Positions 1 to 64,000 of a stretch of DNA of 64,000 bases are shown here, in pieces. The notes beneath the pieces were generated by a model, which saw only the letters and a list, made by a program, of their open reading frames with translations, ran no database searches and was not told the DNA's origin. Both the position numbers and the translations under genes were made by a program. The stretch's first letter is position 1. The number at the start of each line of letters is the position of its first letter. Origin of the DNA: Dehalococcoidia bacterium (GTDB lineage Bacteria > Chloroflexota > Dehalococcoidia > UBA2979); the NCBI GenBank assembly GCA_965262725.1, contig OZ253555.1, positions 672,001-736,000 on the forward strand, given 5' to 3'.

Positions 1-1
1 C

Positions 2-2263
2 GAGCCCGCACCACCCGCCGTCAGCGTCGTCGGCCCGCTGCTCGTCTTCTCCGAGCGACTGGCGCCGCCCGGCGCGGCCGCCGGCGGGCAGGGAGACACG
101 CGGCGCGTGTACGTGTACGACCTCGGGCTCGGGGTCTACTGGGCTGCGCTCGACTACGAGGAGACGGATCGGTCATCGGTGCAGCCGGCGGGCCCGGGGC
201 TCATCGCGTGGAGCGACGGTCAGGTCCGACGCGTGGGCCTCGGAGGTCAGACGGAGGCCACCCTTCTCGAAGGTCGCACCATCGGGTCCGTTCGCGTTTC
301 GCCCGACGGCGCGAAGGTGGCGCTCATGCTCGAGGGGCCGCCGACCGTCCTCGTCCTCGACATCGCCAGCGGTGAGGAGCTGCTTCGGGCCACGAGCGCG
401 GGTTCACTGCTTGCGCCCCTGCGTGAGGCGACATCGGAGCCCGGACCGGTTCTCGGTAGCTGGAGCCACGACAGCGCCGGGCTGGGCGTGGTCTGGGGCG
501 AACGCACCGCGCTGCTCTCGATCGCCGGGGACCTGCGCCTGCTGCCGGTCGACTGGCACGTGTCGCCTCATCTCCGCTACGCCCTGCGCCTTGGCGAGAG
601 TGCCGAGACCGCCTGTCTGAACCGCCACGACTGCAGGGAGACATGGAAGAGCTTCGATGCGATCGACATCGTGACGGCGAACGTGCTGTGGACCGTAACC
701 GGCGCCGAGGGGGCCGGCCTGACGTGGTACTCAGGGGACCATGATGACCGCTGGTGGAGGCCCACCGGCCCGGGATGGTCGGGCGAGCCCCGATTCGTCG
801 CCTTCCGTGACATGGCGGGCGGTCCGCGGATGCTGGACGCCGCCTCGGGGGAGACATATCCGGTCCAGTTCTACCGGAACTCGGTGCCCCGGGAGGCGAG
901 GGGGCTGCTCGAAGGCGGAGCGTGGAGCAACTGCCGCGGAGGCGACGGGCGGGGTCGCAGCTATCCGTGCCAGGTCTGGTACGACGAGCGCGTCGTGTGG
1001 GAGGGGGCGGGGGGGTGGACTCGCTACCTCGGATTCGTGGAGTCGGCAGCCGGACTGGCGCTCCACGGGGTGAGAACGATCGAGGTGGGACCGGAGCCCC
1101 CTGCCGGGGAGCCCCCGGCCCGGGAGGCGATGGTCGGGCCGCTCCTGCTGTACGCGGTGTGGGGCGGACCCGCGTACGCGGACGAGGGCGCCGGTCTCGA
1201 CATCTTCTCAACCTCCGACGTCGAGGCAGTCGCCACCTGGCGTGTGATGGCCTACGACGCAGGCACGGGACGGAGCTGGCCGGCCCACGAGGATCGGTAC
1301 CACTTCTCCTGGTGGGGATCCTCCTGGGGCGACTGGGACGACCAGGTGCAGGGAGCGCGGGACGGTCTCGTCACCGGCGGACCGGGAGGGATGCGCCACA
1401 TCGCCCCCGGCGGCCAGGCGGAGAGGTTGCTGACCGAGCACTGGCCGGCCGAATTCCGCGTCTCCCCGGATGGACGCCGGGTCGCCGCCCGCTTCCACGG
1501 CGGAGGTCGTGGGCCTGATGGGCGCTACAACCCTGCCCGCACCGTCGTCTTCGACCTTCGCTCCGGGGAAGAGATCCTGCGTGTCGTGCACGACGAGATT
1601 CCCACCGCCGTTGGACTACGTTCTGCCGGGTCCGCCTGGACCGTCTGGGGACAGGCATGGACCTCGGACTCCAGCGCCCTCGTGCTGGACGTCGTGGACG
1701 ACCCCATGGGGCACGGGGGTCCGGCGGTCGGGGTCATCGCACGGCTCGACGGCGCGATTCACCGCCTTCCCTGTCCGGGGAACCCTTATTCCGAATCGGG
1801 GAGGTGCGACGCACCCGACGGCAGGCATGTCGTGCGGGGGCGCCAGACGGAGTCGGGGCCGTACACCGAGTCGAACTGGCGATCCATCGACATCATCGCC
1901 GTCGAGTCCGGGGACATCCTCCGGTCCGTCGCGTCGCCCGTCCGTCTCGGTGACTGGGACTGGGAGTGGGCCTCCCCCGACCACTTCGCCTGGTCGGATG
2001 CCCTCCTGCCCCGCGTCTACCCTTCCGAGTTCGCCGCCCGCACCAGGGCGGGCAAGCATGCGGACGTCTCGGTTCTGAACATCCGCACGGGCGAGACCGC
2101 CATGCTGGACATACAGGAGTACCTCGCGCGCTTCCACCCGCCCCCCCGGGCGATCACCGACTGCCCCGAGAACCCCGGACACCCGTGCCGCATCCTTCTC
2201 GACGGCGAGGTCGTGGGGGAGGGGCGCTGGCCCACCATCATCGGCTTCGCCGAGCTCGACTGA
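2..2263 (+). CDS. Probable secreted beta-propeller-like protein with two tandem ~350-aa repeats (5' end outside window)
   Basis: Frame is open from position 2. Two homologous halves (VGPLL..RRVYVYD/VGPLLL..RVMAYD; VSPDG.KVA/VSPDGRRVA; PC.V..D..VV.EG..GF.E) with PD40-like SPDG motifs. Confidence 0.65.
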   Translation, partial: EPAPPAVSVVGPLLVFSERLAPPGAAAGGQGDTRRVYVYDLGLGVYWAALDYEETDRSSVQPAGPGLIAWSDGQVRRVGLGGQTEATLLEGRTIGSVRVSPDGAKVALMLEGPPTVLVLDIASGEELLRATSAGSLLAPLREATSEPGPVLGSWSHDSAGLGVVWGERTALLSIAGDLRLLPVDWHVSPHLRYALRLGESAETACLNRHDCRETWKSFDAIDIVTANVLWTVTGAEGAGLTWYSGDHDDRWWRPTGPGWSGEPRFVAFRDMAGGPRMLDAASGETYPVQFYRNSVPREARGLLEGGAWSNCRGGDGRGRSYPCQVWYDERVVWEGAGGWTRYLGFVESAAGLALHGVRTIEVGPEPPAGEPPAREAMVGPLLLYAVWGGPAYADEGAGLDIFSTSDVEAVATWRVMAYDAGTGRSWPAHEDRYHFSWWGSSWGDWDDQVQGARDGLVTGGPGGMRHIAPGGQAERLLTEHWPAEFRVSPDGRRVAARFHGGGRGPDGRYNPARTVVFDLRSGEEILRVVHDEIPTAVGLRSAGSAWTVWGQAWTSDSSALVLDVVDDPMGHGGPAVGVIARLDGAIHRLPCPGNPYSESGRCDAPDGRHVVRGRQTESGPYTESNWRSIDIIAVESGDILRSVASPVRLGDWDWEWASPDHFAWSDALLPRVYPSEFAARTRAGKHADVSVLNIRTGETAMLDIQEYLARFHPPPRAITDCPENPGHPCRILLDGEVVGEGRWPTIIGFAELD

Positions 2264-2274
2264 ACCTGTCCCCT

Positions 2275-2455
2275 CGCCGTGTCCACCGCGCGCTCGCCAA
2301 CAGGGAGACCGCGGTCATCCTCAACACGCTCTTCGATCGTCTCTACGTCCTCCGCATCCAGCTCATGCACGGCGGGGCGACGTGGCAGAGTTCCGTCAAC
2401 CGCGACCAGGTCCGCGACGGGTCGCGGATCCTGGCGTTCCTCGTGCCCCTGTATC
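2275..2455 (+). pseudogene. C-terminal fragment of a HEPN-domain protein
   Basis: LFDRLYVLRIQLMHGGATWQSSVNRDQVRDG contains an RxxxxH HEPN-type motif; no start codon of its own. Confidence 0.55.
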
Positions 2456-2559
2456 GTCCGGGCCTGCAATTCCTCCGGCTGCTCCGCGTTCAGCGCCGCG
2501 GTCGCGGAAAACTAGCACCCCGTCGATGTCACGCCGGCCACGCCCCCTGAGGCCGGGTG

Positions 2560-3020
2560 ACGCGAGGGGAGCCCCCACGGCAGTCCGCGCTCCGGCGAGC
2601 GGCGGCGCTCCCCGACGCGGACGCGCTCGCGGAGTTACGAGAGCGCCGCGGCGCTCTGCCGGGGAGACTTCCTCGAGGGGGAGCCGTTCCCGTGGCTCGA
2701 CGCCTACCGGGCCAACTACCGCCGGCGCCTGGCCGAGGGCGCGAGCGGGGCGCGGCCGTGGCCGAACGGCTCGGGGAACCGGAGCGGGCGGCCCGCCTCT
2801 ACCAGGCGGTCCTGGATCAGGAGCCGGCGGACGAGGCGGCGGCGCGCGGGCGGATGCGCCTGCTCGCGGCGGCCGGGGACAGCACCGGCGTCCGCCGGGT
2901 CTTCAAGGCGCTGACCGAGGCGCTGCGGCGGGAGCTGGACGACCCGCGGGTCGCGCCCGCGCGGGAGACGAGGGAGTTGCTCGCCGAGCTCTGGCCGGGG
3001 AGCAGGGAGCGGGGGTGTGA
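2560..3020 (+). pseudogene. BTAD (SARP-type transcriptional activator domain) fragment, copy 1, frameshifted
   Basis: AALPDADALAE / RGDFLEGEPFPWL / LDQEPADEAAARGRMRLLAAAGD..VRRVFKALTEALRRELDD..PARETREL; homologous to 18.2-18.45 kb and 29.2-29.65 kb. Confidence 0.75.
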
Positions 3021-3574
3021 TCATGCCGCTCGCCCGGGTGCGACGCGCGGGTCGGATGGGCGGCCGCGGTGCGTGGGGCGCCTGCCCGGCGCTCGCGGGA
3101 GCGGCGCTCCTGCTGGCGGCGATCCTCGGCGTGCGCAGGCGGGAGCCGGCGGACATCGCCTGGGGCGCGGGCTTTGGCGCCTGCTTCCTGGCGCTGGCCT
3201 GGTCGGATCTCCGCAGCCGCGTGATCCCGAACCGGATCGTCTGCCCGGCGCTGGTGCTGGCGCTCGCCGCCTCCGGCGCCTGGCCCGACCGCGCCTTCGC
3301 CGAGGCGCTCACGGGCGGGCTCGGCGCGCTGGCCGCCGCGATCGCCGTCGCCGGCCTGAGCGGAGGCGGGCTCGGCGGCGGGGACGTGAAGATGGCCGCT
3401 CTTGTCGGGGCGGTCGTGGGCTACCCGGCGGTGCTGCCGGCCGGCCTCGTGACCGTGTTGGCGGGAGGCGCGACGGCCGCGGTGCTGCTCGTCACGCGGC
3501 GCGTTGGGCGGGGTGACCGCATGCCGTACGGGCCGTTCATCGCGGCCGGCGCGGTCGCAGCGCTGCTGGCCTGA
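3017..3574 (+). CDS. Prepilin peptidase, A24 family
   Basis: Multi-TM protein with both catalytic Asp motifs, SDLRSRVIPN and GLGGGDVKM, and C-terminal PYGPFI. Confidence 0.85.
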   Translation: MIMPLARVRRAGRMGGRGAWGACPALAGAALLLAAILGVRRREPADIAWGAGFGACFLALAWSDLRSRVIPNRIVCPALVLALAASGAWPDRAFAEALTGGLGALAAAIAVAGLSGGGLGGGDVKMAALVGAVVGYPAVLPAGLVTVLAGGATAAVLLVTRRVGRGDRMPYGPFIAAGAVAALLA

Positions 3575-3709
3575 TGCCGTTGGGGGGCGCCGGCGGATGG
3601 CACCGGCGACGGTGTCGGGGGTGGGCGGATCAGCGCGAGATCGTTCGAGCCCCGTTTGGTGGGCCTGGTGCGAACGCCGAGCAGCGCGGGCGTCGGCCGG
3701 CCGCCCGCC

Positions 3710-4153
3710 TCACTCCCCGAAGAAGTAGCTGGTGCCGTAGCGCTCGCCAATGGCGATGATGTCGTGGGGGCGCTCACCCAGCTCGTCGAAGAGGCCCTCG
3801 ATGCCCGCTGGGGCGAACCAGAAGATCATCTCGGCCTCGCTGTCCGAGTCGTTGCGGAAGCCGTGCCTGGTACCGCGCGGGATGTTCAGGAACGTACCGG
3901 GCCCCGCTTCGACCAGGCGGTCGTCGAGGCGGAAGGTGAGCCGTCCGCGCAGCACGAAGAAGGCCTCTTCCTCGCGACTGTGCACATGCGCGGCCGGCCC
4001 GCCACCGGGCGGCACGATCGCGTGCGTGAGGAAGTAGCTGCCGTGCGTGTGCTCGCCCCGCGCGAGCGTCGCGTAGATGTCGCCGCCGGCCGCCGTCGCC
4101 TGACCCCGACGATCCTCGGGTCGGACGATGCGAGGCTCAATCGGTTCGTTCAT
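3710..4153 (-). CDS. Cupin-domain protein
   Basis: PPGGGPAAHVHSREEEAFFVLRG..GPG..IPRG.RHGFRN; GGAGGAG RBS before the ATG at 4153. Confidence 0.85.
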   Translation of the reverse strand: MNEPIEPRIVRPEDRRGQATAAGGDIYATLARGEHTHGSYFLTHAIVPPGGGPAAHVHSREEEAFFVLRGRLTFRLDDRLVEAGPGTFLNIPRGTRHGFRNDSDSEAEMIFWFAPAGIEGLFDELGERPHDIIAIGERYGTSYFFGE

Positions 4154-4306
4154 GACTCCTCCGTCAGCGCTCTGGTGCCCCAGGACGGCGGCGCGACAGC
4201 CCTGACCCGAGACCTGTAGGCCGAAGCACGATTGTGCCAGACGTAGCGACATGCTGGCTTCCGTCGCCCGGATGGACGAGTCGATCCGCTGAGCAAAGAC
4301 TGGGCC

Positions 4307-4531
4307 CTGCCCCACCCCGTCGTGCACTTCGAGCTCGGGGGCGCCACCGGCACCGCGCTCTAGCGGTTCTACGCGGCTGCCATCGGGTGGGAGGTCAACG
4401 TCGACCACCACACAGGCATCGACGGCGGGATCGCCGCCGCGGAGCAGCAGCGGATGGTGACGATCGCGCTGTTCGCCGACCCCAGGGGCAACTTCATCGG
4501 GCTGGTCCAGCCGGAGACGCCTCCCGCGTAG
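4307..4531 (+). pseudogene. VOC/glyoxalase family remnant
   Basis: PHPVVHFELG..L*RFY..IGW..IALFADPRGNFIGLVQ; in-frame TAG at 4361 and an internal deletion. Confidence 0.7.
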
Positions 4532-5395
4532 GGTAGCCTTGGTACCCGGTGGCTGCGAAGGTGCGGCGATCTGGAGTAGGGACAGGCGGGCCATCCCCCG
4601 CTGTCCAACACGGGAGCGATTCACGCCGCGACGCCGCGACGCGGGCCCGCTCCGCCGGGCTCGCGACCGGGCGGCGCGGGGATCACGCCGGCGGTCGCCG
4701 TTCTGCGTGATCGCTTAAGCCGTGCGTAGACTGCACGCGCGAGCGGGCGGAGCGTGAGGCGGGACTGACCGACGGGTCCGGGGGCGACTGGCGGCGCGAG
4801 GCGAAAGCCCCCTCGCGACGCGCCCCACCCACCACGACCGGATCGTGAGAGAGCGTGGCGATGGCGACCGCTCATGGGATCGCGCCCGGGGAGCTGCGGG
4901 AGTGAATGGCATGCCGCGAGCTCACGGTGGGAGGCCGGCGGCGCCGCTCGACGTGGGGGTGATAACGCCGCCTCGCCGGCGAACGGGCACTGCGCGCCCG
5001 GCGTGCCTGCCGCCGGCGCTGCAGGCGGCAGGTGCCGACGGCTGCGCGCCCGCGCCGGCGGAGGGCCGGTCCACCGACGGCCCCGCCACGGCCGCCCGGC
5101 GCGGCCCGCCCGCGAGCCCTGAGCCGTGGCCCTCGACTCGCCGGGGTCCCCGGGAGGGAGAGGGAGCGGCCTGGATCCCCGAGGGCGACCTGACGGCGGA
5201 CGGCGGCGGGGGTGGGCGGGCTCGCCGGGCACCAGGCCCGGGAGCGGCTCCAGCGCCGTGCCGCTCTCGTCGAGCTGCCCGTCCAGGAGCCCGCGAGCGT
5301 CCCGTCGCCCGGTCGTGCGTGGCCCCGATGGCGGCGCGGCGTGCGGGATCCGGCCGCGGAGCCGGGCCCGCGGTGGCGCCCTCGCCGGAGACCCG

Positions 5396-6316
5396 ATGAG
5401 CGAGGCCGGCGAGACCTGGTGGGTCTACGAGGACGATATCGCCGCGCACGCGCGCGTCCACAAGGCGAGCTGCTGGCACTGCAACAACGGCCGCGGCCAC
5501 AGCCGTCTTCCCAGCAACCGCTGGCATGGCCCGTACGCGAGCGAAGCGGAGGCGCTCCGTCTCGCCGTGCGCCTCTGGCCGGACGACGCCCGCGTGTGCA
5601 ACCGGTGTGCGGGTCGCGGCACGGCGACCGCGGCCGAGGCGCGCACGCCGGCCACGTGGACGGCCTACGGCTCCGCCTGGCGCCGCTTCAGCGCCTGGTG
5701 CGAGGAGCGGGGAGCCCAGGCGCTGCCGGCCACCTCCGAGGACGTCGGCAGCTACCTGCTCGAGCGCATCGCCCAGGGCCGCACGCCCTCGACCGTCAAC
5801 GTCGACGCCGGTGCGATCTCCGCGCAGCACCGCGACGCCGGACTCCCCGATCCGACGCGGGCGGAGAGCGTGCTCCGCCTGGTCGGCGAGCAGCGGAGCC
5901 GGCGGCGCGGCGCGGCGCGGCGCGGCGACCCGCTCACGGCCGCCCGACTCGACCAGGTGCTTCAGGCGATCCCCGACACGGCGATCGGCCGGCGCGACCG
6001 CGCGCTGCTGCTGGTGATGCGCGACTGCCGGCTGCGGCCGTTCGAAGCCGCGGCGCTGAGGTGGAGGGACGTCGCGGCCGGCGGCGTGGCGATCGCGGTG
6101 CGCCTCACCCAGGTCCGCGGGAGCGTCACGGTCGACCTGTGGCTGATCAGCGAGCGAGCGCGCCAGGCGCTCGCCGCCCTCCTCCCGGACGCGGAGCGCG
6201 ATCCCGAGCAGCACGTCTTCCTGGTGGTCACCGCCCCGCGGCGCGGTCAGCCGCTGAGCGGGGACACCGTCAGCGACATCGTCCGGCGCCGCGTGAAGGC
6301 CGCCGGGATCGAGGGG
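5396..6316 (+). pseudogene. Cre-like tyrosine recombinase with an N-terminal Cys/His domain, 3'-truncated by IS110
   Basis: SAM-like N-domain (T..AY..AWRRF..WC..LPA..V..YL) and RDRALL..LR..E box. Homology stops at AAGIEG, exactly at the IS110 end, before the HxxR and Tyr motifs. Confidence 0.75.
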
Positions 6317-8118
6317 AGACACCCCATGTCCGTAACGCGCAAGGGGCGCCCCCACCCGGGCAGCGAATCGGGGTGTCGGGTGCGCGATGCGCAAGGAGAT
6401 CGTGAGCAGTCGGAGCGCCGTGTTAGAGCCGTGCGCGCGGCGGTGTTCCGAGGTCGACGCCGCCGCAGAGAATGGTCTTGGCCGGCGTGAGATGGGTGTC
6501 GGCTTCTGCGGACATGCGGTGGCTGGCCGACCGCTGCCGGTCGCCCGTGACGCGGGGTGCGCAGGTACTCGCCTCGCCGAGTTGCGCCCTCAACGAGCTC
6601 CAGACCCTGGATGAGTCGCGGCCCGCCGAGGCGCTCCGCGACCTCCGTCAGGCGGCGAGCTCAGCGTCCTCGGTGCCCAGGCCGCCCCAGGCAGTCTCCT
6701 CGTCGTAGAGCCGGCGCTTGTGCAGGCAGCCGTGCAGGAACGCGACCAGGCGGTTGGCGAGGGCGCGCAGCGCCTGGTTGTGCCCGTCGCCGAGCGCCCG
6801 CCGCTGCTGGTAGTACGCCCGGCACCCGGGACTCGCCTGGAGCGAGCAGAACGCCCACATGTGTATCGCGTCGTAGAGGCGCCGGTTCCGCACGTGGCGC
6901 GCGGTGACCGCCCGCTTCCGCCCCGATGATATGGTGAGCGGCGACGTGCCCGCGTAGTTCCTGCGGGACTTCGCGGACACGAAGCGTTCGGGGTCATCCC
7001 CGAACTCGCCCAGCACCCGGGCGCCGAGCACGGGCCCCAGGCCCGGCATCGACAGGTAAATCGCGGCGTCCGGGTGCTCCTCAAGAGACGCGGCCAGCTT
7101 CGACTCCAGTACCTCGAGTTGCCGGTTGATCTCCTGGAGCTGGGCAACCTGGGCGAGCACGCTGTCGGCGAACGCCTCGCTGAGCGCGGGCGCGACCGGG
7201 AGCGTGCGGAGCCGGAGTACCTCGCGTATCTCTTCCGCCCGCGTGTCCAGGTTGCGCTTGCGGCCTCCGCGCCTGAGCGCCGCGCGGAGCTGCGTCCGCG
7301 TCAGCTTCGCCGCCGCGAGCGGCTCCGGGGCGACGGCCAGCACCGAGAGCGCATCGGGATGCGTGAGGTCGGGGAAGGCCTGGAGTGCGGCCGGGAAGTA
7401 CTGCAGCAGCGCGCTGCGCAGCCGGTTGCTCTCGCGGGTGCGATTCCAGACCAGCTGCTGCTGGGCGCGGGCGCGCACCTGCACGGCGGAGGCGAGGGCG
7501 CTGTCGCCCGCGACCGGCCGGTGGTTGTGGCTGTCGGTGCGAACGAGGTTCGCGAGCATGCGCGCATCGCCCCGGTCCGACTTCCCGCCGCCGACCTGGT
7601 GTCGCTCGCGGTAGAGGGCCGCCACCCGCGGATTGATGGCGTAGACCCGGTAGCCCGCGCCGATGAGCGCTGCGACCCACGGGCCGCGGTCGGTCTCGAT
7701 GCCGACCACGACCTGGCCGGCCTCCTGTGCATGCTCGGCGAGCAGCGCATGGAGCGCGGTCATGCCCTCCGCTCCCTCGGGGAGTCGCTTCGCCGCGAGG
7801 CTCTCGCCCTCCTCGTTCATGACATGGACATCGTGATGGTCCTCGGCCCAGTCGTCGCCCACGTACACCGTCAACCCGTGCTCCCTTCCTGCTCGACCCT
7901 GCTGGCTAAACCCACGGGCCTGCTCCGCAACGAGCTAATGGCACGGTGCTCTACAGGCACGACACCCCATCAGTGCATCGCAGGCCCGGACGAACCAGCC
8001 GGGGCACGGTCTACCTGTGGAGGTCGCAAGCGCCTCAGCGTTGGTCAGTGCTCTCCGACTGGCGGGTCCGGAACCATCCTCCCAGATCGCTCTGGTCCTC
8101 TGGTTCGGCTCCCATTAG
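6317..8118 (-). mobile_element. IS110 family element with CT core dinucleotide at both ends
   Basis: Minus strand: left junction ..CCG-CT-AATGGG (8118-8111), right end ..CATGGGGTGT-CT (to 6317). Both junctions coincide with truncated genes. Confidence 0.7.
6648..7874 (-). CDS. IS110 family DEDD transposase/recombinase
   Basis: VGDDWAEDHHDV, GIET, KSDRGDA, SMPGLG..LGEFGDD.RF, YAGTSP..SSG, ALRALANRL. Confidence 0.95.
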   Translation of the reverse strand: MTVYVGDDWAEDHHDVHVMNEEGESLAAKRLPEGAEGMTALHALLAEHAQEAGQVVVGIETDRGPWVAALIGAGYRVYAINPRVAALYRERHQVGGGKSDRGDARMLANLVRTDSHNHRPVAGDSALASAVQVRARAQQQLVWNRTRESNRLRSALLQYFPAALQAFPDLTHPDALSVLAVAPEPLAAAKLTRTQLRAALRRGGRKRNLDTRAEEIREVLRLRTLPVAPALSEAFADSVLAQVAQLQEINRQLEVLESKLAASLEEHPDAAIYLSMPGLGPVLGARVLGEFGDDPERFVSAKSRRNYAGTSPLTISSGRKRAVTARHVRNRRLYDAIHMWAFCSLQASPGCRAYYQQRRALGDGHNQALRALANRLVAFLHGCLHKRRLYDEETAWGGLGTEDAELAA

Positions 8119-8246
8119 CGGAGGATCTCTCCGTCCTCGGTGATGCGCTCCGACACGAGTGCCGGGTCGAGCGGATGTGCCAGCTGCTCAAGCGCGGCCC
8201 GGCTCAGGCGGCGCGATCGCGTCGCCCTGCGTCTGACTTCAGCCAT
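8115..8246 (-). pseudogene. N-terminal stub of a probable Rad52/Rad22-like annealing protein, cut by IS110
   Basis: LEQLAHPLDPALVSERITEDGEILR followed by a stop supplied by IS sequence; resembles the segment preceding Y(I/L)EG in Rad52_Rad22 proteins; overlaps the primase stop. Confidence 0.5.
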
Positions 8247-9292
8247 GATTCCTTCTCTCTTGCGTGTGCCTCGTGGAGCGAACGCAGGAACGCCGCGCGT
8301 CCGTCGCGGCGCCGTCCCAGTTCGCTGAGGTCGTGCGCCCCACCGGGGAGCGGCACGACGGTCGCCCGCTCCGCGAGCGCGGAGATGAGGCGGTCGGCGG
8401 CCTGACGGCCGGGGTGGTCGGCGTCGAGCGCGAGGTAGACGCGCCCGAGCGAGCGGAGGGCTGAGAGCGCCTCCCGCGAGACGTGGGTGCCGAGCAGCGC
8501 GACGGCCGGCAGCCGCCACGCGCAGAGGGTCAGCCAGTCGAAGGGACCCTCGGTCACGACGGCGGCCGCGGCCCCGGCCCGGCGTACCTGCTCCAGGCCG
8601 AGCAGCGGCGACGGCAGGCGCAGGTTGAGGTAGCGAGGCTCCCGGCCGTCGAGCGACCGCGCGGTGAGCCAGGTCGCCAGGCCCCGGGCGTCCAGGTCCG
8701 GGACGACGATCCGCCCGGCGAGCGCGTCGCGATCGCCGCTCAGGAGCCCGAGCCCCCGGGCCGTGTCGAGCCCGAGCCTCGAGCGCTCCAGGTGACGGGC
8801 GAGCCCGCCGCCCGCGAAGCCGACGCGCAGCCCGGAAGCCACGCCCTCGTCGATACCGCGGCCGCGGACGTACGAGCGGGCCTCGCGGCTGCGCCCGTAC
8901 TGCCCGGCGTAGAGGGAGGCGGCGGCCTCGATGACCGCCGCCTCGTCCGCGGCCACCGCCCGGACCGCTCGCCGAAGCGGGGATCGCGGCGCGGCGGCGG
9001 GCGCCGGGTGACCCCCAGCGGCGCTTCCTGCGAGCAGGGCGGCCGTCTCCCGGAACCCGATTCCCTGCAGGCGGCCGACGAAGTCGAAGACGTCGCCGCC
9101 CGCGTCGCAGCCGAAGCAGAAATAGCTGCCCGACTCCTCGTAGACCACGAGGCTCGGGGTGCGGTCCTCGTGGAACGGGCAGAGCCCGACGAGGCGGCGG
9201 CCCGAGCGCCGGAGCTCCACTCCGGCGCCCGAGACCGCGTGCGCGATCGGGTGTTGAGCCCGGATCGCCTCGATGTCGTAGAGCTCAGCCAC
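8204..9292 (-). CDS. CHC2 zinc finger/TOPRIM DnaG-like primase (paralog of 40807-41871)
   Basis: CPFHEDRTPS..YFCFGCDAGGDV; TEGPFDW; LALDADHPG; DLSEL. Confidence 0.9.
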   Translation of the reverse strand: MAELYDIEAIRAQHPIAHAVSGAGVELRRSGRRLVGLCPFHEDRTPSLVVYEESGSYFCFGCDAGGDVFDFVGRLQGIGFRETAALLAGSAAGGHPAPAAAPRSPLRRAVRAVAADEAAVIEAAASLYAGQYGRSREARSYVRGRGIDEGVASGLRVGFAGGGLARHLERSRLGLDTARGLGLLSGDRDALAGRIVVPDLDARGLATWLTARSLDGREPRYLNLRLPSPLLGLEQVRRAGAAAAVVTEGPFDWLTLCAWRLPAVALLGTHVSREALSALRSLGRVYLALDADHPGRQAADRLISALAERATVVPLPGGAHDLSELGRRRDGRAAFLRSLHEAHAREKESWLKSDAGRRDRAA

Positions 9293-9587
9293 CGCGGGTG
9301 AGCTCGAGCAGGCGCCGCCGGAAGCAGGCCTCCTCGAGCGTGAGCCTCGCGCCGGCGCCCCATCCGCCCGGCAGGTGCCGCCCGAGCAGCACCCCCGGCG
9401 GGTCACCGGACTCCCAGTAGCGGAGATGAAGCTCCGCCTCGCTGTCGCACTCGCCCAGCCGGGCGAGCAGTGCCGAGACGGCGGGCTTCGCCGCCTCGCG
9501 TCGCTCCTCGGGCCACCCGAGGTACTGCTCGTAGCTGCGTTCCCAGACGGCTCGCACCGCCTGCCGGAAGCGATTCTCCCTCTGCAT
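9285..9587 (-). CDS. Hypothetical protein in primase operon
   Basis: AAGGAG RBS; overlaps the primase start; 100 aa. Confidence 0.6.
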   Translation of the reverse strand: MQRENRFRQAVRAVWERSYEQYLGWPEERREAAKPAVSALLARLGECDSEAELHLRYWESGDPPGVLLGRHLPGGWGAGARLTLEEACFRRRLLELTRGG

Positions 9588-9738
9588 GTCGCACTCCTTC
9601 CTCGGACACTCGCTGGACACCAGCCGATCGCTTCGCGCCCGCGGGCGGACGCATCTCGCCCACGCATGGACACGACGACATCGGGGCCGCCCGAAGGCGG
9701 CCCCGAAGATGACGGCGGTGCCGGTGGCTACGAGGGGG

Positions 9739-10725
9739 TCAGGCGAGCGGGCGTGCACCCCGGAGCGCCTGCGGGGCGAAGCGTCGGCCGCGCTCCCATC
9801 GCCTGAGGCCGAGCGCCGAGACGACCTCCCAGCCGCCGTCCGCAGTGGGGATCAGCACGGCCCCCCGGCCGAAGCCGGCGCGGTAGTGGATCGCCGCCAG
9901 GAGGTCGAGACGGCGGCAGGCGGTGAGCCAGCAGCCGTAGAGGTGGCGTGCCAGCTCGTCCGGCAGCCCGTCCAGCTCGGCGGATTCGAGCAGCTCGATC
10001 GCCCGGGCCGGCTCGCGCCGGTACAGGCGCCGCGCCTCGCGGAGCGCCGCCTCCGCGGCCCTCGTCTTGACGTCCTGTTCGCGCCGCCGTAGCGTTACGA
10101 ACGTACGTTCGAGGTCCGGCACGCTGCTGATTGTCTTTCCTACGGATGACAGCAGCCGCCGGGCCTCACCAATCCTTCCGCCGTCCAGGTGGTCCCCGGC
10201 CAGCTCCAGCTCATCCCGCATCCGCGCCTCCTCTTCCTGCGCCTGCTCCTCCGCCAGCAGTCGGGCGATGTCCTCACGCCCGGCGAGCGTCGCAGCCTCT
10301 CGTTCCAGCACGGCGGCGTGCGCCTCGGCCTGGTTCACGAGCCGCTGAGCCGCCCCCGCCACGCCCTCCGCCCGCTGCCCGGCGGCGGGCTCGAAGGCCG
10401 ACCGCGCGAGTGCGCCGGCACGGCCCGCGGCCTCGCCCAGCTCCGAGGCGACCCCCCGCAGCCGTGCGGCCTCGCTCCGGAGCGCCCTGAGGCGGCCGAG
10501 ACCCTGCTCCGCCTCCCGGCGGCGCTCGCCGTCACGGGCGAGCAGCACCTGCAGCTCGTCGAGCGCCCGCCGCGCCGCCCGCGTGAGCGCCTCGATCTCC
10601 TCCGGTCCGCTGCGCCGGATCACGGGCACGAGCGCCCGCGTCCCGGGGACCGGCCCCGCCTCGGCGAACAACCCGCGGACTCCTGCCAGCTCACCCAGAC
10701 TCGTCAGCACGATTTCCTGCGTCAC
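9739..10725 (-). CDS. Hypothetical coiled-coil/helical protein
   Basis: 328-aa Ala/Glu/Arg-rich ORF whose start overlaps the stop of the upstream gene. Confidence 0.65.
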   Translation of the reverse strand: MTQEIVLTSLGELAGVRGLFAEAGPVPGTRALVPVIRRSGPEEIEALTRAARRALDELQVLLARDGERRREAEQGLGRLRALRSEAARLRGVASELGEAAGRAGALARSAFEPAAGQRAEGVAGAAQRLVNQAEAHAAVLEREAATLAGREDIARLLAEEQAQEEEARMRDELELAGDHLDGGRIGEARRLLSSVGKTISSVPDLERTFVTLRRREQDVKTRAAEAALREARRLYRREPARAIELLESAELDGLPDELARHLYGCWLTACRRLDLLAAIHYRAGFGRGAVLIPTADGGWEVVSALGLRRWERGRRFAPQALRGARPLA

Positions 10726-11345
10726 CTTCCATCACTCCTTCCCGCCGCTGCGGCGAATCCGCCGTTGCGGCCCTCGAACGCCTCCAGGGGCGATGCTTCC
10801 TTCTCGAACGGGCCCACCCACGGGGTCGGTTCCGCCGGTGCCGGCTCCGGCGCCGGCTCCTGCTCGGGCCGAACCCGCTCCGGCTCCCGCGGCATGCTCA
10901 CGGGCGTTCCGAGCTGTGGGGCCACGACGCGCTGGAGCTGCTGCCTGAGGGTCGCCAGCAGCTCCTCGTCGTCCACGTCCCGGCCTGATGCCGTCAGCGC
11001 GAGGAAGAGCACGTGCCGCCTGTGGCCCTCTGCGTCCTCGAACACCTGCAGCAGCGACTCCAGCGGACGCTCCTCGAGCGTGACCGTGCGCTGCACCACC
11101 ACGAGCAGGTGCCCGGGCGGTGCCACGCCGAGTCCGCGGAGGTGATCCCGCGTCACGCGTGTGATCGCACGCCTGAGGCGTCGCCCCTGTCTTCCGTCCA
11201 CGTCCGCCTCGACCGTCGGGCGCCACGGCCGCCTGCGTGCGGCACACGCGCTCCGCATCGCCGTGAACCGCCGGCCGCACCCGTTCCGCATGCGGGCCAC
11301 CGGCCCCGCGGCCCGGCCCCTCCGGCCCTTCTTCCTGCCTGCCAT
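10722..11345 (-). CDS. Hypothetical protein, first clear gene of the leftward operon
   Basis: AGGAGAG RBS; globular core (HLLVVVQR..LLQVFED..VLFLAL). Confidence 0.6.
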   Translation of the reverse strand: MAGRKKGRRGRAAGPVARMRNGCGRRFTAMRSACAARRRPWRPTVEADVDGRQGRRLRRAITRVTRDHLRGLGVAPPGHLLVVVQRTVTLEERPLESLLQVFEDAEGHRRHVLFLALTASGRDVDDEELLATLRQQLQRVVAPQLGTPVSMPREPERVRPEQEPAPEPAPAEPTPWVGPFEKEASPLEAFEGRNGGFAAAAGRSDGR

Positions 11346-11872
11346 CCGACTCTCTCCTTCTGCTGCTCCGTCCCGGCTCATCGCGGCGGGACGGCCCTTA
11401 ACTCGATCGCCGAGTCCTCCCCGGCACAGAAAAGCCCCGTGGCACGGGAGCCGTACGGGGCTGCTTCGCCGCCGACACCCGACCCGCGGCACGCGCGGGG
11501 CGATGCCGCAGCTCGCCTCTGCGAGGCCTCGGGTCTCAGTCGTCGCTCGTGGTCGCCTCTATGCGAACCGGGGCCGGTCCGCTTCATTCGTCTTCCTCGG
11601 TGGTCCTCCTCCGTCTGTCGAACCTCTCGGTCCGCCACGTCGCTGTCTCGCTGCCTTCCCTGCTGCTCGTGCACCTCCTCTACCGTCGTTCGTCTCTGGG
11701 TTGCCCTGTCTGCTCGATTCGATGCCTGCCGCGGAGAGCGCTGCTCGTTGCCTCGGGTGAGGGTGATCCGTGCCTGCGTCCCGGATGAGCGATCCGTGCC
11801 GGTTTCTCTTCTCCCTGGAGTTGGCGGTACCGGCGAAACGCACTGCTGACGAGGGGAAGGCTACGCCCAGAC

Positions 11873-11941
11873 GTTCACAGAAAGTTCCGGCTGCGTTCCA
11901 TGAGAGTTCCAAACGTTCCGGATTTCTTCCGGATTTGTTCC
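11873..11941 (-). promoter_or_regulatory. Phased GGAAC direct-repeat array upstream of the leftward primase operon
   Basis: GTTC(C/A) at 11873, 11884, 11895, 11906, 11915, (11926), 11937; spacing 11,11,11,9,11,11. Inverted homolog of 35167-35246. Confidence 0.75.
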
Positions 11942-12297
11942 TTTTCCGCCGTGCGGGGCCGATTGGCGCCGCCAGCCCCGTCCCGGAGGGCGCCGCGACT
12001 CCCGGGCTGCGGGAATGACCCGGAACGATGGGCACGGTGGCAGCCGCACGGCCGTGGACGCGGCTCGACCCCGGTCCAGGCTGGTCGCACGAGCGATCAG
12101 CCGCGTGCCGACGGTCCGCTACCTCAGCAGCGCATGGATTGAATCTGGCCACGCGACCGTCGGAACCTCTCCCGGGGCCCCTGCCTGTGGCCCACGCCGT
12201 CCGGTCAGGGCCGTGCGGACCCGCTTGGGCGCCCGCGCACGGGCCGGCCGCGGGCCGGCGGCTTCGCCCGGGCAGGCGACTCCGCCTTCGGGTCGCA

Positions 12298-12335
12298 GGA
12301 ACGCCCTGTGAACAAATCCGGAACAAATTAGGAGC
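12298..12335 (+). promoter_or_regulatory. Third, shorter 11-bp phased GGAAC array (divergent)
   Basis: GGAAC 12298, TGAAC 12309, GGAAC 12320, GGAGC 12331; shares GAACAAATCCGGAACAAAT with the 35.2 kb array. Confidence 0.6.
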
Positions 12336-12999
12336 GGATCTTTGTATTTTGTTTTCTTGAACGGGGTGTGCAGGTCGCGTTCTGGCTCGCTCACGGACGA
12401 TCCGTGCATCCCCACAGCGAGCAGCACGTCCCGGCAGTCGGCTCTGTCCTCAGTGGTAGTGATCCCGCCTCAGCAGACGTGCGGCTTCTTGCGAACTCAC
12501 GGGTGCTGGACGAGTTCACTGCTGGAGTCGGTACCGGTCGGTCGCATGGCGACTCCAGTCACGGGCATGCACGCTCGGCAGAGTGCCGTTCTCGAAGCGC
12601 CCACGGACGAGATGTCAGGAGTGGCGACGACCCTCGTCCTGCTGCGCGAGCGCACCCACGACGTCGTGGTACCGCTGGCCGAGCAGCGCCGCCGACCGAA
12701 GGCTCCGCAGGTGCGCACGACGCCGGCCTGCTCCCCCGAAAGGGGACGTGTTCGCGCGGTGTACGCCATCGCCGTAGCCCAGACCGCTGCCGGCAGCACC
12801 TGCCCGGCACGGCTCCACCGAAGGTCCGGTCCGACGTGGATGCGGGGAGATGCACAGAGGTGCCTCGCTGACTCTGGGATAATGATGTCTGACGGCCTTC
12901 CGCCCCTGACGCCGCTGATCGCCAGGAGTGGCGATCCGCCGGCCATACCGGGGCGGGCGCGCCGAGGAACCGCATTCCGGGACAAGAGGAGAGGATCTG

Positions 13000-13257
13000 A
13001 TGCCCACATTCACGAAGATGGACCCTGCTGATGTCGCCGTCGGCCGCGGGCGCGCCGCCGCGGAGATGCGGAAGCCCTACATCGAGGCGCTGAACGCGGG
13101 CGACGCGGGGAGCGTGGAGCTTGAGCGCGGCGAGAAGCCGGCGACCGTGAAGCGGCTGCTTCAGGAAGCGGCACGTCAGGCGAACGTCCGCATCCGCTGC
13201 TCGTGGGCGGACAGCCAGCAGCGCATGCTGGTGTGGAAGAAGGTTGGCACGCGCTGA
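13000..13257 (+). CDS. Small basic hypothetical protein (possible DNA-binding)
   Basis: GAGGAGAGG RBS; 85 aa MPTFTKMDP..WKKVGTR; -10-like GGGATAAT near 12877. Confidence 0.7.
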   Translation: MPTFTKMDPADVAVGRGRAAAEMRKPYIEALNAGDAGSVELERGEKPATVKRLLQEAARQANVRIRCSWADSQQRMLVWKKVGTR

Positions 13258-13633
13258 CGCGGCGCGCGCGGCACCGGAGGGGCTCCAGCGGATCCCGCCT
13301 CGCGGTCGGGACTCCGCCCCGACCTTGCCGCGCGGGGACGTTACGTACATTCCTCTTCACGGCGCTCGCCGGCACGACCGTCCGACGCCGTTGATCCAGG
13401 CCTATGCCCGGCCCAGTGGAGCGCGTGCAAGCGCGCTCGATGACTCGCGACCTGACGCCCCCCGGTGCGGCGCGCGCCGCTTCAGCACTTGGCGGGTCGG
13501 GGACGGTGCCGGGTGCGTTGCTCCGGCGGCCCACCGATCGTGCGGGCGGGGCACCGAAGGGATCGTGTTTCTGAGTGCCGCCCACGAAGAAGATGGCGAC
13601 CGCCCGGGAGGACGAGAACGGGGAGGCCGGAGG

Positions 13634-13837
13634 ATGACCGGGGCCTTCTTCGTCAACGAGGACAAGCCGACCGGCTCGGCGACGGTCCACCAGGCGGGGG
13701 GCCCCTGCCGTGTCCCCCAGCGGAAGCGGGCACGAGATGGGCAATGGCACGGCCCGTTTCGACTCAAGGAGGGGGCCCTGCGAGTTGCCCGTGACGTCGG
13801 CCGCGACGTCTACGAATGCCAGCGCTGTAACCCCTGA
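13634..13837 (+). CDS. Small Cys/His (putative Zn-binding) protein
   Basis: GGAGG RBS; VH..C..WHGPF..CQRC; homologous to the N-terminus of the 5396 recombinase. Confidence 0.7.
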   Translation: MTGAFFVNEDKPTGSATVHQAGGPCRVPQRKRARDGQWHGPFRLKEGALRVARDVGRDVYECQRCNP

Positions 13838-13974
13838 GGCCGCGTCCGCCGTCCTCCCGTGGGCGCGCCCGGGCGGGGTGCTCGGCTGCACATGGCGATT
13901 CGTCGTTCCCGCGGTTGCGTCCGTTGCTCTCGACACGACACGTCCGGTGGCAGGCAGACACGGGGACTGGCGGG

Positions 13975-14868
13975 TCAGCGGCCGGCCATCCGGTCGCCGC
14001 CGGCCGCCGCCACGTCGAAGGGCACATCGATCGTGACGGCCGGCCACAGTCCGATCGAACGGAGGTAGCCGACCACCCGACGCCAGGCCTCGTCGGCGCC
14101 GACGGTCAGCTGCATCATCGCGTTCTGCGGATTGGGAAAGTGCACACCGAACAGCTGGTTGATGAACGGCCGCGCAAACCCTGTCATCTGCGGCGCGCGG
14201 AAGGGTGTGCACGGCACGAACGAGAACGGTGCGGTCGTGATCTGATCGAGCATCCGCCCGTTGTACAGAACCCGGTGCCCGAACTCGACGGAGGCGTTGC
14301 CCCGCATGAGCGAGGTCTCTACGTAGAACCCGTCGATTGCGGCCTCGTCGGCGATGTCGCAGCCGCGACGGCTCATGCCGTACGGGAAGCGCTCCGCAAC
14401 GACGAAGGCGGTATCGAGCATGAAGTCGAACCCGGCCTCGCCCGCGCGGACCGAGCCGAAGAAGATGACATCCCCGTCATCGAGGTCCCGAAGTACCGGT
14501 CGCGCCTCCTGCCGGCAGATCGCGTACCGCATCTGCGACCCGAAGACCCACGGGTCCGTGTTCTGGGCACGCGGCGGTGGCTTTCCCGGTGTGACGAGGC
14601 GGTGTAGCTGCGTCGGTAGTCCTGACTCGCGGGCCGAGAGCGACGTGACGCTCGTCGGAGCTTCCCACTCGCCCCAGAACCCGATCGACTGCGCCGCGGG
14701 CCGGCGCATCCACCGGCCGTCGTCACCGACCGGGATCGCGAGTCGGGCGTCTGCGTTGATGAACTTGCGTGTGTGACCGCGACCCGTGTTCCAGGCGCAC
14801 CGATCATCCTGGAGGGAGCGTGCCGACGGCTCACCGCCGGGATGATTGAAGAGGATCGCGCGTCCCAT
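13975..14868 (-). CDS. Hypothetical protein with conserved-looking motifs (weak Nmad2-like resemblance)
   Basis: GGAGG RBS; HPGGE, WN.G.H.RKF, FWGEWE, NTDP.VFG, Y..C.Q, GDVIFFGS, F.LDT.FVV. Confidence 0.65.
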   Translation of the reverse strand: MGRAILFNHPGGEPSARSLQDDRCAWNTGRGHTRKFINADARLAIPVGDDGRWMRRPAAQSIGFWGEWEAPTSVTSLSARESGLPTQLHRLVTPGKPPPRAQNTDPWVFGSQMRYAICRQEARPVLRDLDDGDVIFFGSVRAGEAGFDFMLDTAFVVAERFPYGMSRRGCDIADEAAIDGFYVETSLMRGNASVEFGHRVLYNGRMLDQITTAPFSFVPCTPFRAPQMTGFARPFINQLFGVHFPNPQNAMMQLTVGADEAWRRVVGYLRSIGLWPAVTIDVPFDVAAAGGDRMAGR

Positions 14869-14919
14869 CTGCGGGCTCCCTCCGCGCCGTCCCGGGGAGT
14901 CTACGCCCGGTCCGGGGTC

Positions 14920-15745
14920 CCGCGCGCACGAGCCGAGCTCCTCGACGCTCCCGCCCTCGTAGAGGACGAGGCTGACGCCCGAGGCGATCTCTCCGCGCAG
15001 GCAGCCCGGCCAGGACTGCGCCGCCACGCCGTCGCGCGACGGGTCGGCCGTGGCCGGTCCGTCGCTCCGGGCGATCACGAGCGCCGTGGCCGGGACGCCC
15101 TCCGCGTACAGCTCGAGGGAGGAGCGGTTCACGAATTCCGGCGCCCCGAGGATGTAGGAGACGTAGGCGCCGCCCTCGAGCTCGTAGAGCGCCGTGACGT
15201 GCCGGCTCTCGGCGCAGCCGACCAGGTCGCCGACGCTTCCCCCCTCGTAGATTGAGGATGCTGAAGCCCACCGCCACGGCGCCCCGCAGGCAGTCCGGCG
15301 CCGGCCCCGCCTCCTCGAACCCGACGTGGTAGACGCGCGTGCGGCTGCCGTCCCCCGAGGTCACCCGTCACCGTGATCTCGCGGAGGTCCTCCAGGGCAA
15401 CCTGGTGGCCCTCCGCCTCCTCGTCGGCATCGGGCGGGTCGATGTCGACGTCGCCGAGGCGATGCAGCGCCTCGGCGGTGACGGTCGTCTCGCTCACGCC
15501 GTCGTCCGCTGCGCCCTCGTAGCCGGTGGTGCCGGGGTCGAACTCCCCGATGTCGACGTCGCTCAGCGTGAGCGAGCTGAGGCGAGCAATGGCGTCGGGC
15601 ATGTTGTAGGTGTAGACGCGATCGTCGCTCTCGACGGCGACGTACATCACGTCGCCGTCGGACCAGATGCCTCGCGGGCTGTTGTTGCTGGCCTTCTTCA
15701 GTTCCCTGGACTCTCCGAACTCCTCGTCGCGGACGCGCTCCAGCT
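14920..15745 (-). pseudogene. Fragment of a surface protein (propeller repeat, cadherin-like beta-sandwich, YEGGSV/GAP..VN domains), frameshifted
   Basis: PRGIWSDGDVMYV; LSSLTLS..F.PGTT.Y..ITVTVTS.DGS.TRVY; two YEGGSV..L..CA repeats across frame changes. Confidence 0.7.
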
Positions 15746-18460
15746 CCTGTGGGAGATCGCGCGGCGCTGCTACGGCGACGGCAGCCGCTTCGTCGAGATC
15801 TTCGAGGCGAGCCGCGGCCTGCCGATGGAGGGCGGCGAACACTTCAGCGACCCGCGGGTCATCCGGCCCGGCTGGGTGCTGCGCGTGCCGCTGCCCGCGC
15901 TCAACGTGGACGCCGGGGACGACGTCACGACCTACCGCGTGCGCCGCGGCGACCACCTCTGGGGGATCGCCGAGCGCTTCCTCGGCGACGGCTTCCGCTG
16001 GATCGAGATCTGGGAGCACAACAGCGGGCGGGAGGTGGACGCGGGCTCCCGGCTCACCGACCCGAACCAGATCCACCCGGGATGGCTGCTGGAGCTGCCG
16101 CTGCGGGACGGCGAGGCGGCGCTGCGGGCAGAGGCCCGGGCCCCGGCGGCACCCCCCGCGCCTCTCCCGGTGGAGAGCGCGGTCCGGCCGGCCTTCGCGG
16201 ACGCCATGGCTGGTGCTGCCACCCGCGCCGGCACCGTGGCCGCCGGGGACGCCGATGCAGACGCCGGCGTTGCGGATGGCGGTGGTGGCTGGGACTGGGA
16301 ATGGCCGCAGGTGCCGCGAACGGTCACCTGGAGCGCGGCGGGCTTCGCGGTGATCGGCGGCACGGCCATCTTCGTGCAGCGGCTGCACCGCGGAGGCCGG
16401 CTGCGGTTCCGCCCCGGCGGGGGCCGCGGCGGGGACGGTCCGGGCGACGCCGGGCGCGTGGCGCTCGCCACCGGTGCGCTCGGGACGGCGCTCGCGGACC
16501 TTGGCTTCGCTGGCTCGATGCCGCTGCTCGTGCTCGAAGGGGGCTCGGTGCTCGAGTTCACGGTGGCGTGCCCGCCCGGTGACGCCGGCGCCCTCCTCGC
16601 GGCGCGCCATGACCTCGAGCGCCGCCTCGGCTGCGATGTCGAGGCCGCGGCGCACGGCCCCACGCGCGTCGCACTGACGCTGGGTGCGTCCGGGCGGCCT
16701 CCGGGCGGGCTCGGCGAGGCACCGTACGCCTCGCCGGCGCTCGTGGTGCCGGTCGGCGCGACCGACGCGGGCGTCGTCTACCTCAACCTCGCGGCCGCGG
16801 GCAGCGTGACCGTGACCGGCCCGGCCGGGGAGCGGCGGGCACGGCTGCGCTCGTGGGTCGCGACGCTCCAGACGACCTGTAGCCCGGACCAGCTCTCATT
16901 CCGCGTGGACTCCGCCGCCGCCGGGCTGCTCGATGCGGATGAGGGTCTCCTCTACTTCGGCGACGCGGCCGGCGCCCATGGCGCCGCGGACCTGGCGGAC
17001 GAACTGGATGAGATCATCCAGAGCCGGAACTCGGGTCATGGGATGAGCCGGCCGCTCGTCGCCGTCTTCGATCTGACCGGAAGCGGCGACGATGTGCCGG
17101 CCGGAGCGATGCGCCACGGGCCGGCGGCCGGGTCATCGTGATCCGCTGCCTGCCGCCGGGCGAATCCGCGGATCCGCTCACGGACTCCGGAGGGCTGGTC
17201 GCCTTCCGCGGGGCGGGAGACGGAGCGGACGGAGACGCGGACGCAGTCCCGCCCGGTGCGATCGTCCTGAGGATCGGCCGGGACGGGCCGCTGCTGCTCG
17301 AGCGGTGCACGTGCGGCGGGACACGTCGGCCAGGTGGAGCGAGAGCGCGGACCCGGCCGCGCTGACAGACGTGCTCGACCGGATGGCCGGGGATCTGCCA
17401 CCTCCACGGGAGGCGGACGTGAGCACCTCGGCCGACGGACGACCACGGACCGGCGCCGCTCGCGAGGGCGATGCCGAAGGTGTGGGCGCCGCCCTCGCGC
17501 ACCCGGTGATGCCCCGCGACCCGCTCGCCGCGTTCGCGGCGGACGACGGCGTCGGGGACCAGGACGCGGCCTGTGCACCCGTCCAGCCGGACGGCGAGGC
17601 CGAGCCGGATCCTCCCGGGCCCGTGGAGCCTGCGGTCGGGCACGATACCGGGTGCGAGGACGGGTGCGCGTGGCCAGCCGTCCCCGCGGAGCAGGCTGAA
17701 GAGGATGTCTCGCCGCAGGCCGGTGAGGCGCCCGACGAAGCGATCCTCTCCGGCGAAGCCCTGCGGGCCGAGGGCCCGGTGACGCCGCCGGAGCCGCAAC
17801 CGGTGGCGGCGCCGGGCGGTGTCAGCCAGCCCGCGGCCGCGATCCGCCAGTCGGCGCTGCTCACGCACGACGGCCTCCCCGCGGCGGCGGTGGATGCCCC
17901 GACCGCCGCGCAGGCGGTCTTCACGGTGCGGTCTTCGAGCTGCAGCTCGGAACCACGACCGTCGCGGGCTGGCCCATAGCGAAGTCCCGCGAACTGCTGG
18001 CGTTCCTCGCCACGCATGGCGGAACGCCCGTGCCACGCGAGTTCGTCGCCGAGGCGCTGTGGCCGGACCTACCCCTGGGATGCGAGCCTCCGGCACACCA
18101 TCGCGAATGCCGTGAGCAGCCTGCGGGGAGTCGTGCGGTCCGCGGCAGGCAGCGATGAACTTGCAGCCGGTGGTCACCGCCCGCCAGCGATACCAGCTCC
18201 AGACCGCTCTCTTCCGCATCGACCTCGACGAATTCGAGTCCGCGCTCAGGCGCGCGGCCGTGCTCCCCGATGTGGACGCGCTTGCCGAGTACGAGCGCGC
18301 CGCGGCGCTCTGCCGGGGAGACTTGATCGAGGGAGAGCCGTTCCCGTGGCTCGACGCCTGCCGGGCCGACTACCGCCGGCGAGCGGCCGAAGGGGCGAGC
18401 CGCGGCGCGGTGATCGCCGCACGGCTCGGGGAGCGGGAGCGGGCTGCGCTTCTCTACGGG
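15746..18460 (+). pseudogene. LysM-LysM-TM-linker-wHTH/BTAD membrane-anchored SARP-like regulator (5'-truncated, several frameshifts), copy 2
   Basis: Two LysM domains (LWEIA..YGDG; YRVRRGDHLWGIAERFLGDG..IHPGW.L.LP), TM WSAAGFAVIGGTAIFV, then KSRELLAFLA..EALWP and IDLDEFE..BTAD. Confidence 0.75.
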
Positions 18461-19512
18461 GGAGGCATGGGAGGCGCAGCGGGAGGCGGGCGAGGGAGGA
18501 ACTCCCGAATCCGCCGACCGCTAGTTCGTTCTATGCGCTCGCTTCCCAACGGATCATGTCCGCCTCGTGGGGGCGTGGCGACCGGCGGAGGAACGGTCCC
18601 CTGAGGAACGCGGGTGACCAGCATGCCCGCTCCGCACTGATCGCGAATGACGCCGGGCACGACCTGTGGCGCCCGTGGGGCGCGGTCGAGCGGGTCGCCC
18701 ACGGGGTCACCAACCGCAGGGCGTGGTGATGGGCTCGCGAGCGTCGGACGCCTCCACCGCGTGATCCTCACGCACGAGCCGACCGGCGAGGCGGCGGCGC
18801 GCGGGCTGGTGTGCCAGCTCGAGGCTACGGGGCGGGGCACGGCGACGACCTTCACCGGGCCGGCGCGCCGAAACGGGATCGCTGAGCGCAATCCTAGCGA
18901 ATAGGCTGCGATCAGCCCCGAGCATAGCTTCTTCCTGAGAATCGTTACCGAACTGCCACTAGAAGGGGGCCGATTGTCCACTGAACGTTCATAGCTAGTT
19001 GGTACGCTGCCATGAATGGACCCCGTGCTCCGGGAGGCATTGACGTGGCGCTCGACAGACCAGTCCATGCACCTGAGATGGTGGGCGGAACGACGGCCCG
19101 TGCCGTCGCTCTGGGGTCTCCTGTGCAGGGCGACCTAGCACATACCCCCCTCCCCCCACTTCTGTATCGCCCATGCTTCATCGCGCTTCCTCCTGCATCC
19201 CGTCCCGCCGGGCCGTGCTTCGACGCGGCTCGTGCCGCTTGCGATCGTCGCCGGCCTCACGGGCCGTTCGCGGCGGTGGGCGCGGGCAACGCCGACCGGG
19301 CGGAACACCCCGCGGGTTCTCACTGACCACTCGCCCCCTGCGCCCGCACGGTCCGGTGCCGGCACCGAGGGAGCACGCGTGACCATGCGGGAACGGCCAC
19401 CGGTCGGCTACGCGGTCCCTGACTCACGGGCAGCACCGTCGCACGTCCCGGTCGGGGCGATGCCGACAGCGCGCCGTGCCACTTGGCACGTCGGTGGGGG
19501 AATGGCGGACCG

Positions 19513-22179
19513 GTGAACAGACGCGATCTCTGGTGGCTCGGTCTCGCGGTCGTCGCCGGCCTGGCGGTGGGGATGGTCATCCGCCAGACGTACGAGCCGT
19601 TCGCGGCGGTGGCGTCCCATCTGGACGCCGCCGGGACACTGCCCCCGATCGTGGCTCAGGGTACGACGTCTTCGGCGATTCGGGCCGCGGAGCGGGCGCT
19701 GTGCGTGAGCGGCTCGGCGGTGGGCGCGGGCAACGAGGGTCTGCTCGACGACTGCGCGGTGCTGCTTCAGGCGAGGGACACGCTGCGCGGCACGGCGACG
19801 CTCAACTGGAGCGCCGACACCGCGATCGCGGACTGGACTGGCATCGCCCTATCCGGGACGCCGCAGCGCGTGACGGAACTGACGCCGACGTACGCCGGTC
19901 TCAACGGCAGCATCCCGCCCGTGTTGGGCAGTCTCCCCGGGCTGGAGGACCTGCAACTCTCCAACAATGCGCTGACGGGCTCGATTCCCGCGGAGCTGGG
20001 CTCGCTGAGTGAGCTGGACATCCTCTACCTCCACAACAACCAGCTTGAGGGCGCGATTCCCGCGGAGCTGGGGAACCTCGCGAAGCTGCGATTCCTGGGC
20101 CTGCGCAACAACCAGCTCACGGGCACGATCCCGGCCGCGTTCGCCAGCCTGTGGGAACTGCAGGACCTCTACCTCAACAACAACCAGCTCACGGGCGCGA
20201 TTCCGGCCCTGCTGGGCGACCTCGACCTGCGCATCCTCTACGTGGCGGGCAACAGCGGGCTCACGGGCTGCATCCCTGCGGCGCTGAGCAGCGTCACCTT
20301 CAGCGACCTCGCGACGCTGAGCCTGGAGGATTGTGAGGCGGAGCCCACGCACACGCTGACGACATCGAGGACCGGCATCGGCAGCATCTCTCCGGCGCCG
20401 GGCGCGCACAGCCACCGCAGCGGGGCGCTCGTGCGCGTGGAGGTGACTCCGGGAGACGGGTATCGCGTGGCGTCGTGGGGCGGCGACTGCAGCGGAAACG
20501 GCCGGGCGACGGAGTGCATCCTCACGCTGGACGCCGCCAGGACGGCGAGCGTGACCTTTGAGGCGGGAGAGCCCATCGCGACGTACACGCTGACGACGTC
20601 GGCGGGGTCGAACGGGAGCATCTCGCCCGCAGCGGGCACGCACATCTACGACGAAGACACGAGCGTGACGGTGACGGCGGCGCCGGGGGAAGGCTACCGC
20701 GTGGGGGCCTGGGGCGGCGACTGCAGCGGCGCGGCCCTGACCTGCGTGCTGACGATGGACGCGGACAAGACGGCGAGCGTGACCTTCGAGCGGACGGCGC
20801 ACACGCTCACGACCTCGGCGGGAGCGAACGGGAGCATCTCGCCCGCGGCGGGCTCGCACAGCTACGACGAGGACACGAGCGTCACCATCACGGCGACGCC
20901 GGATGAGGGCTACGGCGTCGACTCGTGGGGTGGCGACTGCAGCGGCACGGCCCTGACGTGCGTGCTGACGATGGACGCGGACAAGGCCGCGCGCGTCGTG
21001 TTCGCGCCGTCGGGTGCGGTCTGCACAACCGCCACGGACGCGACCTGCGTCCGGGCCGTCTACACCGGCGCGCCGGGCGACTACAGCTCCATCGCGGACA
21101 TCCCCGCGGACGCGCTCATCACGCCGGACGCGGCCGGCCGCTACCACGTGGAGCGGGGCGAGCAGGTGACGGTCATCACGGCCGCCACGGTGCCCACGGG
21201 CTACACGCGCTTCTACCTGCAGTGGCGGCCTGAGGGGACCCCCCCGCCGACCTCGTTCACGCGGCTGATCCCCCCCGTGGGGACGACGTACACGTTCACG
21301 CCGACGGAGGACGAGGCCGGGTCGACGCTGATCACGTTCGACCTGACGGCGGCGCGGCCGCGGCCGCTCTCAATCGGCGACAAGCCCGAGCTGGGGGACG
21401 TGGTGGCGACGACCGTCTTCCAGGTGGTCTCGTGTGGGTCGGGTGTCGCCGTGCCTGCTCCGACGACGAACGGGGAACTGGTCGGGGACTGCGAACAACT
21501 CTTGGCGCTCCGGGACACGCTGGAGGGCGCGGCAGCGCTGAACTGGAGCGCGAGGAGGGCCATGACGAGTTGGGCCGGCGTGACGATGTCGGGCACGCCC
21601 CGGCACGTGACGGAGCTGGAGCTGGCGAACAGCGGGTTGACGGGCGAGCTAACGGGCCTGCTGGGCACGCTCACGGCGCTGACGGAGCTGCGGCTCGATG
21701 GGAACGCCCTCACGGGCATGGTCCCGTCGAAGCTTGGCCAGTTGGCGGACCTGACGCATGTCTACCTGGCCGGGAACAACCTGACGGGCTGCGTGCCGAC
21801 GTCGCTGAGGGCGGTGGCGAACAACGACATCCCCCTGTTGAACTTGGCAGACTGCGGCGCGCCGGCCGACGTTTCCGACCGAACGCGAGGGGATCCGCTC
21901 CCGGTCGGCACCTACCAGTTCGACTTTTCCTCTCAGCACGGACCTCTTGTGTTCGACATCCCACCTGGTGCCAGCGTGGAGTTGGATTACTTGGTCGTCA
22001 GCGAGCCACAGGAAGGGACTGGCGATTCCACTGAGGGTCTCCTTCTGCAAGACGAAGCCACAAAATCTTGGGTCTGTCTCGATCTAGTACGGGCCATCGA
22101 ATGTAATCGATGGGTGAGCGGTCAGAGTGTAGACGTGACCTTTGACCGTATCATCGAATCGCTCTGGGTAGCTGAGTAG
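19513..22179 (+). CDS. Secreted/anchored LRR plus InlB B-repeat surface protein
   Basis: N-terminal TM; plant-type LRRs (LxLxNNxLTGxIPxxLG); three ~72-aa repeats (LTTSAG.NGSISP..WGGDCSG..C.LTMD..KTASVTF); second LRR block. Confidence 0.9.
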   Translation: MNRRDLWWLGLAVVAGLAVGMVIRQTYEPFAAVASHLDAAGTLPPIVAQGTTSSAIRAAERALCVSGSAVGAGNEGLLDDCAVLLQARDTLRGTATLNWSADTAIADWTGIALSGTPQRVTELTPTYAGLNGSIPPVLGSLPGLEDLQLSNNALTGSIPAELGSLSELDILYLHNNQLEGAIPAELGNLAKLRFLGLRNNQLTGTIPAAFASLWELQDLYLNNNQLTGAIPALLGDLDLRILYVAGNSGLTGCIPAALSSVTFSDLATLSLEDCEAEPTHTLTTSRTGIGSISPAPGAHSHRSGALVRVEVTPGDGYRVASWGGDCSGNGRATECILTLDAARTASVTFEAGEPIATYTLTTSAGSNGSISPAAGTHIYDEDTSVTVTAAPGEGYRVGAWGGDCSGAALTCVLTMDADKTASVTFERTAHTLTTSAGANGSISPAAGSHSYDEDTSVTITATPDEGYGVDSWGGDCSGTALTCVLTMDADKAARVVFAPSGAVCTTATDATCVRAVYTGAPGDYSSIADIPADALITPDAAGRYHVERGEQVTVITAATVPTGYTRFYLQWRPEGTPPPTSFTRLIPPVGTTYTFTPTEDEAGSTLITFDLTAARPRPLSIGDKPELGDVVATTVFQVVSCGSGVAVPAPTTNGELVGDCEQLLALRDTLEGAAALNWSARRAMTSWAGVTMSGTPRHVTELELANSGLTGELTGLLGTLTALTELRLDGNALTGMVPSKLGQLADLTHVYLAGNNLTGCVPTSLRAVANNDIPLLNLADCGAPADVSDRTRGDPLPVGTYQFDFSSQHGPLVFDIPPGASVELDYLVVSEPQEGTGDSTEGLLLQDEATKSWVCLDLVRAIECNRWVSGQSVDVTFDRIIESLWVAE

Positions 22180-22185
22180 CGCGCG

Positions 22186-22821
22186 GTGATGGTACTTCAG
22201 CATGCCCCCAAGCCGATCGTAAAGGTTATCGCCACACTGCTTCTTGCTTTGGCCTCCACCGGGTTGTCACTCTTCCTACCCGTCGTAGTTTCCCCGGAGC
22301 TCTCCCAGATGGCGTTTGCGGATATCGACACTACAGCCGCAAACGTGCTGTGGGCTAACGTAAGTCGAGAGACGATCGAGGGTGAGAGCGTTACTGTTTG
22401 CTCCGACACGCATCGGAACGCCGCGCAGGACGCAGTACAGATGTGGAACAGCGGCCTGCGGGACAAGGGCTTCGTGGAATTCGACGTGTTCACCTTCGCC
22501 GACACGTGCCCCAGTGTCGCCGCCGAGTCAACGGTCAGTGTCGATCACATACTCGTACGGGGTTTGCCCGAGACTGACCCGGACTTCCGATGTCCCACAT
22601 ACTCGGATGGCACTGGCGCTACTGGTTGTGCGCTGTTGGTGGCTCAGAGAGGTGTCCAGAACAATTTTGTTGGGATTCTCGAACTGCGATTGAATACTGA
22701 CAAGAGACCCGTCGCGCACGAGAATCCGTCGCATCCAGGCTACACCGTGGCGGGGTTTGAGGCCAATCGACGCACGGTAGCCCACGAGTTGGGTCATGCA
22801 CTCGGCATGGATCACCCTAGC
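22186..22821 (+). pseudogene. Secreted zinc metallopeptidase (matrixin-like), broken after the active site
   Basis: Signal peptide; HELGHALGMDH metzincin motif; out-of-frame junction to InlB repeats at 22822. Confidence 0.75.
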
Positions 22822-23333
22822 GCAGCGGCACGTCCCGGACGAGCAGCACGTGCACGCTCACGATGAGCGGTAACCGCAGCGCGAGCGTCAGCTTCATCCG
22901 GCAGTACAGGCTGACGACATCGGCGGGAGCGAACGGGAGCATCTCCCCTGCGACGGGCAGCCACGACAGCGGCGCGTCCGTGACTGTGAGGGCGACGCCG
23001 ACGAACGCCAACTACGCCATCAGTTCGTGGGGCGGGAACTGCAGCGGCACGTCCCGGACGAGCAGCACGTGCACGCTCACGATGAGCGGTAACCGCAGCG
23101 CGAGCGTCAGCTTCATCCGGCAGTACAGGCTGACGACATCGGCGGGAGCGAACGGGAGCATCTCCCCTGCGACGGGCAGCCACGACAGCGGCGCGTCCGT
23201 GACTGTGAGGGCGACGCCGACGAACGCCAACTACGCCATCAGTTCGTGGGGCGGGAACTGCAGCGGCACGTCCCGGACGAGCAGCACGTGCACGCTCACG
23301 ATGAGCGGTAACCGCAGCGCGAGCGTCAGCTTC
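22822..23333 (+). repeat. Exact 219-bp tandem repeat (~2.3 copies) encoding InlB B-repeats
   Basis: GCAGCGGCACGTCCCGGACG recurs at 22822, 23041 and 23260. Confidence 0.9.
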
Positions 23334-23645
23334 GCGAGGGTGCCGGTCACGTACACGCTGAGCACGTCGGTGAGGCCGTCGGGAATCGGGTCGATCAGCG
23401 TCAGCCCGGCGGGGCCGTACAGTCCGGGGACAAGCGTGAGCGCGTCGGCCACATCGAACTATCCGGACTATCGGTTCTCCCACTGGGTGGGTCCGGGATC
23501 GGGCGTCTCGCCGCGGACCATCACGATGAACGGGCACTATAGCCTGACGGCCGTCTTCGTGCCGATCACCGAGTGCACGCCGGGCGTGGACTGCCGCCGG
23601 AGCGACGACGGCGAGGGCGAGGAGGGGAGCACGCCCGCGCCGTAG
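22863..23645 (+). pseudogene. InlB B-repeat C-terminal part of the peptidase-linked surface protein
   Basis: Repeated LTTSAGANGSISP..WGGNCSG..CTLTMSGNRSASVSF; no signal peptide of its own. Confidence 0.7.
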
Positions 23646-23702
23646 CGACGCCGCTGGGGCGACAATCGCTTCGGGCAGGCCGATGCGCCCGTGGGCCTCT
23701 AG

Positions 23703-25095
23703 CAGGGTTGTGATTTTCTCCCTGGGTGCCCGGAGCATGGCCGGCGGTGCCCCGCGGGTGCAACAAACGCCCCCGGTAGCTGTCAGAAGCCCCAGGTAGT
23801 GGTCGACTGTAACTGATAAGACGAGTACACTAACGATCATACAAGAGGGACCCCCACGAGGGAGGATATCGATGCGAGGACAGAGCGAGGACCAGGGCCG
23901 CGCCACTCTCACCTACCCGGAGATGTTCGTCCCCAGCGACCACCCGCTCCGACGCATCAAGCCCATCGTCGACCGGGCGCTCGCCAATCTCTCCCCGCGC
24001 TTCGACGGTCTCTACAGCGAGTCCGGGCGACCGTCGATTCCGCCCGAGACGCTGCTCAAGTCGACACTCCTCATCGCCTTCTTCTCGATTCGTAGCGAGA
24101 GCCAGTTCTGCGAGCGGCTGCGGTCCGACATGGCGTTCAAGTGGTTCCTCGACCTCCCGGGAGACCCCGGTTCCTTCGACCGCTCCACGTTCTCGAAGAA
24201 CCGCTCCCGGCTCCTTGACGGCGACATCGCCCGGGGGTTCTTCGAGGAAGTCGTGAGGGAGGCGAGGGAGCGGAACCTGCTGTCCGAGGAGCACTTCACG
24301 GTCGACGGGTCGCAGCTCGAGGCGTGGGCGTCGCACAAGAGCTACCGGTCACGCGACGAGCAGGACGGGGACAAGCCTGCGGGCCGCAATCCGGACGTCG
24401 ACTTCCGCGGCGAGCGCCGGCACCGGGACACCCACGTCAGCACGACCGATCCCGGCGCGCACCTGTACCGGAAGGGGAACGGGCAGGCGGCGCGCCCGAG
24501 CTACATCGGGCATGTGATGACGGAGAACCGCAACGGGCTCATCGTCGATGTCGAGCTCACGACGGCGCACGGGCGGGCGGAGCGGGATGCGGCGCTGGCC
24601 ATGGCCGAGCGCAGCCTGACACCGGGGGCGACGCTGGGCGCCGACAAGGGATACGACGCGAAGCACTTCGTGGAGGGGCTGTGCGAACTCGGGGTCGTGC
24701 CGCACGTGGCACGGCGAGCGAAGCACAGCGCCATCCCCGAGGAGGTGGCGCAGACGCCCGGCTACGAGGTGAGTCAGCGCCGGCGCAAGATGGTGGAGGA
24801 GAGCTTCGGGTGGCTGAAGACCGTGGGGGGCGGGCGCAAGCTCCGCTACATCGGCGAACAGGTCAACGGTTTCTGGATGGAGATGGGCGCTGCCGCGTAC
24901 AACCTGGTGCGCGTGGCCAATATCGACGCCGCGCTGTCACGGGCGTAGTGCGCCCGGAGTAGGTCCCGGGGCGCCCGGACGGGGTGAGAGAGCCCCGGAG
25001 GGGGCCAGAATCGGCCCCGAAATGACGCCGCATACGCCCTCTTGGCGGTGATTCGCTCCGTGGCCGCGCCAAAGGGGGCCTTTTTCCCGACCCTG
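23703..25095 (+). mobile_element. IS5 family element
   Basis: Imperfect IRs CAGGGTTGTGA / TCCCGACCCTG flanked by CTAG on both sides (23699-23702 and 25096-25099). Confidence 0.85.
23872..24948 (+). CDS. IS5 family DDE transposase
   Basis: HPLRRI, GRPSIPPE, VDGS, STTDP.A, GADKGYD, R..VEESFGW.K. Confidence 0.95.
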   Translation: MRGQSEDQGRATLTYPEMFVPSDHPLRRIKPIVDRALANLSPRFDGLYSESGRPSIPPETLLKSTLLIAFFSIRSESQFCERLRSDMAFKWFLDLPGDPGSFDRSTFSKNRSRLLDGDIARGFFEEVVREARERNLLSEEHFTVDGSQLEAWASHKSYRSRDEQDGDKPAGRNPDVDFRGERRHRDTHVSTTDPGAHLYRKGNGQAARPSYIGHVMTENRNGLIVDVELTTAHGRAERDAALAMAERSLTPGATLGADKGYDAKHFVEGLCELGVVPHVARRAKHSAIPEEVAQTPGYEVSQRRRKMVEESFGWLKTVGGGRKLRYIGEQVNGFWMEMGAAAYNLVRVANIDAALSRA

Positions 25096-25260
25096 CTAGG
25101 CGGCGATCAGCGCCAGCCCGGAGTGCACCTGCGCTCTCGCACGTCGGCGATGTCGTGTGTTGGGGGGAAACGCGGTACGGGAAGGAGTTGTTGATTCTCC
25201 CGTAAGCGGGGCGAAGGCCGCTCGCATATTCGGGCCGAGAGCTGAGCAGAAGGCGGATTC

Positions 25261-25614
25261 ATGGAGATCGACTTTGGCGTATGGAACGCCGTGGCGGCGG
25301 ACGGCCGGCCTTATCCTGACCCCCTCACGCTGGCCGAGCAGCGCGTGCTGGAGGAACTGCGCAAGGGTGGAACGAACGGCGAGATCGCTGAGCGACTGGG
25401 GCTCGCCCCGGAGACGGTCCAGACTCACGTTGCGAGAATGCTCTCGAAGCTCGATCTCGACACCCGCCGACAGCTCACCGCGTGGCAACCCGAGCGACCC
25501 GGAGTCCGAAGACGGGTGCGCTCCCTGCTCGCGCCGCTGGCGTTCTGGATGCCCGGGTCTACAGTCAGCCAATACTTGGGGCGGCGTTGCCGCGTCGCGG
25601 GAGAAGTGCGATGA
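25261..25614 (+). CDS. LuxR C-terminal HTH regulator
   Basis: LT.AEQRVL..L.KG.TN.EIAERLG...ETV.THV..ML.KL; ATGA overlap with the next gene. Confidence 0.85.
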   Translation: MEIDFGVWNAVAADGRPYPDPLTLAEQRVLEELRKGGTNGEIAERLGLAPETVQTHVARMLSKLDLDTRRQLTAWQPERPGVRRRVRSLLAPLAFWMPGSTVSQYLGRRCRVAGEVR

Positions 25615-26849
25615 GAGTACGGCATCGAGGTCTCGGGGTTGCGGCTCTGGTGCTGACGCTGGTCGTGGGGGCTGCCTGTGGGTCGGCTACCCCTCAGCCG
25701 TCGCCGGTAGGCACGGCTCCACTGGCACCTGCCGCTCTGTCTAGCCCCAGCGCCGAGCCCACGGCGACTGCCGAGCCCACGGCGACCGCCGAGCCCACGG
25801 CGACTGCCGAGCCCACGGCGACCGCGACACCCACGGCGACTGCCGAGCCCACGGCGACCGCGACACCCACGGCGACCGCCGAGCCCACGGCGACCGCGAC
25901 ACCCACGGCGACTGCGGAGCCCACGGCGACTGCGGAGCCCACGGCGACCGCGACACCCACGGCGACTGCGGAGCCCACGGCGACTGCGGAGCCCACGGCG
26001 ACTGCGGAGCCCACGGCGACTGCGACACCCACTCCGACCACACCTGTCCAGGTTGCGTCGTGCGCGTCAGGGATCGCGGTCCCGAATCCGACCACGAACG
26101 AGCAACTCGTGGGGGAATGCGCCCATCTGCTAGCGCTCAGGGACACACTCGCGGGAACAAGGACGCTCAACTGGAGCACCACGAGGGATATGGCAAGCTG
26201 GACCGGCGTGACGGTGGAGGGGACGCCCCGACGGGTGGTGAAACTGGATCTGGCGAATAGCGGGTTGACGGGCGAACTCTCGGGCCTGCTGGGCACGCTC
26301 ACCTCGCTAACGGAACTGCGGCTGGACGGGAACGCCCTCACGGGCCGGATCCCGTCGAAGGTCATCAGGTTGACGCGCCTGACGGATGCCTACCTGGCCA
26401 GCAACAACCTGACTGGCTGTGTGCCGCCGTCGCTCCGGCTAGTGGGGAACAACGACATGCCCTCCCTCGGCCTGGGGGACTGCGACGCACCAACAGACGT
26501 CTCCGACCGAACTCGAGGGGATCCGCTCCCGGTCGGCACCTATCAATACAAGGCGTCATCGCGGCACGTGCCTCTTGTATTCGATATCCCGCCCGGAGCC
26601 AGCATGGCGTTGGATGACCTTGTGGCCACCGAGCCAGAGGAAGGGACCGGATACTCCACTCAGGGTCTCCTTCTGCAAGACGAAGCCACACAATCCTGGC
26701 TGTGCCTCGACCTACTCCGCGCAATCGAATGCAATCGGTGGGTGCTGCAGACGGGTCAGGGTCCGGCGTTATCGGGCGAGCCTAGTCTCGATGTGATCTT
26801 TGACCGCATCGTCGAATCCCTATGGTTGGCCGAGCGGAGCGAAGGGTGA
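25611..26849 (+). CDS. Lipoprotein with Pro/Thr/Ala stalk and LRR domain (paralog of the C-terminal part of 19513-22179)
   Basis: Lipobox VGAAC; PTATAE repeats; LDLANSGLTGELSGLLG..LDGNALTG; shared C-domain ending FDRI.ESLW. Confidence 0.85.
   Translation: MRVRHRGLGVAALVLTLVVGAACGSATPQPSPVGTAPLAPAALSSPSAEPTATAEPTATAEPTATAEPTATATPTATAEPTATATPTATAEPTATATPTATAEPTATAEPTATATPTATAEPTATAEPTATAEPTATATPTPTTPVQVASCASGIAVPNPTTNEQLVGECAHLLALRDTLAGTRTLNWSTTRDMASWTGVTVEGTPRRVVKLDLANSGLTGELSGLLGTLTSLTELRLDGNALTGRIPSKVIRLTRLTDAYLASNNLTGCVPPSLRLVGNNDMPSLGLGDCDAPTDVSDRTRGDPLPVGTYQYKASSRHVPLVFDIPPGASMALDDLVATEPEEGTGYSTQGLLLQDEATQSWLCLDLLRAIECNRWVLQTGQGPALSGEPSLDVIFDRIVESLWLAERSEG
25752..26030 (+). repeat. 18-bp coding minisatellite (PTATAE/PTATAT)
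   Basis: About 15 units of CCCACGGCGAC(T/C)GC(C/G)(GAG/ACA). Confidence 0.9.
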
Positions 26850-26896
26850 CGCTACGAGATGGCTCCAGCGCAGATCGCAGGATGCATCACCGGTGG

Positions 26897-27300
26897 TACG
26901 ACAGCGGTGCGTCGGTGACGGTAACGGCGAGGCCGAACGCCAACTAGGCCATCGCCTCCTGGGGCGGGAACTGCAGCGGCACGTCCTCCACGAGCAGCAC
27001 GTGCACGCTCACGATGAGCGGTAACCGCAGCGCGAGCGTCGGCTTCGCGCGGGTGCCGGTCACGTACACGCTGAGCACGTCGGTGAGGCCGTCGGGAATC
27101 GGGTCGATCAGCGTCAGCCCGGCGGGGCCGTACGGTCCGGGGACAAGCGTGAGCGCATCGGCCACATCGAACTATCCGGACTATCGATTCTCCCACTGGG
27201 TGGGTCCGGGATCGGGCGTCTCGCCGCGGACCATCACGATGAACGGGCACTACAGTCTGACGGCCGTCTTCGTGCCGATCACCGAGTGCACGCCGGGCGT
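26897..27300 (+). pseudogene. Second copy of the InlB-repeat C-terminus (near-identical to ~23185-23590)
   Basis: Near-identical DNA; in-frame TAG near 26945 (AAC TAG GCC versus AAC TAC GCC). Confidence 0.8.
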
Positions 27301-27805
27301 GGAGCAGGTGGAGCTGCCCCCGGAGCGGCGGCGGCGGGTCGTGGTGCTGGTCGACGAGTCGAGCACGCTCGCGGCGGTCGACTACAGCCGGATGCTCTCC
27401 GAGCCTGGGAAGTAGGGAGCGAGCTTCGTGCTGGTCACGCAGGGCCTGGCGAAGCTCGATGCCGTCGACCGGTCGCTGGCGCCGACGATCTTCTCGAACA
27501 TCGACGGCCTCACCGTCTTCCAGGTCAGCGCCGAGGACGCCCGCCGGCTGGCGCCGGAACTCGGGGGCGACCTCGAGGTCGAGGACTTGACCGGCCTCGA
27601 CGATTTCGCGTGCTACGCGCGTTGGTGGGACGGCGCCGCGCGGCCGGCCGCGTTCTCGTTCCGCGTGGACCCGCCGGCCGCGGTGGCGGCGGAGCGGGTG
27701 CGCGCGGTGGCGGGACGCTCGGCGCTGCGCTTCGGCCGGCCGCGAGAGACCGTCGCAGCCGAGGTCGCGCTCGCTCTTGAGGCCACGGGCTCGCCCGCGC
27801 CGTGA
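27301..27805 (+). pseudogene. C-terminal fragment of a VirD4-like coupling protein
   Basis: VLVDESSTL..DY.RMLSE.GK*GASFVLVTQ matches 43.7-44.2 kb; in-frame TAG at 27413. Confidence 0.85.
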
Positions 27806-28052
27806 GGGGCCGAGAGCGGTCGGGCGCGGCCGGACCGCTCCGGCCCGTGGGCGGCAGAGTGGACCGGGCGGTTTGGCCGTGGCCTCAATGCTGAAGGGGG
27901 ACAGGTCCCGGAGCAGATCAGGTAGTCGACCGGAAGCTCGAAGCGCTCTCGAGCCAGACCAGTCGGCTGATGGAGGAACACCAGGACTTGTGTGCGGGCG
28001 GAGGTGGTCGGGCAGGTTCTGCCTCGTCCGGCCACATCCACGAGCGAATCGC

Positions 28053-28370
28053 TCAGAGCCGCCACGCGGGCGACTCGCCGTCGTTGAGGGCGACGAGCGC
28101 GTCGCGCACGGGCTCAGGGAGGCTCTCCCAGGGCGGCAGTGTGTAGCCGTCGAACTCGGCGACGGGCACCCACTCCTCCGGCGCGACCTCCTTCTCGATC
28201 GCTTCGATCCCGTAGTTGTGCAGCCCCCAGATCTGGGTACGGCAGCGGTAGGGGCCAGCCGCCTCGATGGCGGCGGCGACCTCGTCGGTGAAGTTGGGTC
28301 CGTCCCCGTCGTCGAAGCCGAACTTCGAGAACGCGTCGGTGATCTCCCAGCAGATGATCCGTCGTGGCAT
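28053..28370 (-). CDS. Small acidic hypothetical protein
   Basis: GAGGGAG RBS; W..TDAFSKFGFDDGDG..WGLHN; 105 aa. Confidence 0.7.
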   Translation of the reverse strand: MPRRIICWEITDAFSKFGFDDGDGPNFTDEVAAAIEAAGPYRCRTQIWGLHNYGIEAIEKEVAPEEWVPVAEFDGYTLPPWESLPEPVRDALVALNDGESPAWRL

Positions 28371-28394
28371 CAGGTTCTCCCTCTCTCGGTGCTG

Positions 28395-29654
28395 CAGAGG
28401 TGCTCGGCCGGATGGCCGGGGATCCTCCGCCTCCCCGGGAGGCGGAGGCGCGCACCCCGGCCGGCGGACGGCCGCGGACCGGCGACGATCGCGGGGGCGA
28501 TGCCGCCGGTGTGGGCGCCACCCTCGCGCACCCGGTCGTGCCCCCGGTCGTGCCCCACGACCCGCCCGGGTTCGCAGCACGCGGCGGCGGCGGGCGAGAC
28601 GCCGTGTCCTCTGCGCCCGTCCGACCGGGCGGCGAGCCGGATCTGGATCTGGATCCGGATCTGCCCGAGCCCGTGCCCGCGGCCCCGCAGGATGCCGGGT
28701 GCGAGGACGGTCGGGTGCGGTCGGCGGCCCCCCCGGAGCCGCCCGGCGGGGCGGCCGCGGGCGCGATCCTCTCCGGCGGATCCCCGCAGGCACACGGCCC
28801 GGCGCCGGCGATCCGCCAGTCGGCGCTGCTCACTCACACCGACCTCTCCCCGGCGGCGGCGGATGGCCCGCCCGCCGCGCAGGCGGTCTTCACGGTGCGG
28901 TGCCTCGGCCCCTTCGAGCTGCGGCTCGGAGCCACCCCCGTCGCGAGCTGGCCCGTCACGAAGTCCCGCGAGCTGCTGGCGTTCCTCGCCACGCAGGGCG
29001 GAAGGCCCGTGCCGCGCGAGTCCGTCGCCGAGGCGCTGTGGCCGGACTACCTCTGGGACGCGAGCCTCCGGCACACGATCGCGAATGCCGTGAGCAGCCT
29101 GCGGGGAGTCGTGCGGTCCGCGGCAGGCAGCGATGAACTTGCAGCCGGTGGTCACCGCCCGCCAGCGATACCAGCTCCAGACCGCCCTCTTCCGCATCGA
29201 CCTCGACGAATTCGAGTCCGCGCTCAGGCGCGCGGCCGTGCTCCCCGATGTGGACGCGCTTGCCGAGTACGAGCGCGCCGCGGCGCTCTGCCGGGGAGAC
29301 TTCCTCGAGGGGGAGCCGTTCCCGTGGCTCGACGCCTACCGGGCCGACTACCGCCGGCGAGTGTCCGACGGGGCGAGCCGCGGCGCAGCGGTCGCCGAAC
29401 GGCTCGGGGAGCGGGAGCGGGCGTCGCTCCTCTACCGGGTGGTCCTGGAGCAGGAGCCGACCGACGAGGCGGCCGCGCGGGGACTGATGCGCCATCTCGC
29501 GGCGGCCCGGGACGCCAACGGGGTCCGCAAGGTCTTCAAGGTGCTGTCCGAGGCGTTGAAACGGGAGCTGGACGACCCGCAGGCGGCGCCCGGGCAGGAG
29601 ACGCGGGAGCTGCTCGCCGCGCTCCTGGCCCGGGAGCCGGGAGCGGTGGTGTGA
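28395..29654 (+). pseudogene. wHTH-BTAD regulator C-terminal half, copy 3 (frame change at ~29137)
   Basis: VRCLGPFEL..KSRELLAFLA..VAEALWP..SSLR, then LQPVVTARQRYQL..BTAD in another frame. Confidence 0.8.
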
Positions 29655-30208
29655 CGGGGCGCATCGCCGGCGTGCGCCCCGCTTGGCTGGTGAGGGACCG
29701 GGAGCCGCGGGCAGCGTACCCGGCGCTCGCGGGAGCGGCTCTCGTGGTCGGGGCGATCCTCGCGCTGCGCGGGCGGGAGCCGGCGGAGATCGTCCTGGGT
29801 TCGGGCTTCGGTGTCTGCTTCCTGGCGCTGGCCTGGTCGGACCTCCGGCGCCGCGTCATCCCGAACCGGCTCGTCTACCCGGCGCTGGTCCTGGCGATCG
29901 CCGTCTCCGGCGCCTGGCCCGACCGCGGGGTGGTCGAGGCGCTCACGGGCGGGCTCGGCGCGCTTGTCGTCGCGATCGCCATCCGCGGACTGAGCGGGGG
30001 CGGCCTCGGCGGCGGGGACGTGAAGATGGTTGCGCTTGTTGGGGCGGTCGTGGGCTACCCGGGCGTGCTGTCGGCCGGATTCTGGGCCGCGCTCGCGGGA
30101 GGCGTGACGGCCGCGGCGCTGCTGGTCACGCGGCGAGCCGGCCGCGGTGACCGCGTGCCCTACGGGCCGTGCATCGCGCTCGGCGCGGTTGCGGCGCTGC
30201 TGGGCTGA
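29651..30208 (+). CDS. Prepilin peptidase, A24 family (copy 2)
   Basis: SDLRRRVIPN, GLGGGDVKM, PYGP; GTGA overlap with the BTAD gene. Confidence 0.85.
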   Translation: MTGRIAGVRPAWLVRDREPRAAYPALAGAALVVGAILALRGREPAEIVLGSGFGVCFLALAWSDLRRRVIPNRLVYPALVLAIAVSGAWPDRGVVEALTGGLGALVVAIAIRGLSGGGLGGGDVKMVALVGAVVGYPGVLSAGFWAALAGGVTAAALLVTRRAGRGDRVPYGPCIALGAVAALLG

Positions 30209-30566
30209 TGGTGCCCGTAGGCATCAGCGAACAGTCGCGGAGATCGTGTGACCCACCCCGACTTGCCTCTCTGCATGGCCACGCGAATCGGAGTCGGGTC
30301 GGATGGGCGCGAAGTCGTTCGAGCGTTGTGTGGTGGGCCTAACTTGGGGATTATATAGTTCGTCACCCTTGACGCCGCGAACCTGTGGTACGGTCGAGGC
30401 GCTCACCACAGATTGACTGCTCACCGCATAGGCGGCTCTCCATGCCTCCCTGCGGAGTGTGAGTTGTCTGCTGTGGTGAGCGGCCAGCCGTCCACCGCAG
30501 GGAGGCACCCCACTACGTAGTCACCCAGGCAACGGTCCTTCCTGCACCACAGGAAGGAGAAGGAGA

Positions 30567-31197
30567 ATGACCCATCGTTTCCCGGATAGTGACTGCACTC
30601 GCGCTGGCCACGCTGGCGCTGGCGGTACTCGGAGTCCGGACGACCGCCACACCCAACGAAGCGCGCATTCCTCTAGACGCCGTGGCCGCAGTCCACGTCA
30701 AGGAGCGCGACTCAAGCTGGATGTCCTACATCGCCGGGGCACCGCCACTCGTCAACCGCGACTTCATGAGCCGCTACGGCCCGCCGGTCACCCCGACGCC
30801 CGAGCCGCCAGCGGTCGACGGCTTCACCGTCAGCGGCGTAGGCCCGGAGACACACACCTTCGAGGCAAGCGGCATTCTCTCCTGCTCCGTCGACTATGAA
30901 CGCCCACGATCTGCTGCGGGCATCAGCGTTGATGTGCGGATAGCCGGCGATAGTGGCACGCCGTGGAGGACTGGCCCGAGCGGAACCACCAGCCCGGTGA
31001 GTCAGCTCAGCAGCACGCAACACAGAGAGATCTACTTCGGGGACCGCTACCCGGACCTTGAGGGCCGCTTCCTGAGTGGCGGGGACCGCTTCCTCCCGCC
31101 CTACTCAGTGGTGGTCCTGACTGCCGAGTACAGCGTGTTCGCGAGGGGGATCTACGTTTGGCGGCCCCTCCCATGGACTGTCGAGTGCCGACCGTGA
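30567..31197 (+). CDS. Secreted protein with SYI.GAP..VN motif (probable 1-bp frameshift near the start)
   Basis: AGGAGA RBS before ATG 30567; signal-peptide-like TALALATLALAVLG lies in the 30589 frame; WMSYIAGAPPLVNRDF. Confidence 0.6.
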
Positions 31198-31261
31198 GCC
31201 CGCTGGCAGCGTGCGCCGTACCGGATTCTGATACGCTGAGCCCGGGATAGGGAGGCGAAGC

Positions 31262-31357
31262 ATGGCGAGGCAACCGAAGGATCTACGGATACCCACCACG
31301 CCCGAGAAGCTCCTACAGGCGGTGCTGAAACCGCCGAAGAAGCCGCCCGCGCGGTAA
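31262..31357 (+). CDS. 31-aa basic peptide (IS1595 passenger)
   Basis: GGAGG RBS; MARQPKDLRIPTTPEKLLQAVLKPPKKPPAR. Confidence 0.5.
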   Translation: MARQPKDLRIPTTPEKLLQAVLKPPKKPPAR

Positions 31358-31372
31358 TCTCCCACTGGCTGT

Positions 31373-31449
31373 TGGAGGCCCCGGCGGGATTCGAACCCGC
31401 GTCTCGCGATTTTCAGTCGCGTGTCTTGCCCAGACTTGACTACGGGGCC
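31373..31449 (-). tRNA. tRNA with GAA (Phe) anticodon on a Cys-like scaffold
   Basis: GGCCCCG/CGGGGCC acceptor, GTC/GAC D stem, CGCGA-CTGAAAA-TCGCG anticodon arm, GCGGG-TTCGAAT-CCCGC T arm, U73 and encoded CCA. Confidence 0.9.
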
Positions 31450-31578
31450 TCTGATGCACGCAGCGGCGCGGTTGAATCCGACCGCTGCTCGGGCTACGAT
31501 GGGGGCCGCGAGGCACTCCATCGTGAACCGAAGAAGCGGCCCCGCCCGGCAAGGCGGGGTCGCTTCACGTCTGGGGCC

Positions 31579-31614
31579 ATTATAGGGGAAGGCACAGAAC
31601 GCGCGTTCTGTGCC
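31579..31614 (-). promoter_or_regulatory. TATAAT -10 box with adjacent perfect 24-bp palindrome containing AGAAC-N4-GTTCT (LexA-like operator)
   Basis: ATTATA at 31579-31584 (TATAAT on minus); GGCACAGAACGCGCGTTCTGTGCC at 31591-31614. Confidence 0.6.
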
Positions 31615-31655
31615 GTGTGCTGCGGGTGGCGGGATCTGCTGCGGGCGATACAGAC

Positions 31656-32240
31656 CTAGCGGATCAGTTCCCCGTACTGGAGGCGCTTCCCGACCAGCCC
31701 GCGCACGACGGCGCGCATCTGGTCGATGGTGTCCATCGGGCGGGCGTTGTGCCGCCCGGCGAACTCCGTCACGTAGCGGTCCAGGTGCTTCACGCTCATG
31801 TGGTGGAGCGTGCCCTGATACCCGCGCTTGAACATCGACCACAGCGACTCGATGCCGTTGGTGTGGGTGTTCCCGATCACGTATGTCCCGACCGAGTGCT
31901 GGACCGCGTCGTGCTTGTACTCGCCCGCCAGCGGGACGTAGGCCGCGTGGCCGTCGGAGTACACCTGAGCGCCGCGGGCGGCGTGCTCGCGCACGAAGTC
32001 GCGCAGGGTGTCGCCGTCCGTCGAGGCGATCGCTCGGGCGCTGACGCGGTTGGTCGCGCGGTCCTTGACGCCGACGACGGCGGCCTTGTCGGAGAGCACG
32101 CCGCGTGGGTGGATGCGATCGCGCTCGGAGGCGTGCTTGTTCTTCGCCAGCCCGCCCACGTAGGTCTCGTCGACCTCGACCGGGCCGTCGAACGGATCGC
32201 CGCCGTTCTCCTCCCACGCTTGCCGGAGCCGGTGTGCGAA
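31656..32240 (-). pseudogene. IS1595 family transposase lacking the N-terminal zinc ribbon/HTH
   Basis: VEVDETYVGG, VYSDG, HTNGIESLWSMFKR, Y.TEF.GRHN. Confidence 0.9.
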
Positions 32241-32956
32241 GTCGGTGCAGCCAGCGCCTACGCGGTTGACGCCCAAACAGAGGCGAGGGTTGCAGCATGC
32301 CGGCTGCAGGACGATGCCCTCAAGCTAGTTCATCGTTACCTTGTCCGGCGTGATCCTCAGGATGACGCGTTTGTCGGCGTCGAGCTGCGTGTGGCCCCAG
32401 GGGAGAACCCCTTGATTCGCTAGGCTTCCCTACGAACTCGAAATGCGAAGGGAAGCCCGATGAAGATCGTCATCGAGCAAGAGGGGTGGGGCGAGACGGG
32501 GCAATACCACCTCAACGCGGCCGCTACCACCAATGGCCCCTTGTTCAGACCTTTCTTAGCGGCCGGCGGCGCCATTCTTGGTACTGGCCGGCGACGGCTC
32601 TGGCGTCGGCGCCTTCGAGGAGGCTAAGACCGAGGCTTGAAGGTGTGGCACTTGTCCGCAGTTGACGGCGACTTCCGCTACAGGAGGCGGGAACGCGATG
32701 GCCGCCTGTTGATGCCCGATAACGCAGAGCGGCTAGTGGGGGGCGCGCTGTTCCAGCGGCTTTGGCGCAAGGCGTTGTCGCCCCGGCAGTTCGTTTGAGC
32801 ATCCCACTGGAGTCCTCGAACAGCCAGCATGTGACAAGATGCTGGCGTAGCTCGCGTCACAAGCGGGTTCCACCAAGGGGCGGACGTGACCCGGCGGAAC
32901 GCAAGCGTGAAACCCACGGTGTGCTACACTTGTGGACACAATGAAGGAGCCAGTAG

Positions 32957-33250
32957 ATGCCAAGCGCAAGCGACCTTAAATGGATCACTCGTGGACCCAA
33001 CGATGTCCAACAGTTTCGGCAAGCAGAGTGGAACGGTATTTCCATGAGGATTACAGCTATCGGTCTGGATAGTTGTGAAGTTTTTGTCACCGATGGTGGT
33101 GAGCACAAGAAAGAGAGCGGGCTCTCTCCGTGCGACGCTGTCAAGTGGGCTGTGGAGCAGGCGGAGGTCATCCACAAGGACTATCTGGAGCGGCTTCAAA
33201 AGGACAAGCTGGAAACCATCCAGGCAGTGGATAAGTGCATTAGTGCCTGA
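32957..33250 (+). CDS. Low-GC hypothetical protein
   Basis: AAGGAG RBS; extended -10-like TGCTACACT upstream; 97 aa. Confidence 0.6.
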   Translation: MPSASDLKWITRGPNDVQQFRQAEWNGISMRITAIGLDSCEVFVTDGGEHKKESGLSPCDAVKWAVEQAEVIHKDYLERLQKDKLETIQAVDKCISA

Positions 33251-33401
33251 GCACTACACTAGATACAGCCATCAGGCTCTCTTCACACTCTGTTAGTGGC
33301 TTGACGTGCTGATCGTAGACACGATGAAACCTCACACACAAGGGAAGACTGGGGAGGCCACCGCTCGCACGGAGTGGTAGCCTCCCCCCTGGCAGTGGAG
33401 C

Positions 33402-33690
33402 CTAGCGGTCTGCCCCGGCCGGCTCTGCCTCCCGCTCCAGCGCCCACTCGAGGAGCGAGATGGACGCGGGCTCGGGCATGCGGCTGCGGCGCTTCGGGTT
33501 GACCGGATCCTCGGCCATGAACTCCGCCCACGAGAACAGTGTCCGCTGCGCCTCGCGGGCATTGGCGCCACGGCCGCCCTCGCCGACCGTGGCGACCTCC
33601 TCCGCCATCGGCTCCGGAGCAGCCCATCCCGCGTCCACCAGTAGCGCCTCGGCTTCCGCCGCGACCGGCTGCGCTGAACACCTGCGCCCG
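33402..33690 (-). pseudogene. C-terminal remnant of a large element-borne protein (possibly helicase-like)
   Basis: QRTLFSWAEFM motif shared with 34943-35090; no N-terminus. Confidence 0.45.
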
Positions 33691-33949
33691 ACCCAATCTT
33701 GAGCACTTCCGTGGGGACCAACTCTGGCGCGTGCCTGCCATCGTCGACGGGCAGTAGCTACGGCCTCAGGTTCAACTTGCCGAGGAGCGCCTCAACCGTC
33801 ATGGCGTTCTTTGGTATGAACTTTCTCGCACCGTCGGCTGGATCCTCACGTTTGATGAAGTAACGATCGAAGGCCCGGACATCACTCGTCTTGCCTGTCC
33901 TGTATGACTCGTACAACCATCGGATTAGAGCGCGAAGCCGCCGCCAGTG

Positions 33950-34939
33950 CGCCGCGCCGTTGCGCCTGGGGCAGCTCGCCCTGCTCGCGGATGACGGCGT
34001 CCGTGAGGTTGAGGCCGGAGGCACCCACGAGCGCGGCGACGTCCTTCCCGGCCGCGCCCTGCGCGGTGGAGACGAGCAGCACGCCCCGTCGAGGATCGTG
34101 CGCCTGAGGTCGATAGTGGAGCGGGGCTGGCCGAGGATGGCGCGCGCCCGCTTCGAGGAGGCGTAGTAGGAGAGCCGCGTCTGGACGGGGGCGAGGGCGT
34201 CGGCGCGGTACTCGCGGCGCCGGCCCTTGAAGTCGCGCTCCCACCAGTCCAGCAGGAACTCGTCGCTCACCCGCTTCAGCACCAGCGTGCGGAAGCGGTC
34301 GTCGGAGAGCAGGCGCAGCCCGTCGAGGATCGTGCACTGCTCCTCGGCGGCGGTGGCGGGATGGGCGTTGTGCTCGTGCCGGGTCTTCACGACCTGCTCG
34401 AGGATCGACTGCATGCGCGGCCCCCACTGCTCCCAGATCCCCTTCGCCACGCGCACGACCGAGTCGGCGGTGCGGTCGCGGTCGCTGAAGACGCGCGTGT
34501 CGAGCAGGTTGATGCCGGGGTAGCCGCGCTCGCCCGCGAGGTCGAGGAGGCGGACCTGCCCCGCCAGCGACTCGGGGACCTGCTGGAGGATGTCGGCGAC
34601 GAGGTCGGCGTGGGGGTCGACGACGACGATCGCGTCGCCGTCGCGGCCCGCCGCCTTCTCGCGCAGCCTGTGCGCGACGAGGTGCTGCATGAGCGTGGAC
34701 TTGCCCATGCGCGTGCGCGCGACGTAGAGGTGGTGGCGGCGCAGCAGGTCGTCGGGGAAGCGGATCTCCCGCGGCGCGCCCGCCGTCGTCTGGCCGACGA
34801 GCGCCCCGCCGCTTACGTCCCTCGCCTGGGGGACGTGCACCCGCGCCCCGGACCGCGCCACGAGCGGCGTCTCGTCCTTCGCGCCGGGCGGGTGCCAGAG
34901 CGCCGCGGCCTCGCGCACGCCGAGCACGCGCAGGCCCAC
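33950..34939 (-). pseudogene. Central fragment of a second VirD4-like paralog
   Basis: HHLYVARTRMGKST, VVDPHADL, WGPRM, ARAILGQPRSTID; truncated at both ends and frameshifted. Confidence 0.85.
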
Positions 34940-34942
34940 CGC

Positions 34943-35090
34943 CTACGGGGACGAGGTCGACGACCTGATGCTGGCGCTCGCCGGGAAGATCGTCGCCGGC
35001 GGGGAGGACGCCGCCTCGGTCGAGTCGGTCTTCGCCCGGGCCCCGGGCCGGCAGCGGTCTCTGTTCTCCTGGGCGGAGTTCATGTGGGCA
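34943..35090 (+). pseudogene. Second C-terminal remnant of the same large protein family
   Basis: YGDEVDDLMLALAGKIV..VESVFA..QRSLFSWAEFM. Confidence 0.45.
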
Positions 35091-35166
35091 TGTGGGCGTC
35101 GCCCCATGTGTCCGCAGCATGCGGAAACGCCGCCCGGACCCGCGTTGAGCCGATTCTGGCGTGTTC

Positions 35167-35246
35167 GGAACGAATCCGGAACAAATCCGGAACAAATCCG
35201 GAACGTTTGGAACTCTCGTGGAACGAATCCGGAACTTTCTGTGAAC
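35167..35246 (+). promoter_or_regulatory. Eight phased GGAAC direct repeats upstream of the conjugation operon
   Basis: GGAAC at 35167, 35178, 35189, 35200, 35209, 35220, 35231 and TGAAC at 35242 (spacing 11,11,11,9,11,11,11). Confidence 0.8.
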
Positions 35247-35306
35247 GCCTGATCGCACCCTAGCCCTGCATCGCCGCACGCCGCCAATCGAGGCGAGCGC
35301 TCGCCG

Positions 35307-36494
35307 ATGCGGAAGGGGCTGGCCGTGCGGGGTCCGCTGCTCGCCGTCGCCGGAGCGCTCGTCTGCTGGCTACTGCTGGCCGTGCCCGCCCACGCGGAGC
35401 AGGCGGCGGATCCGCTCGCGGCCCTCACCCGGGCCGGCGCACCTCTCGTCGCCGCGGCGGCGCCCCCATCCGCCGGCCCCACACCAGAGGCGAGGCCGAT
35501 GGCGGCCGCCGCGACGGCCCCGGTCGCAGCACAGCCCGGCACCGCCCCCGCGATCGGCATTCCCGGGCTCCCGAGCCCCTCCGACCTGCTGAGCGGGCTC
35601 GACCCGCGCGAGTGGGCGGCCTCGATCCTCGACGGCGTCGTGAGCGCGCTCGGGCGGGAGCTGCTCGGGGCGATGCGCAGCTTCATCGACTGGGCGCTCG
35701 GCTTCGGGGGCTCCTCGCTCAACTTCGTCACGCGCACCCCCGCAGCGGGCTCCTACGAGAGCCCGACCGTGCGCTCCCTCTGGGACTTCTCGCGCGCCAT
35801 CGCCAACGCCGGCCTCGCCGTGGTGGTGATGTGGGGCGGCTTCAACGTCATCGTCCGGCGGCACATCGGCAGCCCCTACCACGGGGCGATGGAACTGCTT
35901 CCCCGCGTCATCCTCGCCGCCCTCGCCGTGAACCTCACGCTCGAGTTCGCGGGCCTCCTGATCGAGGTCAACAACGCCTTCGCCTCAGCCGTCGGCCAGG
36001 TCGGCCTGCCCGGCTACGAGCAGGCGAACGTCGCGCAGGAGGGGATCGCTCTCGTCTTCGTGGCGATCGCGTACGCCGTGATGGCGCTCCTGCTGGTCTT
36101 CCAGATGCTGATGCGGCTCGCACTCCTGGACGTATTGATCGTGCTGTCGCCGCTGATGGTGCTCTGCTGGGTGCTGCCCCAGACGCAGGGCTGGACGCGC
36201 TGGTGGGCGCACCTCTTCCCGATCGTGGTCTTCCAGCAGGCGGTCCAGCTCGTCGTGCTGCGCCTCGGCGCGGCGCTGATGGTCGAGCTGGTGCCCGGCG
36301 GCGCCGCGGACGCGCTGCTGACCCTGCTCCTCGGCATCGCCATCGCCGCCCTGACGCTCCGGGTGCCCTCGCTCCTCCACGGCCAGGTCCAGCAATCGGG
36401 CACCGGGGCGGCCGTCGCGCTCGTCGTGGCCGGCCGCGTCGCCGCCGGCGTCGCCGGGCGCGGTAGCGCCGCCGCCGGCGCGGTGGGGAGGTAG
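35307..36494 (+). CDS. TrbL/VirB6-like polytopic membrane protein
   Basis: Multiple TMs; MRLALLDVLIVLSPL..W.LPQT.GW..WW..VFQQ pattern; operon context. Confidence 0.75.
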   Translation: MRKGLAVRGPLLAVAGALVCWLLLAVPAHAEQAADPLAALTRAGAPLVAAAAPPSAGPTPEARPMAAAATAPVAAQPGTAPAIGIPGLPSPSDLLSGLDPREWAASILDGVVSALGRELLGAMRSFIDWALGFGGSSLNFVTRTPAAGSYESPTVRSLWDFSRAIANAGLAVVVMWGGFNVIVRRHIGSPYHGAMELLPRVILAALAVNLTLEFAGLLIEVNNAFASAVGQVGLPGYEQANVAQEGIALVFVAIAYAVMALLLVFQMLMRLALLDVLIVLSPLMVLCWVLPQTQGWTRWWAHLFPIVVFQQAVQLVVLRLGAALMVELVPGGAADALLTLLLGIAIAALTLRVPSLLHGQVQQSGTGAAVALVVAGRVAAGVAGRGSAAAGAVGR

Positions 36495-36497
36495 CCC

Positions 36498-36911
36498 GTG
36501 CTCCAGGCCGCGCTCATCGCCAGTTCGCTGCTCGGCGACCTCCCGCGCGAGGCGCTCCGCATCGCCGGCGCGCTCCTGCTGCTCGTCCTCGCCTCCGTGC
36601 TCGTGGTGGTGATCGCCGTGGCGGCGCTGGCGGCGACGCTGCTCGCGGCACTTCCCGGCGTCGGCGGTCCCGAACCGCCTCCGCCTCCGCCCGAACACGC
36701 CACCGCCATCTCCAGAGACGGCGCTGCGCACGGCGTGCCCGCGGAGCTGCCGGTAGTGGCGATCACCCCGGTGGGGCGCGGCTTCGGCGCCCGCACCAAG
36801 GCGCCAGCGGCCGCCGTGGCGCCGGCGCCCGCCCGCGAGAGCTATGCCGCCGCCGAGCTCATGACGGCACCGCCGCCCGTGCCGGCCGCGTTTGCCGGGG
36901 CAGCGTCGTGA
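36498..36911 (+). CDS. Membrane-anchored hypothetical protein (possibly a degenerate VirB1-like hydrolase)
   Basis: Long N-terminal TM, short low-complexity tail; position in the tra operon. Confidence 0.45.
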   Translation: MLQAALIASSLLGDLPREALRIAGALLLLVLASVLVVVIAVAALAATLLAALPGVGGPEPPPPPPEHATAISRDGAAHGVPAELPVVAITPVGRGFGARTKAPAAAVAPAPARESYAAAELMTAPPPVPAAFAGAAS

Positions 36912-37465
36912 CCGGGCGCGGACCGGGCTACGCGCTGCTCGCGCTCGCCGCGCTGCTCTTGGCGGTCGCCGTCGCCTCCGCCTGGAGCGGGGCCTCGCGC
37001 CTCGCCGGGCGCGGTGAGGACGGCGCCGCGCGCAGGGCGGCCGATGCCGCCTCCGTGGAGGCCGCGGCGTCCGCGTTCGTGTCCGCCTACGGCGGCTTCG
37101 ACTACCGCGACGCAGACAGCTATATGGCGCGCCTCGCCGCGCTCACCTCAGGCGAACTCCGCGCGGCGCTCGCGGGAGCGGCGGTCGATCCGGCCGCCAT
37201 CGCCGGGGGCCGCCGGAGCCGCGCGGCCGTCCAGTCGGTCTCGGTCGCCGCGCTCACCGCCGCTGTCGCGGAGGCGACGGTCCGCTCGCTGCACGAGCGG
37301 AGCTGGCTGGACCCGGCGTCCGGACGCGCCGCCCGGGAAGAGGTCACCCAGCACGTCCGCCTGCGGCTCGTCCGCGAGGGCGGCCGCTGGCTGGTGACGG
37401 AGGTGCTTGTGATGAGCGAGGAGCCGGCCGGCGCACGGGGCGCCGGCCGAGAAGGGAGCCAGTGA
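36908..37465 (+). CDS. VirB8/NTF2-like bitopic protein
   Basis: N-terminal TM; A..FV.AY..FDY; LRLVREGGRWLV. Confidence 0.6.
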   Translation: MTGRGPGYALLALAALLLAVAVASAWSGASRLAGRGEDGAARRAADAASVEAAASAFVSAYGGFDYRDADSYMARLAALTSGELRAALAGAAVDPAAIAGGRRSRAAVQSVSVAALTAAVAEATVRSLHERSWLDPASGRAAREEVTQHVRLRLVREGGRWLVTEVLVMSEEPAGARGAGREGSQ

Positions 37466-37695
37466 TGGAAGAGATCAACGTGCTGTTCGGGAACCTGCTC
37501 GACATCGGCATCGGTGTGGCGGCGGCGGTCTCGGCGTTCTTCGTGATGTGGGGGGCATTCCTCTACATGTCGGCGTCCGGGTCGCCCCGCCAGATGGAGG
37601 CGGGCAAGACGGCGATCCTCAACGCGCTCGCGGGGTTCGCGATCGTGCTGCTCGCGCGCGCGATCGCCGGCATCGTGCAGGGGGCGATGGCGTGA
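37465..37695 (+). CDS. TrbC/VirB2-like pilin
   Basis: Two TMs, G..YM.A.G.P..ME.GK..I.NA..G motif. Confidence 0.8.
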   Translation: MEEINVLFGNLLDIGIGVAAAVSAFFVMWGAFLYMSASGSPRQMEAGKTAILNALAGFAIVLLARAIAGIVQGAMA

Positions 37696-38090
37696 TGGGG
37701 CGCCACGAGATCCCGACCCACCTCGGCGTCGCCGACAAGGCCGTCCTCGGCCTGACGATGCGCCAGCTGCTCTCGGCCGCCGCCGGCCTCTCGCTGGCCT
37801 ACGGCGCCGCGGGCGACCTGCCGCTGCCGCTGCCCGTCCGCCTCTGTGCGGCCGCGCTGGTGCTGGCCGCGGTGCTGCCGCTGGTCTTCTGGCGGCCCGC
37901 CGGACGCCCGCTCGAGGAGTGGGTATTCGTGCTGCTGCGCTACCGGGCCGTGCCCCGCACCGCCGTCTGGAGGCCGCGCGAGCGCTCCGTGCCTCCGCGC
38001 GCGGCTCGCGAGGTGGTGCTGCGCCCGCTCGCGGCGCCGCCCGTCCACCCGGTGACGAGGAGGGGAGACGTGCATGCGACCGCGTCCTGA
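37695..38090 (+). CDS. PrgI/VirB3-like protein
   Basis: HEIPTHL.V.DK..LGLTMRQL, two TMs, GRPLEEW. Confidence 0.8.
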   Translation: MGRHEIPTHLGVADKAVLGLTMRQLLSAAAGLSLAYGAAGDLPLPLPVRLCAAALVLAAVLPLVFWRPAGRPLEEWVFVLLRYRAVPRTAVWRPRERSVPPRAAREVVLRPLAAPPVHPVTRRGDVHATAS

Positions 38091-38289
38091 CCGGAGACGG
38101 CGGTGGCGGCCGTTCGGGAAGAGCGCTCACCCGGCCGAGCAGCGGGCCGAGCAGCGGGCCCATCAGCGGGCCCGACGGGAAGCACGCAGGCAATCGCACC
38201 GGATCAGGAGACGCACGTGGCGAGCACGCATGAGGCGCTACCGCTGATGGAACGCGGAGCCCGGGTGGTGGCGAGGAAGGGAGTGGCAC

Positions 38290-38994
38290 ATGTGGTCACG
38301 CGGTAGCAGGAGGCGGCGCCTCGCGAGCGTGCAGGAAATCCTGCCGCTGGAGGAGATATCGGGCGACATCGTGCGCCTGCGCGGCGGCGACTACCGCTGC
38401 GTGCTCGAGGCCCAGGGCATCCACTTCGCGCTGAAGTCGGAGCCGGAGCAGGAGGCGATCCTCGCCGGGTACCGGCGCTTCCTGAACGGACTCACCTACC
38501 CGCTGCAGGTGCTGGTGCGCCTGGTCCCGGCCGACGTCGAGGGCTACCTCGCCGGTCTCGGGGGCGCCCGCGCGGGCACGGAGACGCTGCGGCGGCTCGC
38601 GCTCGACCACGAGGCGTTCGTGCGGCGCATCGCCCGCGAGCGGACGCTGCTCGACCGCCGCTTCTACGTGGTCGTCCCGGCGGACGTGGACGCAGCACCC
38701 GGGCGGGCCGCGCCGGGCTGGCCGTGGCGCCGCGGCCTGCAAGCGCAGGGGCAGAGCGACCTCGCCCGGGCGCGGCGCACGCTCTCCTTGCGCTCAGGCG
38801 AGGTGGCGCAAGGCCTCGGCTCATTCGGCGTGAGCACGCGGCGGCTGGGCGGCGAGGAACTGGCGGCGCTCTGGCGCGCCGCGCTCGGCGGTGTCTCAGG
38901 CGGCACCGCCAGTCGTGAGGCTCTGGTCGCCACACCGGTCGTCACATCGCCCGCCGCCTTCTCCGGGCTCCGGCAGGCGGTCTCCCGTGCGTAG
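38290..38994 (+). CDS. VirB4-associated conjugation protein
   Basis: I.FALKSE.EQEAI..Y..FLN.L.YPLQ; RRFYVVVP. Confidence 0.7.
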   Translation: MWSRGSRRRRLASVQEILPLEEISGDIVRLRGGDYRCVLEAQGIHFALKSEPEQEAILAGYRRFLNGLTYPLQVLVRLVPADVEGYLAGLGGARAGTETLRRLALDHEAFVRRIARERTLLDRRFYVVVPADVDAAPGRAAPGWPWRRGLQAQGQSDLARARRTLSLRSGEVAQGLGSFGVSTRRLGGEELAALWRAALGGVSGGTASREALVATPVVTSPAAFSGLRQAVSRA

Positions 38995-40810
38995 CCCCGC
39001 GGCACTCCTGCGGCGCCGGGATCGCGGCGCGGGCTCGTCCGGTGCGCATCGCTTCGCAGCGGGCGAGCGCTCCACCGCCGACCTGATCGCGCCCACGGCG
39101 ATCGAGGAGGCGCGAGACTGCCTCGCCATCGACGGGCGGCTCACGCGCGTGCTGGCGCTCACCGGCTACCCGCGCCACGTCGCCCCGAACTGGCTCGGGC
39201 GGCTCATCGACCAGGGCGAGCCGCTCGACCTCAGCCTGCACCTCGAGCCGCTGGACTCGGGGGACGCGGTGCGCGGCCTGACCCACCGCCTGGTGGAGCT
39301 CCAGTCATCGCGCCTGCTCGACGCCAGGGGCGGGCGCATCGCCTCCGCCGAGCGCGAGGTCGCCTACGAGGATGCCGAGCGGCTGCGCGACGCGCTGGAG
39401 CGCGGCGACGAGCGCGTCTTCTCGGGAAGCCTCTACGTCCGGGTGCACGGCCGCTCGGTTCAGGAGCTCGACCGGGCCGCGGCGCGCGTCCAGGGGACGC
39501 TCGCCGGGATGATGGCGGGAGTCCGGCCGGCTCTCTACGAGATGATGCCGGGCCTGCTCTCGTGCCTCCCGGCCGGGCAGGACCACCTGGGGCGCCGCCG
39601 CAACCTCGACACGTCGAGCGTGGCGACGATGATCCCCTTCACCTCGAGCGCTCTCTCCGCCGGCCGCGGGCTGCTCTACGGCGAGAGCGTCCACAACAGC
39701 TCGCTGGTGGTCTTCGACCCCTTCGGACCCGACCAGGAGAACGCCAACAAGGTCGTCTTCGCGAAGAGCGGGGCCGGTAAGTCCTACGCCTGCAAGGTGG
39801 AGGCGCTGCGGGCGCTGCTGCTCGGCGTCGAGTACTACGTGATCGACCCCGAGGACGAGTACGGCCGCATCTGCGAGGCGGTCGGCGGGCAGATGGTCCG
39901 CCTCTCCGGCGGCTCGCCCGTCCGCATCAACCCCTTCGACCTGCCACCGTGGGCGCCGGAGCCGGACCGGGCGGATCCCGACGCGCGCGATCCGCTCGCC
40001 GAGCGCGTCCTGGCGCTTCAGGGACTGCTCGCGCTGATGCTGGCGGGGCCCGGTCAATCGCTCGGGCAGCGCGAGCAGGGCGTGCTCGACCGGGCGCTCT
40101 ACGAGAGCTACCGGCGGGCCGGCATCACCGCCGACCCGGCGACGCACGACCGCCCTGCGCCGGTGCTGCGCGACCTGGTCCGGGTGCTGGCGGGCTCAGG
40201 CGATGAGCACGGGCTCGCCGGGCGCCTGGAGCGCTACGTCTCGGGCAGCCTCGGCCGCGTCTTCTCGGAGCGCACGACGGCCTCACTCGACCGCCCCTTC
40301 GTCGTCTTCAACGTGGAGGGCCTCGAGGAGGAGCTGCGCCCGCTCGCCACCTACCTCATCGCGGATCACATCTGGGGGCGGGTGACGCGCGACCCGAGAC
40401 CCCGCGTGCTCCTGATCGACGAGGCGTGGTCCCTGATGCGCTACCCCGAGGGGGCGCGCTTCCTGGCGCAGCTCGCGCGCCGGGCGCGCAAGCGCTGGCT
40501 CGGCCTCACGACGGTCACGCAGGACGTGGGGGACTTCCTGGCCTCGCCGGAGGGTCACACCGTGCTCGCCAACAGCTCGGTGCAGCTCCTGATGCGGCAG
40601 GACAGCTCCACGGCCGGGCTCGTCGCGGAGACCTTCGGGCTCTCGGCCGCGGAGCGGGAGTTCCTGCTCGCCTGCCGCAGGGGCGAGGGCCTCTTCCTGG
40701 CCCGCGGCAACCACATCGCGCTGCGCGTCGAGGCGAGCCCGCTCGAGCACGCGCTGGCGACGACAGACCCCGCGGAACGCGCTGCCGACAGGACGGAGGT
40801 GCAGCCATGA
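38987..40810 (+). CDS. virB4: VirB4-like conjugative ATPase
   Basis: AKSGAGKS Walker A, VIDPEDEY, INPFD, LLIDEAW, RRARK, TVTQDV.DF. Confidence 0.9.
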   Translation: MRSPAALLRRRDRGAGSSGAHRFAAGERSTADLIAPTAIEEARDCLAIDGRLTRVLALTGYPRHVAPNWLGRLIDQGEPLDLSLHLEPLDSGDAVRGLTHRLVELQSSRLLDARGGRIASAEREVAYEDAERLRDALERGDERVFSGSLYVRVHGRSVQELDRAAARVQGTLAGMMAGVRPALYEMMPGLLSCLPAGQDHLGRRRNLDTSSVATMIPFTSSALSAGRGLLYGESVHNSSLVVFDPFGPDQENANKVVFAKSGAGKSYACKVEALRALLLGVEYYVIDPEDEYGRICEAVGGQMVRLSGGSPVRINPFDLPPWAPEPDRADPDARDPLAERVLALQGLLALMLAGPGQSLGQREQGVLDRALYESYRRAGITADPATHDRPAPVLRDLVRVLAGSGDEHGLAGRLERYVSGSLGRVFSERTTASLDRPFVVFNVEGLEEELRPLATYLIADHIWGRVTRDPRPRVLLIDEAWSLMRYPEGARFLAQLARRARKRWLGLTTVTQDVGDFLASPEGHTVLANSSVQLLMRQDSSTAGLVAETFGLSAAEREFLLACRRGEGLFLARGNHIALRVEASPLEHALATTDPAERAADRTEVQP

Positions 40811-41871
40811 GCCACATCGACATCGATCAGCTGAAGCGCCGCAACCCGCTCGCCGACATCGTCCGGCGCCACGGGGTCGAGCTGCGCGGGCAGGGGAGGC
40901 GACTGACGGGGCGCTGCCCGTTCCACGAGGACCGGACCCCGAGCCTCTGCGTCTATCCCGAGACGGAGTCCTTCCACTGCTTCGGCTGCGGCGCCTCGGG
41001 CGACGTGATCGACTTCATACGCCGCACAGAGGGCCTGAGCTTCCGCGAGGCCGTCGTGCGGCTCGGAGGCGGAGCCGTGGGCGCCGCCGCCGGCAGGGCA
41101 CCCGCGCCCCCGGGGCAGGCCCGTCCGTCGCACGAGAGCGAGCAGGTCCCGGTGCTCTCGCTCGACGACCGGCTGATCCTCACGGCGGCCTGCGAGCTCT
41201 ACCACGAGACGCTGCTTGAGACGCCCGCGGCGCTGCGCTACCTGGATGAGCGGGGAGTGCAGCCCTGGGTCGCGAAGCGCTGCCGGCTCGGCACGAGCGA
41301 CGGCCGGAGGCTCGTGCCCTACCTGAAGCGGCGCCGGCTCAGCCTGAAGCGCGCCGGGGAGCTCGGCCTCCTCTTCGCTTCCGGCGACGAGGCGATGGCC
41401 GGCCGCCTCGTGATCCCGGAGCTGCGAGGCGCGCACTGCGGCTGGATGGTCGGGCGCGCCCCGGACGGCGCCGGAGGGCCGAAGTACCGCGGGCTCTCGC
41501 TCCCGAAGCCGTTGCTCGGTTACGAGCGCGGCAGGCGGCGCCTCTTCCTCACCGAGGGGCCGTTCGACTGGCTGACGCTCACGGGATGGGGGCTGCCGGC
41601 GTGCGCGCTGCTCGGGACGCAGCCCGGCCGGGGCGTGCTGCGGCTGCTCGAACGCGCTCGCTCGGTCGTGCTCGTGATGGACTCAGACGAGGCAGGCAGA
41701 GGCGCCGCGCAGCGGCTCTCCGCCGAGCTCGAAGGGCGCGCGCGGGTGCTCGAGCTGCCCGCGGGCGTCAAGGACGTGAGCGAGCTCGGCGCGCGTCCCG
41801 GCGGCCGCGACACCTTCTTCCGGCTGCTGGGCGCGGAGAGGAGGGACGCGGATGTCGCGATCACGCACTGA
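40807..41871 (+). CDS. CHC2 zinc finger/TOPRIM primase
   Basis: CPFHEDRTPS, FHCFGCGASGDV, TEGPFD, MDSDEAG, KDVSE. Confidence 0.9.
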   Translation: MSHIDIDQLKRRNPLADIVRRHGVELRGQGRRLTGRCPFHEDRTPSLCVYPETESFHCFGCGASGDVIDFIRRTEGLSFREAVVRLGGGAVGAAAGRAPAPPGQARPSHESEQVPVLSLDDRLILTAACELYHETLLETPAALRYLDERGVQPWVAKRCRLGTSDGRRLVPYLKRRRLSLKRAGELGLLFASGDEAMAGRLVIPELRGAHCGWMVGRAPDGAGGPKYRGLSLPKPLLGYERGRRRLFLTEGPFDWLTLTGWGLPACALLGTQPGRGVLRLLERARSVVLVMDSDEAGRGAAQRLSAELEGRARVLELPAGVKDVSELGARPGGRDTFFRLLGAERRDADVAITH

Positions 41872-44410
41872 ACTCTCGTACCTGGCAGAGGTCGTCGCGC
41901 CCCGCGATCTGGAGGCGAGCGTCGCCTCGGCGCGGGGGATGTTCGGCGCGCTGGCCGGCGAGTCGATCTCGCTCGAGATCGCGACGGGCGCGGCCGGCCC
42001 GCGCTGGTACGTGCGCTCCGGCACGGAATCGGGCCTCGATCGCGCGCTCGCGCAGCTGCGCGCGGCCTACCCGCAGGCCCGGGCCGAGCGCATCGCGCCG
42101 GACCGCGCCGACCTCGATCCGGTCCGCGTGCTGGGGGCGGAGCAGGCCGCAGTGGTCGAGCTGAGGCCCTCCGCCGGGAACATCCTCTCGCTCCGCAGCG
42201 ACTGGCGGAACGAGCCCTCACCGCTGACCGGGGTGCTGGCGCGGGCGGCGCCGCGGGGAGACGAGCGGGTCGTCTGCCGGCTGACACTCGGCCCGGCGCC
42301 GGCCGGAGCCGCGGGCCGCATCCACCGCCGGGCGGCGCCCGCCGGCGCGCCGCGGCGCGAACCTGCCGGAGACACGGGGCCGAGCCCGGTCCCGCTCGTC
42401 GGGGCGCTCGCGATCGCCGCGGCGGGCCTGCTGGGACGACAGTGGTACCTCGATGGGGAGTGGCCGCTGCTGCTCGCGGGCGGCATCGGCGCCTTCGTCG
42501 GGCTGCCGCTCGCGGGAGCGCTCGCCATGCGCATGCTGCGCTCCCCCGAACCGCTCCCGCCGAGGGTGGTGGAGCAGAAGCTCGGCTCGCCCCTGGTGAG
42601 CGCGAGCCTCGAGGTCCACGCGATCGGCTGGCATGACTCGGGCCCCGAGCGCCTGCGCCTGCTCGCTCGTGAGACCGCGGCGGCCTACGGCGCCTACGAC
42701 TCGGCGGGCGGGGGACTGCGCCCCGCGGCTCCGCACGCGCCGCGCCGCAGGCCGGACCGGAAGCTGCCGCTCCTTCTGAACACCGCCGAGCTCGCCGGCC
42801 TCTGGCACCTGCCCGACCAGGCGGGCGCCCCGGCCGGGATCCGCCGTACCACCGCGCAGCGGCTCCCGCCGGCGCCCGGCCACGCGGCGCGCGGCGCGCG
42901 CGTCGGCACCTCAGATGCGGACGGCGGCGACGCTCCCGTCCACCTCCCCGCGCCGCTCCTGCACCGCAACCAGCTGATCGTGGCGAAGACGCGGCGCGGC
43001 AAGTCGACGCTGCTCAGGCACCTCGCGGCCCGCGTGATGGAGGGGGCAGGCGGGGGATCGGACGGGACGGCGCTGGTGGTGGTCGACCCCCACCAGGACC
43101 TCGCCGAGGCGGTGCTGGACGCCGTGCCGCCGGAACTCGCGGACCGCACGACTTACCTCGACTTCGCAAACCTGGAGCGTCCGGTCGGCCTCAACCTGCT
43201 CGACGTCTCGCTCTTCCCGGACCGCGACCGGACGACCGAGCACATCGTCACGATGATGAACCGCCTCTGGCCGGCCAACTGGGGGCCGCGCATGGAGGGA
43301 GCGCTGCGGGCCTCGCTGCTCGCGCTGCTCGACGCGAACCGCCACTACGAGCGGGAGGCGCAGTTCACGCTGCTCGACGTCGCGCCGATGCTCACCGACC
43401 GGGAGCTGCGCGAGCGCGTGCTCGACCAGGTGCAGGATCCGGCGGTGCGCGCCTGGTGGCGGGACAACTACGACCGCGCGGGGCGCGTGCTGCAGCAGCA
43501 GACCGCGAACCCCGTCACCTCGAAGATCGGCCGCTTCACGGTCACGGAGGCATCGCGCCTGGTCTTCGGGCAGGCGCGCTCCACCTTCGATCCGCGCGCG
43601 ATCGTGCGCGACGGCGGCGTGCTCGTCGTCAACACCGCCGTCGGCGCGCTCGGCGAGGGCGCCGCCTCGCTCGTGGGGGCGACGCTGCTCAACCTGCTCG
43701 GTCTCCTGATCGAGGAGCAGGTGGCGCTGCCGCCTCAGCACCGGCGGAAGGTGATCGGGCTCATCGACGAGTCGAGCACGCTCGGCGCCGTCGACTACAC
43801 GCGCATGCTCTCCGAGCTCGGCAAGTACGGCGCGAGCTTCGTGCTGGTGACGCAGTCGCTCGCCAAGCTCGACGCCATCGACCGCAACCTCGCCCCGACG
43901 ATCTTCGCCAACTCCGACGGCCTCACCGTCTTCGGGGTCAGCGCCGAGGACGCCCGCCGGCTCACGCCGGAGCTGGGAGGCGGGATCGAGGTCCCCGACC
44001 TGGTCTCGCTCGACGACTTCACCTGCTACGCGCGCTGGTGGGACGGCCGCGCCCGCCCGCCCGCGTTCTCGTTCCGGGTCGACCCGCCGCCGCCGACCGT
44101 CCCGGGTCGGGCCCGGGCGATCGCGGCGCGCTCCGCCGAGCGCGTCGGCAGGCCGCGCGAGCAGGTGGTCGAGGAGATCACGCAGGCGCTCTCGGAGCAC
44201 TCGCCGTCGAGGTCGTCGGACCGCCGCGGGCGGAAGTCCCAGGAGGAAGTGGCGGAGGCAGGGCAGGGGAGTGCCGCGGGAGCGGGTGACGACCTCGGAA
44301 CCCCGACGGGCAGGGCGGAGCGGCGCGAGAGTCCGGGGACCGCAGGACGGTCGTCCCGCGGCAACGACCACCGCGGCCGCGGCCCCCACCCCCGGGGGCG
44401 CCATGCGTGA
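41852..44410 (+). CDS. VirD4/TraD-like type IV coupling ATPase
   Basis: Two TMs; AKTRRGKST Walker A variant; VVDPHQDL; LIDES; LVTQSL; FGVSAEDA. Confidence 0.85.
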   Translation: MSRSRTELSYLAEVVAPRDLEASVASARGMFGALAGESISLEIATGAAGPRWYVRSGTESGLDRALAQLRAAYPQARAERIAPDRADLDPVRVLGAEQAAVVELRPSAGNILSLRSDWRNEPSPLTGVLARAAPRGDERVVCRLTLGPAPAGAAGRIHRRAAPAGAPRREPAGDTGPSPVPLVGALAIAAAGLLGRQWYLDGEWPLLLAGGIGAFVGLPLAGALAMRMLRSPEPLPPRVVEQKLGSPLVSASLEVHAIGWHDSGPERLRLLARETAAAYGAYDSAGGGLRPAAPHAPRRRPDRKLPLLLNTAELAGLWHLPDQAGAPAGIRRTTAQRLPPAPGHAARGARVGTSDADGGDAPVHLPAPLLHRNQLIVAKTRRGKSTLLRHLAARVMEGAGGGSDGTALVVVDPHQDLAEAVLDAVPPELADRTTYLDFANLERPVGLNLLDVSLFPDRDRTTEHIVTMMNRLWPANWGPRMEGALRASLLALLDANRHYEREAQFTLLDVAPMLTDRELRERVLDQVQDPAVRAWWRDNYDRAGRVLQQQTANPVTSKIGRFTVTEASRLVFGQARSTFDPRAIVRDGGVLVVNTAVGALGEGAASLVGATLLNLLGLLIEEQVALPPQHRRKVIGLIDESSTLGAVDYTRMLSELGKYGASFVLVTQSLAKLDAIDRNLAPTIFANSDGLTVFGVSAEDARRLTPELGGGIEVPDLVSLDDFTCYARWWDGRARPPAFSFRVDPPPPTVPGRARAIAARSAERVGRPREQVVEEITQALSEHSPSRSSDRRGRKSQEEVAEAGQGSAAGAGDDLGTPTGRAERRESPGTAGRSSRGNDHRGRGPHPRGRHA

Positions 44411-46325
44411 CGAACCGGCGCGTCTCGCACGGGCCCTGGAGTGGATCGCCCGGCTCCCGCTCTGCGGCGAGCCGGAGCTGGCCCGGCTGCTCGGCGTGGA
44501 TGAGCACGACGCCCGCCGGCTCATCCACCTGCTTTCCGCGCAGGGATGGGTCGAGACCGTCGCGGCAGCCTCGCCGGAGCTGGAACCGCGGCGACTCGCC
44601 GTCCTGCGGGACGAGGCGGTGCCGGCCCTGGCGACCGCGTGCGGACGGGATCTCGCCTCGCTCGCGGGCGCCGTCCCGGTCCGCCCGCGCGATCTCTCAA
44701 GCCGGGTGGCCCGCCTCGAGATCACCGCCTGCGTGAATCGCTTCCTGGCCGACCTCGCCGACGATCTGGAGAGCTCCGGTATCGCCGAGCTCGCCGACGC
44801 GCGGTCGCTCCCGCTCGCCCTGCCTCCGGCCGAGCGCTGGTGGCTCCCGGACATCGAGGGCTACGGCTGCCTGCGCTCGGGTCCGATCCACGCGCCCTTC
44901 CTCGTGGCGTGGGACCGCGCGGCGGCGCCGGACGTCCATCGCCGCAGGCGGCTGGCCGGGTGGTTCGCGGCGAGCGCCCGTGTCGACAGGCGGTGGGGCA
45001 CCGAAGGGCTCCCGCCCGTGCTCGTGATCTGCCCGTCGCCCCGGGAGCGGCGGGTGTGGGAGGACGCACTCGCGAAGCGGGACGGGGCAGGCTCCGGGTG
45101 TCTCGACCTGCTCCTCACCACCCGCGAGGAGCTGCACGCAGCCGGCGCGGGCGATGCGCGGTGGTCGCGGCCCGGCCGCGCGCCGGCGCCGCTCGTCGAG
45201 CAGGTCGGATGGGGGGAGGCACCGGTCCTGGGCGCCGTCCCGATCGAACGGCCGCTCGACGACTGCCGGCCGCCGGCCCGCCGCGACGGAACATCGCTTG
45301 GCAGGCGTGCGTTCGATCAGGCGACGAGCGGGCAGGTGGGGCCGGACCGGCAACGTCTTGCCCGCCTCGCGCGCGCGACCAGCCCGGCTGAGAAGACCCT
45401 CATCGAGTGGGTGGCGCGGCATCCGCTCCTCACCGCCGCCGATCTCGCGGCGCTCACGAGCGAACCGGCGGGACTGATCAGGCGCCGACTGGAGCGGCTC
45501 ACGAGCTGCGGCGCGATCGGTGCGGACGCGGAATCCGTGGAGACGGGGAGGAACTCCCGTATGAACAGAGCCGACGACCTCGAGTCGCGGTACCTGCTGA
45601 CCGAGCTGGGAATGCGTTGGCTCGCCGCTCGGGCCGGCGTGCCTCCGGCCATCTTCGCCAACCACGGGGGAGTCACGTTCGCCTCCGGGGAGCGGACATC
45701 CTCCCGGCGAGTGGTCCGGCACCGCGAGCACACGCTCGGCGTGAACCGGTTCGCCGCTCGTCTGGCCCTAGATGCCAGGGCCGCCGGCTGGCGCCTCGCG
45801 GAGTGGCGAAACGAGGCGGAGTCGACGCACCGCTTCGTGGCGGAGGACGGGCGGATCGCCTGGGTCCGCCCAGACGCTTCGGGTGTGCTCGTGCGCGGCG
45901 CGGAGGCGCGACCGTTCCTCCTTGAGTACGACCGCGGAACGCTCGACTCGGGCGATTACCGCGCGAAGTTCGAGGGGTACCGGCGCTATTACGCCGCCGG
46001 GGAGTGGGGGGACCACTTCCCCCGCGAGCCCGCCTTGCTCTTCGTGTGCAGCGATCGCCGCGCGGAGCACCGCGTCGGGCGAGCGGTGAACGAGTGGACG
46101 GGCCAGGCGCGCGTGCTCGTGGCCGCTGAATGGGGGATCGAGCCGCGGGGCGGTACCAGCGTGGCCCGCTTGCTCGCGTCTGGCGGCCGATCAGGCGAAG
46201 GAGGGAACGACCTGGAAGACCAGCGAGGCTCGCTGAAGACGGGCCGGCTCCGGCCGCGGTCCGGCGACACACAACTGCATGGCTTGGCGCCGCGCGCGAG
46301 GCCGCTCACCGGGGGTGACAGGTGA
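44403..46325 (+). CDS. Replication-relaxation (Replic_Relax-like) protein with duplicated domain
   Basis: C-domain HREHTLGVNRF..RPDA.G..FLLEYDRGT..KF..Y; degenerate N-terminal copy VNRFL..LPD..G..FLVAWDR. Confidence 0.75.
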   Translation: MRDEPARLARALEWIARLPLCGEPELARLLGVDEHDARRLIHLLSAQGWVETVAAASPELEPRRLAVLRDEAVPALATACGRDLASLAGAVPVRPRDLSSRVARLEITACVNRFLADLADDLESSGIAELADARSLPLALPPAERWWLPDIEGYGCLRSGPIHAPFLVAWDRAAAPDVHRRRRLAGWFAASARVDRRWGTEGLPPVLVICPSPRERRVWEDALAKRDGAGSGCLDLLLTTREELHAAGAGDARWSRPGRAPAPLVEQVGWGEAPVLGAVPIERPLDDCRPPARRDGTSLGRRAFDQATSGQVGPDRQRLARLARATSPAEKTLIEWVARHPLLTAADLAALTSEPAGLIRRRLERLTSCGAIGADAESVETGRNSRMNRADDLESRYLLTELGMRWLAARAGVPPAIFANHGGVTFASGERTSSRRVVRHREHTLGVNRFAARLALDARAAGWRLAEWRNEAESTHRFVAEDGRIAWVRPDASGVLVRGAEARPFLLEYDRGTLDSGDYRAKFEGYRRYYAAGEWGDHFPREPALLFVCSDRRAEHRVGRAVNEWTGQARVLVAAEWGIEPRGGTSVARLLASGGRSGEGGNDLEDQRGSLKTGRLRPRSGDTQLHGLAPRARPLTGGDR

Positions 46326-46504
46326 ACGACGACTCACTGCTGCTGACAGTCCCCGAGACCGCGAAGCTGCTTCGGATCTCGCGCAACCTCGCCTATGAAC
46401 TGGTGGCGCGGGGAGAGCTGCCGGCCGTTCGGTTGGGAAGGGTGATCCGGATACCCCGGGACGAGCTTAGAGCCCGGATCAAGGCGAAGGCCAGCGACGA
46501 CTGA
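46322..46504 (+). CDS. xis: Excisionase-like HTH_17 protein
   Basis: LLTVPETAKLLRISRNLAYELVARGELPAVRLGRVIRIP. Confidence 0.9.
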   Translation: MNDDSLLLTVPETAKLLRISRNLAYELVARGELPAVRLGRVIRIPRDELRARIKAKASDD

Positions 46505-46610
46505 ACAAGGCCGGGTAACAGCACTAACGTTCGGATAGAATGGATGTTCTGACCGGGGGACTCGTGGTTGGAGCGGACACGACCGGCCGGTCGCGCCGAG
46601 GAAGCGGGAG

Positions 46611-47753
46611 ATGATGACTGGTCACATAGAGCGCCGCGGGAAGGGCAGTTGGCGGATCACCGTGGAACTGGCACCTGATCCCGTCATTCACCGGCGCCGC
46701 AAGCGCACGTTCACGATTCGCGGGACGAAGAAGGAGGCGGGGCGTGCGCTGACCGAGGCGCTGAGGCTGCGGGACCAGGGGATCGACATTGCGCCGAGCC
46801 GCATCACCGTCGCGGAGTACCTCGAACGCTGGCTGAGCGACTACGCCGAGCCGAACGTCGCACCATCGACGCTCCAGCGCTACCAGCAGATATGCAGGCG
46901 GCTCGCTGAACACCTCGGCGCGCTGAGACTACAGGCCCTGCGGCCGGCACACATCCAGACGACGTACTCGCGGCTCCGGGAGCACGCCCTGGCTCCCCGC
47001 ACCATCCTCCACCACCATCGCGTCCTGAAGGAGGCCCTGCGCCACGCGGTCGGCTGGCAGCTTCTTGAACGTAGTCCGGCGGATGCCGTGTCGGCGCCTC
47101 GTCCCGAGCGGACGGAGATGCGGGCGCTCGACGCGGATGAGGTCGAGCGGCTGGTGAATGCCTGCGAAGACGACGACCTGCGCCGTCTGGTCTTTGTTGC
47201 GGTGTCGACGGGTCTCCGGCTCGGTGAGCTGCTCGGTCTGCGGTGGGCAGACCTCGATCTGGAGGCGGGAACGGCAGCCGTTCGGCGGACTTCCCAGTAC
47301 CTGGGACCGGACGGGGTGAAGCTGCGGACACCCAAGACGGCGCGGAGCCGGCGCACGATCTCGCTGTCGCCGTCGACGGTTGTCGTGCTCCGTGAGCACA
47401 GGGTTGCGCAGAACGAGCGACGGCTGCGCATGGGACCTTCATACGGGGACCATGGGGTCGTCTTTGCTGCGGACGATGGCCGGCTAGTGGCGCCCTACTC
47501 CGCGTCCGCCGAGTTCCGGAAGGTCGTGCGGAGGCTCGGACTCACCGGCTTCCGCTTCCACGATCTGCGACACACGTCGGCAACGCTGGCGCTGCAGGCC
47601 GGCGTGCCCGCGAAGGTCGTCTCAGAACGCCTCGGGCATGCGAGCGTTGCGTTCACGCTCGATACGTACGCGCACGTCCTTCCCGATCAGCAGCGCCAGG
47701 CTGCGGATCTGATGGACTCGCTGCTGCCCGTACCTCGCAGAAGCGCCCGTTAG
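46611..47753 (+). CDS. int: Tyrosine integrase (ICE/prophage type)
   Basis: TGLRLGELLGLRW, PKT, FHDLRH, SERLGH, TLDTYAHV; complete catalytic set. Confidence 0.95.
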   Translation: MMTGHIERRGKGSWRITVELAPDPVIHRRRKRTFTIRGTKKEAGRALTEALRLRDQGIDIAPSRITVAEYLERWLSDYAEPNVAPSTLQRYQQICRRLAEHLGALRLQALRPAHIQTTYSRLREHALAPRTILHHHRVLKEALRHAVGWQLLERSPADAVSAPRPERTEMRALDADEVERLVNACEDDDLRRLVFVAVSTGLRLGELLGLRWADLDLEAGTAAVRRTSQYLGPDGVKLRTPKTARSRRTISLSPSTVVVLREHRVAQNERRLRMGPSYGDHGVVFAADDGRLVAPYSASAEFRKVVRRLGLTGFRFHDLRHTSATLALQAGVPAKVVSERLGHASVAFTLDTYAHVLPDQQRQAADLMDSLLPVPRRSAR

Positions 47754-48130
47754 CGCACTCACCGACCATGGCCTAGGCTGCGCGATCGGCGGTGTCGAGG
47801 CCGGCGCCGTGAGCCACGCGCCTTGGTAGCGATCGGCATCTTTTGGGCGGAACTCGGGGGGTGGCCGCTCTGGGAATGGGCGTCTGTCGTGCCCGTCTGT
47901 CCTGCCTCATTTCGTTCCGTGGTGACCGGTTTGACGCCAAAGATCCTCCGGTGCTCAAGCGCTACCTTGCGCGCGAGGTCCATCGCTGGCGTCGGCGCCA
48001 TCGTCGATCCGCCTGGGCGATGCGGACGCACGCCCGAGTCGATCGCGGCGATGAGGTTTCGGCGTAGCAGGACATACTTTTATGGGACCATTGTGGTCCA
48101 TGTGCTGACGCGATGTGCTATTATGGTCTC

Positions 48131-51100
48131 ATGGAAGAGTCGCTGCGGCGTCTAGCACCTGAAGAAATCCGCGCGATCCGAGATCGTCTCGGACTCACGC
48201 AGGTGGAGGCTGGCGAACTGATCGGTGGAGGCCCGCGCGCGTTCACCAAGTACGAGGCTGGGACGATCACCCCCGCAGCCTCCGTGGATACGTTACTGCG
48301 GCTCTTGGACGCGAATCCCGCGACGATCCGGTTGCTGAGCCCTGGCAGAGCTCTTCCGCAAGCAGCTGGCATGCGTTTCCCGTTCGAGGCGGGAGCTTCA
48401 GATGTCGCCACACTGAACGAGCGGGAATTGCCCGCTCTCTTGAGGCGCCTCCTCCGGGCAGAGGCAGTAGCTCACAGCGTCTCGCCCGCCGGGATCCACG
48501 TGGCCGAGAACATTCATGCCCCGGATGGGGGCGAGGACGGCCGCATTGAGTGGCAGGGAGCGCCGGAGCGAACCAGGTTCCTTCCCGGCCGACTCGTCCA
48601 GTTCCAGGCGAAGGCCGGACCGATGCCACCGAGTGCCGCGATTCGGGACGTCTTGGCGGCCAATGGCGAGGTAAAGGCCGCACTGCGGACCGGACTCGCT
48701 GGGGGTGGGTATTACATCATGCTGTGCGCGCACCCCTACACCCGAAAGCAGATCCGGGAGCGAGAAGCTGGGCTTCGGGCCGCAGTGCGGGACGCCGGCG
48801 TGGCAATCGCCGCCGAGCAGATCCAATTCTGGGATGCGGGCCAGATCGCTGAGTGGGCCAACTCCTACCCGTCGATTGTCATCTGGATCAAGGAGCGCAC
48901 GTCTCCCGGTACCATCGGTCCCTTCCGGTCGTGGAGCCACTGGGCCGCACGGAGCGAGCACGACCAGTCACTCTGGCTTGACGACGGCCGCCTGCCTGCT
49001 CTTAGAGCCCGACTACTTGAGCGCGTGGCCGAGCAGCGTAGCGCCTTCCGCGTGGTGGGGCTTCCTGGTGTCGGCAAGTCACGTCTCGTGCTCGAGGCTC
49101 TCGGTCGAGAGACCGAGGCGAGTGACCACTCGCTCAGCGACTTTGTGCTCTACGCCGTCCAGTCCGAGGTCGGTTGGGAGTCCATCGGCAGGACCGTCCA
49201 GACCCTGGTTGACGATGGGCAGCGTGCGATCCTGGTCGTCGACGATTGCGGACCCCAGTCGCATGGGGCCCTCGTTCGTATGATCTTGCGAAGGGGCAGC
49301 CGCCTCTCTCTGGTCACGATCGACAATGAGATTCCCGCCGGAACGCTGGATCGGAGCACCTTCCTGGTGCCCGAGGCGCCGCCCGCAGTCACCGAGGGCA
49401 TCATTGGTCAGCTCCTGCCCGGGCTGCCCTACGAGGACGGGCAACGGCTGGCTCGCTTCTCTAGGGGCTTTCCGGGAATCGCGATCCGCGTCGGGCACGT
49501 GTGGCTGGAATCTCGCCCCCTTGCCGATGCCGCCGATGAAGCTCTTGTCGGCGCTTTCGTATTGGGTCGCAACAGGAGAGACAGCGAGTCGCTACTGAAG
49601 TCTGCACAGCTGCTGGCCTCCTTCGGCCTGGTCGGAGTGAGGGATCAGGGGGAGCTGCGCGAACTCGCGGCGCTAGTGGGTAGCCTCAGCGCCGACAACT
49701 TCCACGCGGACTGCGCCACGCTCGCAGACCGCGGCGTTGCGAAGTATCGGGGGGCAAAGGTCGCTCTGCAGTCAGGACCAATCGCCTTCAAGTTGGCAGA
49801 GAGCCAGTGGCGAGAGTGGCCGCGGGACACGTGGGACCTGGTTCTGGCCGGCAGAATCGGTCCTGACCTGAAGAGGCAGGCTGCACGACGACTTGCGGAA
49901 CTCAATACCACCGATATCGCTGTGACGGTCGCGGAGCATGTCTGCAGGGTAGGCGGCCCCCTTGATGGATTCCAGAAGGCGAGTGCGGAGGGCCTCGGGG
50001 ATGTCCTGTCGAGCCTCGCCGAGATCAGCCCGGAGATGGTCGGAGAGAGAATCGAGAGCGCCCTGGATGATGCCGCAGACCTGAGCAGGGTCGACGGCGA
50101 CCTGCGCCGAGGCCTTGTCATGGCGCTCGAGAGGGTCGCCTTCCACGCCAGGACCTTCGAGACCGGAGCCTTGCTCCTGTTACGGCTGGCAGTAGCCGAG
50201 AAGGAGCCTTGGAGCAACAACGCGGCGGGTCGATTCACCGAGCTCTTCCCCGTCCTAGAGGGCGGCACCGAGGCCGACGGCAGCGCCAGGATCGCAGTTC
50301 TGGATGGATTGGCGGCCACCAACGATCCCACTCAACGTGCCATCGTCGTCGCGGCTCTCGCTGCCGGTTCAGAGACCGCCACCTTCCAGCGCACGCTGGG
50401 GGCCGAGTCCCACGGGACCCGGCCTGCCTTGGCGCCATGGTTTCCGCCCACGCGGAAGGATGCCACGGACTACATTCGGGATTGTGTGACGCGCCTCGGG
50501 TATCTCGCTGAGTCGGATGACGCGGCGGGCAAGGCTGCGAGAGCTGCGTTCAGCAACGGCCTCGGGGAATGGGTGCAGGAGGGCTTGCTCGATGTCGTGG
50601 AGGGTGCCGTTCGGCGAATAGCTCCCGCGGTGGGCTATTGGCCTGAGGCAGCCGCGACCTTGGGAGACTTGCTCGCGGATGGCGTGGACGGCCTCGACCC
50701 AGACGCGCTCAAGCGTATCGAGGCGCTTATCGGGTCTCTCCAGCCGAGAACCATGGACGCGCTCATCCGTGCTCGAATCTCCACTGTTGCCTGGAACCCC
50801 GGGAAGGGCGAGGACATCGAGGCACAACACCAGCGCGCAGCTGGCGACGTTCGGGATCTGGTTAAGGAATTGATCGAACAGCCGGCTCTGCTTGAGTCCT
50901 ACCTTCCTCGACTGAGCTGCGGCCACCACCAGATGGCGCGTGTATTCGGAGAGGCTGTCGCCGATCTCACTCACGGATCCCCCGACTGGCTCCAGAGGTT
51001 CGAGGCGGCGGTCGCGGGGGTGCCCGCGGGCGAGCGCAGCTTCGATCTCCTGTCGGGGTACGTCGGATGGCTGCGCACAAACCGTCCGGCCGCAGCCGAG

Positions 51101-52132
51101 GCGTTCCAGCGGCGTGTGGCGGAGTCGCGGGAGCTGGCGATCGCCCTCCCGGAATTGTGCGTTTCTCCGGGGATCGCCACGTCCGACATCCCGGTGGTGA
51201 TCGCTGCTCTGGAATCCGGGCTGGTCCCGCCTTCGGGGTTGCGCTGTTGGGGCTTCGGCGGCGTGCTGCAGAAACTGCCACCGTCCGCTGTCGTGCCCCT
51301 GTTCGACGCACTGCTCGACCAAGATGCCGAGGGGCTCGCCGTAACCGCGGACCTCATGGGGATGTACGCGTTCGGTCAGGTCGACCGACTCGACGCACTG
51401 CGGCCTCAGGTTGTGAGGCTCGCCTCGAACGTCGGCAGCTGGCGCCGAGAGTCAAGTGAGCGGTCCGACTCTTACCATCTGGAGCAGGTCATGGAATGGA
51501 TTCTCGCCAAGGGGAGGGCGGATCCGGATGCCACCGCCTCGGCCCTCGCCCTCGCACGGGGACTGGTCACGGGGACATTCGATGGCGCCCAGAGGGTTCG
51601 GCCCCTGATTCGAACGCTGTTGTCGGGATTCCCAGAGGTCGTGTGGCCACTCATCGGTCAGGCGATCGTGTCCAATCCGCGAGCAGCGCGGCGCGCGGAG
51701 CTGCTCCTCGGGGACTCGCCGTCATTACGTCGAGGGCAACCCCCGATCCTCGATCTGCCCGAGGACAGCCTGTTCGCGTGGTGTCACGCCCACCCGGACA
51801 CTGCTCCGGCGTGCGCGGCCAGGATCATCCCGGTGCTGGACCCAGTGGACGCCGTCCCCAACGAGCGCTCGTTGCATCCCATCATGGCACGGTTGCTCGA
51901 CGAGTTCGGACACCGGGATGACGTGCTACGAGCGATTGAACTGAACGTCTGCAACTTCGGTTGGTGGGGGTCGGTGGCAGCCTACTACCGACAGTACGAT
52001 ATGCCGCTAGACGGGTTGTCGAAGCACCCGCGGCCTGAGGTGCGACGGTGGGCGAGGTCAATGCTCAGGAAGCTCCATGCCTCCATCGAGCAGGCCCGTG
52101 AAGAGGAAGAGGAGACGCGATGGGACGTCTAG
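48131..52132 (+). CDS. MqsA-like HTH, PD-(D/E)xK-like nuclease, STAND P-loop NTPase and long helical C-terminus; candidate anti-phage protein
   Basis: IRDRLGLTQ.EAGELIGGG..AF.KYE.G; PDGGEDG..FQAK; GLPGVGKS; LVVDDC; lower GC than the flanks. Confidence 0.75.
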   Translation: MEESLRRLAPEEIRAIRDRLGLTQVEAGELIGGGPRAFTKYEAGTITPAASVDTLLRLLDANPATIRLLSPGRALPQAAGMRFPFEAGASDVATLNERELPALLRRLLRAEAVAHSVSPAGIHVAENIHAPDGGEDGRIEWQGAPERTRFLPGRLVQFQAKAGPMPPSAAIRDVLAANGEVKAALRTGLAGGGYYIMLCAHPYTRKQIREREAGLRAAVRDAGVAIAAEQIQFWDAGQIAEWANSYPSIVIWIKERTSPGTIGPFRSWSHWAARSEHDQSLWLDDGRLPALRARLLERVAEQRSAFRVVGLPGVGKSRLVLEALGRETEASDHSLSDFVLYAVQSEVGWESIGRTVQTLVDDGQRAILVVDDCGPQSHGALVRMILRRGSRLSLVTIDNEIPAGTLDRSTFLVPEAPPAVTEGIIGQLLPGLPYEDGQRLARFSRGFPGIAIRVGHVWLESRPLADAADEALVGAFVLGRNRRDSESLLKSAQLLASFGLVGVRDQGELRELAALVGSLSADNFHADCATLADRGVAKYRGAKVALQSGPIAFKLAESQWREWPRDTWDLVLAGRIGPDLKRQAARRLAELNTTDIAVTVAEHVCRVGGPLDGFQKASAEGLGDVLSSLAEISPEMVGERIESALDDAADLSRVDGDLRRGLVMALERVAFHARTFETGALLLLRLAVAEKEPWSNNAAGRFTELFPVLEGGTEADGSARIAVLDGLAATNDPTQRAIVVAALAAGSETATFQRTLGAESHGTRPALAPWFPPTRKDATDYIRDCVTRLGYLAESDDAAGKAARAAFSNGLGEWVQEGLLDVVEGAVRRIAPAVGYWPEAAATLGDLLADGVDGLDPDALKRIEALIGSLQPRTMDALIRARISTVAWNPGKGEDIEAQHQRAAGDVRDLVKELIEQPALLESYLPRLSCGHHQMARVFGEAVADLTHGSPDWLQRFEAAVAGVPAGERSFDLLSGYVGWLRTNRPAAAEAFQRRVAESRELAIALPELCVSPGIATSDIPVVIAALESGLVPPSGLRCWGFGGVLQKLPPSAVVPLFDALLDQDAEGLAVTADLMGMYAFGQVDRLDALRPQVVRLASNVGSWRRESSERSDSYHLEQVMEWILAKGRADPDATASALALARGLVTGTFDGAQRVRPLIRTLLSGFPEVVWPLIGQAIVSNPRAARRAELLLGDSPSLRRGQPPILDLPEDSLFAWCHAHPDTAPACAARIIPVLDPVDAVPNERSLHPIMARLLDEFGHRDDVLRAIELNVCNFGWWGSVAAYYRQYDMPLDGLSKHPRPEVRRWARSMLRKLHASIEQAREEEEETRWDV

Positions 52133-52196
52133 TTGGACCGGCGACGGGTCAGGGCCTTGTGGCGGACGTTTCCCGTAGCGCACTCTGGCCTACTCG

Positions 52197-52270
52197 ATGA
52201 GCAGGGTCATGGTGTTCATTGATGGCAGCAACCTCTACTACAGCCTACGAGAGCATCACGGTCGCACCGA
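52197..52270 (+). pseudogene. NYN/PIN-like nuclease N-terminal stub
   Basis: MSRVMVFIDGSNLYY, truncated against an IS1595 fragment. Confidence 0.65.
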
Positions 52271-52429
52271 TGGCACACCGCATCCGCGAGGCGTGGGGCG
52301 AGCACGGACCGCAGGCTCCGTTCTTCGGCCCGGTGGAGGTAGACGAGACCTACGTCGGCGGGTGGGAATGATGCTTACATCTGGCCCCACTTTGATCCTC
52401 TGATCTGGCCCCACCCCCGGGGACCGGGA

Positions 52430-53212
52430 TCAGGTCGTTGGGGCACCTCCTCTCGGGGAGGTCGAGGCCCGGAGCCGGTAGGACTCGGTGCCGGTCTCGA
52501 TGATATGGGCACGGTAGGTGAGGCGGTCAACGACGGCCGCGGCGAGACGAGGGTCGGTGAAGATGCGGCCCCACTCGGAGAACGGGGAGTTGGAGGCGAC
52601 GGCGACCGATGCCCGTTCCTCGCGCTCGGTCAGGATCTGGAACAGCATTTCGGCACCGCGCGGGTCGAGGTGGACGTACCCGAACTCATCCAGGCAGAGC
52701 AGGTCGAGGCGGCCGTAGCGGGCGACGAGGCGTGAGAGCGCGCGATCATCCGACGCTTCGGCCAGTTCATTCACCAGGGCGGCCGTGGTCATGTACCGCA
52801 CGCGCAGCCCCAGGTGGCAGGCGGCCATGCCGAGGCCGATGAGCAGGTGTGACTTCCCGGTGCCGCTGTCACCGAGCAGGACGACGGGCTCGCCCCTTTC
52901 GACCCAGTCGCAGCGCTCCAGCGTGGCGAGCGCCGGCGCGTCGACTGTCGGCGCCGCCTCGAGGTCGAAGTCGGCGAGGTACTTGAAACGCGGGAACCGC
53001 GCCTCGACGATACGGCGCTGACGGCGCCGCTCCTCACGGTCATCGCGTTCGGCTCCCAGCACTTCGGCGAGATAGCCCAGATGGGTGATCCGGTCTCGGA
53101 CCGCGGCTTCGGCGAGCGGGAGCGCCTGCTTCCTGACGGTGGGGAGACGGAGCTCGCGGCAGATCGCCTCGATTGTCAGCTCCGCGGCCTGGTCGGTGAG
53201 GGGTGCTGTCAT
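52430..53212 (-). CDS. istB: IS21 helper ATPase IstB
   Basis: GDSGTGKSH, LDEFGY, SN.PFSEW, DRL, SYRL. Confidence 0.95.
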   Translation of the reverse strand: MTAPLTDQAAELTIEAICRELRLPTVRKQALPLAEAAVRDRITHLGYLAEVLGAERDDREERRRQRRIVEARFPRFKYLADFDLEAAPTVDAPALATLERCDWVERGEPVVLLGDSGTGKSHLLIGLGMAACHLGLRVRYMTTAALVNELAEASDDRALSRLVARYGRLDLLCLDEFGYVHLDPRGAEMLFQILTEREERASVAVASNSPFSEWGRIFTDPRLAAAVVDRLTYRAHIIETGTESYRLRASTSPRGGAPTT

Positions 53213-53228
53213 CGGGTGCCTCCTGTGG

Positions 53229-54863
53229 TCAGCGTGCCGTCGACACCGCAGCGGTGACGGCGGTTGTGGTGGTGTGCGACGCGTTCTCGGCAGACCGCGG
53301 AGCGCGGGAGCGCCCGCCCGGCGACGTGCCGGGCCATCGGGAATCACCCGAGAGCAGCGCATCGTAGCCATCGAGGAGCGGGGCAGGTCGGTCGTAGCGC
53401 TCCAGGTGCGGTCTCTCGACGGCGGCGTCTGGTGGCCTGCGGTCGGCGAGACGGCGCGCCTCGATGGCGACCAGTTCGGGGTTCACCGACTGGATCCTGT
53501 TGACCGTCCCGAGCGCGGCGTGCACCGCCGTGAAGGGAAGATGGCGATGCAGGAGCAGGACCTCGATGTACGCCTGCGTGCCCGCGCGGTCGCCGAGCTT
53601 GCGGCGGGCGCGGTCCCAGAAGCGCTGATGCTCGGCTGTGACGTGTCCCTTCGCACGCGCCTGCTGGAGCGCCACCGAGCCCGGGACCGCCCCGGGCTTG
53701 CGCGCGAGCACCTCCAGATAGTGGTCGAGCAGCAGGACCTCTGCTCCGGTGCGGGCGCTGCGCTCGTGGTGGGCGACTTCACGCCCCTCGGCCCACACGG
53801 TCAGGCTGTTCCCGGACAGCCGCACGTCCAGCTTCCGGCCTGCATAGGCCGCCGGGACCGAGTAGCGGGAGCTACGCACGGCGATGCGCGCCTTGCGGTC
53901 GACCTTCGCGCGCAGCGGGATTGACGGGTCGAAGCGCTCCGCCGGAAGCGGACGCAGCGAGGCCTTCTCGTTCTCTCCCATCTCGCCGACGGTGGCGAGG
54001 CGGCTCTCGATGTGCCGGGCGTCGTCGGTGCGGTCCGCCTCCCGCACTCGTTCGTTCAGCTCGCCGAGGGTCGCCACCTTCGGGACCGGCACGAAGTGCC
54101 GCCGGCGGAAGCGGCCGACCTCGCCCTCCACACCGCCCTTCTCGTGCGCGCCCTCGATGCCGGGCTCACAGAAGAAGCTGTCGAAGCCGTAATGCGAGCG
54201 GAGCGCGATGAAGCGCTCGGTCTGCAGGCGCTCGCGTCCCTGCAGCACGGTGGTGACGGCCGCCGTCAGATTGTCGTAGCGGATGCGCCGCGGCACTCCG
54301 CCGAGCCGCTCGAAGGCGACCACGTGCCCCTCGAGCAGAGACTCCTGGCCCTCGCCGACGAAGCAGACGTGCGCCGCCCGCCCCGAATGCGAGAGCCGCA
54401 TCACGAACATCGCCAGCCGGGTCTCGACGCCCTCCAGCCACACCGTCACCGTGCCGAAGTCGACCTCCGCCTCCTCGCCGGGAGGATGGACCTGCGGGAT
54501 CGTCACAACCGCGCGCCCGCCCTGGATCTCGCGACGCAGGCGCGCGACGCAGGCGCGGACCGTGGGCTCGGCCACCGTCGCCCCGTGTTCGTCGACGAGG
54601 CGCTCCCAGATGCGCCGGGCCGTGTGCCGCTGCTTGCGCGGCGCGCTGAGGTCGTCCACGAGCCAGCCCCGGATGACCGAGACGTACGGCCCGAGCTTCG
54701 GGGCCACGCGGGTCGCCTGCTTGCGTTCCGGGGGTATCGCCGACCCAAGAGCCTGCCGCACCGTGCGCCGGTGCACGCCATGCCGGCGTCCCAGCTCATG
54801 GATCGACAGCTCCTCCTCCCTCGCCATCCGTCGGATAGACTCGAACAGCTCCACTCTCGACAC
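53229..54863 (-). CDS. istA: IS21 transposase IstA
   Basis: EAEVDFG, YDNL, HEKGGVE, YSVP. Confidence 0.95.
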   Translation of the reverse strand: MSRVELFESIRRMAREEELSIHELGRRHGVHRRTVRQALGSAIPPERKQATRVAPKLGPYVSVIRGWLVDDLSAPRKQRHTARRIWERLVDEHGATVAEPTVRACVARLRREIQGGRAVVTIPQVHPPGEEAEVDFGTVTVWLEGVETRLAMFVMRLSHSGRAAHVCFVGEGQESLLEGHVVAFERLGGVPRRIRYDNLTAAVTTVLQGRERLQTERFIALRSHYGFDSFFCEPGIEGAHEKGGVEGEVGRFRRRHFVPVPKVATLGELNERVREADRTDDARHIESRLATVGEMGENEKASLRPLPAERFDPSIPLRAKVDRKARIAVRSSRYSVPAAYAGRKLDVRLSGNSLTVWAEGREVAHHERSARTGAEVLLLDHYLEVLARKPGAVPGSVALQQARAKGHVTAEHQRFWDRARRKLGDRAGTQAYIEVLLLHRHLPFTAVHAALGTVNRIQSVNPELVAIEARRLADRRPPDAAVERPHLERYDRPAPLLDGYDALLSGDSRWPGTSPGGRSRAPRSAENASHTTTTAVTAAVSTAR

Positions 54864-54995
54864 ACTCCTCTTCCCTCGCTCCGGGAGTCATGCAGTCACC
54901 CGAGCGTAGGTCCTGGATGGGTCGGGGGTGGGGCCAATTCAAAGGATCAAAACGGCTCCAGGTGGGGCCAATTCAGAGCATCATTCCCAGGCGGG

Positions 54996-55490
54996 CTCGC
55001 GAAGAACAAGCACGCCTCGGAGCGCGACCGCATCGGCAAGTGTGGCGGGCTCTCGACCAAGGCGGCCGTGATCGGCGTGAAGGACCGCGAGACCGGACAG
55101 GTGCGCGCGCAGGCGATCGCAGACACCGTTGGCGACACGCTGCGCGAGTTCTTGCGCGACAACACCCGCCCCGGCGCGCAGGTGTACTCAGACGGCCACG
55201 GCGCATACCTCGGCCTCGCTGGCGAGTACAAGCACGCTGCCGTGCAGCACAGCGCGGGGACGTACGTCATCGCGCAGGTGCACACCAACGGCCTCGAGAG
55301 CTTTTGGTCGATGCTGAAGCGCGGCTACATCGGCACGTTCCACCAGATGAGCGAGAAGCACCTGGGTCGCTACGTTTCTGAGTTCGCTGGCCGCCACAAC
55401 GCTCGCCCGATAGACACTATCGACCAGATGCGCGTCGCCGTGCGCGGGATGGTCGGGCGCAGGCTGCGCTACTCGGACCTCATCAACTAG
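54996..55490 (+). pseudogene. IS1595 transposase C-terminal part
   Basis: Paralog of 31656-32240; continues in frame across the IS21 TSD. Confidence 0.9.
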
Positions 55491-55633
55491 AGTGTGGTTG
55501 GGTACTCACGGGACCGCCGGGGCGCGCCTTGTCACCGGTGGCACGCGCCAGTACGCTGCGGCAGTCTGGCCGGTGGCCACTCCCTGACTTCTCGAATCGA
55601 GTACTATGTATAGTTGGACAAAGGGAGATGCGA

Positions 55634-56086
55634 ATGCAAGATGCACGTGCTGTGGCCAACTGGCTAATCGATAAGGCCATTAAGGACGGCAGGCCGCTCA
55701 CTCCACTGCAAGTCATCAAGTTGGTCTACTTCGCGCACGGCTGGACGCTGGCCTATTGCAGTCGTGCGCTGTTCCGGCAGCCTGTCGAGGCGTGGCCCCT
55801 CGGTCCGGTCATTGCTGATGTCTATCACGCTCTCAAGCAGTACCGGGCCAATCCCATCGACCACGTTATCCCGGGTGTCGCGCCGGCGGCGCTTTCCGAC
55901 GAAGAATCCAGTGTGCTGGAGGGCGTATACGCATCCTACGGCAGCATCGACGGCGTCCGGCTCTCGACCCTCACTCACCATGATGGCTCGCCGTGGCAGA
56001 AGACCATCAAGAAGCGTGGGCGTGGCACTACCATCGCCAACGCTCTCATCGAGGAGCACTTCCAGGAGCTGAAGCCGGTTGGCTAA
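55634..56086 (+). CDS. Panacea (DUF4065/SocA-like) antitoxin
   Basis: VAN..I..LTPLQ.IKLVY.AHG..L..LF...EAW..GPV..VY; L..LTH..SPW. Confidence 0.9.
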   Translation: MQDARAVANWLIDKAIKDGRPLTPLQVIKLVYFAHGWTLAYCSRALFRQPVEAWPLGPVIADVYHALKQYRANPIDHVIPGVAPAALSDEESSVLEGVYASYGSIDGVRLSTLTHHDGSPWQKTIKKRGRGTTIANALIEEHFQELKPVG

Positions 56087-56426
56087 TATTTGGATTCCGC
56101 CGCCTGCCGATAGGGAGCCAACTCGGCAGGCTGCACGCGAGGCTGAACGGTTCGGCGATGAGCGGGCACTCGGCCGCGCGACTAGGGAAGATGACAGGCG
56201 GGAACGCCTTCAGGCTATCCTTTACTGGCTGGCGGCCTTTGGAGTGGCCGTACTAGGTGCCGCGATTCTCTTTGGCATTGTCGCTCTGTCGTTGCACTAC
56301 CTTGCTCCAGCGCGCATGCACTGGCTGGCCGACCAGCAACTACGTGACTTGCAAACGATAGCAACCACCGGAGTGGGGGCAACCCTGCTGGGCGAGATTG
56401 CGCGTCGGTACCCTTTACGTAAGTAA
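56079..56426 (+). CDS. Two-TM membrane protein, putative cognate toxin
   Basis: Overlaps the Panacea gene; two hydrophobic segments. Confidence 0.6.
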   Translation: MANIWIPPPADREPTRQAAREAERFGDERALGRATREDDRRERLQAILYWLAAFGVAVLGAAILFGIVALSLHYLAPARMHWLADQQLRDLQTIATTGVGATLLGEIARRYPLRK

Positions 56427-56487
56427 CTTGCCTCTCCGAGTTTTCAGCGCCACCGCCTAGTCGGGATGGCGTAGGTATGTAATCCCC

Positions 56488-56669
56488 AACGTGACCGGAC
56501 TGACCGGACCCCGTTCGCGAGACCACCGCTTATGAGAGTCCAACCAGTTGTTCCGCCCTGCGTTGCTCGGCCACGAGTAGGGCGACGAAGGGTCGAGAAA
56601 GACGGGTGCCCATGCCCTTCTTGCCACGTGATAGAGATTCTGGATGTCAATCAGGACGAGAGTGCGCAT
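56488..56669 (-). pseudogene. NYN-like nuclease N-terminal remnant cut by the IS1595 end
   Basis: MRTLVLIDIQNLY. Confidence 0.5.
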
Positions 56670-56992
56670 AAGAGAACACCCGCCCGGGGACGGGACCTAA
56701 GGTCGCCGCCCAGCGGGCGGGGATGAGATACGAGCACATTGTCTCTCCAAGAAGCCGCCTGTCAAAGCAACGGGGACTACCAAGTTGGGTGGCTGGACGG
56801 GGATCCTACTCGTCCGGGCCGGGGGGTCGGCAGAGCCTGCAGGAAGTCCTCGACGCGGCGGGGCGGCGGTTCGCCCCTCGCCTGCGCCAGCAGGTTTGTC
56901 GATCGCCAGGGTCATTGAGCCACGCGTCGCCACGGTCATTGGACCACCCGGGACGCCGGTAGGCGGCTTGATATCAGCGAGCGTCTAGCTCG

Positions 56993-57766
56993 TCAATCAC
57001 CTCCCGTCTGCGCCTCGAGCAGGGCGCGGTGCGGCGAGAGCCGCTGGCGGTAGCTATCGCCCTCGATCACGATCTGGTAGCTGGCGTTGGCGAGGCGGTC
57101 GAGGGCGCTGTTGCCGAGGATCGGGTCGTCGAAGAGACCCAGCCATTCCTCCACGGCGCGGTTCGAGGTGATGACGAAGCTCGAGCTGCGGTGGCGCCCG
57201 ATGACCAGCTCGTAGAGGTCGATGGACTGCTGCGCGCTGAGGCGATGGAGCCCGAGGTCGTCGAGGATGAGCAGGTCGGGGGCGAGGAAGCTTCGGAAGA
57301 CCTTCTCGGCCGAGTGGTCGACGCGGGCCTGCGCCATCTCGCGGAAGTAGTGGTCGGCCGGGGCGAAGCGCACGCTGCGTCCGGAGCGGACGGCTGAGTA
57401 GCCGAGCGCCTGGGCTAAGAAGCTCTTGCCGACGCCGACGGGGCCGACGAGCAGGACGTGTTCGCGGCGATCGAGGAAGTGCAGCGAGAAGGCGGCGTCG
57501 AACAGGCGGCGGTCGAGCCGGATGGCGGCCGCCCAGTCGAAGTCCTCGAGGCGGCAGAGCTGCTCGAAGCCGGCCTGGCGCAACCGCAGCTCCAACCGCC
57601 CGTGGTCGCGGCGGCTCACCTCGTCGACGAGCAGGATCTGCAGGAAGTCCGCGTAGTCGAGGTGGTCGCGCCGCGCGAGGGCGATGCGCTCGGGCAACGT
57701 GTCGAGCATGCGGCCGAGCTTGAGGCGCTTGAGCAGCGGACGGAGGTCTGAGGTGGTGGCGGTCAT
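56993..57766 (-). CDS. istB: IS21 helper ATPase IstB
   Basis: GPVGVGKS, LILDDLG, TSNR, ALDRL, GDSYR. Confidence 0.95.
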   Translation of the reverse strand: MTATTSDLRPLLKRLKLGRMLDTLPERIALARRDHLDYADFLQILLVDEVSRRDHGRLELRLRQAGFEQLCRLEDFDWAAAIRLDRRLFDAAFSLHFLDRREHVLLVGPVGVGKSFLAQALGYSAVRSGRSVRFAPADHYFREMAQARVDHSAEKVFRSFLAPDLLILDDLGLHRLSAQQSIDLYELVIGRHRSSSFVITSNRAVEEWLGLFDDPILGNSALDRLANASYQIVIEGDSYRQRLSPHRALLEAQTGGD

Positions 57767-59343
57767 CGTGGTGCTCCTGTCGGGGTCTGCGTGCGGGACT
57801 GTGCGAAGACGGAGCCCGAGTGGGCGAAGCGCCCCGGAGGCGGCGGCAGCTCGGGCTGGTCTGGGGTGCTCTCCTGGTCGAGGGCCTCGACGAGGATGCG
57901 CTCGAGGCGGCGCACGTCGATGAGGTCGACCTCGAGCGCGCGGCGGCAGGCGGCGTCGAGGCGGGCGGGGGAGTAGCGCTCGGCGAGGCGGAGCAGCTTG
58001 TGGCCCTGCCGGAGCTTCGCCCAGGGCAGGGAGCCCTCGAAGAGACGCTCGGCGTAGGCGCCCACGGCCTCCCCCAGCTCGGCGGCGCGGCGCTGTATCC
58101 AGTCGGGCGCCCGCCTGGTGTAGGGGGTGAGCTCGGCCGGGTAGTCGTTCGGGTCGGTGGCGCGGCCGCCCCGGCGCTGGCGCGGGTGGACCTTGATGAG
58201 CTGACCGCGGTGGTAGATGCGCACCAGCTTCGAGCCGAGCTGCACCTCGACCTTCTGGCGGGGCGGGCAGGCCGTGGACGGCACCGAGTACAGCGCGTAC
58301 TGGCAGGCGATGTGGTGGTCGGGATGGACCGTGGCGGTCCGCCAGTCGGGGACCTCGTAGGGCTCGCCGTCCCAGGGAGCGAGGAGAGGGAGCTCCTCCT
58401 CCCGGAAGACCTCGAGCGGCCGGCGGCGGGTCGTGCCGTGGATGCGCTGTCCCGCCACCTCCAGGCACCAGCTGCGGGCGGCGGAGCGCAGGTCGACGAC
58501 GTCCCGGAAGTCGCCGCCCTTGAAGAGGCGCTCGCGCACGTAGGGGATGCTGCGCTCGACGCGCGGCTTGTCGCGGGGATGACGCACGCGCGCGGGGTCG
58601 GTGATGAAGCCGCGGTGGCGGGCGTACTCGAGGAAGCCCCGCGTGAAGCGCGGGTGCAGCGCGTCGGCCCCGGCGACGGCGGCCGGGAAGTTATCGATGA
58701 CGAGGTAGCGGGGCACTCCCCCGAAGAAGGCCCAGGCCTCCTCCAGGCCCTCGATCACAGCGTCCAGCTTCTGGCTGGTGGTGGGCCACACAAAGCAGTG
58801 GCGGGAGTAGCGCCAGACGACGACCAGCGCCCACACCGCGCGCCGACGGCCGCTCTCGGGGTCCCGGATGAAGCCGAGGCGGCCGAAGTCCATCTCCGCC
58901 ACCTCGCCCGGCGGCCCGTCGTCCATGCGCACGGTCGACGGCAGCCGGTGGCGCCAGCCGCGGCGCCGGATGAAACGCCGCAGCGTGGTGTAGGAGACCT
59001 CGCAGCCTCGTCCGGCGAGGAGCTCCTGGATGCGCGTCAGTTGCAGGCGGTCGGTCTCAAGCCAGCGCTCGATCTGCTCCGCCCAGGGCGAGAGCAGCTC
59101 TTCGCTCGGCGCCTCGACCTGCCGCGGGCCGGAGAGGCTCAGCGTCGCCAGCGCGGCGAGCTGCTCCTCACTCGGCTCGGGACCGTCAGGTGTGAGGCCG
59201 GCCGCTTCGGCCGCGTCGATGTAGCGGCGGACCGTCTGACGCGACAACCCCATCCCGCTGGCGATGCGGCGCTGGCTGAGCCCCGCCTGCCAGCGACGAA
59301 TGATCTCCTGGATCTCCACCCCGTGTACCTCCCGGTAGGCCAT
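57763..59343 (-). CDS. istA: IS21 transposase IstA
   Basis: AEMDFG, VIDN, PRDKPRVE, YSVP. Confidence 0.95.
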   Translation of the reverse strand: MAYREVHGVEIQEIIRRWQAGLSQRRIASGMGLSRQTVRRYIDAAEAAGLTPDGPEPSEEQLAALATLSLSGPRQVEAPSEELLSPWAEQIERWLETDRLQLTRIQELLAGRGCEVSYTTLRRFIRRRGWRHRLPSTVRMDDGPPGEVAEMDFGRLGFIRDPESGRRRAVWALVVVWRYSRHCFVWPTTSQKLDAVIEGLEEAWAFFGGVPRYLVIDNFPAAVAGADALHPRFTRGFLEYARHRGFITDPARVRHPRDKPRVERSIPYVRERLFKGGDFRDVVDLRSAARSWCLEVAGQRIHGTTRRRPLEVFREEELPLLAPWDGEPYEVPDWRTATVHPDHHIACQYALYSVPSTACPPRQKVEVQLGSKLVRIYHRGQLIKVHPRQRRGGRATDPNDYPAELTPYTRRAPDWIQRRAAELGEAVGAYAERLFEGSLPWAKLRQGHKLLRLAERYSPARLDAACRRALEVDLIDVRRLERILVEALDQESTPDQPELPPPPGRFAHSGSVFAQSRTQTPTGAPR

Positions 59344-59835
59344 CGCTGCTCCCTCCGCTGGGGATGCAGGCGATGGTGGCCGTACCGGCGGCCCGAGTGG
59401 TCAGACCCCCCGGAGGGGTGGCTCAATGACCTTGGCGAAGTGGCACATAGACCCTGGCGATCTCGCCGTTTGCTGGTCTATAGATCCTGGCGATTCACAC
59501 CCCCGGATCGCGGGAGCCACGCTCTACTCCCACGCGCCGCACGCACGCTTCACTTCCCACGTGTCACACGAGCACGTATCCGATGTGTTCGGAAATCCTG
59601 CTCCACGTTGAGCGTTGCCGAGAGGTCGACGGACGTGTCGATCGCGATGTGGTGGCGCTCGACCTCTCCGGCACGCTCGAGGAGGTGCTGGGGCGCGTCG
59701 GCTACGTCGCCGAGAGGGTGCGGGCCCTGTGGAATGAGGCGATTCGCTCGAGCCGCGTCGCGTAGCGCGGCGGGTTGGGGGCAGGCACCCGCTTGCGTGG
59801 AGGCAGTCGTCACACCGGAGAGCTTATGGTGACCC

Positions 59836-60564
59836 CTACCGCGACCGTCGGAGAGAGAGATCGGCAACGACGCCGAAGTGATCTGAGAGCTCCCGCTCCT
59901 CGAGCATATTACTGATCACGTACACGTGCTCGACCGTCAGATCCTCGCTGAGCGCGATGTGGTCGATGCTCTTGCGGTCATTGTGGGTAACCGGACCGGT
60001 CGCGATCGTGATATCCGAGGAGAAGCACTCGCGGAGCGCCGACCTGGTCCTGGCCGGCGCTCGGCCGCCCGGACCGACGACCTGATTGAAGTCGCCCATC
60101 ACGATGAGGCGCTCTGAAGTCCCCCGCCTCAGGATCGCCGTGAGACCGGCCACGTACCGCTCGTGGTCCTCCCACCGCCGCTTGCGCCCCGGCCCGCGGC
60201 GCTCCTCGGTCCGCGACCCGAACCAGGGGATGCAGACCCCGATCACGGTGACGGGTCCCAGTGATGTCCGGGTGATGCCGGACACGTACCGCCCGGGCGG
60301 CATCGAGGTGAGGCCCGCGTCGTCGACGTGCTCCCACGGCTCCCGGGACCAGAGCATGACTTTCCGGCGGTGCTCCCGGATCGGGTAGCCGTAGTCGGGC
60401 CCTGAGCGGGCGACGCATCCGTCTGGAGCAAGCAGCTCGTCATGGGTCTCGGTGAGGCAGAGCACCTCGGGATCCCAGCCGGCAATGCGGCGCAGGATCT
60501 CCGGCGTTCGCCGCGATCTGGGAGTCGCCCACCTGACATTCCACGTCGCCACCCTCAGCTGCAC
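59836..60564 (-). CDS. Endonuclease/exonuclease/phosphatase family protein
   Basis: ATWNV, LTET, MGDFN, IDHI, SDH; AAGGAG RBS. Confidence 0.85.
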   Translation of the reverse strand: MQLRVATWNVRWATPRSRRTPEILRRIAGWDPEVLCLTETHDELLAPDGCVARSGPDYGYPIREHRRKVMLWSREPWEHVDDAGLTSMPPGRYVSGITRTSLGPVTVIGVCIPWFGSRTEERRGPGRKRRWEDHERYVAGLTAILRRGTSERLIVMGDFNQVVGPGGRAPARTRSALRECFSSDITIATGPVTHNDRKSIDHIALSEDLTVEHVYVISNMLEERELSDHFGVVADLSLRRSR

Positions 60565-60581
60565 GCTCGACTCCTTCGGGT

Positions 60582-61700
60582 GTGCGCCTTGAAGTTGAAG
60601 GACGGTGCAGGATGACCTGACCAGTCTGGAGACGTGCTCGTTGTCGCCAACCGGTGCAAGTCCGGTCCGGGTAACTATCAGGAGGCTCGGTAGCAGGTCG
60701 GCGGCTTGGTCTGGAAACGGACCGGGTCGGAGCCCGACGTCGAAAGCCCTTTCAGGGGAAGCAAACACACGGTCCGCAGCATAAAGCGAAGCCTGCCGCG
60801 TCGTAAGAGTCCCCGCCATTGGCGGGAAAGAGGAAGAGCCGAGCCCCGACCCTCAGGGCGAAGGCCATGGAAGAGATGAAGACCTGGAATCGCAATCTCG
60901 AAGAACTTCCCGGCGTAAGGGGCGTGGAACGTGTGGAAGGTGACAACGGGAACAAGGGAGGCCCTCCCCGGCCCGGTACCTGCGGAATGGTGTCGGAGTG
61001 AGGCGTCCTATAACCGGTGATGAGCCGGGAAGTGGGCGACCTGCCGGGAGGGAGTCGGAGGCGGCCATATTACCGACTGAGCCGAGCGGACAACAGAACC
61101 GCCGGTGAGGGAAGGGCCGCTACTTCGCCTGTGCGTGTTGCTTGGGGAAGGATCGGTGAGTGCCCGTGGAGGCTAGACCCGCCAAGGAAACGGTCCGAGA
61201 ACTACAGCGCACGCTCTACCGGGCGGCCAAGGCCGAGCCCGGACGACGTTTTCATGCGCTCTACGACAAGGTCCACCGCAGGGACGTTCTGGAGCGCGGG
61301 TGGGGGCAAGTGCGTCGCAATCGCGGCGCAGCCGGCATCGACGGCATCACCCTTGCCGAGGTCGAACGCTACGGCGTGGACCGACTGCTTGACGAACTGT
61401 CCGTGGAACTGAAGGCGGAGAGCTATCGCGTGCAGCCGAGCCGCCGGGTCTGGATTCCCAAGCCCGGACGGTCGGAGCGACGACCGCTCTCTATCCCGAC
61501 GGTCCACGACCGCATCGTACAGGCAGCGCTGAAGCTGGTGGCGGAGCCGGTCTTTGAGGCCGACTTTCTGCCGTGTAGCTTTGGCTTTCGCCCGAAGCGT
61601 GCGGCGCATGATGCCCTGCAAGTGCTCATTGATGAGACGTGGCGGGGTCGGCGATGGGTGGTGGAGACGGATATCGCCTCGTGTTTCGAGTCGATACCGC
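60582..61700 (+). mobile_element. Group II intron 1, 5' part (outer)
   Basis: GTGCG 5' end at 60582, ~580-nt leader, then RT ORF. Confidence 0.8.
61160..61700 (+). pseudogene. ltrA: Group II intron reverse transcriptase/maturase N-terminal part, interrupted by intron 2
   Basis: LYDKV, GAAGIDG, IPK..RPL.IP..DRIVQ, SFGFRP, DIASCFESIP, followed immediately by GTGCG. Confidence 0.85.
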
Positions 61701-62422
61701 GTGCGTCCGGAAGTCGAAGGGGTGGTGACGTGATGACGTGACCGGTCCGGAGACATGCTCGTTGCTGCCAGCCGGTGAGAGTCCGGCACGGGTAACTGTC
61801 AGGAGGCCCGTTAGCAGGTCGGCGGCGTGGACGGGAAACGGTCTGCGTCGAAGCCCGACGTCAAGAGCCCTATGAGGGGGAGCAAACGTGCGGTCCGCAG
61901 CATGACGCGAAGTCTGCCGCGCCGTGAGACTCGCCTGTCTATTGACAGGACCAAGGAGGAGCCGAGCCCGGGTGGTCAGGGCGAAGGCCATGGACGAGGT
62001 GAAGATCCTGGAATGCAGCCTCAAGAAACCTCCCGGCGTATGGGACGTGGAACGTACGGAAGGTAGCGACGGGAACCGGAGAAGCCCTCCCCGGCCCGGC
62101 ACCCTGTGAGAGGGCGTCGGAGCGAGGCGTCCTATAACCGGTCAGAGCCGGGAAGTGGACAGCCAGCCGGAAGGGTGGCGGAGGGGGTCGTAGTACCGCT
62201 GGAGCCGGACGGACAACATAACCGCCGGTGATGGGAAGGACCCCTACTTTGTCCGTGCATGTTGCTGGGGGTGTGGACTGGTGAGTGCCCCTCGGGGCTA
62301 GCAACCACTTGGTAGGGTTCGAGGCTCTCCGCACATGCTGTACCGGCTGGCCAAGGCACGACCCACGTTGTGGGGAGCGCTGCATGCCATCTGGTGAAGG
62401 GCATCGGTGAGCCGGATGAGGG
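61701..62422 (+). mobile_element. Group II intron 2, ORF-deleted, inserted in the intron 1 RT gene
   Basis: GTGCG at 61701; RNA colinear with the intron 1 leader; only an RT stub (LYRLAKA) before the domain-V start GAGCCGGATGAGGG. Confidence 0.8.
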
Positions 62423-64000
62423 GTGCGCCAAGCTAACTGGTGTTTGGACAGGGGGTGAAAGTCCGCCGCGGTGAAGGGGCTAGCCACCCTACACCGCTCC
62501 CCGAGCCGTGCGTGGGTCGCTGCGAGGCGGCACGCGAAGCGTCGGTAGGGGTACATGTGGGCAAGGCTATAGAGCGCCGAAAGTGGCATCGTTCGGAGTG
62601 CCGAGGCTTTCTCGCAGGTCGAAGGCAACAGCGGCGGCGGCGTTTTTTTTTGGCGAGCCGTCGCCGTCTCCGCGGCGTCTAAGAACCATTGCACGCATGC
62701 ACGTCCATCACCGGGACTTGGGAGAGCTGCGCGCCGCCCCGGCGAGTCGTACGTCGGGGCCGCGTCGGGAAGGGAGGCAACCGTAGCCGATGATGAACGA
62801 CGCGCAGCAGTCTGATGGGGCCGTACGAGCGATGAAGGCGGCGAACAAAGGGGCGCGAGCCCTGGCGGAGTCGCTGGAGCAAAGGGCCCCAGCCGAGAGG
62901 AATCGGCGACGCTCCGGCACAGTCCGGTCTCAGAATCGGGGAGCTGTGTCACCCGGAGCGGAGCGGATACGGCAGCTCGCAGAGAAGAAGCCGGGAGAGA
63001 AACTCATCGCGCTCCTGCACCACATCACGCCGGAAACACTCAAGGAGGCGTACCACGCTTTGAAGCGGGACGCGGCTCCGGGCGTGGACGGGGTGACGTG
63101 GCGGGAGTACGGGGACGGGCTGGAAGAGCGACTGCTCGACCTGCACGGCCGCGTGCACCGGGGAGCGTATCGGGCGAAGCCCGTGCGGCGGGTAGAGATA
63201 CCAAAGCCGGACGGGGGCATACGACTGCTCGGTATCGTCACGCTGGAGGACAAGATCGTTCAGCGGGCAGTGGTGGACAATCTCTTGAATCCGATATTCG
63301 AGTCGGAGTTCTGCGGCTTCTCGTATGGCTTCAGGCCGGGGCGCTCGGCGCATGACGCGCTGGACGCCCTGGCCTACGCGGTCGAACGGCGCAAGGTCAG
63401 TTGGGTTGTCGAGGTGGACATCCGGCAGTTCTTCGACAGCATCGACCGGGAGCGGCTGATGTCGTTTCTGGAGATGCGCATCGGGGACCGGCGGGTGCTG
63501 CGCCTGATACGAAAGTGGCTGAACGCCGGCGTCATGGACGCGGAGACGGAAGTCGACTTTGTGCGGGGGACGCCGCAGGGAGCGCCGATATCGCCGCTGC
63601 TTGCGAACGTGTACCTGCATAACGTGCTCGACGACTGGTTCGCGCGTGTGTGGCGACCGCAGGAGGCCCAGGGCGAGGCGTACATCGTGCGGTATGCCGA
63701 TGACTTCATCCTGGGGTTTCAGCATCGCAGCGATGCGATGCGGTTCATGGAGGCACTCCGGGAGCGGTTCGCGGCCTACGGGCTAGAACTGCACCCGGAG
63801 AAAACCCGCCTGCTGTCGTTCGGTAGGTTCGCAGCGGCGAACAGGCGGCAGCATGGGGAGGGGCGACCGGAGACGTTCGACTTCCTCGGCATGACGCACT
63901 ACTGCCGGACGATGCAGAACGGGCGATTCGGGTTGGGGCGTAAGCCCTCAGCGAAGCGTATGCACCGCACGCTCAAGGCCATTAGGGCCGAGTTGCGGCG
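62423..64000 (+). mobile_element. Group II intron 3 (different lineage), inserted in domain V of intron 2; runs off the window
   Basis: GTGCG at 62423 directly after GAGCCGGATGAGGG; distinct leader sequence and RT. Confidence 0.85.
62790..64000 (+). CDS. ltrA: Group II intron reverse transcriptase/maturase (3' end outside window)
   Basis: ALLHHI, AAPGVDG, EDKIVQ, GTPQGA.ISPLLANVYL, RYADDF, FDFLG; frame open to the window end. Confidence 0.95.
   Translation, partial: MMNDAQQSDGAVRAMKAANKGARALAESLEQRAPAERNRRRSGTVRSQNRGAVSPGAERIRQLAEKKPGEKLIALLHHITPETLKEAYHALKRDAAPGVDGVTWREYGDGLEERLLDLHGRVHRGAYRAKPVRRVEIPKPDGGIRLLGIVTLEDKIVQRAVVDNLLNPIFESEFCGFSYGFRPGRSAHDALDALAYAVERRKVSWVVEVDIRQFFDSIDRERLMSFLEMRIGDRRVLRLIRKWLNAGVMDAETEVDFVRGTPQGAPISPLLANVYLHNVLDDWFARVWRPQEAQGEAYIVRYADDFILGFQHRSDAMRFMEALRERFAAYGLELHPEKTRLLSFGRFAAANRRQHGEGRPETFDFLGMTHYCRTMQNGRFGLGRKPSAKRMHRTLKAIRAELR

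Follow-up and report, generated by a model that had tools for sequence, protein, structure and literature searches.

Near the end of the window (the whole stretch of 64,000 nt that was analysed, corresponding to contig C1:672001-736000 of the genome designated G000), the sequence GTGCG is found at 60582, 61701 and 62423 of the plus strand, as claimed in an earlier note on this DNA, and each occurrence begins a group II intron. The question that this locus raises is whether the three are tandem fragments or introns lying one inside another and, if the latter, how the arrangement could have arisen and how it might be undone by splicing. The earlier note had read the locus as nested on three levels. 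A check set beforehand was run on the 2.5 kb that follow the window (L011, in which position x corresponds to window position x + 58999); the end of intron 3, the rest of intron 2 domain V (DV) with domain VI (DVI), and the rest of the intron 1 RT gene (RT 1) with the intron 1 DV/DVI were to be encountered in that order.

All of the missing halves were found 3' of the window, in reverse order of the 5' parts. Intron 3 ends at L011 5346 (about window 64345) and has a length of 1923 nt. The remainder of intron 2 DV, together with DVI, occupies L011 5347-5486 and ends in ...GACCCTAC, which gives intron 2 a total of 862 nt. From L011 5487 onward the remainder of RT 1 is read (HDRLMEAVEE...), followed by the DV/DVI of intron 1, which ends in ...CACCCTAC at L011 6447; intron 1 therefore spans window 60582 to about 65446, with an own length of 2080 nt. 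The locus is a true nest and not a series of tandem fragments, the order from outer to inner being intron 1, intron 2 and intron 3. The features are listed in Table 1.

Table 1. Features of the nested introns and of the adjoining gene, in window coordinates
Feature	Position	Strand	Remarks
Endonuclease/exonuclease/phosphatase-family gene	59836..60576	-	Pfam PF03372, E 6.3e-17
Intron 1 (family 1A), 5' segment	60582..61700	+	GTGCG start, domains I-IVa, N-terminal half of RT gene; RF02003
Intron 1 EBS2 GAGTCC	60807..60812	+	Pairs with 5' exon ending in ...CGACTCCTTCGGGT; covaries across 7 lineages
Intron 1 EBS1 ACCC	60849-60852	+	Pairs with 5' exon ending in ...CGACTCCTTCGGGT; covaries across 7 lineages
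RT 1, N-terminal 180 codons, ending FESIP	61160..61699	+	TIGR04416, Pfam RVT_1
Intron 2 homing site in RT 1	61687..61700	+	IBS2 CGAGTC 61687-61692, IBS1 ACCGC 61696-61700
Intron 2, 5' segment (722 nt)	61701..62422	+	RF02003; 28 copies in G000
Intron 2 EBS2 GACTCG	61928-61933	+	Complementary to CGAGTC (61687-61692)
Intron 2 EBS1 GTGGT	61972-61976	+	Complementary to ACCGC (61696-61700)
Intron 2 DV, 5' half GAGCCGGATGAGGG	62409..62422	+	Last six bases, TGAGGG, are IBS1 of intron 3
Intron 3 (family 3, Rfam D1D4-6 type), GTGCGCC...CCGCGAA	62423..64000 within window	+	RF02005
Intron 3 EBS1 CTCGCA	62611..62616	+	Last six bases of 9-nt variable loop between GCCGAGGC and GGTCGAAGG
RT 3 ORF, 499 aa	62790..64000, ends L011 5290	+	RT + maturase, YADD, no endonuclease domain

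When the inner elements were excised in silico, the removal of each gave back the outer one exactly. Without intron 3, whose boundaries were set by alignment against intact intron 2 copies, the DV of intron 2 has the sequence of the 27 uninterrupted copies (GAGCCGGATGAGGG continued by AGAACCTCACGTCCGGTTC), and without intron 2 the RT 1 frame is reopened and reads ...ASCFESIPHDRLMEAVE, with 180 + 264 codons open. Uninterrupted forms of the RT were seen in G003, a genome of the same genus that carries a 444-aa RT reading FESIPHDRLM, and in one contig of run X5 (1440 nt), which joins L011 2700 to 5486 without differences and represents either an empty DNA site or spliced RNA.

Each of the three elements has the GUGYG start (as GTGCG) and the domain I-IV fold of a group II intron. 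On the plus strand, all three 5' parts gave full-length matches to Rfam covariance models that exceed the gathering score (49): RF02003 at 60648-60784 (91.8 bits) in intron 1 and at 61769-61905 (102.8 bits) in intron 2, and RF02005 at 62458-62687 (152.6 bits, E 7.7e-44) in intron 3. The DV matches to RF00029 all fall below the gathering score of that model, which is 40 (intron 1, DV/DVI at L011 6290-6447, 36.5 bits, E 4e-5; intact intron 2 copies, 37.3 bits; intron 3, DV/DVI at L011 5273-5346, 30.3 bits, E 0.0013), and the AGC triad, the 2-nt bulge and the bulged A at 7-8 nt from the 3' end (-7 in intron 2, -8 in intron 3) are present in all three. An RT/maturase is encoded in domain IV by intron 3, as a whole, and by intron 1, in two halves, intron 2 being the ORF-less form; Pfam and TIGR04416 searches detected an endonuclease domain in neither RT 1 nor RT 3. 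Complementarity of EBS loops to the 5' exon was also found, with EBS1 and EBS2 of family 1 covarying in 7/7 lineages and EBS1 of family 3 held in one register in 6 lineages (4/6 to 6/6 positions).

Intron 1 places the nest antisense to the endonuclease/exonuclease/phosphatase gene, at or just upstream of the 5' end of that gene. The empty site would be read as MTRVSDFRTNPKESSVQLRVATWNV..., the true start of the gene being uncertain because conservation with the G003 homologue begins only at LRVATWNV. Two further 1A copies match intron 1 at 100% identity. The EBS2 and EBS1 loops of intron 1 also pair with GGACTC...CGGGT at the three other 1A sites. RT 1 had been claimed to be cut after FESIP, and the frame indeed ends in ...CFESIP where intron 2 begins, with a His codon divided between C and AC. 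The C-terminal 263 codons, with YADD and the maturase domain, lie at L011 5489-6277. Against the 353 positions of the TIGR04416 profile the two halves align at 2-137 and 140-352, and against Pfam RVT_1 at 1-83 and 90-204, with GIIM in addition.

No RT ORF was found for intron 2 in the open reading frame list, its only ORFs being of 79 and 61 aa. G000 contains 28 copies, of which 27 are identical and one has a single mismatch, and the intron occupies all 15 family-1 RT genes of the genome in the same codon, number 181 out of 444, a point that falls between positions 138 and 139 of TIGR04416. Because the cut falls within the RT domain and YADD lies downstream of it, there is no bypass by which RT 1 could be produced without splicing. 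The occupied sites in the 15 RT genes have TTCGAGTCGATACCGC in common, whereas the 13 remaining insertion sites share TCGAG...CYRC; near-identical empty homing sites are found in G003 and G018. The earlier note called for a match between EBS loops and 5' exons, and in intron 2 both loops pair with the RT site and covary with their targets in 7/7 family-1 lineages. Uninterrupted, the DV of intron 2 forms a bulged hairpin of 14 bp that has GAGAA as its loop (z = -4.6). As had been proposed, intron 3 cuts this domain: the 5' half of DV directly abuts 62423, the insertion point being after the first G of the end loop.

Intron 3 belongs to another lineage and has an open RT, just as the note described it. 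RT 3 scored 360.7 bits with TIGR04416 (cut-off 300), gave matches to Pfam RVT_1 and GIIM only, and shares 39% identity with the family-1 RT of G003. A second copy of intron 3 was not found in G000, which has about 15 family-3 copies. The register of EBS1 was fixed by six lineages, with pairing at 6/6 positions in C2, L028 and L067, 5/6 in c1682 and 4/6 in L066; it supersedes an earlier assignment of EBS1 to TTCTCG, which involved three wobbles. In this register CTCGCA pairs with TGAGGG of the interrupted DV (62417-62422) at 5/6 positions, with a G.A mismatch at -4, and with TGCGGG in the domain V of relatives (G008) at 6/6, so that the match between loop and 5' exon holds for intron 3 as well.

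The G008 genome, also a single-contig assembly, comes from a related Dehalococcoidia and bears directly on the specificity of intron 3. In four of its five family-1 DVs, the loop position that intron 3 uses in G000 is taken by an intron 93% identical to intron 3. The DV-resident copies of the two genomes are 92.7-92.9% identical to each other, as compared with no more than 86% to sister lineages that target an IS end. Because intron 2 resides in 15/15 RT genes at a site paired with its EBS loops, and because EBS1 of intron 3 is complementary to DV and the intron 3 lineage is found in 4/5 of the G008 DVs, both inner introns are intron-targeting lineages; these counts support the suggestion, made in the earlier note, of introns specialised in parasitising introns. 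We also scanned metagenomes with a DV/intron 3 junction pattern of 16 specified bases. None of the 20 matches runs on as intron 3, and all of them, therefore, look like chance occurrences in GC-rich coding DNA.

On the strength of these comparisons, we consider it very likely that the locus was built by three successive retrohoming events, each guided by pairing between loops of the intron RNA and the DNA target. In the first event, an RT-encoding intron of family 1A would have entered antisense beside the endonuclease/exonuclease/phosphatase gene. Its ORF-less relative of 862 nt, intron 2, would then have entered its regular homing site, the sequence encoding FESIP/H (slash, insertion point) in the family-1 RT gene, and finally intron 3, from a different lineage, would have entered the end loop of intron 2 DV, guided by an EBS1 that can pair with the 5' strand of DV. 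For both inner introns, sequence that is conserved in other introns would serve as a dependable homing site.

The way out can be envisioned as follows. RT 3 would be made from the unspliced transcript, and intron 3 would leave. Its loss would rejoin the DV of intron 2, which could then splice, either by self-splicing or with a family-1 RT acting in trans, and the loss of intron 2 would rejoin the RT 1 frame, restoring to it the YADD active site downstream of the cut. The ribozyme of intron 1 should not require the removal of intron 2, because the latter is seated in the ORF loop of domain IV, where it blocks translation of RT 1 and not the fold of the intron 1 ribozyme. We infer that the strictly inside-out order put forward in the earlier note applies to one step only, namely that intron 3 must be out before intron 2, because the DV of intron 2 is cut.

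One alternative is that the insertion into DV in the window was a one-off ectopic retrotransposition and that the nests of G008 descend from one old insertion copied together with the outer intron. Only 1/31 of the GGG/AGAACC loop sites in G000 is occupied, the three 1A DVs with a perfect TGCGGG match (that of intron 1 itself included) are all empty, and the pairing in the window contains an internal mismatch. Furthermore, the G008 copies L023 and L027 are 100% identical and reside inside similar outer introns, so that they may have spread as composite twintrons and the independent DV insertions may number perhaps only about three, and in a class-wide sample family 3 was found in only 4/401 genomes, all within one family. 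However, the outer intron 2 in G000 is 100% identical to its 27 uninterrupted copies, which indicates that the DV insertion here happened recently and separately from those in G008, and the G008 nests themselves differ, both in their outer DVs (L054/L055 versus L056) and in their inner introns (94.7% identity). The full complementarity of CTCGCA to the DV strand TGCGGG also argues against a chance landing, as does the sole non-intron insertion site, L057 of G008, which mimics the DV target (GGTGAGC...GCGGG/AG). We think that the one-off explanation is unlikely. A false joining of near-identical intron repeats, such that the elements are not nested in the cell, is highly improbable. The 28 intron 2 copies and the family-3 copies of G000 could invite such an error, and the short-read (Logan) contigs, among those listed, end exactly at the intron 2/intron 3 junctions with none bridging them, so that the evidence for these junctions is the single-contig assembly alone. 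Nevertheless, introns 2 and 3 have no common sequence at the junctions and hence nothing that a repeat-driven misjoin could use; the two junctions coincide exactly with the ends of the intron (GTGCG... and ...CGCGAA), only one phosphodiester bond of the DV loop being interrupted; the sequence variant of intron 3 is unique, with at most 86% identity to any other copy in G000; and the same architecture is present at three loci of the independently assembled G008.

Another scenario accepts the insertions as described and holds that the composite no longer splices, intron 2 having knocked out all family-1 RT genes and intron 3 this copy of intron 2. A promoter scan found no sigma-70-like promoter upstream of the nest, and because the nest is antisense to the neighbouring gene, the host gains nothing from its splicing. 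With 0/15 family-1 RT genes uninterrupted, the source of a maturase for intron 2 is not evident, and several copies also carry IS elements. On the other hand, the identity of 27 of the 28 intron 2 copies, and of all three 1A copies, indicates very recent mobility, which needs a working RT. Excision of intron 2 leaves 11 of the 15 family-1 RT frames at full length, RT 1 and RT 3 contain no stop codon or frameshift, and no damage is seen in the catalytic AGC, the bulged A or the ribozyme models. An inert composite is, in our view, unlikely, and we retain the reading of three retrohoming events that left a composite which could still splice.

An inner intron within domain V of an outer one is reportedly not without precedent, the psbF twintron of Euglena gracilis being said to have been so described by Copertino and Hallick in 1991. 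In Euglena, as in our locus, the inner intron breaks a ribozyme domain of the outer intron and, for that reason, must leave first. Sequential splicing of twintrons is described in general terms in PMC4424553. The Euglena introns, however, are organellar and degenerate, without evidence of a lineage homing there by way of a DV-complementary EBS1, whereas the DV insertions described here recur in two bacterial genera and the RT is intact.

Nested introns are already known from Thermosynechococcus (PMC2882425) and Methanosarcina (PMC4424553, PMC2882425) as well as from Euglena (PMC4424553). The TeI3/TeI4 introns of Thermosynechococcus elongatus (Mohr, Ghanem and Lambowitz 2010, PMC2882425) share with intron 2 the homing of an ORF-less deletion derivative into the ORF region of RT-encoding relatives, with identical inner copies in diverged outer introns (here 100% identity of the inner copies, against about 80% between outer introns 1A and 1B), some introns that target IS elements, and dozens of copies. 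There, 5/8 of the ORF-containing introns are hit, at a point between two alternative start codons, so that the protein can be produced without splicing; in G000 the hit falls within the RT domain in all 15, at codon 181 rather than between two start codons. A third level, from another lineage and in domain V, is a feature of the G000 nest and not of the T. elongatus twintrons as described in that text (PMC2882425). In Methanosarcina acetivorans (Dai and Zimmerly 2003, RNA 9:14, as cited in PMC4424553 and PMC2882425), nests of up to five levels, whose flanking exons contain no host gene, likewise arose as ORF-less and RT-encoding introns homed again and again, site-specifically, into other group II introns, an arrangement that was read as a perpetual homing site; this system is archaeal, and in the cited passages the homing is into related intron ORFs, with no mention of a domain V loop. 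The twintron Tr.e.I7/I8 of Trichodesmium erythraeum (Pfreundt and Hess 2015, PMC4649490) is bacterial, like ours, and has an RT-encoding inner intron in a ribozyme domain (domain I) of its host intron, with sequential splicing shown in vivo. It comprises two levels at a single locus in a protein-coding gene, in contrast to the three levels, the intergenic/antisense position, the domain V loop and the genome-wide occurrence found here. Bacterial twintrons are called rare in the same text (PMC4649490), and homing to DV is not described in the available portions of PMC12584367, PMC5572947, PMC7049729 and PMC3534033. For bacteria, an intron lineage that aims at the catalytic hairpin of another intron appears to be novel.

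G000 thus presents two different ways in which an intron can live on another intron, and one could tentatively go further and propose a two-tier system of hyperparasites among the retroelements of this Dehalococcoidia lineage, a proposal that we regard as possible rather than probable. If it is true, then in the first tier an ORF-less intron (intron 2) saturates the RT genes of its helper family, and splicing of the parasite gates the supply of RT and with it all mobility of family 1. In the second tier, an RT-encoding lineage (that of intron 3), equipped with an EBS1 for the DV hairpin, would switch the host ribozyme off until its own departure, the DV loop being a regular homing site, favoured because selection on catalysis holds it constant. 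Intron-on-intron parasitism would then act as a brake on intron proliferation. With all helper RT genes cut, the genome amounts to a natural experiment on whether splicing alone is enough for an ORF-less intron to keep its helper expressed, and in the lineage of the second inner intron the recognition loop finds its pairing partner in the catalytic hairpin of a different ribozyme. Both bear on intron proliferation, on its restraint and on the origin of multi-level intron structures.

The class of these introns deserves comment. Class C (IIC) introns are characterized by a small ribozyme, the lack of EBS2, an IBS1 of 3-4 nt and insertion directly behind the stem-loop of a terminator or attC site. 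Intron 3 has a small 5' part, with 367 nt before the ORF, and an EBS1 of 6 nt; it lies in a hairpin loop and its sister lineages in an IS end, neither being a position after a stem-loop. The best PDB matches are the same IIC RT chains for both RTs (E values of 1e-46 and 3e-58) and, for that reason, do not discriminate intron class. Hairpin targeting of the class C kind was considered for the sister lineage C2 and rejected, one upstream inverted repeat proving to be two IS ends head to head; C2 is located 14 nt inside a repeated IS-like end. There are about 60 domain V matches and several nests in G000. Other large inserts in intron copies (2.6 kb and 1.2-1.4 kb), which were candidates for further introns, proved to be an IS21-type element, an IS without Pfam match and an IS with a DDE transposase.

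The nest of three group II introns at the end of the window is real: the observation made in the earlier note is confirmed, and its interpretation was essentially right. By sequence inspection, GTGCG starts lie at 60582, 61701 and 62423, the frame of the outer intron's reverse transcriptase (RT 1) reaches the end of FESIP at 61699, and positions 62409-62422 are the half hairpin GAGCCGGATGAGGG, the 5' part of domain V (DV) of intron 2. The window (G000:C1:672001-736000) is part of a single 3.67-Mb contig, and 19 kb around its end was fetched as L011, in which position x equals window x + 58999. The downstream check that the note had proposed found the missing halves past the window end, namely the end of intron 3, then the rest of intron 2 DV, then the rest of RT 1. 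All three elements gave a full-length match on the + strand to Rfam models of group II domains I-IV, with scores above the gathering score of 49. Because introns 1 and 2 matched RF02003 and intron 3 matched RF02005, the former are of one type (family 1) and the latter, with its open RT, is of another (family 3), as had been claimed. The two RT 1 halves cover positions 2-137 and 140-352 of the 353 in TIGR04416, and positions 1-83 and 90-204 of Pfam RVT_1, plus GIIM. Domain VI (DVI; L011 5347-5486 and 6325-6447; L012, another fetched locus, 2240-2362) is unusually long in the introns of family 1, with about 120 nt between DV and the 3' end that fold as a long branched stem with a bulged A at -7.

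Features of the nested introns (window coordinates unless marked L011)
Feature	Position	Strand	Detail
Intron 1, 5' part	60648-60784	+	RF02003, 91.8 bits
Intron 2, 5' part	61769-61905	+	RF02003, 102.8 bits
Intron 3, 5' part	62458-62687	+	RF02005, 152.6 bits
Intron 1	L011 1583-6447		2080 nt of own sequence
Intron 2	L011 2702-3423 plus 5347-5486		862 nt
Intron 3	L011 3424-5346		1923 nt
RT 3 ORF	end at L011 5290		499 aa
Intron 3 DV/DVI	L011 5273-5346		intron terminates ...CCGCGAA at 5346
Intron 2 DV 3' half	right after intron 3 end, L011 5346		AGAACCTCACGTCCGGTTC
Intron 2 DVI, long	after AGAACCTCACGTCCGGTTC		ends ...GACCCTAC at L011 5486
RT 1 remainder	from ACGACCGGTTGATGGAG...		frame resumes (H)DRLMEAVEE..., stop at L011 6280
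Intron 1 own DV/DVI	to L011 6447		terminates ...CACCCTAC

Copies of the nest pieces were sought in G000, the genome of the window, by BLAST and by exact-end searches. Intron 2 occurs in 28 copies: its 722-nt 5' part is 100% identical in 25 and has a single mismatch in one, and two further copies are identical yet split by IS elements. DV is intact in 27 of the 28, reading GAGCCGGATGAGGG joined directly to AGAACCTCACGTCCGGTTC, which folds as the expected bulged hairpin with the 5-nt loop GAGAA (z = -4.6); the insertion point of intron 3 is after the first G of this loop. An RT of 444 aa without interruption (...CFESIPHDRLM...) is found in G003, a genome of the same genus. In sequencing run X5, from a different study, a 1440-nt contig joins L011 2700 to 5486 with zero differences. 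X5 has no depth over the unique flanks of the window's nest locus, so this contig derives from another copy of lineage 1A of family 1. The kind of run is unrecorded for X5, and an empty DNA site is the likelier source of the contig than spliced RNA.

Judged by its sites, intron 2 is an intron-targeting intron. Genome-wide, TIGR04416 has 53 matches in G000; the 12 above cut-off are all of family 3, and the family-1 RTs are without exception broken at profile position 138/139, giving 15 N-halves and 15 C-halves. These 15 genes are three copies of lineage 1A and 12 of lineage 1B, which is about 80% identical to 1A. Intron 2 lies directly 3' of ...TTCGAGTCGATACCGC in all 15, and its in-silico removal recovered ASCFESIPHDRLM in 15/15 and a full-length RT frame in 11/15, the remaining four also bearing IS insertions or truncations. 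The 13 copies elsewhere sit at sites that have TCGAG...CYRC in common. The proposed comparison of EBS loops with the 5' exon (IBS) was run, and the intron 2 loop GACTCG (61928-61933) complements CGAGTC at -14 to -9, while GTGGT (61972-61976) pairs with ACCGC at -5 to -1; both loops covary with the 5' exons in 7/7 lineages, including 1A, 1B and four relatives from the genomes G003, G008 and G018. Among the 31 related genomes searched, G000 included, the intron 2 5' part was matched in four and the 862-nt ORF-less form in G000 only, and near-identical RT target sites are empty in G003 and G018.

Two complete intron 2 copies stand in tandem in one 1B RT gene (G000:C1:549500-551223). An occupied site still has IBS1 and IBS2 in its 5' exon, only the +1 base differing (A to G), so it can apparently take a second intron 2. 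Another copy (G000:C1:1524130-1524991) interrupts a family-3 RT gene between ...TACGAGTCGGGCTAC and TACGGCTTC (protein ...YESGY/YGF...) and seems to be an ectopic insertion at a sequence resembling the FES site.

Intron 3 appears, from the sites of its relatives, to be a member of a DV-loop-homing lineage. It is single-copy in G000, where the other family-3 copies share at most 86% identity with it; these have GAGCG at their start and are inserted at ...GATCCA/CCGAAG, 14 nt into a repeated IS-like end. A search of public genomes with RT 3 gave 11 loci. In G008, a Dehalococcoidia MAG, full-length introns that share 92.7-92.9% identity with intron 3 occur at three loci, each of them inserted between GGTGAGCCGTGTGCGGG and AGAACCGCA..., the same DV loop position, in DVs of family-1 RT-encoding introns. 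A fourth G008 locus (L058) is a chimera with a DV 3' half as its 3' exon, and the fifth family-1 DV (L059, loop GCAAA) is empty, giving 4/5 occupied. A further copy (L057) lies outside any intron, at a sequence mimicking the DV target, GGTGAGC...GCGGG/AG. The EBS1 register was taken from an alignment across lineages of the variable 9-nt loop between GCCGAGGC and GGYCGAAGG, which sets EBS1 as the last six bases of the loop. The EBS check was thus also run for intron 3, and by this pairing its recognition loop complements the 5' strand of the catalytic hairpin, in the window as in G008.

EBS1 and IBS1 pairing across family-3 lineages (C2, sister lineage; L028, L066, L067 and c1682, further loci)
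Lineage or locus	EBS1	IBS1	Paired
C2 and L028	TGGATT	GATCCA	6/6
L067	CACCAC	GTGGTG	6/6
c1682	CCATTT	AACTGG	5/6
L066	CCATTT	ATTTGG	4/6
Intron-3 lineage, G008 DVs	CTCGCA	TGCGGG	6/6 (one G.U)
Intron-3 lineage, window	CTCGCA	TGAGGG	5/6
Intron-3 lineage, L057	CTCGCA	CGCGGG	5/6

In L066 (G360:C1) the 5' exon ends in 10 bases, CTCCATTTGG, that are the same as, rather than complementary to, the EBS1 loop region of the intron itself. The chimeric family-3 intron (L026/L058, G008:C1:2448996-2450953) has a C2-like 5' third with an IS-end 5' exon and intron-3-like 3' two-thirds followed by the DV 3' half, and is probably a recombinant of two intron copies.

The suggestion that these introns are specialised in parasitising introns is supported by the 15/15 RT genes and the 4/5 G008 DVs, while several results speak against a strong specialisation. 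Sites reading GCCGNNTGNGGG/AGAACC in G000 are empty in 30 cases versus one occupied, the empty ones including all three perfectly matching 1A DVs. The loci L023 and L027 are identical and so may have spread as composites, a scan of metagenome contigs with the junction pattern gave 0 real among 20 matches, and the family-3 5' part was found in 4 of 401 sampled genomes of the class, all of one family.

Given the nested anatomy, target complementarity and recurrence observed here, we infer the following course of expression. Intron 3, with an intact RT/maturase and YADD, could splice first, which would rejoin DV. In group II introns the DV helix forms the catalytic centre, and the DV end loop is normally engaged in a tertiary contact, so that a 1.9-kb insert at this point should abolish or strongly impair the activity of intron 2. 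Since intron 2 encodes no protein and is present in every RT gene of family 1, RT would come only from transcripts spliced for intron 2, whose removal might occur by self-splicing or through pre-existing RT. Because intron 2 lies within the domain IV ORF loop, the intron 1 ribozyme would be undisrupted and only RT 1 translation affected. The nest is antisense to the adjacent endonuclease/exonuclease/phosphatase-family gene, at or just before the gene start, and its splicing would thus be needed by no host gene.

One Euglena twintron has its inner intron in DV. DV-loop homing and the occupation of every helper RT gene set the present nest apart from known nested introns. A full-text literature search turned up no publication about group II introns or twintrons from Dehalococcoidia, and the literature passages searched held no description of bacterial DV-loop homing. 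According to passages of the cited papers, inner-first splicing is required in Euglena twintrons (PMC4424553), introns of M. acetivorans are nested up to five deep and home into other introns (PMC4424553, PMC2882425), and a Trichodesmium twintron, with its inner intron in domain I, splices sequentially (PMC4649490). The T. elongatus twintrons, as described in passages of PMC2882425, resemble those of G000 in having identical ORF-less inner introns within diverged helper introns; however, 5/8 are interrupted there, at a site that permits start-codon bypass, as against 15/15 family-1 RT genes in G000.

Other elements were seen nearby and in related genomes. Just upstream of the nest lies an IS21-type element (window 56993-59343, - strand), present in 17 copies in G000, with an IstA-like protein of 526-552 aa carrying a Mu-transposase C domain, plus an IstB ATPase. 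Three of these elements are inserted in copies of intron 1A or intron 2 (G000 344100-346790, 406280-408990 and 291380-294060), which leaves the window's 1A copy as the sole one whose RT gene is free of an IS. Lineage C2 has a GAGCG start in place of GUGYG in 13/13 G000 copies (e.g. 1849781-1851697), with the RT intact in ten, and a composite of C2 and an IS-like element is inserted at position 338 of a 1A intron (G000 1874882-1878478). At a distance of 10 kb downstream, L011 16141-16233 (- strand) is a gene for tRNA-Sec (71.6 bits), and window 6969-7050 resembles the actinobacterial sRNA Ms_AS-4, a marginal match at 51.7 bits against a gathering score of 50. In G018, of another genus, a family-1 RT gene (G018:C24:29551-32889) is split by an insert of about 2.2 kb near TIGR04416 position 185, a site other than the FESIP site.
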